The position numbers were made by a program, and so were the translations under genes. DNA of 64,000 nucleotides, from NCBI GenBank assembly GCA_937625935.1, contig OW569379.1:310001-374000 (forward strand), written 5' to 3'. The notes beneath the pieces are model-generated. The model was not told the origin of the DNA, did no database searches, and was given only the letters and a program-made list of their open reading frames with translations. Shown piece after piece: positions 1 through 64,000 of the stretch (position 1 is the stretch's first letter; each line of letters starts with the position of its first letter). The stretch comes from Tetramitus jugosus. Lineage: Eukaryota; Protista; Heterolobosea.

Positions 1-2
1 CC

Positions 3-605
3 ATTCTCTCATCATCATCATCTGCGTCATCTACTATGAACAAGCAAGCATTGACACACAATCAGCGTTACGTCGCTACTCAATCATTGACAAATGAGAA
101 TGTGACACCTCATCTTTTCTCTGACAATTCTGCTTACAATAATGGCAGCAGTACCGACAGCAACAACAAGTTTGATGCATCTGCTATTCTTTCGAGTCTC
201 AAGCCAAGAAGCATCTTGAAAAAAGTTCAGGAGCAATTGCAGAATCAACAACAGGAAGATGGTTCATCTGACAAGAGCCACATGACAAAAAAGGTGAGCA
301 ACATGACGACCAAGACTAGTGCCACAGTGAAAGAGCCTCGTACACCACCTGGATCACCACCAGCTGATCTCTATGTGAGACAAAAGGCACTCATCATGAA
401 AGAACAACAACAACAAGCCAATCGAAAGAGAGCAAGAGAAGAAGAACGAGCAACAATGACAACAGCAGCAACTGATGAAGACGAAACGACAGGAAGCACT
501 AAATCATTGGATGTCATTTCTCCAAAACGAGCCAAAATCACTCACGATGAAAATCAAAGCCACGATTCATCTGCTTCTGGACGCGACACCACTGATCATC
601 AATAA
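3..605 (+). CDS. Low-complexity hypothetical protein, probably the 3' part of a gene starting before the window
   Basis: The ORF 36..605 frame stays open back to the window edge (ILSSSSASST-M). Ser/Thr/Gln-rich with an RKRAR NLS-like patch; AATAAA overlaps the stop. Confidence 0.5.
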   Translation: MLSSSSSASSTMNKQALTHNQRYVATQSLTNENVTPHLFSDNSAYNNGSSTDSNNKFDASAILSSLKPRSILKKVQEQLQNQQQEDGSSDKSHMTKKVSNMTTKTSATVKEPRTPPGSPPADLYVRQKALIMKEQQQQANRKRAREEERATMTTAATDEDETTGSTKSLDVISPKRAKITHDENQSHDSSASGRDTTDHQ

Positions 606-801
606 TAAAAAAACTGGAAATGTATTGATGTAAAATAACCAAAGCGATTTGGTAATTGTATTAGATTGATGGATGGAGGAAATGGGTGGAAAAGTAAGGT
701 TCAGAGTGGTGTGGTAGGGGATATCATTGATGGATGAGACTACATGATCACAGATGACATGCCATCATATATAGTGGTTCAAGTCGTTCTTGAGTAGTCT
801 T

Positions 802-1615
802 TCAAATATCAAATGCACTCTCTCGTGCCAACAGCAGTGCCATTTGTGCTTCCTTGTACTCTTTCTGTTCTTGTAGAATCTGAGGAAGACTGACTCGATT
901 CAATGACTGACTCTGTTCCATTTGTTGTTCCAGTGCCTCATCAATCTCTCCCATCAACACTACATTCTCACCTCGAACCATGTACAACCCGAGTGGAAAA
1001 TCACCAAAGTTCTTCTCTACGACAATACGCTCCACGGTGTCTTCGAGGACCATGTTCGCAAATTGATCATAACTCCTCAATGTTCCAATCAACTTTTTTC
1101 CATCTCTCAAAATAATCATGACTCGATCTATAAATGTTACCATGTTATCATGTGTGTGCATCAATTGTCATTTTTCATCATTATCATCAATTCATTCACA
1201 TGTGTGTTGTTCACAGAAAGATTTTTCATACATGATCATGTTGTTTGTAATACGTGTGGTTGTCCACAAGAGAGAAAGGAAAGATGAGTTTTTTTGTTCT
1301 TCTTCTTCGTCAATAACAGTAGTGCACGTCTCATAGAGGACGATCATCTGTGAAAACAGAAAAAAAAAGCGACGACGACAACAACAACATACGGTCAATG
1401 TGATCAGAGAGACTCGCGGCACCTGGGAAGAAATAAGTGGAATCGACAGCATTGTGAGAATCGTGATGATGATGCTGATGATGTTGTTGTTGTTGCTGAT
1501 GAGAGGATTGCTGGTGGTGGTGTTGATGAGAGGTTTGTTGTTTGTTGGAGTGTTGTTGCTTTCTGGATGCACCACCACTGCCAGAGGATGAAGATTTGTT
1601 GTCTCGGGTTCTCAT
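802..1615 (-). CDS. LSM1: Sm-like protein LSm1 (mRNA decay); 2 exons: 1615-1393, 1127-802
   Basis: FPGAASLSDHID joined via a GTATGT...TTTATAG intron (1392-1128) to HRVMIILRDGKKLIGTLRSYDQFANMVLEDTVERI...YMVRGENVVLMGEID, giving the Sm1/Sm2 motifs with the LSm1-specific PGxASL N-terminus. Confidence 0.9.
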
Positions 1616-1738
1616 TCCAATTGTTTACTATGTGTGTATTATCGTTATGATCAGAATTGTTTTTTTGTTAACAAGGCGGACCGGAGAAATAAAAATAACA
1701 GACCGTGAAGGATCCCATCATTCTGGTTGTGTTGCGTT

Positions 1739-4700
1739 TTACAAACTCTTATTCTTTCTTTCATGCTTTTTCTTTCTTTTAGCATCGACACGAACAAGTT
1801 GTTTCGCAAGGGATCGATCAGTTAGGTTGACATCATACTCGTCCTCTTGTTGATCGGTCATCGATGCATACCAGCCTCTGTGACGCCCAGCAATCATGGT
1901 AATGACAATCATCACCTTGGAGAACTTGTTAAGGGCTGAGGAGAAGGCGAGTACTGTGTCAGGGAATCCAATGGACAATCCTACATTACCAAAGGCAGAG
2001 ATCACCTCAAACACAATTCTTAACAAGTTCATGCTTGGATTATTAATTCCTTTGTGGGATTCTGAGATTGCAATGATGAAAATACTGAGAGCAATCCATG
2101 AATTGTTCTTACTCATCAATTTTCGAGTGTGGTATGAGAAATGCTTCCATAGACGCTGAATAAACTCTTTTGCTCGCTTGGTTGGCGAGAACACATCCTT
2201 CTCTGTGATGTCCACACCTCTGTCCTCTGTTTTCTTCATATCAACCACAATAGAGAGTGACTCACTATGAGTGTCCTTGAGTTTGCTTGATAAAGACTTT
2301 AAGCTCTTGCTCAACTGCTTGGATGCTTCTGTTTGTTGTGGGGCACTTTCACCAGGTTCTCCATCGGTTTTCAGCTGATGAACAATATCAACAATCTTGT
2401 AGGCATTCTCACGGAGACCACATGCCATTTGGGACTTGATTCTCATCATCAACAAGTAAACACAGATGCTCGCCATAGACAGAACACTAAAGTCAATTGA
2501 TTGGAAACCTCCAGTACGTGCTGAGCACGCATGGAAGAAGGAAATCACAAACTGGACACGGAATGGCTGACCCTGATATGCGCCATTGTTATGATCCATG
2601 ATAAGTGGGGTAGCTACGCCCAAAATGAGCAAGGCAAAACTGATGAGCAGATAGGCTCTTGTTTGAATGCCAGGGAATAGATGCAATGACAAGTGATGAT
2701 GCTTTTCGAGCATGTACTTGAAAACGAGCTTGTACCGTCTGGAGAATTTGTAACAAGTGAAGATCATCAATCTGAGAATGATCGGGAATCCAGTGTTACC
2801 AATCAGGATGACGAATGCAATGATGAGGCAAATGTCAGCATTGTGCACAAATCGACTGACACTATCCGAGAATGGTGCCATACCAACGTTGTTAAATGCA
2901 GACACAATGAAGAATGCAGAGACCCACCACGGATTCTTATCCAATAGTTTGCTCCTGACGTTTGTGAGAGCACCTGCCAGTGCAATCCATGCAACGAGAT
3001 GAACAGTGCCAATGAAGATTAGTGTCAAGACTAGCAACCACACCAGAGCAGTATACTCAATATCCGTATAAGGAATCGACTCAAAGTAATCATAACTCGC
3101 CTCCTGTGTAAAGTAATTCTTGACCGCCTCGGGCCAATATCCTGGGTTGAACTTTTTCAAATCGAAATTGGCAGATGAAAAATATTGCTTCACATTGTCC
3201 GGCAGTTGTTCAAATTTCTCTGGCTCCATATGAGTGGCATTCGAGTAGTTGCTCATTGCATCTTCATCTTCCCAAAACTCTACATCGTTGGCATGTTGAT
3301 TCATATTGTAGTGTTCATTGTGTTGTTTCAATTGAAGTGTCGAAATGCCACCATAGTTGTTTGAAAATTGTGAAGGACTCAATGGTGTTGATGGGACAGA
3401 AGACTTGTTGACATCAGCAGTACCGACGGACACGGGAGAAGTAGTTCTGCTATCGTTGTTGGGCATATCAAAAGACGCAGGCAGTGAAACTTGAATATCG
3501 AGATCATCATCCTGCTGCACTTGCTGTTGCTTCTTCTCCAGATCCTTCTTATCCACAATCGGTGATGTGTGTGGAGATATAGGTGCAGTGGTGAATTGAC
3601 TCTGATGATTTTCGTTTCCAGTTGGTGTGAAACGAACATGTGAGGCGTGATCATTGCTCAAAGCACTCGTATCACTCAACGTATTGAAATAATAGTGCTC
3701 ATCTCCACTGAGATAGGCACTATGACTATGAGTGTCAACATTAGTGGGTGATACCAATGTGATGTCCTTGTTCTCTACTGGTGTTGTCTCTTGTGATGCT
3801 GCTTCTACTGGTGTTCTTCTTCTTCTTGTTCTTCTTTGTCGTCTTCTTCTCACAGAGTGATCATTATTGTCATTCGTCTCATGATCATCACCATAATAGT
3901 AGTGTTGTTGAGCTGAATGTGCGTGCATAGAGTCAAGTGCACTCTGTGTCATTTGATTTCTCAAATAAATGACTCTTTCCATGCGTTTCGCAATCATTCT
4001 TCTTCGTGCTCTCCTAATCTTGACAAACAGTGGGAACAGTGCAGTGAACCAGATGCCACCGCTCAACATGGACAAGAATAGGACAATTTGAGTGCCGACA
4101 CGTGTGTCTTCAATCGGCTGCACCAGAAATCCACTGAGACACAGTGCACTGAACGAGTGATACATGCTATCGACCCAATTCCACTTCATATTGTTTCGTT
4201 CAATCAAATAAATTAACACACTCCACAACAGTCCTACACTGACCAAATAAAGGGTCAACAAGATGAAAAAATAGTGCTGTTTCCAATACTTTTCCGCTCT
4301 GCCCAATGTGAAGAATTCTTTGAGGAATCGGAGGAGACCAGTCACGTCATTCGATACGAGAACAGGCTGATATTCACGCGAGGGATTCAATTCACCATCA
4401 TCTTTCAATCCATCCTTTAACAGTCGACTCTCAATGGTTTGGTCTTTTGAATGTTGATCATCTACACTTGTGATGGGAATGTTGACTTGTTGTTGTTGTG
4501 ATTGTTGTTGTGATGGTACTTGTGGTGATGATGATGATGCTTGATGGTGGTGGTGGTGGTGATCATCATCATCATCAACTCCCAATGAAGATATGGTGTC
4601 ATCATAGTGCTGATTCGGATACAGTTCATCAAGTGAAGTGTATGAGATGACTGTCAATAAATCTTCACTGTGATGCACGACTGGTGGTGCAGCACATGAT

Positions 4701-4990
4701 GAGTCATCACTCATGTATCCACTTTGATTATTATTGTTATGATGATGATGATTGTTGGTAGTAGGAGAGCGATCCATGATGGTTGGTAAGGATATATCAT
4801 CTAATCCGACTTGAATGTCCATGTTATCATCATCATCATTGTCGTAATCATGACTATCATGACTATTGTGGCTATTATGATTGCTGTTGTTGTTGTTGTT
4901 GTTGTGGTGGTAGTCACTAGTAGGAAGCGCTGACGATGATGGTGATGTTGGTTGTGAAGAACCACTAGTAGGAGGGGTTCCGCTTTGCAT
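1739..4990 (-). CDS. Trk/HKT-family K+ transporter
   Basis: Four M-P-M pore motifs: SALCLSGF, SAFNNVGM, SARTGGFQSID, SAFGNVGLSIG, plus terminal MIAGRHRG. Large hydrophilic loop as in fungal Trk. Confidence 0.9.
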   Translation of the reverse strand: MQSGTPPTSGSSQPTSPSSSALPTSDYHHNNNNNNSNHNSHNSHDSHDYDNDDDDNMDIQVGLDDISLPTIMDRSPTTNNHHHHNNNNQSGYMSDDSSCAAPPVVHHSEDLLTVISYTSLDELYPNQHYDDTISSLGVDDDDDHHHHHHQASSSSPQVPSQQQSQQQQVNIPITSVDDQHSKDQTIESRLLKDGLKDDGELNPSREYQPVLVSNDVTGLLRFLKEFFTLGRAEKYWKQHYFFILLTLYLVSVGLLWSVLIYLIERNNMKWNWVDSMYHSFSALCLSGFLVQPIEDTRVGTQIVLFLSMLSGGIWFTALFPLFVKIRRARRRMIAKRMERVIYLRNQMTQSALDSMHAHSAQQHYYYGDDHETNDNNDHSVRRRRQRRTRRRRTPVEAASQETTPVENKDITLVSPTNVDTHSHSAYLSGDEHYYFNTLSDTSALSNDHASHVRFTPTGNENHQSQFTTAPISPHTSPIVDKKDLEKKQQQVQQDDDLDIQVSLPASFDMPNNDSRTTSPVSVGTADVNKSSVPSTPLSPSQFSNNYGGISTLQLKQHNEHYNMNQHANDVEFWEDEDAMSNYSNATHMEPEKFEQLPDNVKQYFSSANFDLKKFNPGYWPEAVKNYFTQEASYDYFESIPYTDIEYTALVWLLVLTLIFIGTVHLVAWIALAGALTNVRSKLLDKNPWWVSAFFIVSAFNNVGMAPFSDSVSRFVHNADICLIIAFVILIGNTGFPIILRLMIFTCYKFSRRYKLVFKYMLEKHHHLSLHLFPGIQTRAYLLISFALLILGVATPLIMDHNNGAYQGQPFRVQFVISFFHACSARTGGFQSIDFSVLSMASICVYLLMMRIKSQMACGLRENAYKIVDIVHQLKTDGEPGESAPQQTEASKQLSKSLKSLSSKLKDTHSESLSIVVDMKKTEDRGVDITEKDVFSPTKRAKEFIQRLWKHFSYHTRKLMSKNNSWIALSIFIIAISESHKGINNPSMNLLRIVFEVISAFGNVGLSIGFPDTVLAFSSALNKFSKVMIVITMIAGRHRGWYASMTDQQEDEYDVNLTDRSLAKQLVRVDAKRKKKHERKNKSL

Positions 4991-5185
4991 GTTTCCAATG
5001 CGCTACCATGCAATGTTGTTTTTGTTGTTGATGTTTGATTCTTTGTTTTTATGTGCGTGTTTCTTCAAAGAGACCATTTTGCGATTCCGGCTCAAAAATA
5101 ACATGTTTCTGGATATTTTGCGAGAGTCGTGCCAAAAGGATAATTGTATTTTGGTGGTTCGATTGGCTCATAGAGCACAGCATAT

Positions 5186-6365
5186 TTATTTACGTTGTTG
5201 TGGTACTCCCACGTCCTCTTCCTCATTGTTGTCCTTTTCTTGCGCAGCCTTGTAGTCCTGTGGATTCTTTGGTTTGCTCTTGTATGGCAAATCAGGGAAC
5301 CTAATTTTGTAAATGGGAGCAATGTCTCTCCACACCTTCTCCTCAATCTCCAAATCCTTGATGATACCTGTTCCCAAGTCGTATACCCAGCCATGCACAT
5401 GCAACTCCTGACCAGTCTTCCAAGCTCTCTGAACAATGCTAGTCTTGCACAAGTTCAATGCCTGTTCAACAACATTGAGCTCAACCAACAGATTGAATCT
5501 TTCTTCGAATGTCTCTGTGGCATCGAGCTTATCCTTGTGAAGTCTCTGAACGTCCTTGATGTTTCCGAGCCACTTGTCAATCAGTCCATGAGCCGTGTGC
5601 TCCATGGATGCCAACACTCCTCCGCACTTGTAATGACCCATGACAATCACATGCTTCACCTTGAGTACTTCGACTGCGTATTGCAGAACGGACATGACAT
5701 TGAGATCAGTGTTCACCACTAGATTGGCCACATCTATGTTTTTGAGTATTTTTACAAACAAACACAACAGGGTTGTTTTGAAAAGAAATGCCATGTAAGA
5801 AACCTGTGTGCACTTGACAAACAAATACAAATGAACAGTTCATTCGCACATACTTCTGTGAATAAAGATATCACCTGGTTGAGTCATTGTCAACTGATCC
5901 GGTGGCACTCTAGAGTCAGAACAACCAATGAGCATATAGTTTGGTGTTTGACTCTTGTTTGCCATGTCAGAAAAGTAATTTTCATCCAGAGCCAACTATG
6001 ATCATGTATGTGTCAGATACCAATCAAGTAGTTACAGAATAGAAACATGAGTACCATCATTTGATCTTCGTACTTACCTTTCTTTTCACAAATTCTCTGT
6101 TTCCTTCAAAGAGCTTCTGATATGTTTCATCTGTTCGGCCAGGATTCACTGCCGATGATGACTCCTTGTTTGTTTCATGATGTTGATGACGATGATGATC
6201 GCAACATGAGCCATCCTTTTGGTGGGTCATGCAACGATTTTGATGAAAGGTGCGAAGTGTAGTTGCGCTCGCGAATCGATGACGTTGTGAAAACACGCAA
6301 GAGTGAGTGCTTTTCTTGATCAAAGATGAAAAGAGTTGGACATTTCTTTGATTACTCATCATCAT
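5186..6365 (-). CDS. Beta-class carbonic anhydrase with probable mitochondrial transit peptide; exons 6365-6078, 5995-5854, 5733-5186
   Basis: Spliced product has IGCSDSRVP, FIHRNVANL and GHYKCGGV (Zn ligands CxDxR, HxxC). Introns 6077-5996 (GTAAGT..CATAG) and 5853-5734 (GTATGT..CATAG) keep the frame. Arg/Ser-rich N-terminus. Confidence 0.93.
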
Positions 6366-6936
6366 CCTCTATGTATCTATGTATCAAACTGTTTTTGTTT
6401 TTGTTGAGGTTGTGAGTCGTTGGTTGTTGGAATTTTGATCGAGCACCCCACAATTCACAAACTACCGTCGGATGGGTTCATCCAGGATGTTTTTGTTCGA
6501 TCGCATCCGGTGTCGTGACGATCTGATACCCGCAATCAACATCATGAAATATCCATTTCGTCACCTCTCCTCTTGGTTGTGCTCGGTGAATCGAAAGTTG
6601 AATTCCGCGAATATTGAGATATCATTTTGCATGCTCTCAAAACGTTTTGTGCATGTCATGTCACACAACAACAATGCTTATTGTTCCAAGCGAAGTCAAA
6701 TAATTCTCCTCGAAACGTGTTGGGCAACTCCGAGCTACGTTTTTTCAGCTCAAGTTGTTTTTCTTGTCGGGCCAAAAAACACGTGATCCACACGAATCTG
6801 GGCTGACAACCAAAAATTATTGTTCAATCACTGTGTGTGCTGAGAGTCTCCCACAAGATCGAAACAACCTCAACAACACAACATTAATAACATCTACCTA
6901 CCTTTACACATTATACCTGTAGAATGAAGCAATATC

Positions 6937-9921
6937 ATGACAAACAACAACAACAACAACAACAAGAATAAGAACAACAACCGTGATGAAGATCACACAA
7001 CTCCAAAGAATGGAACGGATATGAGTCACTTGCTGTCCTCATCCACTTCCTCTCCGTCGACAAGGACTCCTGTTGATCATCATGTGATTGACACAACCAC
7101 ACCAACAACAACAACAATGAAAACATTGACCAGTAGTGCACTACCAATGAAGCGAGAACAAGTGATTGAAATTGTGTTTGCAAAGTATCAGTCATTGCTC
7201 ACTCAATTGAATGAACATGCTTCTGTTCAACAACACCTCAAGAGCGGCGATGATCCTCATCATGACAATAGCAGTACGACTCGGGATAGCTCCAAGAATG
7301 GTGTCGATTTCTTCAATTTTACCAATTTTTATCACATGTTGAAACGTGAGTTGAAAATCAAGTTGAAATCATCTGCACCAGCAGAATACAATCACTTGAT
7401 TGCACAGTCCAATTATCATCTCTCAAAAATGTATTATCGAGAGTTGATGAACTATTGTAATCGAATGAAGAATGATCGGTTGAACGATGAATTGTCCTCT
7501 GTGTTTCACTGTGCCATGGCAGCAGATGATTCTGCTTCTCATTCCAAAAAGTCACTCAGTGCCAGCGGTGGTGGTTCATTCAAGAATGAAACATTAGATC
7601 ATATCGTCGCTGATGAAATGCCATTCAGTGATTTCAGTAGTCAATTGGAGGCCATGTATCCATCTAATTACGATCATTCTTCATTGCAAGACTATCAGGA
7701 CAAGGAAACCATGTCCCTCTTCTATTCCAAGGAAGAAACCAGTGCATTGGTTCATTCTTGGCCAGTTCTGTCACCGGTCAAGGATCACAGCTCAAGCATT
7801 AACAGTGGTGAAACTGAAAGATTATTGATTTCATCGAGCCATCATCGAAAACCAAACAACAATGAACACTTGTCCGAAGAAGATTTGATGTTGTTTGATC
7901 CATATGATGATCAAGATTTGGTGCCACGAGAGATTGTGAAAAAGCCATGGAGTCAGCGCATATATCGATGGGTTAGCAAGGTGTTTCCATGGTTGAATTG
8001 GATACCAGAGTACAGACATCATATTCATGATTTGAAGAGTGACTTGGTTGCTGGTATTACTGTAGGTGTCATGTTGATTCCACAGGCTATGGGTTATGCT
8101 TTGATTGGTGGATTTCCACCCATCTATGGTCTCTATACTGCGATGATTCCCATGTTTATGTACTCGTTTCTGGGAACATCGAGACAATTGTCAATTGGAC
8201 CAAGTGCAATGGTTTCATTGATTCTAATGTCCGAGCTAGAGTCTTTAGGTATCAAGATTGATCAAGATCCAGAGCTTTACATCATGTATTCTCTGATGAT
8301 TACTTTCTTCACTGGATTGACACAGTTGCTCATGGGTGTGCTGCGACTCGGATTCTTGGTCAACTTTTTGTCAATGCCCGTTATTCATGGATTTTCCTCT
8401 GCTGCTGCAATTGTGATCGGTTTGTCTCAGTTGGGTAACTTTACCGGCGTTTCTATGCCTTCAGAGAATAGAGTTCATTACATTGTTTACAACTTTGGAC
8501 GCGTGGTTCACATGATCCACTTCCCAACGCTCTTGCTGAGCATTACATCTCTTCTCCTTCTAATTTTCTTGGAGAAGTCTTACATAGAGACTGGAGAGGA
8601 GAAGAAATTGAAGATTGCTGGGCGTACATTTAAGCTACCAAGGAGATTGTCTCTAAAGTTCCTTCCTGCTCCCTTAGTAATTGTAGTAGCTGGTATCGTA
8701 GTCATGTATCTGGTGAAGGCTATTGGGCACTATGATCCATCAAACAAGGAAGTGTTTGGTATTAAGATTACAGGTCACGTTCCTCCTGGTCCTCCAAAGC
8801 CACTTGTTCCATTCATTCCTGGTTTTAACTTCGAGACGATTCTAGAGCTCAGTACAGCGTTTCTAACGATTGCTCTCGTAGTATGTGTGGAGTCCATTTC
8901 TATTGCAAAGTTTTATGCCATTCAAAAGGGTTATAACATCGACCCTAACCAAGAATTAATTGCTTTGGGTATGGCTAGTACGCTTGGTGCATTCTTCCGA
9001 GCATTACCAGCCAACACGTCCCTTGCAAGAACTGCGGTGAATTCAAATTCGGGAGCTGTCACTCAGCTCTCTGGTTTCGTGAGTGCCGTGTTTGTGCTGA
9101 TCTCGCTATGGATACTCACTCCTCTCTTTTACTACTTGCCTAATGCTGTTCTGGCTGCACTTATCATATTCAGTTGCTCAAAATTGATTCATCTGGATCA
9201 AGTACTGTTCACTTTTAAGACAAAGAAAAGGGATTGCGTGGCTCTTGTTTTGGCTTTTGCTGGTTCTATGTTCATTGGTATCAAGGAGGGTGTTTTGATT
9301 GCTGCCTTAGCTTCCTTGGTGCTATTTATTCTGAGATCCACTCGACCGCGATTTCATATCTTGGGAAGACGACCTGGAACCACTGCATACCTCGAAGTCA
9401 AGCGTTGGAAGGATTGCAAGGAGATTCCTGGTATTTTAGTCATGAGATTTGACAGTGATCTCTGGTTTGCTAATGTATCTTTCTTCACCGAACAACTCCA
9501 TAGAGCGATTAGAAAGTCTCCCTATCCAGTGTATGCTGTTGTGCTGGATTGTTCAGGAATTAACCAGGTTGACTCCACTGCTGTGAATAGCATGAAATCA
9601 TTGAAGGAGAGTCTTGATGGATTACAGATTTCACTTTTTATCGCTCAAATGAAGAGGTCTATGCGAGTGGTTATGAAACGAGGTGGTATCAATTCTGTCA
9701 TGAAGAAAGAAGAACATTTCTTTGATCACTTGCATGATGCTGTACTTCATGCAGAGAATATTACTCGAAAGAGGAGAATAGCCGAGTTATCAAAGAATGG
9801 TACGAGCAAACTAACTGATTCAGAGATTAGTCAGAGTGCTTTTGTCATTTCAGTGGATGAAGGTTCGCCATCGACCATGGAGAACATCTCACCCTACACT
9901 CCTGTTCAAACAGGCGAGTAA
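6937..9921 (+). CDS. SLC26/SulP anion transporter with STAS domain (paralogue 1)
   Basis: DLVAGITVGVMLIPQAMGYA, PPIYGLY, GTSRQLSIGP, NQELIALG; C-terminal STAS (LDCSGINQVDSTAV). Confidence 0.95.
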   Translation: MTNNNNNNNKNKNNNRDEDHTTPKNGTDMSHLLSSSTSSPSTRTPVDHHVIDTTTPTTTTMKTLTSSALPMKREQVIEIVFAKYQSLLTQLNEHASVQQHLKSGDDPHHDNSSTTRDSSKNGVDFFNFTNFYHMLKRELKIKLKSSAPAEYNHLIAQSNYHLSKMYYRELMNYCNRMKNDRLNDELSSVFHCAMAADDSASHSKKSLSASGGGSFKNETLDHIVADEMPFSDFSSQLEAMYPSNYDHSSLQDYQDKETMSLFYSKEETSALVHSWPVLSPVKDHSSSINSGETERLLISSSHHRKPNNNEHLSEEDLMLFDPYDDQDLVPREIVKKPWSQRIYRWVSKVFPWLNWIPEYRHHIHDLKSDLVAGITVGVMLIPQAMGYALIGGFPPIYGLYTAMIPMFMYSFLGTSRQLSIGPSAMVSLILMSELESLGIKIDQDPELYIMYSLMITFFTGLTQLLMGVLRLGFLVNFLSMPVIHGFSSAAAIVIGLSQLGNFTGVSMPSENRVHYIVYNFGRVVHMIHFPTLLLSITSLLLLIFLEKSYIETGEEKKLKIAGRTFKLPRRLSLKFLPAPLVIVVAGIVVMYLVKAIGHYDPSNKEVFGIKITGHVPPGPPKPLVPFIPGFNFETILELSTAFLTIALVVCVESISIAKFYAIQKGYNIDPNQELIALGMASTLGAFFRALPANTSLARTAVNSNSGAVTQLSGFVSAVFVLISLWILTPLFYYLPNAVLAALIIFSCSKLIHLDQVLFTFKTKKRDCVALVLAFAGSMFIGIKEGVLIAALASLVLFILRSTRPRFHILGRRPGTTAYLEVKRWKDCKEIPGILVMRFDSDLWFANVSFFTEQLHRAIRKSPYPVYAVVLDCSGINQVDSTAVNSMKSLKESLDGLQISLFIAQMKRSMRVVMKRGGINSVMKKEEHFFDHLHDAVLHAENITRKRRIAELSKNGTSKLTDSEISQSAFVISVDEGSPSTMENISPYTPVQTGE

Positions 9922-10164
9922 CTTTGGAATATTCAGAATAAAGCCATAGATGTCAAAATGTTCAATAACAACCAGATCAGCTCTTACAGACCTCCATTCG
10001 GAATTCCTACACCATACGTTTTTCTGTATGGACAATATTTCGCGCAATCCTCAGGAATTCGCGCAATTTTTTTCTCCGAGAATGGAGATATCACCATAAG
10101 AATCTGTTGTGTGTCAAAAACGAAGCTTTCATCAGCAATCGAAACACACATTCAACAACAGACA

Positions 10165-13100
10165 ATGAAATCAAGAGGTGGTGGTGCGAGCAAACATTCT
10201 CATCGCAGAACCATTAGCTTTGGTTCTGTTCACTTCTCCACCTTTGAAGACCCACAAGACTCACCACGAACAGTTGAAGAAGAACAACGACAACAACCTA
10301 TCAATGAGAGGAGCACTGCGAATAATGAAATCACAACTCTCAATCATTCAAATTCTTCAGAGGACATTGCGAATCGTGCCCACGTAACACCATCATCCCC
10401 ATCGAACACACATCACAGTGAAGCAGCATCAAGCAGTATGAACATGAATCATAGCAATCATAACAATCATAGTATTCATAGCAATGGTGGTGGTGGTGGT
10501 GGTGGTGGTGGTAGTGGTAGTCGAATTCGTCACAGTATGAGCAGCTATTCCATCAGTAGCAGCAGTAGTGGTAACAATCGAAGTTCATTGAGATTGAATC
10601 CTTCTTCATCGTTCCATCACATTCCAAGTATTAATGGTATCAATAGTCTGTCTAGTCTAACGAATAGCACTAGTGCTCTCAATAGTAGTCGAGGCCATCC
10701 TACTGCTAGTCTAATGAGTCGTAGTATGAGTGGTAGCTTTGATAATTTGAGTGGTTTGAGAAGTGCGAGAAGACATACGATGACAAAGCAAGAGGAATTG
10801 AAACTGAGGAATGAAATGAATATGAGACGTGAGAACTTTGAGAGTGTTGATTTCTTTTCGACGATACAAGATGATGGATCCGATGATGACGATGACGATG
10901 ATTCCTCAAAGAGTGATGAAGAAAACGACGACGAAGATGATGACGATGACGACAATGATGCAAGTGATGTGAACAAAGAGGATGAACTTGCTGATGAAGA
11001 AGGCCATGCTCATCCATCATCTCATGATGGATCAGGAAACACAGGAAATGACACTAACAACACTTTTGCAAAATTACCATCAATTAAGCTTCATTTGGAT
11101 GCAAGTGACCCTGAAACCAGTGCATCATTGAGCGGAGCTGATGTGAATCCTCAATCGTCGATAAAGAGGCAAAATGAGAGACCATTGAAGCTGTCTGGAA
11201 AGAGACCATCCAGCTTAAAGTTGCATGCACGTTCTCCGACCATGGACTCTCTAGGAAGTCCTATCGGTGGCTCAAGTACCGACATTAATATGGATGAAAC
11301 ACAAGACGCTCTTTCATTTGCAAACTTGAACAAACATAGAAAGACGATTTGGAAGCGAACAAAGAGGATTTTATCAATTGTTTTTTATCCTGTGCGCAAA
11401 GTGCTGACTATTGAAGTGAGGGCAGTTATATTTCTCGCTATTCTGGGGGTTCTCGGTGCTCTAGCTAATTTATTCACTGATATTATGATCACAAAGTTAG
11501 AGGTGGCCCGAACCAATCTAGCCGCTCTCACTCCGTCCTTTGCTGGTAACTATACGCTGAGCATTATTTATTCTATTTGTTTGGCATTCTTGGCAGCAGC
11601 ATGTACCCAATTTATTAGTCCATTTTCTGGTGGTTCTGGAATTCCAGAGATGAAGAGTATATTGTCTGGCAATTCCATGGAGCGATACCTCAGCTTTCAA
11701 ACACTTGTTGCAAAGTTATTGGGTATTATCGCGTCTGTGGCTAGTGGGCTAAGCATTGGTCGCCTCGGACCGTTCGTCCACATTAGTTCATGCATTGCAA
11801 ATCAATTAATGAACATTAAGTTTTTTAGAAAATTGAAGAGAGCCGAATCTGAGCGAAGTGGCTTGCTTGCTGCTGCTTGTGCATCCGGGGTTGCAACTGC
11901 TTTTGGAGCACCTTTTGGGGGCGTTCTTTTTAGCATAGAGGTAACTTCTACATTCTATCCAGTGAAAAATTTATCAAGGTATGTCATTTCTCGAGTCTCA
12001 CTCTGTTACTCGATCAAAATATTTGTTACTGATTTTTATTCTAATGTAGGTGTATCTTCTGTACTTTGTTTGGATCTCTTGCTTTCTATGTGTGGAGAAA
12101 GCTTGGCCTAGTCGGAAGCACAGACTCATATCTATTCTCAACAGATTTTGGAGTCTTCTCATACAAGATTGATGAAATCTTTTTGTTTGTGATCGTGGGT
12201 GTCATTTGTGGTCTTCTGGGCGCCTTCTTCAATTTTATGCTGTCATGGATGATTGAATTCAGAATGGGTTTGAACTTGGTACGAGCTCGTCGATACTTAT
12301 TGATTGCAAGTGTGGCTATTATAACAACGACAATAGCCTTCCCTCTTGACCCTTTGCTGAGAAAGTCTTCCAATACTGTTGTGAATATTCTATTCAGTAG
12401 AGAGCCACTGAACGTTGTTCTCCCTATTCCGCAGCTCTTTATCATGATTGTTGCGAAATATATCCTAACAACTCTTGCTCTCATTCTGCCTCTGCCTTGT
12501 GGAGTGTTCGCACCGGTGTTTACAATTGGTGCAGCAGTGGGAAGATTATTTGGAGAGGTTGTCAAAGTTTTCTATGGAAGCAGGTTCAGCTATATTGTGC
12601 CTGCATACTATTCAGTGGTGGGTGCCTCATCATTGGCATCAGGAGTCACTAGATCCCTATCAACGATTGTTATTGTGTTCGAACTGACAGGACAATTCTC
12701 GCTGATGATCCCAGTGATGATTTCGAGCATCGTGGCTGTTGGTATCGCAAACTTTTTCAATGAATGCCTCTACGACCGATTGATGATGCTTCGTGGCTTG
12801 CCATACTTGACCGAATTGAAAAATGTTGAATCTCACAAGATGAAAGCAAGTGAAATTATGAGAACAGATTTATGTTATGTGACAACCGATCTGGATCCGG
12901 TTGCAGTTAAACAAACTATTGAGTTGAACACACACACCATATTTCCTGTGGTGGATGACCATGCATCTATGACACTTGTTGGGTCTGTATCCAGAGCACA
13001 ACTGGAAGAATTTTTAAAGACTGTTCATGCATATTCGAATCTCAAAAACAAAACAGACAAGAAAAAGAAAGAGAAACTCAAGGCAAATTCTCAGAAGAAA

Positions 13101-13523
13101 AAAATCCAATATTCAATGGATGCTCTTCGTCAAGAAATCCAACAGCTCCGACATGTTGCTGGTGTAAAAACGACAGCCAAGAGCTGGTTAACACCTCGGC
13201 CACCTGTCTCACAGCTTAATGTAGTGGATGAGGAAGCAACAGCGATTGAAGAAGATGCACCCCTTGTGAACATTGGATCCTATAGTGCTCCTCTCAATTC
13301 AGATCCCATCCTCGTCTACAAGTATCCTAGCACTGATCAGAAGGCTTCTCGTGAGTTCTATATTCAGTTCGACTCGTCTCCCTTGACTATCTCCATATTT
13401 ACTCCCCTTACAAAGCTTCATTTCCTCTTTGCAACTCTTCGTCCCTCGCATATATGGGTCATCGCTGGAGGAAAACTAGTGGGTGTTGTAGCCAAGAAGG
13501 ATATGATCGATGCAAAGCTTTGA
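10165..13523 (+). CDS. CLC chloride channel (ClC-1/2/K-like) with two CBS domains; intron 11979-12049
   Basis: GSGIPEMK, GRLGPFVH, FGAPFGGVLFSIEV, GVFAP, LYD and a CBS pair. A GTATGT...CTAATGTAG intron joins the two ORF-track ORFs in frame. ATG at 10165 (MKSRGG) is preferred over 9958. Confidence 0.93.
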
Positions 13524-13858
13524 GCGGTTGCTTGATTATCCTGTATCGTAAAACGGAGCCGTTCCGACTTTTGTACCATTTGACTGATGACATCCATTAT
13601 CGAGAGGATAAATATAAAATTGAGTTAGTCGCCCAACAAAAAAAACTAAAAAACTTCGTCAACAGATAATTAGCTTGTGGTTTGGTCCTTAGCCACTGCC
13701 CCTTTGCAACAAAAATGCTCTCCGTCTGATAATAACAACTGGCATAATCATCTCCGTTCGTCCTATTTAAAGAGAATATTATCATTCCTTGTTCACAACA
13801 AACAACAAACTCATACGCGACTTAGTACTCTTAATCTGTGTGTAATAGTGAGCCCACT

Positions 13859-16306
13859 ATGAACGTATATAAAACCCCATCCCCTCAACCGATAGCTTCT
13901 GTAGTTCTTCAGAATTACCAACAGCCCCAACCTCCTCAATTGCCACCCATGATGCAACCGGAATCAGTCCCACTTGCTCAACAACCATCACAGCAGAATC
14001 CTCCCCAGCAACAAGAAGTTCAAGAAAACCCTACCAACGTGGTCCTTGGTGTTTACTTAGACAAAGAAAACAAGAGAGTGATGAAGCAAATGGATGATGG
14101 TTCTCAGTTGTACATTGGTCTTGACCAAGCTCACTTGCAAGTGGCAAATACATTGATGAACGGGCAAGTACCAAGCAACCAGAACATTACACAAACTTTC
14201 GATGAATGGAAGCGTGTAATGGACCGACACTCGGCTCAATTGTCTGAAAGGGGTGTAGGAATGGTCAATGATGTCAAGATTTTGCTTGACAGTGTAAATA
14301 AGGCTGTTGTTTCCAAGAACAAGGATGACATGTTCCAAAAACTTGTGAATAATGTGAATACAAACAGAAAACAGTCCGTGTTACTGCAAACTGTCAAAGA
14401 CAACAACAAGGGAAAGATACAGAGAATGAAACAAAGATTAAGAAGGAGTAAGATGTCGCAAACTGATCCTAATCAACCCCCTGTTGAAGATGAACTAAAG
14501 AAAAAGTTACAGACAGAGTCTTCTGAATTCCTTCAAGATATTCAATCAATGGTTCTGTTTGTTATCAAATCAAAGGAGTTTAGACGTTTGATAATTGATA
14601 CTGTTATTTTGCTCCAGTCAATGGCAAGAAGATTTGATCGTCAATACGGAGATCAAATCACTGAATCAATTTCAAAAGACTTAATGAAGCCTAGTGAGTC
14701 ATCTACCAGCACTGCCGATGATAGAATAGTAAACCCGACCATGAATAACTCTGCTGTCAAGGACTTGAGTCATCAAATATTGAGTGCACCCAAAAATTCA
14801 CTTATTGACGAACAAGAGATGAAAAAGATGGAAGAGTTGTTAAAGGCCATTGTAGAAACTCTTACAAAGAAGCCTGAATACCTTCGAATGATGAGAAAGC
14901 TGTTCTCCTTGTATGATAAGGTAGAGATGACAGTTAAGAAGCAATCCACAGAGTTGAAAACCACGTATGAACCTACCATCCAACAAGAATCCCAAGATTC
15001 TCAAAAAATGTTGGCTGACATGTACGTGATGATAGGTCAATTCTCTGGTCACCAAGAACTCACTCAACTCCGTTCAAAGGTCTATGAGCTTTATACGATG
15101 TTCTCCAAGGATGAATTGGCAAAGAACTACTTGAAGGAATTGAGAAACTTCTTGATTAACTGTGGTGAGAATCCTTCCGTTAAACCAGATGAAAGGCAAG
15201 AACAAATCAAGAAATTGATTCTCGATGGAAGAGCTGCCTTCAATTCTGAAAGAGAAGTGTATCAGAATCATTTTAAAGAACTTCGAATCATTCTAAAGAG
15301 TATGATGAAGTATATGAAGAATGATCCAGATAGGAAAGATATTTCTGACAAGTTTGGGTCATTGGTCAAGCACATGATCATGGATGATTCTGGCAAACCT
15401 GACCTATTCAGAGCACAAGAGTCCGTTCAACAAATGAAAATGCTGATGAGTTCGTTGTTGAATGAACAGCTCAAGAGTTTGCCTCTTCCCTACATCCAAT
15501 ACAATGCTTCAAAGTTTTCTGCTTCCTTCAGCAGCATGTCTTTGAATGCTAGTGGAATAATGCCTGAACATTTCAATGTTCGTACGACTAGTAAGTTGGA
15601 TATGGCTCCAACAACTCCGTCAGCTAATTCTTTTGTTCACCTCATGCAACTTGAGGTTGATCGAGTGAAACTTGACGTAAACAATGCCTACTATCAGATA
15701 CAACACAAGAAGTTTGCATCTTTGAAAGATAGTGGTATCGTTGATGTGTCCATCACGGGACAGAAAGGACTTTCGTTAACTGTTGGTTTCAAGATGACTG
15801 TAACTGGCTCTACTGTGCGTGCGGAGGTTAGAACGGCCAAGTGCAGCATTGACAAACTTCGATTCAACTTTAAGCGAGCAGAGCATAAAGTGTTGGACAA
15901 GATGGCTACTAAATTATTCAGTGGTTTGATCAAGAGAAAGATTTGTGATGCCATTAGTGAAAAATTAAGGGAGGCCCTTCAAGTTGTATGCACCAAGTTA
16001 AATGAGGCAGCTGCAAAGAGAGAAGCTCGATTGAATCAAGAACTCTCGACAAGGCCTCAGATGGTGGCTGAAATGATGAATCAAAAGATGAAGATTGTTT
16101 ATGACCAAACAAAGGATCTGACTTTGCATGACGTCACAACCAAGTTGAAGAACACTGTTAAAGAAAGAAGAGAATTGGTACAAGGTAAATTGCAAAACTT
16201 GGCCACACTGGATTCAAGCGAACTAGTTGAAAATCAACAACACGAAAAGGAGTTAGTGGTGATAGTGTCCACTGAGCCAATCACCATAGTCGAAAAAACA
16301 GCTTAA
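13859..16306 (+). CDS. HAM1-like / DUF4449-type protein (helical region plus TULIP-like beta C-terminus)
   Basis: 815-aa intronless ORF. LPLPYIQY...GIMPEHFNV and DSGIVDVSI...AKCSIDKLRFNF...IKRKICDAI resemble fungal/amoebal HAM1-like proteins (from memory, not searched). Confidence 0.55.
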   Translation: MNVYKTPSPQPIASVVLQNYQQPQPPQLPPMMQPESVPLAQQPSQQNPPQQQEVQENPTNVVLGVYLDKENKRVMKQMDDGSQLYIGLDQAHLQVANTLMNGQVPSNQNITQTFDEWKRVMDRHSAQLSERGVGMVNDVKILLDSVNKAVVSKNKDDMFQKLVNNVNTNRKQSVLLQTVKDNNKGKIQRMKQRLRRSKMSQTDPNQPPVEDELKKKLQTESSEFLQDIQSMVLFVIKSKEFRRLIIDTVILLQSMARRFDRQYGDQITESISKDLMKPSESSTSTADDRIVNPTMNNSAVKDLSHQILSAPKNSLIDEQEMKKMEELLKAIVETLTKKPEYLRMMRKLFSLYDKVEMTVKKQSTELKTTYEPTIQQESQDSQKMLADMYVMIGQFSGHQELTQLRSKVYELYTMFSKDELAKNYLKELRNFLINCGENPSVKPDERQEQIKKLILDGRAAFNSEREVYQNHFKELRIILKSMMKYMKNDPDRKDISDKFGSLVKHMIMDDSGKPDLFRAQESVQQMKMLMSSLLNEQLKSLPLPYIQYNASKFSASFSSMSLNASGIMPEHFNVRTTSKLDMAPTTPSANSFVHLMQLEVDRVKLDVNNAYYQIQHKKFASLKDSGIVDVSITGQKGLSLTVGFKMTVTGSTVRAEVRTAKCSIDKLRFNFKRAEHKVLDKMATKLFSGLIKRKICDAISEKLREALQVVCTKLNEAAAKREARLNQELSTRPQMVAEMMNQKMKIVYDQTKDLTLHDVTTKLKNTVKERRELVQGKLQNLATLDSSELVENQQHEKELVVIVSTEPITIVEKTA

Positions 16307-16398
16307 GAATTAAAAAAATCATTCATTCATCTGTGTTTTTTGGATCAAGATCTTGACATCCCATCAAATGTGTGTAATAGGGAAAACTCGTCAAAACG

Positions 16399-16471
16399 TA
16401 CGCCATATGGGAGTCGAACCCATGACCCCTGGATCCGAAGTCCAGTGCTCTATCCACTGAGCTAAAGGCGC
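16399..16471 (-). tRNA. tRNA-Arg (anticodon UCG)
   Basis: GCGCCTTTAGCTCAGTGGATAGAGCACTGGACTTCGGATCCAGGGGTCATGGGTTCGACTCCCATATGGCGTA: cloverleaf, A and B boxes, TTTT terminator just downstream. Acceptor stem has G1-U72 and a U-U mismatch. Confidence 0.93.
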
Positions 16472-16515
16472 TGTGCACAAATACAATGACTCATAACTAT
16501 TCGTGTCCAAATTTT

Positions 16516-16768
16516 TTTCGTATTCCAAATGGCAAGATGGAAAAGCGTCCTTTGCGATGGGCGCGTCGAGGGTATGATGGACATAGAAACAAATACCATC
16601 GAAGATGTCACCAACGGACTGATGGTAGCGATTGGGATCAAAACAGCAGAAGCCGGTAAGAAAGCAAGAAACTATGTGAATGGGGTGAAACGGAGATGTC
16701 TCACGACGAAGAGCGATGGCTGATGAAAATGTATTGATGATAAAGCGAGCAACCCCAATGGTTGTATG
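16516..16768 (+). mobile_element. Decayed 3' fragment (copy D) of putative tRNA-targeting retroelement
   Basis: Peptide GIKTAEAGKKARNYVNGVK is homologous to copy C at 60663-60719. Ends in ATAAAG..GCAAC..GTTGTATG like copy A. 5' boundary is approximate. Confidence 0.65.
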
Positions 16769-16925
16769 TCGAGTGATATTCGCAGGTATGTTGGGGAAGG
16801 AAGGAGACACAAGAGAGGATATCACTACGGCACTCCAACGGTCGGGATGCAAGCCAAAAGACGCAGATGTTCGTCTTCAAACAAGTAAACATATTGCTCT
16901 AATAGCCAATTCCATCAACCTCGCC
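16769..16925 (+). mobile_element. Second decayed fragment (copy E) of the same element family
   Basis: GMLGKEGDTREDITTAL aligns ungapped with GMMDIETNTIEDVTNGL of copy D (8/17 identical), followed by GxKxxxA. 3' boundary is approximate. Confidence 0.55.
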
Positions 16926-16928
16926 GCA

Positions 16929-19900
16929 TCACACGCACCTCTTCTTTATTGAGTCCAACTCTGTTGTCAGTTCTTCAAATGATGGTCTTTTGGTAGTATC
17001 CGCATCCCAACACCGTGTGACAAGACTGTAAAAACCTTGTACAATAACGGGAATATCAGAAAGAGGCATGTTAGTTGTGTTGCTCTGTAAGAAGAAGTCC
17101 GTAGGTACTTGAGAGTCATGTGATGCAGTATTGAATGGATCAAACCGGAGAGGAGGTCTCAATCCTTTCACTATATCCAATCCAAGTGTGAATATTGACG
17201 AGTAGGCATGTTGTGAATAAGGAGGTGCCATTATAAACATTTCGTGCATAATAATGCCAAAACTGTAAATATCAACCTTTTCATCATGTTCTCGATGTGC
17301 CAAGAGCTCTGGAGCACAGTACTCTATTGTTCCATACGATCTTCCCTGAGTAAATGCGGAATCAGTGATCTTACTCAATCCAAAATCACATATTCTGACA
17401 TGATAGTTATCGCCCAACAAAATATTTTGGGGTTTCAAGTCCCTGTGGACAATCCTCGGACTCCTTTCATGTAAATAGGTCATTGTGTCAGCTATCTGAC
17501 ATAAAACATTCATTTTTTGATCAAATGCTTTGAGTGATGGGTTGTCTTTGTGAAGTAGTTTGTCTAAACTTCCGTTCACAGCATACTCGGTGATCAAAAA
17601 TTTGTCTCCACTGTCATTTGAGGAATAGCCAAACAAGTAGAGGATATTAGGATGGCGTAAACTCTGTAAAATTGAAACTTCCTTGATAAATGATTCGTAG
17701 CTACTTTCATCTTCTTCACGGCTACCAAGTTACTCTTCCACTCTCCCTTGAATACAACTCCAAATGCTCCTTCGGAAATACGACTGACCAGTTTAATTTT
17801 TTTCATGTCAATGTAAAAATCTCCCCTTTCAATATTATCATCATCACCGTATTCACCCATTTCTTCCAATAAACATGCTTTAAGTTCGGACTTCATATGT
17901 GCTTCCCTTCTGGCCCTTCTGATTTGTAATCCTACCACAATAATGATAATAATGAGAGATATAAACAAAAAGGTACCCAAAATCAAAAATATATATAGAG
18001 GTATCAAGTTTGAAGCGCATGTTTCGCCATGGTATCCATGGTTACAAATACACTTGTTAGGACGTTGACACATTCCATGTGATGAACAAACAGTTGTGTC
18101 AGTGCTCGAATGTCCATTGCAGATGGGATAGGAACAGTTTATACCAGTGTATCCGTCGTTGCATTTACACGTATCTAAATCAACACATATCCCATTTCCT
18201 GAACAAATTCTTCTCTCATCCTTGGATTCCACACCATAGCATCCGAAAAGCTCGCAATCCTGACCATAGTACCCTCTCTCGCACACTACTCCAAGGAATC
18301 CCATTGTATTCGCACCAATGAATAAACTAGTGATGCTATACTCAGAATCTACATTACTGGTCCTGACCCAAGTTGAATAGTTACCTCGAAAATCCCAATA
18401 CCCTAATTGTCCATCTTTGGTTAAAGTCATCATAAAACTATCATTCACAACGAATTCAGATACTTCTTTCCCATTCAACAACCCATTCATGCTCAATCTT
18501 ACAGGTCGATTCTCAGATGGTATCGTAACACCAAAATCACTTAAACCCCAAGAATATATCTGATTGTTACTTGCCAAAACTGTTGTGTGACTAGCTCCTG
18601 CAGTCATGTGAGTTATGTGAATATCTTTCAAAATGTCATTCTTTTCTACTTCGTATGGAAATGATCTATAATCGTATTCGTCAATCTTAAGCATGCCACA
18701 TATGTCGTAACCCCATGTATATAGTGTCCCGTCGTCTGTCAACGCTACTGTGTGGCGAGAACCTGCTGCAACTTGTACTACCTTCCTATCTTTCAACCGT
18801 CCCTTCATGACGACAGAAACTGGAACCTTTCTGTTTTGAGTTGTTTCATCCCCCAGAAGACCACCGGTATTGTATCCCCAAGAGTACATCCTACCATCTG
18901 CGATCGAAACAACGTGCCATCTTCCTGCGACAATTTTAGTATTTGTCTGACCACTCAGCGGGCATCCATGAAAACAGCCACAGGCTGAAGTCTGCTCAGA
19001 AATGAACCATCTCCAAGCTGGCCTTGCTCGTTGTACCCCCAAGAATACATAGTCCCATCATCGGCTCTTGCAACAGTAAAAAGGGCTCCTAGAGTAACTT
19101 GGGTAATGGCCCTGTCTTTCAAAACACCACTCACCTCAACAGTCACTGGAAATCGTTTGATGATCACTGTCCCGTCTCCAACTTCTCCTTCAACATTTGT
19201 CCCCCAAGAGTAAACCTTTCCATCGTCCGTCAAAGCAACAAAGTGTTCGACAATGTTTTCTTGCCTTACTACTCTTGCTAATATTTTGGTAATCGTTTTA
19301 CCACTCAATGCACCGGTCATACCAATTGCCACAGCATTTGAAGTGTCTTCAAATTTTCCATTCCCTAACTGCCCTTCTTCATTTTTTCCCCATGAATAAC
19401 TCTTGCCGCTCCGAGTAAGTATCATAATATGATCTCCACCGGCCACAATCTGAGTAATTGAATCATGAAATTCGATATTTTTCTCAAGAAGAGAAGGATA
19501 GTAGTGATTTTTGAGTGTACCATCAAGCTGACCGTGCTGGTTTTTACCCCAACCATACAACAGACCATCACTCGTCAAAGCCAGAGTATGATATCCTCCA
19601 GCAGCAATTTGCACGACAATTTTTCCAGATAATTGACCACTCATGTCGACTTCAACCGGCTCCAAACTCTCCTTGACCAAGGGTTCGCCATGACCAAGCT
19701 GTCCATACTCACCAGAACCAAAAGCATACATTTTGGAGTCATTTGTTAGCATCACCGTGTGAAAATATCCAACAGAAATTTGAGTGACAAAGTTTCCCTG
19801 CATCACGCTGCTGAGATTGACAGCAGTAGGAACCAGTGAATCCATTAAACCAAAGTGCGTCGAAATTATTCCCCAGAAGTAAACTGTGCCATCACTCGCT

Positions 19901-20651
19901 AGAGCCACTGAATGATAAGTACTGGCAGCAATTTGAGTAACTACCTTACCATTCAATGCGCTCATATCTACAGCAACAGGTATCATTGCTTCCTGTTTGG
20001 TTCCATCTCCCAGTTGGCCGAAAAGATTCGAACCACATGCAAAGATTCTGCCATCGCTCGTCAATAGGAGTGAATGGAGAGCACCTGCAGCAATCTGAGT
20101 AACCACTGTGCCATTCAATGCACCATTCATAACAACCAGGACAGGAGTGTTACGATTGACTTTTGACGCATCCCCTAGCTGCCCACTCTCGTTATCACCC
20201 CAGGCATACAACTTCCCATCGCTTCTCAACATCAACATGTGATCGTGACCAGACACCAATTGCACAACAGAGGAAGCATTTTCATCTCTGAAATAAATGG
20301 GAGAGGGAATTGTTCTACCAACGGAAAAGTGAGCCAAGATCTTTCCGTCTCCCATTTGGCCCACATCGTTGGCACCCCACGTGTACACAGTGCCCAAATC
20401 ATCACATGCTGCAGAATGTGACTTCCCTGCAGTTACCATCGTTAAATTGATCTCATGAAAGAATGAACTGACCAAATCAATGGCCTTGGCCTCAGGAACT
20501 GTTACCCTATTGTCACCCAGGTTCCATGAGTAAACAACAGAGGATGCAACCTTTTCCTTCTCTTGGATTCACATGTTACAATCACAACTGACAAGCATAA
20601 AAATGCAGTGAGAAATAGCAAACAACAAAATGACCTTGGTGTCACAATCAT
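16929..20651 (-). pseudogene. Signal peptide-RCC1 repeats-EGF repeats-TM-TKL kinase receptor-like gene with three 1-nt frameshifts (pseudogene or assembly errors)
   Basis: MIVTPRSFCCLLFLTAFLCLSVVIVTC at 20651; many YSWGxNxxGQLGDG RCC1 repeats; CxCxxGYxGxxC EGF repeats; TM IPLYIFLILG...; kinase GAFGVV, VAVKK, HRDLKPQN, DFG, APE. Frame breaks near 20565, 18963 and 17705 with no intron signals. Confidence 0.8.
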
Positions 20652-21065
20652 CAATGATGGTATTTGGTATTCTTCTTGCGGATGTTTTCTTCCTTGGAGG
20701 GACTAGGAAACTCCCGATTGAACACCGACATGAGTAGTTCAACTTGAAAATAATCCACTCACCCTCTGCCCAATGAAATCAATGCATATCCTCCCATTGA
20801 ACAAAGACATCAATGATGTGTATTCAAGCCACTCTTTTCTGACACTCACGGCGGTGGAATACAACACAATTTCCCGATATCCAAAATCTCTAACAAAATC
20901 CTTGTATTTTTGTCCGACATTACCGTTACACCGACAAAAATCTATGCATTTTCTCGAGTTGCTCGTTGTGTTTTTAATTCGAGTGGCCACTCTTCCACAT
21001 TGACTTCCACACACCAAAACAAACAAGAACAGGTAACCGAACACATCATACTTTATAGAACAACA

Positions 21066-21653
21066 ATGTCTGACACTGAAATCAACACATCTGTTTCCGA
21101 GGAAACCACCACAAAGAAGACTACCACCGCAAAGAAGGGAGGCAAGAAGGGCTCCAAGAAGGGAGGTGCTGCTGTCGGTGGCAGAGGACAAAGAAAGGAT
21201 GGTGCTCCAAGAGAGAAGGCAATCACAAAGTCTGCTCGTGCTGGACTTCAATTCCCAGTCGGTAGATTGGCAAGATATTTGAGAGATGGAAGATATGCTG
21301 AGAGAATTGGTGCTGGTGCCCCAGTGTACATGGCTGCTGTCTTGGAATACTTGGCTGCTGAAATTTTGGAGTTGGCCGGTAATGCTGCAAGAGACAACAA
21401 GAAGGGAAGAATCATTCCAAGACACATTCAATTGGCTATCAGAAACGACGAAGAATTGAACAAGTTGTTGTCTGATGCTATCATTGCTTCTGGTGGTGTT
21501 TTGCCAAACATTCACTCTATTCTCCTACCAGAAAAGAAGGAAGAAGGTGAAGGAAAGACCAGCACAAAGAAGGGTAAGAGTGAGAAGTCTGGAAAGAAGT
21601 CCACCAAGAAGAGTGCTCCAGAAGAAGATGCAGCAATGAGCCAAGACTACTAA
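21066..21653 (+). CDS. H2AX: Histone H2A.X with extended tails
   Basis: [12 protein letters not shown]...[26 protein letters not shown]...GGVLPNIH core; C-terminal SQDY motif. Confidence 0.93.
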
Positions 21654-22107
21654 ATTCCCTCTTTCATTGTTGGACCCGGCAAAAACAATCTTTTGTTCGT
21701 AGCGTCGCTCTTTGTAACACCTGCACATAATGTTGCAGAAAGAGCCTACGATTCGATCAAAGCCACCTCACGATCTGTACGTGTGAATGAGAGAAACCCA
21801 TTTTTGAGTGTACATAAAAAACAATTTATTTCATTACCAAGTTCATTACATTGAAACCAACTTTCTCCGACATTATTTACCGTAGCTTTTTTTCTTGGAA
21901 ATCGGCGGGAATGATTTGCGGGTTCGTCCAAACTGTTTTCTGAGTCATCACCAACCGAATTCGAGCCGAAGTCTGCTCGAACTCACACCGAATCACCCAT
22001 CACTTTGTCATGCCACTGCCCACATCCCAAAAGTTACGAGACATCGTGTCACCACAATCAAACCAAAGAGTCACAAAGCAATTTTTGTTTGTCATAAGAA
22101 ACGAAGA

Positions 22108-24390
22108 ATGGCAGAGAGCAACAAATGCATGAATTTTAAGCTGCTCAGTCGATCAGATCCCATGTCCATTGTCCTGAGCTTTTTTGACTTTGAGAGTCTG
22201 GTGCATACTTTGATGAGAGTCAACAAGGATTTTTTCTATTGGGTCACTTCGAGTATCGAGACTGTGCGCTTCTGTCAGAATTGGAATCAGTCAAAGTGTA
22301 GAGCAATGGATCGTGTTCTTCTGCGATATTGTACTCAGAGTTTGAGACATTTTGCAGTCAAGAATACCTATTGGGGTGGGTGTGACTTTAAACTGAGTCA
22401 TTTCCCTAACTTAACATCATTTCGGTGCGAGGATCAATTGCAGGACAAATCTGAAGCCAGTTTATTGGGTGACTTGCTTTTGGTATCGAAAGAAGAACCA
22501 GATCCAAACCAGAAACTAAAGAACTTGTATTTTAATTTGGATAATATTCGACCAGATACGTTAGAGGTTGTGATCAATCACTTGGAAAGTAATTCAAGGG
22601 TGTACAAGTGCAGAAATTTTGACTCTATAATATTTTCGAATAATCATACCACGACTCGATTTACTCCATTGCTCTTTCATGTTTTAAATGAGGGAGCATC
22701 AGCGAACAATGTTGTTAAGCATTTAGAGTTGAGACACTTTTCTAAGATCAATGAAATTTTGGTTGATTTGAAAGGAATGCTTTCTAGAGCACAGGGTGTA
22801 AAGCTTAAGGTTGAATCCATTCGATTCATCTCATGTAATATATTCTCTGATGAATCCTTACAGTGTTTGTGTGACTTATTTGACAATAGATACCTGAAGG
22901 CGCTTCATTTCGAAATGACGAACGGTAACATTAGCATTCAATCAGGTTGGAACACAATACTACCACACTTTTCGAGGTTGATTCACTTTTCTTGTGACTC
23001 CTTTGTGCTTGGATCCAGCGATGATGCTAGCCCGCAGTACTCTGGAACCTTTCGATCTCTTTCATATCTGCATGAATTGCAGTCTTTGCGTTTGAGCTTT
23101 TACAAGTTCAGGGAGGAATTAACGCCAAGTTCTCGAGAGAAATGTGCTTTGTATGGAGCTGATTTCATTCGAACTTTGTTGCCTTTGATTAACTTGAAAA
23201 AACTTCTTGTCACGGATATGGGAGAAGTATTGACACAAGAGGCTCTTGAAAATGGTTTGAAGCAAATTGAGTACGATGATATGAAACAGAATTGCTTCCA
23301 AAGTTTATCTACTCTTAAGCTTTGCAATGCAAAGATTAAGTCGCTTGATCCTCTATTCAAGTTGATCCACGAAAATATTGAAGATCTCCAAATTGAGTAT
23401 TGCTGCAATGTAGAGCGAATGGCCGAACATCCAGAACAAATAGGTTACTTCCATAAACTACGAACTCTGAATCTAATGAGGATGAAGTATTTATCAAGAG
23501 GCACGATTGGCTTTCTAGCAGATCGGATGGGAGACATTCGTTCATTGAGCTTGTCAAATTGTGAATCGATTCCAGATCTGTGTCGTATTGGGGAACTCGA
23601 GCATTTGCGGCAACTCAATTTAACTGGACTAAAGCGGATCTGTGATGATGATTTGAAGTTCTTATCTCCCTTAAAGAAGCTTTATGATTTAAATATGACG
23701 AGTTTGAAGAATTTGAAGGGTTATGGCTTCCGTCACTTACTCAAAGAATGTAATGAAGGAACATATGAGTCGGTACTTCCTGAGCTCAGAGTAGTTAGAA
23801 TGGACTGGTGTAAGAACTTGTGTGACGAATTTCTAATTAATATCCAATGGTTCTCCAGTATAGAGCATTTGAGTCTGATTCACAGCGTACGTCTAGAAAG
23901 GTTTGAACACTTGGGTAAATTAACCAATTTGAGACACCTGTCTCTGACTAGAGTGCCTCTCATCACTGATGAGTCTCTCGCAAGTATCATTTCTCAGACT
24001 CACAACCTATTGTCACTTCATATCAATGGTGGATATCAAAAATTGAATCAAGCCCTAACGAATGAATCCCTCAAACAGATTAGTTCTCTGAAAATGCTTC
24101 GAAGTTTGGAGCTGAACTTTTGTGGACACAATCTAACAGATGAAGGGTTATGTTACTTGCAACCACTCAAGTACCAGCTGATAGCGTGTAATTTCCTTCG
24201 TTGTCCTGGTCTCAAGAAGCGAGCTCTTACTCTAGCTTTGCCACACACTTCAGTGTGCAAAGAATCTGATCCAGCAAAACAAAGTTGGAAGGAAATCGTA
24301 CAGGGAATCAGCAAGTGGATACTCATGTTTTTCTTTTTCGTCCAAATGTTGATAGGCAAGTGCTTACACTTCTTCGGCTTGGGCCAATAA
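22108..24390 (+). CDS. F-box-like / leucine-rich repeat (AMN1/FBXL-type) protein
   Basis: N-terminal IVLSFFDFESLVHTLMRVNKDFF (F-box-like); repeated LxxLxLxxC/ITDESL LRRs. Confidence 0.75.
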   Translation: MAESNKCMNFKLLSRSDPMSIVLSFFDFESLVHTLMRVNKDFFYWVTSSIETVRFCQNWNQSKCRAMDRVLLRYCTQSLRHFAVKNTYWGGCDFKLSHFPNLTSFRCEDQLQDKSEASLLGDLLLVSKEEPDPNQKLKNLYFNLDNIRPDTLEVVINHLESNSRVYKCRNFDSIIFSNNHTTTRFTPLLFHVLNEGASANNVVKHLELRHFSKINEILVDLKGMLSRAQGVKLKVESIRFISCNIFSDESLQCLCDLFDNRYLKALHFEMTNGNISIQSGWNTILPHFSRLIHFSCDSFVLGSSDDASPQYSGTFRSLSYLHELQSLRLSFYKFREELTPSSREKCALYGADFIRTLLPLINLKKLLVTDMGEVLTQEALENGLKQIEYDDMKQNCFQSLSTLKLCNAKIKSLDPLFKLIHENIEDLQIEYCCNVERMAEHPEQIGYFHKLRTLNLMRMKYLSRGTIGFLADRMGDIRSLSLSNCESIPDLCRIGELEHLRQLNLTGLKRICDDDLKFLSPLKKLYDLNMTSLKNLKGYGFRHLLKECNEGTYESVLPELRVVRMDWCKNLCDEFLINIQWFSSIEHLSLIHSVRLERFEHLGKLTNLRHLSLTRVPLITDESLASIISQTHNLLSLHINGGYQKLNQALTNESLKQISSLKMLRSLELNFCGHNLTDEGLCYLQPLKYQLIACNFLRCPGLKKRALTLALPHTSVCKESDPAKQSWKEIVQGISKWILMFFFFVQMLIGKCLHFFGLGQ

Positions 24391-24624
24391 AAAATACGCT
24401 GTAAAATACAAAGAGCGGGAAAACTACATACACATCAGTTATCATCTCTGTCAGTTGTTCTCATGTATCAGATATCAAACGTCAGAAAATCGAAATCCCC
24501 GACCAAGGCCTCACAAAAAAAACTTGGGTGAAAAATCAGGCACCCACACAACACACAAACAACAAATCATCAAGCGCACCAACAAGATTCTTTTTGAGCT
24601 TTCTTAAAAACAAATTTGTGAAAA

Positions 24625-27600
24625 ATGTTTGGAATCGGTCGTTCAAGTGGTGGACTCAATGAAAAAACAGAAAAGAAAATTTTGGATGACGCAACACCTC
24701 CAATCAAACGATTTCAATACCTGAGCAAATTTACAGAGAGTTCTACTGAAACGGAAGTGAGACCATTTTATTCTACGAATTACTCAAAGATTTACAAGAT
24801 TTTCCTGGATGCACTATTGGCACTCGACAGTCAAGCAAAAGCTTCAAGAAGTAATGTGTTGTTTATTTGATTATTTGATTGTTGTTTTTTGTTAGAGCTC
24901 AAATATTTATACGTGTGGTTTTGTGCATTTGTTTTTTTAAAATATTCGTCACGATGATGATATGGTTGTTGTGTTATTGTTGATCAATATTTATATACAG
25001 ACAAGACGATTGCAACTTCTGAAATCTTGTCTCTGGGTACCATTTTGTACAATTTGTTTAAGCATGCGAGAAATATTATTCAAAAAAAGTGGCAACAGAG
25101 ATCGATTATACACTACTTGGAATGTTTCTTGAATGAATCCAATGCGTTTGTCGTTAAGAAGAAGGGTCTCGAACTATTATTATTGTTCCTTGATATTATG
25201 CAGGATGGTGTCGATACAAAGGTGATCGATCTTTTGATGAACACGTTGAAATTTGAACCATTTGTCGAAGGATCTGTAAAATTACCAACATATGAAGTGA
25301 GAGGTATGTTGTTGTTGTTTCTGTTTGGTGCCATTGAATCTTTGATGTTTTTGATAGTATACTAACGAACTTAATTTGTACATGCACGTACGCACGCACA
25401 CAGATATCAACGAAGATGAAAAATTGAAGATTGCTCCAGACACGAATCCAACTCTCAACGAGCAACAATCACTCGAGTTCTTTGGCATCTTATTTTCATT
25501 CATCAAGACTAGCTCTGATCAATTTGATTACTGGTGGTCATTCTTCAAGTCGCGTTTGGCTCCCATTTTGTACCCTAATGAGTGTAAGTCACTAGAACTG
25601 TTGAACAAGTTGGATGATATGGGATTTGTGGAGAAGTGTCCATACAAGATTCATTTGCTCGTCATGGACACCATTCTTGATGCTTTGGAGAGTCCAAAGA
25701 AGAGTGATGTGCTCTATCAGACCGATAAGGACATTTATATGTTTTTGTTGATCTTTAGACAGAGTTTCATGCTACCTCCTCAACACTATGACTCCTTGTC
25801 CAAGATGATGAAGACGTATCGTTCATGGATCTGCAAGGACTACTTTTTGTACAATTGGCCAGACATTATGGAAAGAAGCAGAAATACGTACTACAGAGTG
25901 TTTATTGACAATTTGGCACAGGCATTTTACATGGAGGGTGATGATGCATCAATGGACTTGCATTTGCAAATGTGTTATGATGCTCTCGATATCTTCATGT
26001 TTTTCAGTACTATTCCTGACAAGGTGGAATTTGAGACTTGGTATGTTGTTTATTGTTGTTGTTATTTGTCAACATACCAATGGTGGTATTGAATGACCTG
26101 TTCTATTGCATGTTACTGACCGACCACATTTTTATTTGTAAAACAGGAACGATCTATTGTCCGCTCATTTGCAAATTGTGGAGCATTTGATTACAGTGGG
26201 TCAGAATCAAGCTGATCCTTCAATTGCCAAGTTCCTCGAGCGAACATGTGTCAGAAACTTATTTGTATTGTGGATGAGAGTGCATCCAAGCGATGACTAT
26301 GTAGATTTATGGAATGGTATTTATGAGTTGACAGCGAAATATATGGGCACTGAATCTATATTCACCATGTGGAGCAACACTGTCATGAATTTGACTCGAG
26401 TGATCATCCATAGAATATTTGGTCTTACATTTGATTTGATTGATGCTGATTTTAATGAATATACCACCGAATTGTTTGACCTCGAAAGAAAGAATAAGAA
26501 GTGGAAGACTACAACCAAGGTTGATACAACTCAATTGATGAGCGAGCTGTTTTTGAAGTTGCCTGAGGATATTATTTTGCATTTGTGGCACAAAATGATC
26601 AACATGTATGGTGCTGACAATAATACTATTCCACCTCCATTGCACATCAAGAAGGTGAAGGTAGTTTCTGATATGATCAACCTCTATTTGTCAATTTCTC
26701 AAAAGGAGGTGAAGGCAATCAAGGGTACTACTCCGCCACCATTCTTGCACTCTCCTGAAAACAATAAGCTAATGACATTGTTTATGGAGTGGTTAATCGA
26801 AGCTTGTTCTCGCACGGACGATAAGTTTGCTGAAGGTAGATATATTGCCTATGTGTCACTTTGTAAGATCGTTTGTCAAAAGTGCAGTCAGACTGTTGAT
26901 AAGAAGTTCTTAGCACATTCGTACAGATTATTGCATTATGGACTGTCTCCTGTCGCAGGAGGAACACCAAAGACTGTTGAAGCAATCTTCCTCAATGCCC
27001 GATACTTGTTCAGTCTTGGCCACAATGGTGCTAACATTCTGATACCTGACTTCTTGGAGAGTGCCTCTCGTATTTTAAAGGAAAGTCAAAACAAAGACCT
27101 CAGAGTGTCTGCCATCCATGTTTTACTATCAACCATTGGTATTTGTTACTTCTATGAACAAGGAGAACTTCCTGATGTTGCTGCTATGGTGAAAGCAAAG
27201 AAGATTGTAAGTGATGAAAATGGTTCAAAGAAGAATACGTTCAGCACTTTGAGAACCAAGATTTGCCAAATGTTAATGTTAGCTGTTGTTGATGATCAAT
27301 TCTCTGAGGTTCAAATTAAGTGTTTGTGGGGTCTCTACACAATCGTTCACCAGAGATTGACATCATTTGGCGAAGATGGATTATCAGTTAAATTTATCAT
27401 TGACTCTCTGATTGGATTCATTTGTCACAAGGATGATACCGTTGCACAAGCAGCACAAGATGCGATCATCTCCATGGCCCACATGGACTTATTCCCAAAG
27501 TTAGGTGATACTACCATCAAAACTATTGTTTGTGCAATATGCGACAACTTGACATCCATTTTGAAAACAAATAACATGACCAGATCGAAGTTGCTCAAGA

Positions 27601-29540
27601 ATATGTTTTATACATTGGTTGAGATACTCTCGTATGTTCCTAGTGCTATTCTAGAGCTCAAGGAGGTTTCGTTCAAGTTATTTAACTCAATTCAACTTGG
27701 TTTGGCTGTTGTTCCTTTGTCTTCTCTGACTGACCCTAAGTTCAAGATTATTAAGGACAATGCAGCTGCTACTGCTGCTCCAACAGAGCAAGAGAGGATT
27801 CATGATGTTGCAGTGGCAGCAGAAGTATTGTTGTCGTTCGCACTGAATGCTTATGGTCAGTTCCCATGTCCTAACGGTGCTGCTCGTATCAGCTCTGCCC
27901 TGAGTGAATTTGATCTTTTGGAGGAAGGAGCTAATGGTATCATTGAACCCTCTCCAAAGGTCCATCATTTCATTTTTAATGACTATACCCTTTTAACCGT
28001 TATGGAGAGTCCTACTCAACCTGAATGCTGTCGTATCATCGTAAGAGACATGACAGGAAAGTACTGCTGGGAACAAAAGATGGTCTTCTCCAACCAGCAG
28101 GCTACCTTTAAGAATCTGATGGCTCACACTAATGGTGCAAATATTGAGGCTGATGACGAGCCGAGTGAACATCCTAATGAGATTACAGTGCCTACAGTTA
28201 GAGAAACATCATCTTCTCCAGCTTCACCTACTGAGACGACTCCAATTGCTGAATCACTCGACATACAAGAGGAAAGCGTTCAATCAAGCGAAGAACCACC
28301 AGCTACTGAAGAGCCTATTACTGAGGTTGAATATTGTGAAGATAATGTTCAAGGTTCTGCCGAGATTGACTATCCACATTATGATCCTGATATCGACACA
28401 GACAAGACTGATATGCTTGAGATCCTTCAACATTATGTTGAACAAGTTTTCCCAGAGTGTGATGCCTATTCTGTAGCCTCTAAGGTTAAGATGAGCGAAT
28501 ATGAATGTGATACTCACGATATCCCGGAGAAGATGGAGAAGCAATCTCATTCAGAGCAATTGTTGTTATCACAAACAGAACATAGTTCGTTCGTTCCTGT
28601 GATTCCTCCTCAGAAGCAAGATCCAATGGAACTTGTTGTGTTCAAGGCATTTAGAGCTCTTTTGAACAATGTTGGTTACTTAAACCCATCTACACGTAAC
28701 TGCTTCGCTCGTATTGATGCAAATCATAAGTTCTACAGAACCTTGAAGCAGTTTGATAAGATTGGAGAAAGAGAAACCATTAAGATTGGTGTAATTTATG
28801 TTGGTAACAATCAAGAATCTGCCAGAGATCTGATTAAGGCAGAGAATGGAAGCGACTTGTACAAGGACTTCATCCAAGGTCTGGGCTGGGAGGTTGATTT
28901 GAAGACCCACGTTGGTTTCATGGGTGGATTAGATGCTGGCTTAACCACCGGTCTCACTGCCCCTTACTACTCCAATGCCACAACCGAAACAATCTTCCAT
29001 GTTGTCACCAATATGCCAACAAAGCCAAACGACCAACAGCAAATTCATAAGAAGAGACATATTGGTAATGATATTGTTCATGTCATTTGGAGCGAACATG
29101 ACAGAGATTACAGACCATGGACAATTACTTCTCAGTTTAACTTTGTGCACATTGTAGTTTATCCATTGAAAGATCCATTCTTCCGAGTTCAGATCTTCAC
29201 TAAGCCAGAAGTGCCACTCTTCGGACCATTGGTAAATGGAATGGTTGTCGACAAGAAGGTTTTGGCTCCATTGGTAAGAATGACTGCTATCAATGCAAAC
29301 AAGGCAGTACGATACAGCACCGAAGGTTACAACAAACCATATCCAACGAGAAGAGCATACGTCAATGAGATTAGTGAGAGATACAAGATGAACAACGTGA
29401 AGAATGAGGACTTCTTGAAGCCACTCTTCTTTGATCAAATCTACTCTGGAACTGACCAAGAAATCGTTCCACACAATGACCTGGCAACTGAAGTAGACCA
29501 AGACATGAAGTCTTCTGATGATACCACTGAAATCTACTAA
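24625..29540 (+). CDS. Ral GTPase-activating protein alpha-like (C-terminal Rap-GAP domain); introns 24851-25000, 25304-25403, 26041-26146
   Basis: N-terminus KKILDD..RFQYL..YSKIYKIF resembles RALGAPA. IIVRDMTGKYCW; RapGAP core RETIKIGVIYV, GLGWEVDL, FHVVT, KKRHIGNDIVHVIW. Three GT-AG introns restore the frame (TACTAAC branch point in intron 2). Confidence 0.85.
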
Positions 29541-29775
29541 ACACGCTCCTCTCACAACACAGCATCCATTGTGTAAAATACGATACATTGTAAAACACTC
29601 ATAATTATTACATCTTTCCAGATCGGAATCTCCATTTTCTAAAGTCCTTGAGCCCGTAGAAACCGCGCAAGATTGACCGTTCCCGCTCGGCATGTCTTTC
29701 AACTCGCCACTCACACAACCACTCAACCAACAAAAACTACACCCGAAGAACAACGTGCCTTACTTGTATCCTTGA

Positions 29776-30960
29776 ATGGACATTTCCCAACTCACACCAA
29801 TCGAACAACAACTATGTATAGTCTTCTCTCTCCGACAAAAGGAGGAAGGAAATCAGTGCATGTCTCTCAAGAGATATCACCAGGCCATTCATCACTACTC
29901 GAACGCGATTAGGATCTCTTCTCATACAGATTCATCCTTTTATACCAATAGAGCACTTGCTTTTATCAAACTAGGTCAGAACTATCAACAAGTTCTGAGT
30001 GATTTGGATCAAGCTGAACTCGTTTTGCAGAACTATGAAGGAACGTTTGGAACTGATCGAAAGGAGTGTCATGGTGGTGGTAGATCACAGACCACAACAA
30101 CAGCAACAACAGACAGCGATCACCAGGCGTGCCAGTTGTCCGATCGAAAACAATACGTCGAACGAAAATTAAAAATTGTAACGATTCGAGCACAGTGTCT
30201 CTTTGAGCTTGCACGCTACAGAGAAGCATCTGAACAGGCCAATATCATATTGACCTATTTGCATCAAGAGGATTGCATTGTAAAGTATAGCATGAATAAG
30301 GACAAGAAGCTAATGGTTTCTGATACTTGGAAGAAGAGTGTAGCAAACTTTACAAAGATTAAGGAACTTTGTCATATGCGAATGAGCGAGTTCAATTTGA
30401 TCACTGCCAATGGTCAATACAAGAGAAACTTTGTAGAGGAGTTTAGTGAGTGTCAAGAGCTTGTTGAATGCATCTTTTCATACATGTGCCCACCAGACTT
30501 GTTGCGTTGTGCAGCTGTTTGCACCAATTGGCGTCAAATTGCAACAAACAATTACTTTTGGAAGCCATTCTGTGAGAAGAGATGGATGGGTAAGCAAACT
30601 ATCCAATTTCAGTCAGTGTTGATGAAGAGTCAATCGAATCCAATTTTTGATTGGAGAAGACGATTTTATGAAGCAGAACATGAAGCCAATCGTGTCAAAA
30701 TTACTGTAGAAGAACTGTCCAAGATTGGCTTTTCACTCGTCATGCCTCACATGCACAATCATTCAACAAAAGCTAGGTTCCACTCTAATTTTACCATGGA
30801 GTTCCAAGGTATGAGAATGGATTGGAAGTTTGTCGATCTAGGTTACAAAATTCAAGTTTCCGAGTATCCTCCATTGAAGGTCTCAAGAGACAAGAACAAT
30901 TGGGGCTGGGTTCTTACCAATGATTATGCAGTACTCCGAAGTGAGACTTTTGATCCATAA
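29776..30960 (+). CDS. TPR-repeat plus F-box protein
   Basis: KEEGNQCM..YHQAIHHYSNAI and YTNRALAFIKLG TPRs; ELVECIFSYMCPPDLLRCAAVCTNWRQIA F-box. Confidence 0.8.
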   Translation: MDISQLTPIEQQLCIVFSLRQKEEGNQCMSLKRYHQAIHHYSNAIRISSHTDSSFYTNRALAFIKLGQNYQQVLSDLDQAELVLQNYEGTFGTDRKECHGGGRSQTTTTATTDSDHQACQLSDRKQYVERKLKIVTIRAQCLFELARYREASEQANIILTYLHQEDCIVKYSMNKDKKLMVSDTWKKSVANFTKIKELCHMRMSEFNLITANGQYKRNFVEEFSECQELVECIFSYMCPPDLLRCAAVCTNWRQIATNNYFWKPFCEKRWMGKQTIQFQSVLMKSQSNPIFDWRRRFYEAEHEANRVKITVEELSKIGFSLVMPHMHNHSTKARFHSNFTMEFQGMRMDWKFVDLGYKIQVSEYPPLKVSRDKNNWGWVLTNDYAVLRSETFDP

Positions 30961-31285
30961 AATACCAATAAGTAATATTATTATGTACAACTTTTTCAGT
31001 TCACATCGTTTAACTGATGATTTTTAGCACTCAAAGGTCTTCAGTTCGAACATCTCAAACACTGTAGAATTGGGCGTTTCTACTCTTCCCTGACAGGAAT
31101 TTCCATGTCGGATCAACACTGATCCAAAAATTCTGGGTGCCACGAAATTTCTCTCTGGAATTTTGTCAATGGTCAAAATATCGTGTTGGATAAGAGATCT
31201 CTCGTCGTGTGTTTCAACAAAATAAACAACAACAATCAATCCAAACCAAAAAACACCCAATCAAATTTGATCAATATCTGTGAAA

Positions 31286-32747
31286 ATGTCCAACAATCAA
31301 ATCGATACATCTGTACCAGCACTTGCCATTCTCTGTGGAGGCGGTCCAGCTCCAGGTATGTTTGAATCAAAATTTTGGCGCCTCTTTTTTTTGGCGCTCA
31401 AAACTGTTCATTGTAGATCTCATCACGCACACAAGAGCTTTGAAACGCTGACCACTGACACATTGATCAAATAACAAACATTGATCTATAGGATTGAACG
31501 GAGTGATCTCTGCTGCAACCATTGAAGCAATCAACAATGGTCTCAGAGTCGTTGGATTCAAGGAAGGATTCAAGCACCTCATGTCTGGTCAAATTGAGCT
31601 CGAACAAGAAACACAAATGGTTGAGCTCACCATCTCTGACGTCTCCAGAATTCACTTCCAAGGTGGAAGTATCCTGAGAAGCTCTCGTTCCAACCCAACA
31701 AAGAAGCCAGAACACATGCAAAGCGTCCTAAAGACACTTGAACGATACAATGTTCAATACTTGGTGACCATTGGTGGTGATGACACTGCCTTCTCTAGCA
31801 TGAGCGTTTCCAAGGCCAGTGAAGGAAGAATTCACGTTGTTCACGTGCCAAAGACTATTGACAATGATTTGCCATTGCCAAAGGGTATTCCAACATTTGG
31901 TTTCCAAACTGCTAGAGAATTCGGTACTGCCATCATTCGTAACTTGATGGAAGATGCAAAGACTGCTAGCAGATACTTTATTGTGATTGCTATGGGAAGA
32001 TCTGCTGGACATTTGGCACTCGGTATTGGAAAGAGTGCTGGTGCTCATTTGACCATTATTCCTGAAGAATTTATTCAAGCAGGTGTCAAGATTACACTCA
32101 AGGGCATTTGTGATTTGATCGAGGGCAGTATTTTGAAGAGAAGAATGCAGGGCAAGGACCACGGTGTTGTCGTTTTGGCCGAAGGTGTCATGGAATACAT
32201 TTCCGAGGAGGAGTTGATTGCTGCTTTTGGACAAGAGAATTTGGTGAGAGATCCTCATGGTCATATCCAGTTGGCCGAGTTGGACATTGGTAGAGCAATC
32301 AGAGATGAAATGAGACGCAGATGTCAAAAGCACAAGTATCCAACTAACTTTACTGAGAAGTATGTTGGTTATGAATTGAGATGTGCTCCTCCTAATGCAT
32401 TCGATCGTGAATACACCAGAGATTTGGGATTCGGAGCTGTCAAGTTCCTATTGGACGAAAACAAGCCTGAGCATCTGAAGCACGGTGCCTTGATCACTAT
32501 GCAAGGTGAGGACTTGGTGCCAATGTCTTTCGATGACTTGAAGGACCCAGAAACTGGACGTGCTCGCATCAGACTCGTCGACACAAAGGGTGAAGGTTTC
32601 GAAGTTGCTGTCAAGTACATGATCAGACTTGGCCCAAAGGACTTTACAGACGCCAGCAGATCTAGCAAATTGGCTGAATTGTCTGGAAGATCAGTCGAAG
32701 ATTTCAAGAAAGACTTTGAACATTTGGTTCACGAACATGCTCATTAG
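31286..32747 (+). CDS. pfp: Pyrophosphate-dependent phosphofructokinase; intron 31356-31491
   Basis: GGGPAPG|LNGVI across the intron, GGSIL, IGGDDT (Asp specifying PPi), PKTIDND, MGR, GYELRC. Confidence 0.93.
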
Positions 32748-32795
32748 GGTAATATCATTGTAGTTATAAAAAAATTCCTTTACAAAACCAGCAAT

Positions 32796-35700
32796 CTAAA
32801 ACAGTTCTGGCGAGGCCAAATTCTGCAACACAACTGTTCTTCTTGGGGTGATTATGGTCGGTGTCGCAGGGCTAGAACCTGGTGTTGTGGTCCGGTTCTT
32901 TGGTGTGGCAAAAAGATCTGGAGAACTAGGAGATGCACCTAAACAGATAGTTTTGCGCGGCTTGGGAGCTGGGGATGGTGTAACGAGGTTGATTGGAGAA
33001 GAGGAGCAGGGCTTGTGAAGTGATCGAGAGGGGGTTTTGTGGATGGGAGACTTTCGCTTGATGGTTGGTCGCTTTGGAGTTAGGCAATCCTTCTTATTGC
33101 CCTTTACTCTGGGCTTCTTTGGCTTTTGCAAGGGAGAACCTTCGCTGGTGGCTCTCTTTCGCTTCATTTTAGAACTGGATTGTTGTTTAGCGTTGGTGGT
33201 TGTTTTCTGGGGAGATGGATTTGATATGGATTTGGTGGCAACCTTACGTGGGGTTGTTACATCTACAAAATCGATATTGTCCAATGCTGAGTGCTTATTC
33301 ATTGGTGGTGAGGGCTTCAAAAACAGCGAAATAAAATTGGTCAATATGCTGCTTTGAAAGGAATCCTCGTTGATGATGGGTTCAACGATCGATGAGGAGG
33401 CAATACATCGTTGAACCCAATCCGTGGTTACGAAGATAACATTCGGTTTTGTGATGAATTCTGAGTACTTTTGCAGTTGTGTCTTTAGGACATTCATATC
33501 ATCTACCAGCTTTGGCAATCGATCGCAGATTACATGAGTAATTGGAATGTGATATGGGTGACGTGCTTCATTCTCGCAAATTAACTTAGCGCCGTGCATC
33601 TGCATCTGAATCAGTAGAGCGTCTAAGTGAGTGGTGTTCTCACTTCTAGGACAGAAGACTGCGCATAATGACCGCATAAAGGTAAGTTTTGAAATACTTG
33701 CTAGCTCGTGATCATATTTAGAGTTGATGTTTAAAATAGATAGAGCGTTTAAATGTCGCACAGTATCAGAGTGCTTCGTTGCTGCTAGTTTCAATGAAGT
33801 TCTCATTGATTCAATCGTGGAATCCACTGTGTAGTCATCAAGATACTGGTCCATCTTTGTTTTAAAATATATCTTTGTGCTCTCACTAGTATAAATCATT
33901 ACACTTGGATCCAAACTTACAATTTGGTTCTCCTGAGTGCATCTCACCATCCATTTACAGTGAATGATATCTTTATCAGAGCATTTTGGTCCTTTTTGAC
34001 GTGATGCTATCCAGCTTTGAACTCGAATGTCTAGGTAGCAGAAACGTTAGAAGTGTCCTAGGATAAAAGAAATCAGAAGGTACTTACTTTTTTCATTGCA
34101 TGCAAGGATGTAATTTGTTTTCTCTGTTACGTTTTGAATAAATCTACCCGAATGAGCAGCAATTAAGCGCTCAATTTGAGACTTATTATATGGCTCTTGA
34201 CAATTCAAAACAACAAACTCTAATCCTTTAAAAATAGTCGATACAATGTTAACATTTGAAGTATCTGTACCAAGAAAGTGACTCAAGGTTGTTACTGGTC
34301 GTCGATTGCCTCTGACCACCTCTTCTTCTGTCTGACCAAAACGTTGTTGACGCTTCGCTGCCTTACTTGACATCATTGTTGTACCTGAAACAACCAAATT
34401 CAAATGTTTTTGTTGTGATGCTGTTACCATTCCTTGTAACAGCTTCATGTCTAAGCATTCATGCCACTCTTTATCATCACGTATCCTCTTGACTCGAGGA
34501 AATCGAAGTGTATATGTGCAACTATACATATCAGAATCCTTCACAAATTCATAGGCTTTAACCTCTATGATCTTACTATTCTTTGGATTGTTGATCCACA
34601 CATCAGGTGTTTCTCCTGATTTGGGTTTGAAATTCTTCAAATATGCAGGAGTCCTTCCCTTTTCATAAGGAATGAAGTGCGGTGTTAATTGTTCCTGAAG
34701 TATGGTCAGCTCAGAATTGTTATAGCCACTACCAACTTTGCAAAAAGTATAAAAGTATGTTGGGTGCTGACCAGATGGCTGTGAGTTCTGAGAATCATGA
34801 CTAGATACGAGCGCACGAGTAGAGGAACTCATAGGTTCAGCTACCGCAAGCAGAAAATGGGACACACTCTTCCGATTAAACTTTGTTCCATAATATCCTC
34901 CAACAATTAGTAAATCAAGTGTTTCTCCCATTCCATCGACGTGATCAGGCTTCAATTTTATCCAGTTTTGCTTTCGTTCCGCAGGAACATATGGACTATG
35001 CCAATTTTTAAGAATAATACCTTCATCTCGATTTTGAATTGCATTCTGTAGTTCTTGGATAACATCTTGATGGGTTATCATTCGTTTCTGTTCCACTATC
35101 TCCATAGTGTGTTTCTCTTGCTTCACAATTTGTTCCAGATGATACCTGCGCTCTGATAAGGGCATAGTACTGATATCTTTGTTCTCCAAGTAAACAACAT
35201 CAAACACAACATAACAAAACTGTTCCAATCCACTATTTTCATCTGATAAGCCGAAAGTTCTATTGTGGCCAAACTCTCTAAAGCATCCTAGTTCATTGGA
35301 CCATATAAGCATCTCACCGTCTAGAATACAAGTACGGGCAGTTACACATTTTCTCACAATCTTGTCAAATTTTCCAGCATAAATATTTGTGTAATCTTGA
35401 CTATTTCTCGTAAAATACTTAATCTGGTTGTTCACTTTGTGAATCATCACTCTTTCTCCATCAAATTTAGTTTCGGACACTACATCTTCATTTCTCAAGA
35501 GTGTTGGAAGTTTCTCCATGTAGGCCAGGCCGGCTAACATTGGCTTAAAGGCAGAAAATGGTCTCAAGCCCATATTCGCTAATTCGCTACTGTTCGTTTG
35601 GATTAGAAACAAGACTTCTTTCAAATCTGTACATCTGTTGTATAATTCAACTGCTTTCTCGTGGAAGTGATTCAGAATCGTCTCATGTTTTAGGTGCATT

Positions 35701-36527
35701 TTCATATCCTTTAAAATAATCTTAGAGAGCCACTTGTGCTCAGTTGCTGTAGTCAATTTCTTTAGCAAAATCATGAATACTTTTTGCTTTTCATCTGTGT
35801 ATGATTCACCACTCTTTGATAAATGATCTAACAAATGATTCACTTCTCGAACACTAACATTGTTAGCATCAAATTTTTGCTTTTGATACTGATTAAGCTC
35901 TTGAACCTTTTCGCTCCATCCTTTTCTCTTCAAAGTGGAAAATAAAGCGTCAGAAAAACAAGTAGCAGTCGAGCCAGTTGTTGGATCTTTCCAATTACGC
36001 AACATCTTTGCATCATTTGATTGTTTTGGCAATGGAATCAGTTCGATATACAGTTCTGCTAGCTTCTTATCTTTCAATCCATACCTATTTCTTTCGCAAT
36101 CTTGTTCAGGTAAAATTAAACGCATGAATGGATAGAGATCAGTCTTTTGACCCAAGTAGTTCCAGAATGCAGTCACATAGCCCATGCGCTTTGCTGGTGT
36201 CTTTTCATTTTGAATTTTCTCAAACAGTTTGCACATGACTGAAAATGGTACTAAGTGATCCTTGCTGGCCAAACCGAGAGGTGCTTGATATGTGCTGTTG
36301 TCACCATACGGATCCTTCAACACTGTAGCATGGTGTATCCCCTTGTCACTGTTTGGTAGTGGAACCTTCGATTTATACATATAACTTGTATCATTATTGA
36401 CGAATCTTGATCCATCAGGCTTCAGTTTGGTATCAATGGGCGAATCCTCTGAACTGAAGTCGCTCTCTTCATCTTGTAGCACGCCAACAATGTCGTCTTC
36501 ATCTTGAGGACATGCGTAGGTCAGCAT
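32796..36527 (-). CDS. LIG4: DNA ligase IV with BRCT domains; intron 34087-34031
   Basis: YPFMRLILP, YGLKD, KFDGER adenylation motif, EGIILK, WIKLKPDH, TLRFPR, BRCT IFKGLEFVV. A GTAAGT...CTAG intron joins the ORF-track ORFs. Confidence 0.93.
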
Positions 36528-36785
36528 TCGAATTTTGTGGTTCAGATTTCGCAATTTCTAGAGTTTTCTGGAAGGAAACGTTTAAAAATTTTGGCGGGAG
36601 TGTTTTACGTTCCTGAAATGGCAAACAACCTGTTGGATTGGTGCATGGAACCGATATTCGATTCTTCGAATCACCAGATTTGGAAACCCTTATGCGCTGG
36701 ATTAAATCGCGAGTCAACTCCACAAGAGTCATTTGTGCTGAGCCCACATCAAACCATAACCAAAGAAACAACTGCCCTTACACAC

Positions 36786-37565
36786 ATGTCTTCCAAGTTA
36801 TTTATTTGTCTATTGTTGTTGCTCACCACGGCAACTGCACTCCTGGCTGCCCCCAAGTACACAAAGAATGGCAAGACCATGACTATCGTCAATGATCTTA
36901 TCACAATTGAAGTGAACGGCAATGGCCTACCAAGATACACCATTAGCTCTAACAGTACCTCTACTTACTATGTGAGCTTTGACAGCATGTATCAAGTAAC
37001 TTCCTTGTCTGATGCTACCAAGAAGGTTGGAAGTGACTATTCCTTGTCTTCGTATAGCTGGACTCTGGGTGATGCTTCTGTTGAAGGCAAGATGGTTAGC
37101 TTCAGCCTTGTGGGCACAAGAGCGAGCAATCCTACTGTCTCATTTGTTAATCATGTCAACTCTACTAGCGTGGGTGTCAAGTTTGATGTTGAGATCTCTG
37201 ATTTCTCTGTTGCTGCATGGGAAAGCACTGCTGCAGGATTGGCAACTTGTTATACCACCAAGATCAAGGGTAGAAAGTCGTATACCGAAGAAGATGCCAC
37301 AGTTGATTCTTCTTCCAACACTCAAGCTACCTTCTCTGGTGCTGAGATTACTATCGTTCCTTATGCTAGTTCTGCCAATGGTCAAATTGCTGCCTCTTTG
37401 AAGAAGGGCGATGGAAAGAACAGAGCATGCATTGTTTATGAGAAGTTTTCTCCAGCGACAGGAATTGTTCACGATCCTACCTTTGCTGTTAACAGCTCTC
37501 CAGTTGTTAAGACGAGCGTGATGGTTATGATCTTCTGTTTCTTGTCTATCTTTTCCCTATTGTAA
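36786..37565 (+). CDS. Secreted, probably GPI-anchored beta-rich surface protein of unknown function
   Basis: Signal peptide MSSKLFICLLLLLTTATALLA; Ser/Thr-rich body; hydrophobic C-terminus after NSS. Confidence 0.75.
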   Translation: MSSKLFICLLLLLTTATALLAAPKYTKNGKTMTIVNDLITIEVNGNGLPRYTISSNSTSTYYVSFDSMYQVTSLSDATKKVGSDYSLSSYSWTLGDASVEGKMVSFSLVGTRASNPTVSFVNHVNSTSVGVKFDVEISDFSVAAWESTAAGLATCYTTKIKGRKSYTEEDATVDSSSNTQATFSGAEITIVPYASSANGQIAASLKKGDGKNRACIVYEKFSPATGIVHDPTFAVNSSPVVKTSVMVMIFCFLSIFSLL

Positions 37566-38025
37566 ATAAAATATAAGTGAGAGATTGGCATTCATGGTTA
37601 TAGTTACTCAGCAATGTCGATCAACAATGATACATAAATCAATCCTCCCCCAGTGATGGCCTGCACTGGTGGAATAACATGAACTACATCCTTTGAAACT
37701 GTTTACTGAAGGAATGCTGATGCATGGGAAGCATTTGGAACCGACTTGTGACCTGCGTTTCAAGCTTAATTTCCTTCGAAAACCAATTCTGCGCGAGGTC
37801 GCATTTAAACAAACATTTTATGTGATAACTTTCAGCTCTTCAATCGACATGGACTACGCTTGAGCATGACCAAAACCAGAGCAATTTGATAACTAGAGAA
37901 TAGTGGACAGAAAAGCTAATATTTAATAAATGAACCTTTTCACCATGTTGAAAGATGTTTATTCAATGATTGCTGGGGTGATCTCATAATTTAATAATAA
38001 TGGGTTGGGGCACAGTTGCGCCACC

Positions 38026-41000
38026 TTAAATGACTGCTGAATACCGACGATTGTGGAATTTGACTCTAGGGCTCACAACAGACAAGTTGGAAAATGACAG
38101 CTCAAGATCGTGATCATTTTCTTCGGCTGAAGTTGGTAGCACGAGAATCTTGGGTGGCTTCACTGGTGTATCAAGTGGGTTTTGTCCCATTGATCCCTTG
38201 AATCCAAGTGCAATCTCAATGTCCATCAATGATCTCATCGTTGTTCGACTTAATTGAATGAAAGGACGTCGATCCTTCACATACTTTAAAGCTCTGGACA
38301 ATGACCATTCTTCATTTTTCATCAAGTATGCTACTACTAGAGCCACACTTCTGCCGACTCCCAAATGAGAATGAACCAATACTGTAGCAGCGTTCTTCTT
38401 TGCGGTTTCTAAACATTGACAGAACTCATCCAAATAAAGAGACAGTGTACTACTCCTCTCCATACGAATATTGTAGTAGGTGAAGCGGTCAGGATAGTAG
38501 TTGGGTGAATCAGGACTCAGATTGACAATATAATTAATATTGCAGCTACTCAAATCTCGCAAGTTCGAGCTGTTCCACTCACTACCCATATAAATGTTGT
38601 CCGTGATTTTCGATGGCGGTTCCATTTGGCCTACAATCTTGTCGATTTGAGAGTCGATTAACACCTTTTGTTCGGCAAGTTTTGTGGTAAATTCTTGTTG
38701 TAGCAGGAACTTAACCTTGTTAGTATCTACCCGATTCAAGTCAACTTGCTCTTTCAGTAACTCCCATAGCTTGATAACGACTTCATCATCTACACCAATA
38801 CCGAATGGTTGTTCTTCCGTCGAATGAGTAGAACCCAACATATTAGAGAGTTTGTTCCGAGCATTTTGGAAATTATTGCTGTATGACAAATGTGAATCGG
38901 GGGACATTGGTGAAAGTCCAGTGGAAGGACTTGCAGCATCCGCATGTCGATACACATTTTGAACACTAACATTCATTGAGCTTCTTTTGTTGACAAGTGC
39001 ACCTAGATAAGCCCGACTGGCCATTTGTACAGGCTTTACACCCTTTTCCTCAATGAGCGATGCCAATGATGGATTGAAAACAGAAAGCTCAGCCAGTGTT
39101 TGAAGAGCAAGAAATACGCTATCCTTTGAACTATGATTCACAAAATAAATCAACAAATCAAGTCCGCTGTGCTCAATAAACAAATCAATAACAGACTCGA
39201 TTCCATGAGTTACTATGATATGGAGAATGGAACATGTGTTGTGATGCAGAAGCCTATGGTATCGCTTTCCCTCTGATGTTTGTTTCGACAGATATTGAAT
39301 GATTCCTTCGTTCACAAACTTTTCAGCTATGGACGAATGGTGCATCACTGCAAATAAGATGCCTAGCACCTGGTCCTTTGGATAAGGGAACAAATGCTTA
39401 GAATCCAGCAGTGTTTGGAAGTGATAGAAATTGCCTGAATCCAGAAGAATGGTGATAAACTCAGGATTCACATCTCTCTTATCACCGCACCCAAAGGCCA
39501 GCTCATACATGGTCTGAATCACACGCTGAAGCACCTTTGACACATCTCTATCCAACTCTGCAAGATGAATCATGGCACAGAGTGAATGATAAATAGTCAT
39601 TCCATCCATCCTATAATGAGTCAAAAAGAAGTCCAATGTGGTCCAAACTGATTGATCAATCAAGAGTTGCCTATTGTTCGGGTCTCTGGACAGTTCCCTT
39701 ATTGTTCTTGACATGTATCGTGCTAAAAACCAGTCACAAGTCATCATTTCTTTCAATTTGTCCAACTCTGCAAGAATATTGTCAAATGTTGGTCGTAGCG
39801 TTTGATCATTGCTGGTGCACTGTCTTACGAGAGATGCTAATGGTGCGGGCCACCAAATGGGAATTGAAGGTTCATTCCTACGCAACAATGGCTCACGGAT
39901 CATATCAAATCCAACACTGTCAGCAATGGAGAAATTGATATTGGGATGTTCTCTCATATGGCACAGCTCAAACAGCATGACACCAAACGAAAATACATCA
40001 TATGTATAGTCAAAGTAAGCTTCACTGGACGATACCCCCATTCCCAGCACTTCAGGGGGCATATACAATATCGTGCCATACTTTGTTAGAGAGTCAATCT
40101 TCTCGTTCAAGTGCTTCGTAATACGAGAAATACCAAAATCAGACACCTTGATATTCATCTTTTCATCAACCAACAAGTTCAATGGCTTCAAATCCAAGTG
40201 CAAAATGGATCGATTGTGCAAATAGTTCATTCCGCAGCAAATATCGACCAACATTCGGAAGAAAATCCTGTCGTCTACCATTGTATCGCGCGAAAGCACC
40301 TCATACAAATTTCCTTGATCCATGTACTCTGTCACGAGACAAATCTCTTCATTGGTACACAGACCCATGAACAGCAGGACATTTGGATGACGCAGACTAG
40401 ACATGATTGCAGCTTCTTCCTTTAGCTTTCGTATCGTTTTCAACTTCATTTGCTCATCTTGCTCGATGGAAGAGCTGAGCTTGAGTCGCTTAATCGCCAC
40501 CTTCTTACCCCAGAGTTGACCCTTGTACACTTCGCCAAAGAATCCCTCTGCGAGCTTCTTTCCGAGCTTCAAGCTCGAATATTCAATCTGCCATGGCTCC
40601 GTTCTCTCTTCAATCAACAGTTCCTCCTCCAAATCATCATTGGACGACGCTCCTTCGTCTGTGCTGTTGCTCTCTAGCTCTCCACTTCCATTTCCGTAAA
40701 ATCGCATGGCGCCAAAACGGTTGCCTCTCGGAGTAATCTCGCTCTGCTGAAGAGCCGTTGTAAAATATTGAATTTGTTCAATGAAAAAATCTCTGCTGCA
40801 ATAATTGCTCTCGCTGACTTTCAAATGATCATACAATTGTTGAAGAGTATCATGTATCACCTTGCTCGCATACCTGTTGCTCGCATCAAGAGATTTGATG
40901 TGCGTGGAGGAGATGGGGCGGGCGAGTCTAGGCGATACGATTGTTGTTCTCGGTGATGTCTTTCTTTTGCTGCTGCTGTAGCTTCCACTGTTGCCCTTTG

Positions 41001-41172
41001 AACGGGAGGATGAGGAGGATGGAGTTTGTGGCGACGGAGACGAGGTGGACTCACTGTCTGACAGTGTGATTGTGGGTAGAGTGGGAAGAGCAGTGCGAAG
41101 AGGAAGTTTTACATTATTTTTTGTTATATTAGGACTGCTACTGGTCGATGACGATGAATCCGTTGTCGTCAT
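38026..41172 (-). CDS. TKL kinase - helical (ARM-like) region - Slingshot-type DEK_C + dual-specificity pseudophosphatase
   Basis: Kinase EGFFGEVY, VAIK, HLDLKPLN, DFG. C-terminal IDSQIDKIVGQMEPPSKITDNIYMGSEWNSSNL; P-loop VHSHLGVGRS. Confidence 0.88.
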   Translation of the reverse strand: MTTTDSSSSTSSSPNITKNNVKLPLRTALPTLPTITLSDSESTSSPSPQTPSSSSSRSKGNSGSYSSSKRKTSPRTTIVSPRLARPISSTHIKSLDASNRYASKVIHDTLQQLYDHLKVSESNYCSRDFFIEQIQYFTTALQQSEITPRGNRFGAMRFYGNGSGELESNSTDEGASSNDDLEEELLIEERTEPWQIEYSSLKLGKKLAEGFFGEVYKGQLWGKKVAIKRLKLSSSIEQDEQMKLKTIRKLKEEAAIMSSLRHPNVLLFMGLCTNEEICLVTEYMDQGNLYEVLSRDTMVDDRIFFRMLVDICCGMNYLHNRSILHLDLKPLNLLVDEKMNIKVSDFGISRITKHLNEKIDSLTKYGTILYMPPEVLGMGVSSSEAYFDYTYDVFSFGVMLFELCHMREHPNINFSIADSVGFDMIREPLLRRNEPSIPIWWPAPLASLVRQCTSNDQTLRPTFDNILAELDKLKEMMTCDWFLARYMSRTIRELSRDPNNRQLLIDQSVWTTLDFFLTHYRMDGMTIYHSLCAMIHLAELDRDVSKVLQRVIQTMYELAFGCGDKRDVNPEFITILLDSGNFYHFQTLLDSKHLFPYPKDQVLGILFAVMHHSSIAEKFVNEGIIQYLSKQTSEGKRYHRLLHHNTCSILHIIVTHGIESVIDLFIEHSGLDLLIYFVNHSSKDSVFLALQTLAELSVFNPSLASLIEEKGVKPVQMASRAYLGALVNKRSSMNVSVQNVYRHADAASPSTGLSPMSPDSHLSYSNNFQNARNKLSNMLGSTHSTEEQPFGIGVDDEVVIKLWELLKEQVDLNRVDTNKVKFLLQQEFTTKLAEQKVLIDSQIDKIVGQMEPPSKITDNIYMGSEWNSSNLRDLSSCNINYIVNLSPDSPNYYPDRFTYYNIRMERSSTLSLYLDEFCQCLETAKKNAATVLVHSHLGVGRSVALVVAYLMKNEEWSLSRALKYVKDRRPFIQLSRTTMRSLMDIEIALGFKGSMGQNPLDTPVKPPKILVLPTSAEENDHDLELSFSNLSVVSPRVKFHNRRYSAVI

Positions 41173-41472
41173 TGTTTGTTGTCGTTGTTTTTGGTCATGC
41201 AACTTCTCTCGGTCGAGTTTTTTTGTTCTGCCTTGGGTTTTTTACAGATACGTCAATTGTCACACGGGGAAATTGAAATCGGAAAAATCCCCTATGTCAA
41301 AAACCTTTCATTTATTGTTGCAATTTGGGTTGAATTTCAACTTCACGAAGCAGTTTTGAGGTGGTTGCCTTTGTACTTCGAGGTAAATCCTTTTGAGCTT
41401 GTCAAGAGCCCAAAGCGAGAGCACAATCTTGAGTTAATCCGTTGTCTTAAGTGGGTAACACCCACCTTATCA

Positions 41473-44400
41473 CTAATTCATTTTCTGAACCGAGTCAGCC
41501 TTCGTGCCACAAACAGGACAGTGACCATACTTCTTGAACCAGTTTATCATGTGATCCAAATGACCACCGTGACCACACTTCTGACACCAGAAGAATACAC
41601 CAAAAACAGGAAGATGACATATTGCACAAGTATTCGTCTTGCTTTTGCAATTCTCGCATATTGTACCCTTCTGAAGTACAGTGCCACACTTTCCACAGCT
41701 CGTTCGCACAGAAGTAGACTGTCGATTCATGTTGTTAATGAATGTTTCAGGAGATCCATTGATGACTTCATTTGCAAATGTGAATAGTTGAAGTCGATTC
41801 AATAATTCAATATAACTCAGGTACCATTCGTACACTCTTTGCTTGCTTTGTTTTGTCTTGTCTCCCAATACGGCTACGATGGCCACACAGGTCTGAGGGT
41901 CACCTTGTTCACTGTAAAAATCGAGCAAACTATTTACGACTTCCTCAAAGTTGAATTGAGAGGAATCCTTTGTGGATGCATCAGACTCATTAGTTTCATG
42001 GGCTCGAATATCGTTAATATCCGCTTCCATTGCCTCAATTGCGCTCATTGTCCTACTCTTAGCTTCAATACCATTTGTCTTTTCGATTTTCGAATTCGAA
42101 ACAAAGTGAAAAACTGGTGCTGATGGAAGATTTCGTTGTTGTACTTTGCTAGATGATGAATGCATGATATCTTGCATGTACTCACTCTGAGGCAGACGTT
42201 TCTTCACCTTTTCCATATCCGCAGCTTCTAGCATTGATTTAAAAGAGGAAGCAGCAGTCTCAAGCGATGACTGTACACTGTTGGAGTGCGATTGAACCGG
42301 AGAGGATGGTGTTCCTTGAATTAAATGAGAGGAGATGGGGGAGGAAAAAATGGATTCAAAAGTGCTGGATTCTCTACCCATTAGATGCATAGATCCTCCT
42401 CCATTATTAACGGGCATTGTAGGCGGCGATAGACCTGAAATATTGAATGGAACAGATGGAGGCATAAACGAATCGGGAGGAGTTTGTTCAAAGTAACCAG
42501 GGAAAGAATATATACCAATCGAGTTACTTGCTGAAGGATCCATATCATCGTCCTCTTCGTCAACTTGATCATCTTCATCATCTTCAGTTGCTGAGTCATC
42601 TAAACTATCAGAGTGATGGTATGTGTGCTCATCGTCGTAGGTAACATGTGGTGAATGGTCATTGACCCGTCCATTTTCCTTCTTTTTCGCTTGATTATGT
42701 GTATCTACATCTGCATATGCCGCTAACAAAAATTTCCACACTTTTTCAATGTGTAGCTTACCGATACTTGCTGCTACTCGTGCATTTTTCTCGCATTTTT
42801 CTTTTATGGTCCCGTGAAACAGTTGATACTGTTCAGCAAATGTGGTGATCGCAGCACTGTCTAATCCTGCTGGTGCAACATCTGTCTTTACATCTTCAAA
42901 CACCTGAATATCACCTCTAATTTTGCTCTCAGTATATTGGAATGGCGGTACAGGTTCAACCCCATTATTTTCTTGCACAATTTTGCAATATTGTTCATGT
43001 TGCTTTCTATCAATCCTATCAGAGATACAAGCAAGATCGTTGTGCACGTTCCATGCCAGGGCAGTCGTTTGTAGATCGGCCTTTGGATAGATAGCATCAG
43101 AAAGTGACTGAATCAGAATATTTCCGTCCTTGGAACAAGTGATCAATCTGTCTGGCGAGTCTTGATTCCATAACATGCCAGTAATCACTTCATCGTGACC
43201 CTTGAAAGTCAATAAGGGCACATACCGATTATTCAAACTCCACAAATGGGCTGCTGCATCCACCATATTCGCACAACTGATCAACTGATTTCTGTACTGG
43301 GGTCTCCACAGAACAGAAGCCACACTAGCAATCGTCTGAACGGTCGACACTGGTCGATTGCTAAACTCTTGCAAGTTCCATATCCGAATCATTCTGTCTC
43401 TACCTCCCGTAGCAATCATACTCTCTAATGAAGGATGCCAATCAAGTGTCAGTACGAGTCCATTGTGACCAGGCAAATTTCTACTGCATCTCTCTGGTTT
43501 TCTAATATCCCAGATCTGAGTGTCTCCACTTTCGAGTCCCGCAGCAAAAATATTCTTGTAACGAGGAGAGAACTTGACGCATCGAACCTCTCCGTTGCAC
43601 TGGAAACTAATGGCCGATTTGGGTGATCGAATGTCCCACATTTTCACAGTGCCATCTTGTGAACCACTGAGAAGATTGTTCTCTTCCAATGGTCTCCAAC
43701 AAATTGAATTGACTGTTCTCTTGTGCTCTTCAAATTGTCTCTCTAGAGATGTCGAAAAAATAATGGTCAGTTTTTTTGTTCGCTTCTTTACTTTAATCAC
43801 ATACAGAACCAACAAGAACAACACTGAACGGTCCTTGACGATTATATCACAACAAAAACATCAAAACAACATACCTAGTCGAACACTGTGCGATGAATGA
43901 ATATTCCACAAAATGACTTTTCCGTTCGTCGGTGCCGTAGCAATTAAATTTGAACACGATTGCATTGGATGCCACTTCAAATCCACCACTCCATAGTTCA
44001 TTCCCTTTTTGGCGACACGAATCGGAATGTGCAACTGAAATGTGTGATTTTCACTGTTGAGTTTCACAATGCGATACACGGTTCTTCCACCAACAGCAAT
44101 CAATGAACCATCTGGTGATGCACTCATGGCGTTCAATGGTCCTCCGATTTGTAACTTGTTTGAGTGCTGTTGTTGTTGTTGTAATGAAGATGATTGTCGT
44201 TGGTGACTACTCATCATACTCATTGTATCTGTATCGAAATCTGTGTCATGATCATGGTGGTGAGGATGATGATGATGAGAATGAGAATGATAATGAGAAT
44301 GAGAATGAGAATGACTACTACTGTTGTTGTTGTTGTTGTTGTTGTTATTATTAGATATGTTATGAATCGTGTTCACTGTTGATGATAAGGAGGCGGAAGA

Positions 44401-44559
44401 TGATAGTGAAGAAGTTGTTGTTGTTGTCATATTCGTAGTTTGATAGGAATGATCATCATTGCTGCTGTTATTGAGTGCTGAAATGGATGGTGAGAGTGAT
44501 AGGGGTGATGATGATGATGATGCCAATTGATGATTTTGATGAAAAAACTGTTGACTCAT
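41473..44559 (-). CDS. WDR24: GATOR2 subunit WDR24/Sea2; intron 43874-43743
   Basis: IATAPTNGKVILWN, EHKRTVN, SGSQDGTVKMWD, QTIASVA, GDPQTCV, C-terminal CAICHLPV..WCQKCGHGGH RING. Confidence 0.9.
44256..44350. repeat. Coding microsatellites (TGA/TGAGAA/TGT)n giving poly-His, (SH)n and poly-Asn in the WDR24 N-terminus
   Basis: Directly visible; similar triplet tracts at 1460-1545, 4485-4575, 4830-4910, 6942-6980, 10484-10520 and 10870-10960. Confidence 0.9.
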
Positions 44560-45047
44560 GATTTTTTTGTGCTACTATTGCTGCTGATATGTTGATAAGT
44601 GTGACGTACGACGACTATTCTCTATTATTAATGTTGAACGGTGGATAATGATTGATGGTAATAATGATAATGGTTGTGGTGGCGATGAGGATGAGGATAG
44701 GATATCAATGATATCATTTATTGCACGCTTGAATTATTTGACTGGTGATTGTTGTAGTTGTTGATTATTGTTGTTGTATATGTGTTGAGTAAGTCATGCA
44801 GAGTACTATCCAATCCAATTTCTCTTAATGTAGTATGCCTGGCACAGCGCTATCGATATGATGAATCACAAAAAAATGTCGAATGTTCTTCGTTTTTTGA
44901 TTTTTCTTCTTTCTCGGTTCCAACCAAGAAATCTCGCGAACGCCGCTCCGATCCCGCCATAATAAAACTGCGAACCGACATTCAATAAAACCACGAAAGC
45001 TTCACACCAAGTACAAGAACAAAAAACAACACAAGTAACAACTAGAA

Positions 45048-46400
45048 ATGAGTCATCGACGACATCACCAGCAACATCGCTCCTCCAAACCCTCTTCATC
45101 TTCATCAAAACATCATCACAACTCTCGTGATGATTCTCCGAAATCAACCCATAACAACAACAACAACAATAATAGCAATGACAATAACAACGACTCATCG
45201 ACTACTACCACCACCTCTTCTCTCAAAAAAGTCATTACATCATTCGAAGACTTGAATCTCAAACCAGAGCTACTCAGAGGAGTATACGACTATGGCTTTG
45301 AAAAACCAAGTGCCATTCAACAACGTTCCATTGCTCCTATTCTGTCTGGTAGAGACGTTATTGCACAATCACAGAGTGGAACTGGTAAAACCGCCACTTT
45401 TAGCATGTCTGTTCTTCAATTGATCCAAACTGATAATCAACAACAACAACAGAGCAGTAGTTCATCATCATCTTCACGCACTCAAGCACTCGTATTGTCA
45501 CCTACGCGTGAACTTGCTCAACAGACACAACGTGTCATGAGTGCTCTCGGTGATTACATGAATGTCAATGTCTATGCATGTGTCGGTGGTAAAAAAGTGG
45601 GTGATGATATGAGAAAGTTGGAGAGTGGAGGAGTTCATGTGGTGAGTGGTACACCGGGTCGGGTCTATGACATGATTCAGAGAAAGTGTCTCGATACGAA
45701 ACATATTCGTATATTGGTGTTGGACGAGGCTGATGAAATTTTGGCTCAGGGCTTCAAGGAACAAATTTATCAAATTTATCGATTTTTGAAATCGGGTACG
45801 CAGATTGTTCTGGTGAGTGCGACGCTGTCACAAGAAGTGCTGGATATGGCGGAGCAGTTTATGACGAATCCGGTGCGTATTCTTGTCAAGAGAGACGAAT
45901 TGACACTCGAAGGCATCAAACAGTACTTTGTTGCGGTGGACAAGGAGGAGTGGAAGTTTGAAACGTTGTGCGATTTGTATGATACGCTCACGATTACGCA
46001 GGCAGTCATATTTTGTAACACGAGAAACAAGGTTGAGTGGTTAACAAAGAAGATGAGAGAGAATCATTTCACAGTGAGTATGATGCACGGTCAACAGCCT
46101 CAAAAGGAAAGAGAACAGATTATGAACGAGTTTAGAAGTGGAAATTCGAGAGTTTTGATCACAACTGATGTGTGGGCTCGTGGTATCGATGTCCAGCAAG
46201 TCAGTTTGGTGATCAATTATGATTTGCCAATGAATCGTGAAAACTATATTCATAGAATCGGTAGAAGTGGAAGATTTGGTCGAAAGGGTGTTGCAATTAA
46301 CTTTGTGACAGATAAGGATGTCGGCATTCTGCGGGACATTGAGCAACACTATTCGACGACTATTGACGAAATGCCGATGAATGTCGCTGATTTGCTCTAA
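45048..46400 (+). CDS. EIF4A3: Exon-junction-complex DEAD-box helicase eIF4AIII
   Basis: [61 protein letters not shown]. Confidence 0.95.
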
Positions 46401-46416
46401 AATTGAAATAAAATGA

Positions 46417-47916
46417 TTATTCTTTTATGAAACCAAAAGAACGTGGACCTGTTGTTTCCAATGGAGCGACATTGTAGTCAATATGAGCTCTCAGTGCACC
46501 AAGAGTCAAACCAATTGCCTCCATGGACTGAATGGTTCTCACTCCTTGATGTGGCACCGGGTTGACAACCTTATCGACAAGTGTCACAGCATCTGTGCCA
46601 TAGACAATCTTCTTATCATTCTCAATGCACTTGTCCAGACCTTCAGGCCCTCCAAACACAACGAGCATGTGCTTGAAGCTAGGCAGTGAAAAATCTGGTT
46701 GATCCACATTGTGACCCGTGTTCAAATCACCAGTCGTCACTGTTAAATCATAACCTTCTTCATAACCACTGGCAGAGAAGACTTCGCTCAGACTATTTGC
46801 CATACGAACACCGTATCCCCAGTAGAGACCTTCGTTTTCTTTTGGACTCGATGAAGAAACAACCTTGCCCTTGTATTCAAACTTGTCTTCAGAGTACGTT
46901 TCAACAGTGACTCTCAAACCAGCGGGGATTCCTTCCTGTTCCAATCGAACCAACTTTTCCCGTCCAATATAGGCACAATCACCCTCGACAGTAATACCTT
47001 CTCTGTACGCATGTGGAAACTCTAATGGCAACAAGTGATAGGAACTCTCCAGAGAAGGCAAATCAAACTCATCACTCGAAAATAATCGTACATGAGGGAA
47101 CAACTTGGGTCGCAAGTAAATAGGAGTGTCCAAATAGTAGAGCATATTGGCCAAGAAGACATTGTGATCACAAACAATTCTCTTTCTAAACTGTTTCCTC
47201 TCAGTGCTGCTTGATTCATCTTGATTGTTGGTGGACTCACCTTGATGCTGATCACCATACTGTTCTTGTTCTTCTTCCTCATAGTACCCGTAGCCACCAT
47301 AGCCACCTTGCTCTCCTTCACCATAAGCTTCTTGTTCTTCTTCACCTTCAGTCAAACGTTTTCTTGGTGGTCTTGCCTTGACATTGGGCAAAAAGTTTTT
47401 CATGTCAAGCTCCTTTGCCTCTTCATTGTAAACAATGATTTCATCGACACGATACAGTGCCAATGTTCTTGCTATTTGTAAGCTAATGTGTGCCTTTAGC
47501 TCTTCACTTTGATCTCTCTTCAGGAGGGATCCAGGTATAGCTACAGACACTGTGTAATTTTGTCTCTTGTACACCTCACTTGGCTTTTGCTTCTTGTCGC
47601 TCAGAGTGGTTTGCGTAGATGGCTTGGCGGCATTTAGTTGAGAATCGCGCTTTCGTTTGGCGCGCAAAACTTTTTTTTGTCGCTTCTTTTTCTCCATTTC
47701 TTTTTTGCGCTCTTCATCGAGTCGTTCCTGTTCTTCTGGTGACAACTTTTTTTGTTTCTGGTTCTTCTTAGCATCGGATGATCTCAAAATTTCAGAATCA
47801 AGCTCTTGACGCTTCTGTTGCAGACGATATCCCTTTTTTGAGTTTTCATCGTCACTGCTTTCGTCATAAGTGGAGATGACACTCTCCAGTTTCATGCGTT
47901 TCGTTGCTCTAGGCAT
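46417..47916 (-). CDS. SPOUT1: SPOUT-family RNA methyltransferase (C9orf114/SPOUT1-like)
   Basis: TVSVAIPGS, QIAR..RVDEIIVY, TPIYLR, YREG, GLYWGYGVR, HMLVVFGG, QGVRTI. Confidence 0.85.
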   Translation of the reverse strand: MPRATKRMKLESVISTYDESSDDENSKKGYRLQQKRQELDSEILRSSDAKKNQKQKKLSPEEQERLDEERKKEMEKKKRQKKVLRAKRKRDSQLNAAKPSTQTTLSDKKQKPSEVYKRQNYTVSVAIPGSLLKRDQSEELKAHISLQIARTLALYRVDEIIVYNEEAKELDMKNFLPNVKARPPRKRLTEGEEEQEAYGEGEQGGYGGYGYYEEEEQEQYGDQHQGESTNNQDESSSTERKQFRKRIVCDHNVFLANMLYYLDTPIYLRPKLFPHVRLFSSDEFDLPSLESSYHLLPLEFPHAYREGITVEGDCAYIGREKLVRLEQEGIPAGLRVTVETYSEDKFEYKGKVVSSSSPKENEGLYWGYGVRMANSLSEVFSASGYEEGYDLTVTTGDLNTGHNVDQPDFSLPSFKHMLVVFGGPEGLDKCIENDKKIVYGTDAVTLVDKVVNPVPHQGVRTIQSMEAIGLTLGALRAHIDYNVAPLETTGPRSFGFIKE

Positions 47917-48408
47917 GGTTGATATGGTATGTTGTTGGTGGTGGGTATTTGTTGGTGTTGGTTGTGAGTTTGTTTTTTGGTCCAAGCAAATTTTTGTTGG
48001 TGCATGTACTTGTTGAATGTTCAATGTGAAATGATCGGAGAAAAACAGGTGGAAAAGATGGAGATAGAGTGTTCGTTTATTTGTCATGCATGGTTGAGTT
48101 GTATGCAAATTTACTCTATTATTTTTCACATTGTGGACTGCATCATTCTTGGGGTAGAGCAGTTGAACTATTCTTGATGTGCACGCTTGTCCGAATTGAA
48201 TGAAAATGGATCTTGGGTTGCTTGACAAATTTGAATCATGCTTGCGCAGTTTGTTTGAAATCTATTCTGACGAAGGAATGCAAGTTAGTAATATTAAGGG
48301 GTTAGTGTACAATCAATAAAAATTCTTCGTTGTCAGTCTCGACGGTGGTTCCAATATCTTTGTCCTCTGTTGTTGTTCATACCGAATTATTTACAAAATA
48401 CCTTCTAC

Positions 48409-49965
48409 TTATCTGATGCTTCTCATTGAGAAAGAGCTTGACTTTCCTCCCATAGTGTCCTTGTTCAAGAAATTTTGTGCCATGGCATCTGAGCCAGGAG
48501 TGTTGGCAGAAGGAGTGGAGAAGATCTTCCAGAATCTAAGAGTTTCATCTCCAGCTCCACTGCAAACGGTGGCACCATCAGGGCTTTGAGCAAGATGCAA
48601 GACACGAGACTGATGACCAGTCAATTCAGCAACCTTGGCCAAACTTGGATACTTCCAAACGCAAAGTTGGTTTTGACTGAATCCATGAGAGCTAACTAAT
48701 TCTCTCTCATTCTTGGACCAAACAATGGAACAGACTTGGGATCCGGTGTCAATATGATTCAACATTGAACCTGTGGCAGTATTCCAGAACATAATCTTTC
48801 TGTCTGATGTACCACCTCCAGATGCCAACAAATGATTTTGCCATGGGCACCAAGCAAGAGCCTTCACGGCAGCAGTATGCTCTCTAATCGCAAATCTTGG
48901 AGTAGAGACAGTTGGACCGCTTGTCATAGCTTGGTTCTTGTCCCAAATGTTCAAAACATTGTCATTACCACCAGAAGCCAATTGAGTTCCATCGGGTGAC
49001 CATTTCAAACCACAGACCTCAAAATCTTGATGTCCATGGAGAGTAGAAATGTGATGCTTTGCGATTCTGACATCATGATTCAGAATCATACCATCCTTGC
49101 CACCAGAACTCAAAATATAGCTGTTCCATGAAAGAGAGCTGACTCTAGCCGCATGTCCCTTCATTGTTCTGACTTGCTTTCCTCTGTTAATGTCCCACAA
49201 TTGGACGTCATTGTAATTTGTACCAAGAGCCAAGTAGGATCCATCCTCGACCCATGACAAACTGGTAATATAGTTATCAGGTTGTGCACAGTCCATCAAT
49301 TTCTGGATGTCACCACTCTCAGCATTCCACAAGTACAAAGAGCCACCCAAAGCAACAGCCAAAATATTTCTGCTACTCCAATCTAACAAGTTCAAGTAGT
49401 AGTCATCAACCATACCAGGAGCATCCAAAATTCTTTCTGGAGCTTGGGCAATGTGTCTTGAGGCTAACATTGCAGGGTTGGAGCCGCTTCTTGATCTTTC
49501 GTGAGAACCCACTCTGTTTTGCGAGTAGAGTACACGTAGGTTGTTTTGCCAGGATTTTGGAGCTTCAGGAGCCTTTTCAGACATTGCCAAGATCTTAACG
49601 TCATTTCCAGACATCTTTCTACCATTGAACATTCTTTGTTCCAGGCAGGCTTGATAGACAGACGCATTTTCATCGATTGGTTGGTTGGTTTGGCCTTGGT
49701 TCATCTGTGCATCTTCACCAAGATCCATTTGCTGTTCTTGTTGTTTAAAGGATGCTTCCATCATGTTGTACCTTGCTCTTTCCATGTCAACTGAGTTTCT
49801 GTTGGGTATGTAACGATCACCAGAAGTCGCCGATATGAATTCAGAGCTTTGGGCTTGAACTTGTCTCTGCTTTCTTAACCATCTAGGTTCAGCTGAACCA
49901 CTCATGTCAATATCAGAGCTCAAGTCCATATCAATATCCAAGTCATAGGTGTTCAAGTAAGACAT
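48409..49965 (-). CDS. CDC20: APC/C activator CDC20/Fizzy
   Basis: C-box DRYIPNR, KILA (KILR/Mad2-binding-like), ERILDAPGMVDDYYLNLLDWS, seven WD40 repeats, terminal IR. Confidence 0.93.
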   Translation of the reverse strand: MSYLNTYDLDIDMDLSSDIDMSGSAEPRWLRKQRQVQAQSSEFISATSGDRYIPNRNSVDMERARYNMMEASFKQQEQQMDLGEDAQMNQGQTNQPIDENASVYQACLEQRMFNGRKMSGNDVKILAMSEKAPEAPKSWQNNLRVLYSQNRVGSHERSRSGSNPAMLASRHIAQAPERILDAPGMVDDYYLNLLDWSSRNILAVALGGSLYLWNAESGDIQKLMDCAQPDNYITSLSWVEDGSYLALGTNYNDVQLWDINRGKQVRTMKGHAARVSSLSWNSYILSSGGKDGMILNHDVRIAKHHISTLHGHQDFEVCGLKWSPDGTQLASGGNDNVLNIWDKNQAMTSGPTVSTPRFAIREHTAAVKALAWCPWQNHLLASGGGTSDRKIMFWNTATGSMLNHIDTGSQVCSIVWSKNERELVSSHGFSQNQLCVWKYPSLAKVAELTGHQSRVLHLAQSPDGATVCSGAGDETLRFWKIFSTPSANTPGSDAMAQNFLNKDTMGGKSSSFSMRSIR

Positions 49966-50226
49966 TCTTGTGTTGTGGTGTTTGTGTGTTGTTTGATTTG
50001 GAGTTTTGATTGTTTTAATGCACGTCTTATGTGTATTAAGGATGATGGTGTTGTGTTAGTGTTTGTGTGTTGTATCTTTTTGGTTTGGGTCATAACATTT
50101 CTAGCAAAGTCTGGAATTTAAATTCTCTGCTCCGGAAACAAATTTCATAACGGTCAGTTGTTGTTTCTCCGCATTCAAATTACAAAAAACTTCGGACAAT
50201 TTAGATTGATTGTTCAAAACTTTATT

Positions 50227-51792
50227 TCAGCTTTGACAGATAATGTCAATGTCCGAGGCAAATTTCTTGATCCTTAGCTCGTTGAAAGCGGCGTAAGAGA
50301 TCATCTGATGGAAGAACATACTCATTGGAGCTACATTCTGCACAGTTAGTTCTGTTAGTGAGTTAATATATTCAGTTTTTCGTCGTCCCCCGAATAGTAG
50401 TATTCTCGAGTTCCAGGTGAGTACAGATGTCATCGAGTTTTGTGCTTCCAAGGGAGGATTAAATTGAGCTTCAGTCCATGTCTTTGTGCCAAAATCAAAT
50501 AAATGACAATCTGAGAAGTAGTTTTGAGCACTACCAAGCATTACCATTAATCTATCCTCAAGGTCAGTCATCGATTTGACCATGACGCTCGTATGCGACC
50601 ACCTCTGGGGTGGATTACAATCTGTATTCTTTGGTTTTACTTCTGTCCACTCGTTGCGTTTAAAGTTATATTCGTACAAGTAGGAGAAGTATTGCGTTCG
50701 ATCCCATCCTCCAAACTTTACCAATCGTTCTTCATCATACGACATGACCGAAGAATGACATGTGGTGGGTTCAATCTGACACAATGGATTGTAGTTCTGT
50801 AATTCCTTCCATTCATGAGTAATAAAGGAGAATATCCACAGATCATTCAATACTTTTGTTCCATCGAATCCTGCATGAACAATCATCGACGTCTTGTTTC
50901 GTGTCAGTGTACAAGAATGAGCAGCCCTCGGTGGAATGAGTTGATCGCCTTTGTACTCAACCTTTGTCCACAGTTCTGTATCCAAATCGAACGACCACAT
51001 ATCATTGACCCATGAATTGTGGAAGTAACCACCAAACAGTATTAGACATCCATTTAACTCGACCAGAGAAGCAAACGAACACGGCCCAGGTTTCACAAGC
51101 CCCTTCTGCTCCACTACTTTCCATTCCAGGGTATTATCGCTCAATTCACATGCATTTGGATCCTTGTTGCAACAACAGTGATGTTTCTGATCCAATTGAT
51201 TTAAATCAAGACTAAGAAGTGCATCGGTTCGCGATGAATTCTGCACCCAACCACCATACACATACAATGTGTTTGTCTCATATCGAATGCACATGCAATG
51301 TCCATAAATTCCTTTAATCTTATTGGGATCAGAGGGAGCAAATGTTCTTGTGTTGATAACCAATGGAATTTTATCATGTGGATGAAACTGAAAATTATCG
51401 TCTGGGATACCTCTGCTCTCATACTTTTCGGAAACTTGCTCATCAATGACGGTGTGCTGCGTCGATGAAGATGTTGTGGGAAGTTCTCTCATTTCTTCAT
51501 CAATGTCCATTGCCGAGGATGAGGAGTGAGAGGAAGTGTGCGGAGTTGGTTGACCCATTGTTGATGAATGATGAGTCGTGTATGTTGATGATGCACTCCC
51601 ACTGGTTGCATACTGTTGATTGTTTTCATTGTTTTGACTGTCGTATCGCCGATGATGATGATTGTGTGTTCGTTCTGATTGAATTGTTGGTGGCGAGGAT
51701 CGATGACTTAGAGACTGCGATGCTCTCGTGAGGAAGCGATGACTTGATCTCCCTGAAGCGCTGGGCTGTGGACTCGCGTGTTGTTGAACCAT
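50227..51792 (-). CDS. Kelch-repeat protein
   Basis: Repeated (L/Y)xFGG...W motifs and PRAAHS/RWSHTS Kelch signatures. Confidence 0.85.
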   Translation of the reverse strand: MVQQHASPQPSASGRSSHRFLTRASQSLSHRSSPPTIQSERTHNHHHRRYDSQNNENNQQYATSGSASSTYTTHHSSTMGQPTPHTSSHSSSSAMDIDEEMRELPTTSSSTQHTVIDEQVSEKYESRGIPDDNFQFHPHDKIPLVINTRTFAPSDPNKIKGIYGHCMCIRYETNTLYVYGGWVQNSSRTDALLSLDLNQLDQKHHCCCNKDPNACELSDNTLEWKVVEQKGLVKPGPCSFASLVELNGCLILFGGYFHNSWVNDMWSFDLDTELWTKVEYKGDQLIPPRAAHSCTLTRNKTSMIVHAGFDGTKVLNDLWIFSFITHEWKELQNYNPLCQIEPTTCHSSVMSYDEERLVKFGGWDRTQYFSYLYEYNFKRNEWTEVKPKNTDCNPPQRWSHTSVMVKSMTDLEDRLMVMLGSAQNYFSDCHLFDFGTKTWTEAQFNPPLEAQNSMTSVLTWNSRILLFGGRRKTEYINSLTELTVQNVAPMSMFFHQMISYAAFNELRIKKFASDIDIICQS

Positions 51793-52071
51793 TATTGTGT
51801 GAAAGTGATTGGTGATATATGTACAAGCTAAATACAGTTGTTTTGTCGTCTCTGAGGAATAGTTGGAGGAATTGGACAGGGGGAGTTGACCTAATTTTTT
51901 ATTAGTTAATTTTTGTGCAGCAACAAACCAAGGCCATAAGTAGTTGATTCCGATGGGTTGACCTGCGGGGTATTTTCGCCGACCACAAAATTAGAAAATG
52001 AAAACTAAGGAACTAAATAAGGTTTCATGTGCACCCATACAGGTCTCAAGCATTTTGATTGTATTTAGGGA

Positions 52072-54657
52072 TCAGACATCTTCTTCGTATGAGGAGAAGT
52101 CAGAGTTGTTTTGCTCCTTTCTCTTCAGTTCAACTCTCATGAGACGGTGTCTTGTTCGAGCAACAGATTCAGCATGAAGCACGGCATCATGAAGCAAAAC
52201 GAAGCAATGTTCTTGCACTCGTTCATAGAGACCACCACCCTTGATCACCTTTTGAATGGATCGTTTCATTTGAGCATAATAGAGTTCAATCTTCATCCTG
52301 TCCAACATATCCTTGATCTCTATTAATGCACTGACTGCTGTAGAATCCACTTGACTTATACTACCACAGTCCAATACGATGGCAAACACTTCATGCTTGG
52401 ACTTTTTGATAAATTTCTTGACACGGTCCTTAAAGTACTGCACATTTGCAAAATAAATATCAGCATCGAACCTCGCAATAAGAACACCCGGAATCTCTTT
52501 GGCTTCTTTTTCCTTTGGCAGTTCGTGATAGGCTGTAGTTCCAGGCACTCGAGTCAACAGACAAAAACTTGGTCTAGAACTCAAGAACACAACGAGGACA
52601 AGTGAGGCGACAGCAGCGATCAAAATACCTTCTAGAATGCCAATGAACAATGTGCCAATGAGAGCTACCATTAAGAGAGCACAATCTCTTCCTTTTGTCT
52701 TGTAAGTAAAGTAGAGCGTTTCAAAATCAGGAATGTGTAGTGCAGAGTGAATCACTAGAGCAGCAAGTACAGGCATGGGCAGGTAATAGAACAATGGTGT
52801 CAAAACCAACAATGTTAGCAATACCACTGTACCCGTAATAAAACCAGCGAGCTGTGTTGTTGCGCCTGATCCAGCATTCACTGAAGTCCTACATAGAGAA
52901 CCTGTGCTTGTAAAGGACTGGAACAATGATCCAAAAAGATTAGCACTTCCAATTGCAATAAGCTCTTGATTTGGATCAATCTCGTATCCTCTCTGTGCAG
53001 CATAGTACTTTGCTGTTGAAATTGATTCCATGAAACCCATCACCATCACAGGTAACACCAAATACAAGATCTCTATGAGCTCGTCAAACGACAGACTAGT
53101 AAAACGTGGGAACTTGGGTCTGCGAATACCTGATGGCACTTTGCCCACAATTTCAATTCCAAAGACTTCCTTGTTGGAAGAATCGTAACCTCCGATCCTT
53201 TGTACCACAAGCATAGACAGAATACCAACAACCACAAGCAATAAACTACCTGGTAACCACTTGAATGAGATCTTCTTTGGGATCGTGAATTTCTTCCTTA
53301 GGATCGTAAATTTCACATCAGACTTTAAGTTAAAATGGAGGTGATCTATGAAATGCAGAAAACCAAGTGAACACAATCCAAGAGCAAGTGTGGGGAAGTG
53401 TATATCAGGTAAACTCTTAGCCACATTCAGCAGAGTAAACTGGATTCGATTGTCTTTTGGCAGATGAACGCCCAGAAAACTATGTAACTGAGAAGCGGCA
53501 ATGATGATTGCTGCAGCACTAGTGAATCCACTCAGTACAGGATGAGACAAAAAGTTAACAAGAAAACCTAATCGGAATACACCCATAAGTAACTGAATGA
53601 GTCCACCTAGCATTGCAAACATGACGGCAAAAGCTATATAATCTGATTCTGATCCTACTTTTGCGCCTAATTGCTGCAACGAAGAAGACACCATCAAAGC
53701 AGAAACGGCTGTCGGGCCAATTGCTAGTTGTCTCGAAGTACCCAAAAATGCATAAATAATAGTTGGTATCATCACTGTATACAGTCCATAAACAGGAGGC
53801 ATACCAGCAATTAAACTATACGCCATTCCTTGGGGAATCACCATGACACCTACTGTGATTCCAGCAATAATATCATTCTTCAAATCGGAAATGTGATGTC
53901 GATAGTTTGGCAACCACACTAAGAAGGGTAAAAACTTGGCCAAATATCGATAGACCTTTGATTGCGCGTTTTTCAGCTTTTCCAATCGATTCTTGGATGA
54001 GTCATTACTACGAGCAGAAGATAACAAATGATTGTTCTCACCTGCTTCAGAACCCTTACCCACCATCTGATATAGAGAAGCAATCGGAAACATGGTGGAA
54101 TTGTCCTTCATATTCTTTCTCGTAGCGGGAGATCCCATTTCAAATGCACTCGTGCCCATACTTGCACCACTCTCGGCTTCATAGTCATCTTCAATCACCT
54201 GATCAAACGGATGACAAAGATACTGCAACTGTTGTGCCAAATCATCATTCTTCTTGTGCTGATGATACTGGATCACTTCTTGATAATACTGTCGAAACAA
54301 TTGATGCTTGGCTCTCTGGATCATACCATGCAAAATCGGTTTCGAGGCCGGGTCATCCACATTGACATAATTGAGCTCAAGCTCCAACGAATGCTTCAAT
54401 CCAAGATAAAAATTGGTAAATTCAATCAGTGTTTCATCTTTTTTCTGTGCCTTCTCCTTTTCAATCTTCATGACGACAGTCAACTGATTCAGCAAGTCTT
54501 GATAGTACCTGAAAACAGCATCAACAACATTTAGCTTGATCATATTGAAAGGACTGGGAGTCAATGCAGGCATTTGAATAATCGAGTCCTGAGTGCTTTC
54601 ATCAACTTTTGCTTCCTTCTTTTCACTATCATCATGCTGATGATGAGTGCTCGTCAT
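52072..54657 (-). CDS. SLC26/SulP anion transporter with STAS domain (paralogue 2)
   Basis: DIIAGITVGVMVIPQGMAYS, GTSRQLAIGP, NQELIAIG; STAS LDCGSISQVDSTAV. Confidence 0.95.
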   Translation of the reverse strand: MTSTHHQHDDSEKKEAKVDESTQDSIIQMPALTPSPFNMIKLNVVDAVFRYYQDLLNQLTVVMKIEKEKAQKKDETLIEFTNFYLGLKHSLELELNYVNVDDPASKPILHGMIQRAKHQLFRQYYQEVIQYHQHKKNDDLAQQLQYLCHPFDQVIEDDYEAESGASMGTSAFEMGSPATRKNMKDNSTMFPIASLYQMVGKGSEAGENNHLLSSARSNDSSKNRLEKLKNAQSKVYRYLAKFLPFLVWLPNYRHHISDLKNDIIAGITVGVMVIPQGMAYSLIAGMPPVYGLYTVMIPTIIYAFLGTSRQLAIGPTAVSALMVSSSLQQLGAKVGSESDYIAFAVMFAMLGGLIQLLMGVFRLGFLVNFLSHPVLSGFTSAAAIIIAASQLHSFLGVHLPKDNRIQFTLLNVAKSLPDIHFPTLALGLCSLGFLHFIDHLHFNLKSDVKFTILRKKFTIPKKISFKWLPGSLLLVVVGILSMLVVQRIGGYDSSNKEVFGIEIVGKVPSGIRRPKFPRFTSLSFDELIEILYLVLPVMVMGFMESISTAKYYAAQRGYEIDPNQELIAIGSANLFGSLFQSFTSTGSLCRTSVNAGSGATTQLAGFITGTVVLLTLLVLTPLFYYLPMPVLAALVIHSALHIPDFETLYFTYKTKGRDCALLMVALIGTLFIGILEGILIAAVASLVLVVFLSSRPSFCLLTRVPGTTAYHELPKEKEAKEIPGVLIARFDADIYFANVQYFKDRVKKFIKKSKHEVFAIVLDCGSISQVDSTAVSALIEIKDMLDRMKIELYYAQMKRSIQKVIKGGGLYERVQEHCFVLLHDAVLHAESVARTRHRLMRVELKRKEQNNSDFSSYEEDV

Positions 54658-55529
54658 TTTCACAGAGGATGAGTCGTGCTATGAACAAAGGATGACGTTT
54701 GCTGGATGCTGGCTGAGAATTCTCACAACTTCGTCTCCGCTCAACTTCGCGCGTTTAGACGCGATTTCCTTGCGGGGTATTGAGTTAGAATTCCAGGTAT
54801 TCGACAGTGTCAGTTACCGTAGAGAATATATTTACAGGCACATTCAAAAGATTTGGCTCAACAACGGATAGCTTTTTGGTCTCCTCATAATGGATGTGTG
54901 TAGAGTTCCGTTGACGTTCGTAAGGAATCTTGTTGACCGTATTGACATCCGACGACGACACCCCAGATTCGATAGTTGAACCCAGTTTGTTTTTTCCGGC
55001 TTTCAAAAAAACTTTGTTGAGCTTCAACGCCAGAAAGCAGCCTGCTCCAGCCACCAGACCACCGAAAAACCAACCAAAAACACTGAAAAACCGATCATCA
55101 TCACCCAGAACACACTCAGAATATTCAAACAAATACTCTACACAAAATCTCTAAGTTCCAAACCATTCGCTCCCAACTCCTCTCTACTACGTCTTCCAAA
55201 TATAAAATCTCCTCCTAAGCTAAGCTCAATCTGAGTTCCTTTGTACAAAAAATCAACTTGTAGAGATTATTGTCAGCTATCACCACAAGGCGTATCCTCC
55301 AAAAAAATCCAATCTAATTTATTTCTCTTTTTCTTAGCGTGGAGAGAAACATCCAACAACAACACCTTCTAAGCCGAAATCTTTTTTCCCTCCAAAACAT
55401 CCAAAAAAAAAATCCAAAAGCTAAAAAACTTGACAGCTTTTTCTCTTAAGTCTTCCCCTCTCTTTTCCAACAACAACCCACCTACCCAAACCTATTACAA
55501 CAACAAACAATACCAAACAACAACAACAA

Positions 55530-57134
55530 ATGAGACAGTATCCATTAAGTTGTGGTAACGTAAAATGTATGACCACTCAAACACCACTCTGGCGAAAAGG
55601 CTGGGTCACCCCTGAAGGCAAAACCATTATGCTTTGCAATGCATGTGGCCTTCACTTTAAAAAAGGACACAGTTGTTGCTACTGTAATCAAATCTATAGA
55701 GAATCAGATGCGGATGACAGCAGTAATCCATGGATTGGTTGTGATCGATGCTCTCGCTGGATTCATCAAAAGTGTGAAGAGAAGGCTGGTTTCACTGTAA
55801 AGTCCTCTGGTGGTACGACCACTTCGTACATGTGTCCCGATTGTCGATCACTTTCACACAAGGAATCATCATCATCACCCAATTCTCAATCATCCTCCTC
55901 TTCCTCTGCTGCTAACACTACCATGAATGCATCGAATCGTGGTGCATCCGATGTTTCCTCTCCAGAGAATGCCACCAGTCATAATCATCATGCAAATGAC
56001 CCAATGAAGCAGTTGAAGAAGCGAAGAAAGAAGCCTACACTGATTGTCTCTCACGCAAATGCATCCTCCAACAATGGCAGCAGCACTTCCCCATTGCCCA
56101 AAATCCGTTCCCAAGCCAACAACAACAACAACAATAGAAGATCCAATTCTTCTGCTTCCTCTCCCTCTCGTCCACCACGTCAAAGCAATGCACAACCATC
56201 CACTCCCATTTCGCCCAATCCTGCCATGCTCAATCCATCGTTTATGATGCTCTCGGGATTAATGCCCTCGGGTCACGCATCACCCAGTACTCCACTCAAT
56301 GATCACCACCATGGACACAACTGGAGCAATGTGATGGCTTTTGGTGAGCAAGATGCGTTGGCCAATGGTTCCGATACATTGAATGCGTTGATTGGTGCGA
56401 ATGCATGTGGAGGAAGTTTCTTTGGAATACCAGGTTCCTCCCAACATGTCGCTTCTCATGCATTCATGACTTTGAACAAGATGAATCATGGCTCATCTCT
56501 GGAAGTGAAGCCAAGCAATAGAAGAAGTGCTGCTACTAAGAACATTCGATCTTCTTCCACTGCTACCGGCAAGAGAAGAAAGAATGAGAACAATGGTGAT
56601 GACCGGCCAAAGAAAAAGCGAGTTACTTCCACTTCTAGTGCACCACAACGTGCAGTCATTTCAAAGACTGCTGAGCAACAGAATCGAAGAGGAAAACAGG
56701 CAATAACAGTCAAGAATCAATTCAAAGTGACATCTAGGGCCTCCTCGTACAACATATCATCTCTATTGAGCAATCACAGTGAATATTTGGACAATGATCA
56801 TTTCATGCTGTCTCTTGTTGAACATGGTTTGAGACTCACTGATGATGCAGAGACATCAACTGATGAGTGCTCTGATACTGAGGATGAATACATGTCGGAT
56901 GAAGATGAAGACATGATGCAGGCTTCCGATGAAGAAGAGATTATTATCCTCGAAGGAAAGTACTTTACTTATCCTCGGGTGCATGTATCTAAGAACGAAG
57001 CATCGAACATTATCGAAAAGAAGTGTTTTGGCTTGTCCCAGGTCAAGTGTCTCAATCCCCTAGCGAATTTGTGGGCTGTCTGCGCTTTAGAACGCAAATC
57101 GCTCAAGACGAGCGGCAATGACAGAGTTTCGTAG
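55530..57134 (+). CDS. GATA-like zinc finger + PHD finger nuclear protein
   Basis: CGNVKC..TPLWRKG..LCNACGL, then CCYC...WIGCDRCSRWIHQKC...YMCPDC; basic NLS-like patches. Confidence 0.85.
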   Translation: MRQYPLSCGNVKCMTTQTPLWRKGWVTPEGKTIMLCNACGLHFKKGHSCCYCNQIYRESDADDSSNPWIGCDRCSRWIHQKCEEKAGFTVKSSGGTTTSYMCPDCRSLSHKESSSSPNSQSSSSSSAANTTMNASNRGASDVSSPENATSHNHHANDPMKQLKKRRKKPTLIVSHANASSNNGSSTSPLPKIRSQANNNNNNRRSNSSASSPSRPPRQSNAQPSTPISPNPAMLNPSFMMLSGLMPSGHASPSTPLNDHHHGHNWSNVMAFGEQDALANGSDTLNALIGANACGGSFFGIPGSSQHVASHAFMTLNKMNHGSSLEVKPSNRRSAATKNIRSSSTATGKRRKNENNGDDRPKKKRVTSTSSAPQRAVISKTAEQQNRRGKQAITVKNQFKVTSRASSYNISSLLSNHSEYLDNDHFMLSLVEHGLRLTDDAETSTDECSDTEDEYMSDEDEDMMQASDEEEIIILEGKYFTYPRVHVSKNEASNIIEKKCFGLSQVKCLNPLANLWAVCALERKSLKTSGNDRVS

Positions 57135-57185
57135 TATTGCTTTTACTCAATAAATATGTCGTTGTTTATGTATTCAAGTTTTGAC

Positions 57186-58595
57186 TTACAAGATAGCAGC
57201 GGTACCCGACACATCTACAGCTTCCAGGCACGTGTAATATTTGTCATCTTCTGGCTGGGTTTGATACTTGCCTTGGAGATTCAACCTCAAGAACACGTCT
57301 CCAGCTTCCGTCACAGATCCCAGCATCTGGGTGGCTAGTTCAACTTTCTTTCTTCTCTCGTCCATATGTTTTTGTGTCTCTTCTCGACGCAGGATTGCAC
57401 GCCTCAAGTGCTCAAAGAATGCAAGATTGATGACATGATTCGTAAGATAGAGAGCTTCTAGTGCCTCTTCATGAGTGCAACGTTGCAGTAGTTGCTCATA
57501 TTCGTTGGTTTGCCCTTCTTGTTCAGTTTGATCCATCTCTTCATCTACAGCGATATCATCTTGATCCTCTAGCGCTACTCCTTCTGCCTCTTCTTCGTCA
57601 TCCATGTTATGATTTGTGTCATCACTTGTGTCATCGTTCGTCAGTGTTGATACTTCGTTCATTTGATCTTTAAACAGTCCCTCGTGCTTACTAATCACTA
57701 GTATTGGACCAATGTTAAAGTGTTGAAACGCCGGATTATTCTTGACATTAAACTCTTTTGTGACAAACAATTGGCAATCATCCTTGGATCGTCCAATCGA
57801 TACAGACACCTTCTTAGGAGCATACACATTTCGTTGTTGCCAAACAGCCATAAAGGGCTTCACTTTCATGCTCTCAATCAACATTACGTCCAATTCGTCA
57901 CCAGTGTTGCTCCTCTCTGGTTTCTTTTGATTCTGCTTCTCTGCTAGCTCCAAGCACTGAACAAACGAAGCAGACTTCAACTGATACACAATCCATTCAT
58001 CAGCATCCTCGGTATCACTTCCAGTGCTACTCCAAAACGTTCTGTGAAGTCGATAGTTGGCAGGGAGCGTCTCCTTAATGCTTTGTGATTCCTGATCAAC
58101 GGAAGAGCCCTCAATCGCACTAAACAACAAGGACCGATCAAAATTGGGAGAAGATTCATCAATGCTGCTCTCCTCACTCTCTTGTTTTTCATCCATGGAT
58201 AAGTTGGCGTATATTTGTCCGACACGATCTAGTAAAGCATTAGAAAAAAGTCAATATGTATTTCTTCAACCAACTTAGACAATACGAAGTGTAATCCTTG
58301 GTTGACGGTCACTATGGTTCGCATCACCATTCTCACCACTAAACTTACCATGCAAAAATTTACAAATTTTCTTCCATTGATGGACGTTCACATCCAATTG
58401 AGGAGTAGTGATCACAATGGCTTGATTTGTGATTGCTGTGGCATTCATTTTCCAGCATGACTCAATCGAAATGTTCGAATTGAGAATATCATGCCACAGT
58501 GAGCAAACTCTCTGACTTTGGAAGAGGTTGGTTACAGGCAGAAAGCTCAGAATGGTGAGAAGAATCTCATGTGGCATATCAGTAAACGTCAGCAT
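57186..58595 (-). CDS. F-box protein with plant At4g00755-like C-terminal beta-sandwich; intron 58348-58229
   Basis: F-box MPHEILLTILSFLP..RVCSLW. A GTAAGT...CTAG intron joins it in frame to the 57186..58196 ORF (SSVDQ, FWSSTG, KPF, GKYQTQPEDDKYYTC). Family call is from memory. Confidence 0.75.
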
Positions 58596-58807
58596 TTTTG
58601 TTCTTCTGTCAATCGTTTTGCTTTTCTGCTCGTAGTTGGTTCTTGATGCAATTTTGTGAAGATCTCTGCTCGGAAATATTGCACTTTTCCGTCGTAAATT
58701 CCGAAAAAAGCTTTCCTGAAAACCACGTCAACGGAGTTTTTGTCAACGGAGAAACATTTTGATCAGCCATAAAGCCAAAACAACAACGAGCGCAAGATCG
58801 GATCATC

Positions 58808-60598
58808 ATGAGAGTCAGTCACTTGCTATCAAACACTCGATCGAGCAAGCATTTTACTGCTCGCACAGCATTCAACAACCTCTCCCATCACCACCAACAA
58901 AAGAATAACTTTTACACTGCTCCAACCTGTTTCTCATCACATCATGATAGCAGCAGTAGTAACATTACTGATCATCCGTTGTCTGACGTGATTATTGGTG
59001 TATACAGCAACGGAGAGTTAACTCCCACAGGTAAACTCTTCCTGTCCAATGACTTCCAAAAGTCCGCTATCCTCAAAAAGAGCAAATGGGAAGCAGGAAA
59101 AGTCCGACTCATTTACAATGATCCAAATAGTAGTCATTTGAGTCGAGATCACGAGAAGAATGTGCCATCGATTCGTCGAATTGCACTCGTGTGCGTTGGT
59201 GAAAATGACAAGGCAACAACAACAACAACAACAAGTGCTCCTTCAAAACATGCCAACTCCATTTTTGTTCAACAATTCTCACCTAGTGAAGAAACGACAA
59301 GTGTCAATGCACTAAAGACTGCAAGTGTGAGATCGAGTGTGTCCGCTGCCATGAGTGCACTGATCAAGGATGATGAAGATGCGACATCAAGAGTGTTTGT
59401 CGATGATTTTGACTCGAATCGATCACAAGTGGCTCAAGCACTTCAACATTCGATTTTCAAGTTTGATGTTTTGAAGAATATAAAGGAACGAGAACAAAAG
59501 AGCAAAAAGGACAAGGATTATCACTTTGAGTTGTTGTCCAAAAAGTCTGATTGTCATTCACAACAACAACAAGAGACAAAAGAAGAAGGATTCAGTGCAT
59601 TTGTTCGAGGTACAGTGTACGGAGAGAGTCAAAATATGGCACGTTTCCTGGGTGAGATGCCAGCCAATTTCATGACACCTACCATCTTTTGCAACACTGT
59701 GAGTGAACGTGTCAAATCACTGGATCACCAAAATTCCATATCCATTGAGATTCATGATCGATCTTGGGCACAAAACAAGCAAATGGGATCGTTTTTGTCT
59801 GTGGCAAAAGGTTCTGCACAGGAGCCAAAGGTGCTAGAGATGACATATATCGGTAATCCATCCAACAGCGATCAAATTGATCTGTGTTTAGTTGGAAAGG
59901 GTATTACGTTCGACAGTGGTGGCATTTCGTTGAAGCCAGGAGCTGGAATGAAGGATATGAGAGGTGATATGGGCGGTGCAGCCACTACTTGCTCTGCATT
60001 TTATGGCATTGCAAAGCTCAAATTGCCATTGAACGTGAAGGTCATTTGTATGATGTGTGAGAACATGCCAGGACCAGATGCTGTAAAGCCTGGAGATGTC
60101 ATTCAGGCAATGAACAAGGTCACAATCGAAGTAGACAACACAGATGCCGAAGGTCGATTGATTTTGGCAGATGGATTGTGTTATGCATCGGAAATTAAAC
60201 CAAAGATGATTGTAGATGTGGCTACTCTGACAGGAGCGATCGTCGTTGCATTGGGAAATGCATGTACCGGAGCGTACACGACATCAAATGAATCATGGAA
60301 GCAGATCGAGAAGGCAGGTTTGGTCACGAATGACTACATGTGGCGAATGCCCCTGTTTATTGACACATTTAAGAAGCAGCTCAAGTCATCAACAGCTGAT
60401 TTGAATAATATTGGAGGAAAGGAAGCTGGAAGCTGTACTGCTGCAACTTTCTTGTCTTCGTTTGTTGATTTTGACAAGGTCAAGCACTGGGCTCACTTGG
60501 ATATCGCTGGTTCATTTATGGAGAAGGATGGAATGACTGGAAGACCGACTAGAGCACTAATTCAATTGGCTAGTCAACTTGCTTCTCAACAAGTTTAA
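58808..60598 (+). CDS. M17 leucyl aminopeptidase, probably mitochondrion-targeted
   Basis: VGKGITFDSGGISLK, MRGDMGGA, NTDAEGRL, DVATLTGA, WAHLDIAG; basic N-terminal presequence. Confidence 0.95.
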   Translation: MRVSHLLSNTRSSKHFTARTAFNNLSHHHQQKNNFYTAPTCFSSHHDSSSSNITDHPLSDVIIGVYSNGELTPTGKLFLSNDFQKSAILKKSKWEAGKVRLIYNDPNSSHLSRDHEKNVPSIRRIALVCVGENDKATTTTTTSAPSKHANSIFVQQFSPSEETTSVNALKTASVRSSVSAAMSALIKDDEDATSRVFVDDFDSNRSQVAQALQHSIFKFDVLKNIKEREQKSKKDKDYHFELLSKKSDCHSQQQQETKEEGFSAFVRGTVYGESQNMARFLGEMPANFMTPTIFCNTVSERVKSLDHQNSISIEIHDRSWAQNKQMGSFLSVAKGSAQEPKVLEMTYIGNPSNSDQIDLCLVGKGITFDSGGISLKPGAGMKDMRGDMGGAATTCSAFYGIAKLKLPLNVKVICMMCENMPGPDAVKPGDVIQAMNKVTIEVDNTDAEGRLILADGLCYASEIKPKMIVDVATLTGAIVVALGNACTGAYTTSNESWKQIEKAGLVTNDYMWRMPLFIDTFKKQLKSSTADLNNIGGKEAGSCTAATFLSSFVDFDKVKHWAHLDIAGSFMEKDGMTGRPTRALIQLASQLASQQV

Positions 60599-60604
60599 TA
60601 AATG

Positions 60605-60781
60605 AGGGCTGTCGATCATTTTGCGCTGGTGAGCGAAATTGTGGGGTGTTGACACACTTGCATTTCACCCAGTTAACGAACGTGCGAGCCTTTCGGTACG
60701 CCCGTTCTTGTTTCTGTCCATTCTTACTATGAGCGTCTGCAAGCACTAATCGCTTCACCTGCACTTATTTTCCTTCCCTGC
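60605..60781 (-). mobile_element. Decayed fragment (copy C) of putative tRNA-targeting retroelement
   Basis: GQKQERAYRKARTFVNWVK is 10/19 identical, ungapped, to copy D. Starts with GGGAAGGAA, shared with copy E. Boundaries are approximate. Confidence 0.6.
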
Positions 60782-60860
60782 TTTTTTTTATACAACCAGT
60801 GGTTGCACTGTTTTTTCTTTGTCTCTTCTCTTTTCACAGCATTCCAAGTTTGATTTCATT
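60782..60860 (-). mobile_element. Short 3'-end fragment (copy B) with terminal hairpin and A8 tail
   Basis: Minus strand ends GTGCAACCACTGGTTGTAT-AAAAAAAA, the same terminal motif as copy A. No clear TSD. Confidence 0.5.
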
Positions 60861-60998
60861 CCGCCTAGCGGCTAGTTTTTTTTTTTTTTTTTCCATACAA
60901 CATTTGTTGCCACTTTATTCTATGCACTACAGTGAGACGTGTTGTCGCTCAGAACCGCAGGTTCTGAGCTATTGTTCACCTCACCGCCTAGCGGCTAG
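60861..60998 (-). mobile_element. 5'-truncated retroposed insertion (copy A, 108 nt) with 15-bp target-site duplication
   Basis: CCGCCTAGCGGCTAG at 60861-60875 and 60984-60998. T17 at 60876-60892 abuts the left repeat; TTTATT (AATAAA on minus) at 60914-60919. Confidence 0.85.
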
Positions 60999-61027
60999 AC
61001 CCGTGTGGAAAAACAAATCAATAACTA

Positions 61028-61098
61028 GCATCTGTAGTGTAGGGGTATCATGCAGCGTTGCCATCGCTGCGACCCGGGTTCGAATCCCGGCAGATGCA
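61028..61098 (+). tRNA. tRNA-Gly (anticodon GCC)
   Basis: GCATCTG/CAGATGC acceptor stem, GCAGCG-TTGCCAT-CGCTGC anticodon arm, GGTTCGAATCC T-arm, TTTT terminator. Confidence 0.95.
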
Positions 61099-61183
61099 TT
61101 TTACCTTCGGACGCTCTTTTAAGGTTGCGTGACATGTTGTCTATTGGGGCAGCAAAAAAGATCTCACACAATTTATCACCATT

Positions 61184-62816
61184 ATGCGTACGACAAGATG
61201 TCTATTGGCAGTTGCAACTGCAATCCTTTTGATTGGCTGTTTTAGTTCACTGTGTCAAGCTGTTCAACTTGCTTCAAAGCTCCAAGTCAAGAATCCACTC
61301 AAAGGCTTCATGAACTATCGACTCGATGATGGATCGAGCAACTTGTTTCCCACCACCATGGAATACTCTTATTTTTCAATGAAGGAATTAACTCCGTCCT
61401 CTGGTGTCTACAACTTTACCAACATTCAAAAGTTTAAGCAAGAGGCTAATGCAAGAGGCAATCACATTGTGTTTCGAGTGTACTTGGACTATCCAGATTG
61501 TTGCCCAGATGGTGTTTATAGCACAGGTGTTCCTAGCTATTTGACCACTGGAACCAGTCCAGTGACTTTTACGAGTTACACGGATTATGGGGGTGGTCAG
61601 TGTCCAGACTATACCAATGTAAGACTGTTGAATGAAGTGAAGGGAATGATCAAGGAGCTGGGAAAGGAGTTTGATGGAGATAGTGGTGTAGCTGCAATTA
61701 TGGCCGGTTTTCTTGGATTCTGGGGAGAGTGGCACACGTATCGTATGTGATTGATTCTATCTGTCTGATTCTTCATTTTTGTGCATTTGTGCTTGTGGAG
61801 ATCTGATCTCTCTCTAACAATGTGATTTTGAACTTGTTGTTTGTTATTGGTGGTGTTTTGTAGCTCATGATGAGCTTTTCCCTAGTCTTATAATTCAAAA
61901 TGACATCTTCAAGTCATTTTCCAATGCATTCAACACCACACCAGTGGTTGTGAGTGCTGATTCACTGCAATATTTTTCAACTGCATCAGAGAGTTACCTG
62001 CAAAATAATGATATTGGATGGCATGATGATAATTTCTGTTCAGCAACATACAAGGAGAATTCAAATGTGGATTGGTACTTTTACAATCGATTGGTTGACC
62101 GTAGCTTGAACAACAATTGGAAGAAAGTTGTTATCGGAGGAGAGGTTCAACCGGACATTCAAAACCAATTGTTTGACTCCTCAAAAACGTGCGCTGATTG
62201 TCAACCTTTTATTCCTGCAGTTCAAGCCACTCATGCCTCCTGGTTGCTCTTCTATAATATTTTCCAATCAGGATTAGCCTCTAAACCAAGCGTAGTAGCC
62301 GCTGCCAAAGGAGGAGCGGCAGTCATGGGATATGGCATCCACGTTCCTGAGGTACAGTTGGGCAATTGCACCACTGGAGGTAATTGTACAGCCGTTTCAG
62401 TATCAGTTAGAAATATTGGTGTTGCTCCATTCTATTATCCTCTACAACTGAAAGCAAAGATTAACTCTGGTTCTTGGGTCACACTCACATCAAGTCTCGG
62501 TTCTCTCCTCCCATCAACAACCAACACTGTCTTCCAAAGTGAGATTCAATTCACTCCACTCGTGAGCTCAAACAACACTTTAACCTTGTCTCTGAATAGT
62601 CCACATGTCCTTTCCAACCAACAACTTCTGTTCTCCAATGAACAATTGAATAGCGAAGGACATATCGAACTCTCCTTTGCAATGGATAGCGAAGGACCCC
62701 ACACACCACAAACCTCCCAAAGCAATCCATCAAGTGAGCCATCAGCTGCCACTTCCTTTGGGTCAAAGTCGTTGCTATTGGGTCTCTTAGTCTTCGTCGC
62801 GGTGCTCCTGGTATAA
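61184..62816 (+). CDS. Secreted, probably GPI-anchored DUF4832-type glycoside-hydrolase-like protein; intron 61743-61863
   Basis: Signal peptide; NPLKGF, RVYLDYP, GFLGFWGEWHTY|PHDE, GWHDD, IGGEVQP, MGY, NIGVAPFYY; hydrophobic C-terminus after a Ser/Pro linker. Confidence 0.75.
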
Positions 62817-63148
62817 ACATCAAATTCCAACATCTTATTCGAAGGGAGTAACTACGCTGGCTGCTCTTGGATGGTGAAATTGGTCTCGAAAAGGTAGGCG
62901 TCACGAAGTCAACCGAAGTCGACAGCAAAAAAATTCTGCGCAAACAGCCTTGTTCGGTTTCATCGTGTCACATTCCTCTTTGACCCTTCAAATGTCAGAA
63001 CATAGCAACGGGTTTTTTTGCTATTTTCCATAGTTTTCCCAACGAAGCCCCTGCATGCTTTTCAGATCCAGCCAACATCGCCCAAGATTCCTAAACAAAG
63101 AACTAACAACAAACAACAACAACACCAACCTACTACCATCAATCCACC

Positions 63149-64000
63149 ATGGATAATCGTCGCTTTGAAGACATTGAAATGCAAATGGTGAATCCACCAG
63201 ATTGTGACACAAGTGTCACAACCACGACCACTACTAATCCTCAACAACAAATGATGGACGGTGCATCTTCGACTCACACTCATCCAGATGCGGGAACTAC
63301 GGTCACAGACACTGAATTTCATCACGACTCCACTGAACACACCTTTTCCGATGACAATCTACTCATGTTGCATCGAAAGGGCATTGTTGGTCTCATGGAA
63401 CGCACACCACTGCCAATCAAGCTCATTGTCATGTGTTTGGTGAGTATTGTAGGCATGACGCTGTTTGTGATTCTGACATTGACCTACACGGGAGCATCGA
63501 CATATCGTGCGATTGTTCACAGAGAAACCATTCGGTTCATGAACCAGATGGACAGGTATATTATTGCCATGCAGGATGAGAGACTGTTTTCGACAGTTTA
63601 CTTGTCTACCAATGCATCAGACTTGTATTTTGTGAATGCAACAAGAGAGTTGAATGAGGCAATGGCTTATACGAGAAGGGCCAAGGACAATGTCTATAGA
63701 GAACAGTCTAATCTGTACAAGTACCTCGGCAATTCAAAGACTCTTTCTCCCTTCTTTAACGAGTTGGGACGACAGGAAGGTCTCACTGATCATCATCGAA
63801 AAGATGTCGAGTCTAAACAAACGACAACAGGTGACAACTTTAGTTTTTATCAAATGACTATCAATTATGCTCTGTTGTTGCAGACAAAGGTGATGGATGT
63901 GGCTGATTTGGGATATCAGGGAACAAGTTATCTCTTTGTGGCTCGTCTCATTGAAGCAATAGAGAAGATGAACACGGGAACCATTGATTTATTGTTGGGT
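63149..64000 (+). CDS. Membrane sensor protein with NIT-like extracellular domain (partial, runs off the window; missed by the ORF track)
   Basis: Open frame from ATG 63149 to the window end; TM KLIVMCLVSIVGMTLFVILTL followed by YIIAMQDERLFSTVYL (LQxERxxSxxYL NIT signature). Confidence 0.7.
   Translation, partial: MDNRRFEDIEMQMVNPPDCDTSVTTTTTTNPQQQMMDGASSTHTHPDAGTTVTDTEFHHDSTEHTFSDDNLLMLHRKGIVGLMERTPLPIKLIVMCLVSIVGMTLFVILTLTYTGASTYRAIVHRETIRFMNQMDRYIIAMQDERLFSTVYLSTNASDLYFVNATRELNEAMAYTRRAKDNVYREQSNLYKYLGNSKTLSPFFNELGRQEGLTDHHRKDVESKQTTTGDNFSFYQMTINYALLLQTKVMDVADLGYQGTSYLFVARLIEAIEKMNTGTIDLLLG

Follow-up and report, generated by a model that had tools for sequence, protein, structure and literature searches.

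A 107-nt insert upstream of a tRNA-Gly gene in Tetramitus jugosus, at positions 60876-60982 of the window (the whole 64-kb stretch of DNA that was analysed), is best read as a recent, heavily 5'-truncated copy of a LINE that integrated by target-primed reverse transcription (TPRT), at a site picked by its position and orientation relative to a Pol III gene. We put the probability of this reading at roughly 93%. The 44-nt spacing between insert and gene is the targeting rule of the family; the original prediction gave this distance but did not draw that inference from it. At the level of the locus itself, the copy is an ordinary, harmless young family member, and it could serve as a presence/absence marker to distinguish strains.

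The insertion scar upstream of tRNA-Gly

The insert is flanked by a perfect 15-bp direct repeat, CCGCCTAGCGGCTAG, at 60861-60875 and 60984-60998 (Table 1). These are its only two occurrences in the 64-kb window, and it did not occur in 100 shuffles of the window, with up to one mismatch permitted; a chance repeat was considered and rejected. The stretch from repeat to repeat is 108 nt long and opens on the forward strand with T17, which is A17 on the reverse strand. A spacer of 21 nt (60893-60913) separates this A-tract from an AATAAA on the reverse strand. The tRNA-Gly(GCC) gene was called concordantly by ARAGORN and Rfam, and the gap between the insert and its +1 is exactly 44 nt (60984-61027), with 29 nt between the proximal repeat and +1. 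The original prediction had every one of these figures right, from the repeat, the T17/A17 run and AATAAA to the 21-nt spacer and the two distances. Its 108-nt insert stands as the length between the repeats but not as element sequence throughout: homology stops at position 107/108, only 60876-60982 belongs to the element, and the A at 60983 is an extra junction base. Similarly, a TAG does lie ahead of AATAAA where it had been placed, but it is not the stop codon of ORF2, which is found at 60969-60971. A contig from an independent assembly, made from a run of the same organism, is identical to the window across 60965-61046 with zero differences; the 5' junction, the proximal repeat and the beginning of the tRNA gene are thereby confirmed.

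Table 1. Features of the insertion and its target in the window, in order of position.
Feature	Position	Strand	Remarks
Distal (left) TSD copy, 15 bp	60861-60875		Empty-site position -44 to -30 relative to tRNA +1
Element A17 tail (T17 on +)	60876-60892	-	Start point of target-primed reverse transcription
LINE 3' UTR, complete, 76 nt	60893-60968	-	Contains terminal motif GTTGTATGG, AATAAA (60914-60919) and 10-bp hairpin (60947-60969)
Conserved stem-loop of the 3' UTR	60947-60969	-	10 bp, loop of 3
ORF2 stop TAG (60969-60971) and final 11 coding nt (...GEQ*)	60969-60982	-	5' truncation point at 60982
Single extra A at the 5' junction	60983		Absent from the element and from the empty-site flank
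Proximal (right) TSD copy, 15 bp	60984-60998		Direct repeat
Spacer between TSD and tRNA +1, 29 nt	60999-61027	+	Presumed seat of Pol III initiation factors
Target gene, tRNA-Gly(GCC)	61028-61098	+	62.9 bits; head-to-head with the element; followed by TTTT

The element and its families

All 107 nt of the insert are identical to the 3' end of a full-length, 4,951-nt non-LTR retrotransposon on contig C16 (C16:359,546-364,494), in which both reading frames are intact. The genome assembly (26.35 Mb, 56 contigs) holds at least 41 matches of the 108-nt insert; over positions 1-107, one copy is 100% identical and two are 99% identical. The remaining copies extend past position 107, which makes the window copy a 5'-truncated member. 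A SINE was ruled out as well, given that the 5' end of the insert is a truncation point past which other copies continue. Across the family, inserts range from 108 to 982 nt and then jump to the full length of 4,951 nt; TSDs are 13-17 bp long, poly(A) tails run from about A6 to A19, 5' truncation is variable and LTRs are absent. The marks of LINE integration recognised originally (TSD, poly(A) and 5' truncation) are real, and the longer, near-identical copies that had been predicted do exist.

The copies sort into families A, C, D and X. Identity among these is only about 66% across the body, rising to 85-88% within the final 108 nt, and their 5' ends resemble one another as well. Families A, C and D each have one full-length copy with both ORFs intact, and the other full-length copies are broken. 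All families terminate in GTTGTATGG followed by poly(A), and all carry a 10-bp hairpin directly past the stop codon, with compensatory changes between families at two pairs (A-U to C-G and A-U to G-C). The hairpin pairs were counted by script, as a MAFFT alignment of the 3' ends misaligned the hairpins in families C and D. The fold of the 90-nt 3' end beats 200 of 200 shuffles (z = -3.24), and this conserved end, judged from sequence, fits recognition by the reverse transcriptase. Reading frames resembling ORF1 have at least 91 matches in the genome, many adjoining tRNA genes. Other LINE families are stacked beside this one in the flanks of three 5'-end loci (L035, L047 and L039); their 3' termini are of the AATACAAC or CCACATAAC type, each with a hairpin of its own, and a terminal GTTGTAT-like motif is seemingly common beyond the family group.

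The full-length element is an autonomous, APE-type non-LTR (LINE) retrotransposon with a poly(A) tail. Its 5' end reads oligo(A)-CGCGAACAC and then directly the ATG of ORF1, for a 5' UTR of about 15 nt. ORF1 (336 aa) and ORF2 (1277 aa) overlap by 4 nt and are followed by a 76-nt 3' UTR and the tail. With so short a 5' UTR, full-length copies might need the target site for their own transcription, if the broader reading given below (a Pol III ruler evolved independently of TRE) is true. ORF2 contains a LINE-type reverse transcriptase, with an above-cut-off match to RVT_1 (E 3e-25); in the PDB this domain matches R2 reverse transcriptases (E 3e-21), and L1 ORF2p was absent from the matches at E <=0.01 in this single-sequence search. 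The search for relatives of the reverse transcriptase returned 79 proteins, the best match being 25-34% identical and none being named as Dictyostelium. There is a weak zf-RVT match at the C-terminus of ORF2, and no RNase H domain was found in the element. At the N-terminus, a single-sequence Pfam search gave a weak match to AP endonuclease (E 2e-3), and the region by itself had no significant match in the PDB; a profile built from it and its distant relatives found L1 endonucleases at E 1e-27 to 3e-28. The catalytic residues N11, E40, Y111, D144, N146, D200 and H227 are all conserved. ORF1p matched no Pfam family, and the ESM Atlas gave only leads under 0.9. Its structural model has a pLDDT of about 90 over residues 7-230, and the best structural matches are tandem-RRM proteins; ORF1p is predicted to consist of two RRMs and a long helix or coiled coil, followed by a disordered tail. 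Prediction of a complex between ORF1p and the TBP core of the host yielded a score of 0.00, which counts neither for nor against binding.

Distance, orientation and choice of target

To locate TSDs at 30 loci, the sequence left of the T-run was matched to sequence further right, without use of a family model. Nine truncated copies had a TSD as well as a tRNA; in all nine, a proximal TSD of 15-17 bp begins 43-45 nt before tRNA +1. Their targets are tRNA Gly-GCC, Gly-TCC, Leu, Ala, Pro, Phe, Val and Arg and one intron-bearing tRNA. In four full-length copies the TSD starts at 44, 43, 44 and 42 nt before +1. Taken over every copy with a TSD and an ARAGORN-called tRNA, the start falls 42-45 nt before +1 (13/13; 44 in the window copy), and the 5' end of the element faces the 5' end of the gene (13/13). 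Where the target is a 5S rRNA gene (three cases), the TSD runs from -38/-39 to -24/-25. For 5S RNA the first base coincides with the transcription start, whereas in tRNA genes a short leader usually comes before the mature sequence. Given a pre-tRNA leader of a few nt, the tRNA and 5S offsets probably amount to about one and the same distance when counted from the Pol III start. Nine reconstructed empty sites, compared in and around the TSD, share no common sequence, which indicates that the element measures position and not a DNA word. At least 47 5S rRNA genes are present genome-wide, scattered singly on many contigs and not arrayed, and LINE copies lie just upstream of several.

An element-independent check was made on 42 tRNA genes chosen by Rfam score. 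Repeated sequence with its proximal end between -37 and -65 was found at 19/42, a lower bound, since 18 of the tRNA genes were matchless against a small library. Only 3 of the 42 hold a member of the group formed by families A, C, D and X, so several families have the tRNA-upstream habit. The rule also extends to an environmental contig (ENA ERZ23579034) that encodes an ORF1p 55% identical to ours, where the same 5' end lies 40-43 nt head-to-head from a tRNA-Lys(UUU) fragment; its best match in the T. jugosus genome is only 88%, so the contig does not come from that genome. The second tRNA gene of the window, Arg(TCG) at 16398-16471 on the reverse strand, has repeated DNA at -219 to -60 relative to +1 (about 16531-16690). 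This repeat has matches at other loci of the genome and none among families A, C, D and X; it is probably an older insertion of another family. With repeats upstream of each, both tRNA genes of the window are occupied.

One case does not fit a rule of "always a known Pol III gene", and it is unexplained. The intact C16 copy sits 44 nt ahead of a sequence of roughly 100 nt (C16:364,539-364,637) that starts with the A-box-like GGGGGTTAGCTCA, contains the B-box-like GCGAATTCAACC and ends in T5. This sequence had no match in Rfam at permissive thresholds or in ARAGORN, and its fold is no better than shuffles. A second copy, 96% identical and 9.5 kb away (C16:355,024-355,108), likewise lies about 44 nt downstream of an element 5' end. 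The sequence is possibly a Pol III gene, either decayed or not yet annotated, to which the element is still drawn.

Insertion at the window site would proceed as follows. The endonuclease would cut the tRNA-sense strand some 29/30 nt before tRNA-Gly +1; the T-run comes after the distal TSD copy, which places the presumed first nick on this strand at about -30/-29. The freed 3' end would then prime on the poly(A) tail, and reverse transcription would halt after 107 nt. A nick in the second strand 15 nt further upstream, at -44/-45, would produce the 15-bp duplication. The ribonucleoprotein of the element would most likely be tethered to the Pol III initiation complex (TFIIIB/TFIIIC), as in TRE5-A. 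The fixed distance, the single orientation, the lack of a target motif and the offset between tRNA and 5S genes all point to such tethering.

Could the endonuclease instead read a DNA motif upstream of tRNA genes, in the manner of R1, R2 or Tx1 and with no protein tethering? Some LINE clades are sequence-specific and the APE domain here is intact, but no motif is found in or around the TSD of the nine reconstructed empty sites, the targets comprise many tRNA species and 5S genes with unrelated upstream DNA, and the shift of 5-6 nt between tRNA and 5S offsets is what measurement from the transcription start, as opposed to the reading of a DNA word, would predict. We consider motif reading very unlikely. 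Less likely still, by our estimate, is that insertion is random and that in a gene-dense genome selection spares only copies in harmless spots, such as those upstream of tRNA genes. The genome is compact with short intergenic regions, and selection against genic insertions must exist; such a process, however, cannot yield a spread of 42-45 nt with a single orientation in 13 of 13 copies, and the rule is already followed by very young copies, whose TSDs are perfect and whose identity is 100%.

The slightest chance of all goes to the view that the 108 nt are not a truncated LINE but a SINE-like non-autonomous element or an assembly artefact (a collapsed repeat). The insert is short and adjoins a tRNA gene, and the T-run junction lies outside the coverage of the independent contigs. 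Against this, the insert matches the final 107 nt of the LINE colinearly and base for base, the end of ORF2 included; the range of insert lengths, from 108 to 982 nt and then full length, is what 5' truncation predicts; an internal Pol III promoter is absent; and an independent contig crosses the 5' junction without a difference. A truncated LINE copy placed relative to a Pol III gene is the reading that we retain.

Age, host and comparison with known systems

The window insertion looks young, as the original prediction had it: it has 0 differences from an intact full-length copy, a perfect TSD and a pure A17, and no older insertion lies behind it at the site. The further suggestion that the family may still be active is plausible, given an intact full-length copy in each of three related families, but the empty allele that was sought in its support did not turn up. 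Contigs of four runs were compared with 60500-61400 for an allele with a single repeat, and no empty-site joint was found. Scans of metagenomes with exact patterns (the left flank plus TSD, and the 3' end of the family) returned nothing; near-identical records may be screened out of that collection. Two groundwater metagenomes carry a close relative, in contigs that end at the two repeats. Over window positions 60500-60733 and 61078-61400 these contigs show a few differences per 200 nt, and they diverge from the window right of 60733, so the intergenic insertion region may differ between strains.

The genes of the window are eukaryotic and intron-poor, in a compact genome with short intergenic regions. 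The best named relatives of its CDC20 are all Heterolobosea (Willaertia magna, 59%; Naegleria fowleri, 59%; N. lovaniensis, 57%; Acrasis kona, 54%), and environmental relatives reach 72-82%. An exact look-up of the aminopeptidase that flanks the insertion returned no record. Contigs C54 and C56 of the assembly carry tRNA genes at identical coordinates (941, 12773, 14364, 14438 and 44585) and probably represent either a single organelle genome present twice or one contig that was duplicated.

We lean, with distinctly less assurance than for the window copy itself, towards a broader reading: a heterolobosean LINE group evolved a Pol III ruler independently of TRE, nicks at about -24 and -38/-39 from the transcription start, takes as its targets not only tRNA and 5S genes but also one or more unannotated Pol III-like genes, and is still active. 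If the ruler reading is true, insertions of the family could be used to map Pol III promoters in Discoba. In the open-access literature on retrotransposons and tRNA genes of Heterolobosea and Naegleria, no such element was found described. [quoted passage not shown]

Among better-known elements, mammalian LINE-1 is alike in its AP-type endonuclease (matches at E about 1e-27), poly(A), TSDs of about 15 bp, 5' truncation and an RNA-binding ORF1p with a coiled coil. It differs in that it does not target Pol III genes. The order of domains in ORF1p differs too, with two RRMs predicted before the coiled coil in T. jugosus and a coiled coil followed by RRM and CTD in L1, and the reverse transcriptase of the T. 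jugosus element has R2, but not L1 ORF2p, among its single-sequence PDB matches at E <=0.01. Ty3 of Saccharomyces cerevisiae targets TFIIIB and takes a fixed position upstream of tRNA genes (PMC5911963). Ty3, however, is an LTR element that carries an integrase; its insertions fall on the transcription start site, and target-primed reverse transcription plays no part in them. In Polysphondylium (Heterostelium) pallidum, the non-TRE element NLTR-B inserts 39-64 bp upstream of tRNA genes, so the habit arose more than once (PMC5006619). NLTR-B has three ORFs and an RNase H domain after the reverse transcriptase, a domain that the T. jugosus element appears to lack.

The closest counterpart is TRE5-A (DRE) of Dictyostelium discoideum. 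TRE5 elements insert 40-54 bp ahead of tRNA genes, or 37-41 bp ahead of 5S genes, with their 5' end facing the tRNA, and their ORF1 protein binds TFIIIB (PMC5911963, PMC3159450). In TRE5-A, ORF1p binds TBP, Brf1 and Bdp1, and a working B box is required for targeting (PMC5911963). TRE5-A and the T. jugosus element are alike in ORF1 and ORF2 (APE, reverse transcriptase and zinc finger), in an oligo(A) tail, in their distances from tRNA and 5S genes, in 5'-to-5' orientation, in frequent 5' truncation and in stacking at one target. Three functional traits of TRE5 recur, namely the tRNA distance, the orientation (in ERZ23579034 also) and 5S sites a few bp closer. The hosts, however, are an amoebozoan in one case and a heterolobosean (Discoba) in the other, and the spread of distances is much tighter in T. 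jugosus (42-45 nt). The UTR modules of TRE (A, B and C) are absent from the T. jugosus element, which has a 5' UTR of about 15 nt and a 3' UTR of 76 nt with one hairpin. We have not filed the element as a TRE because its UTRs are without modules and the relatives of its reverse transcriptase are distant (25-34%), with none named Dictyostelium. The absence of Dictyostelium-named proteins among the 79 relatives hints at independence from TRE, and is no proof of it. The same geometry in a distant supergroup would be clear convergence under the pressure of a compact genome, and would provide, beside TRE5-A, a second, independent system for asking how a LINE ribonucleoprotein reads TFIIIB/TFIIIC.
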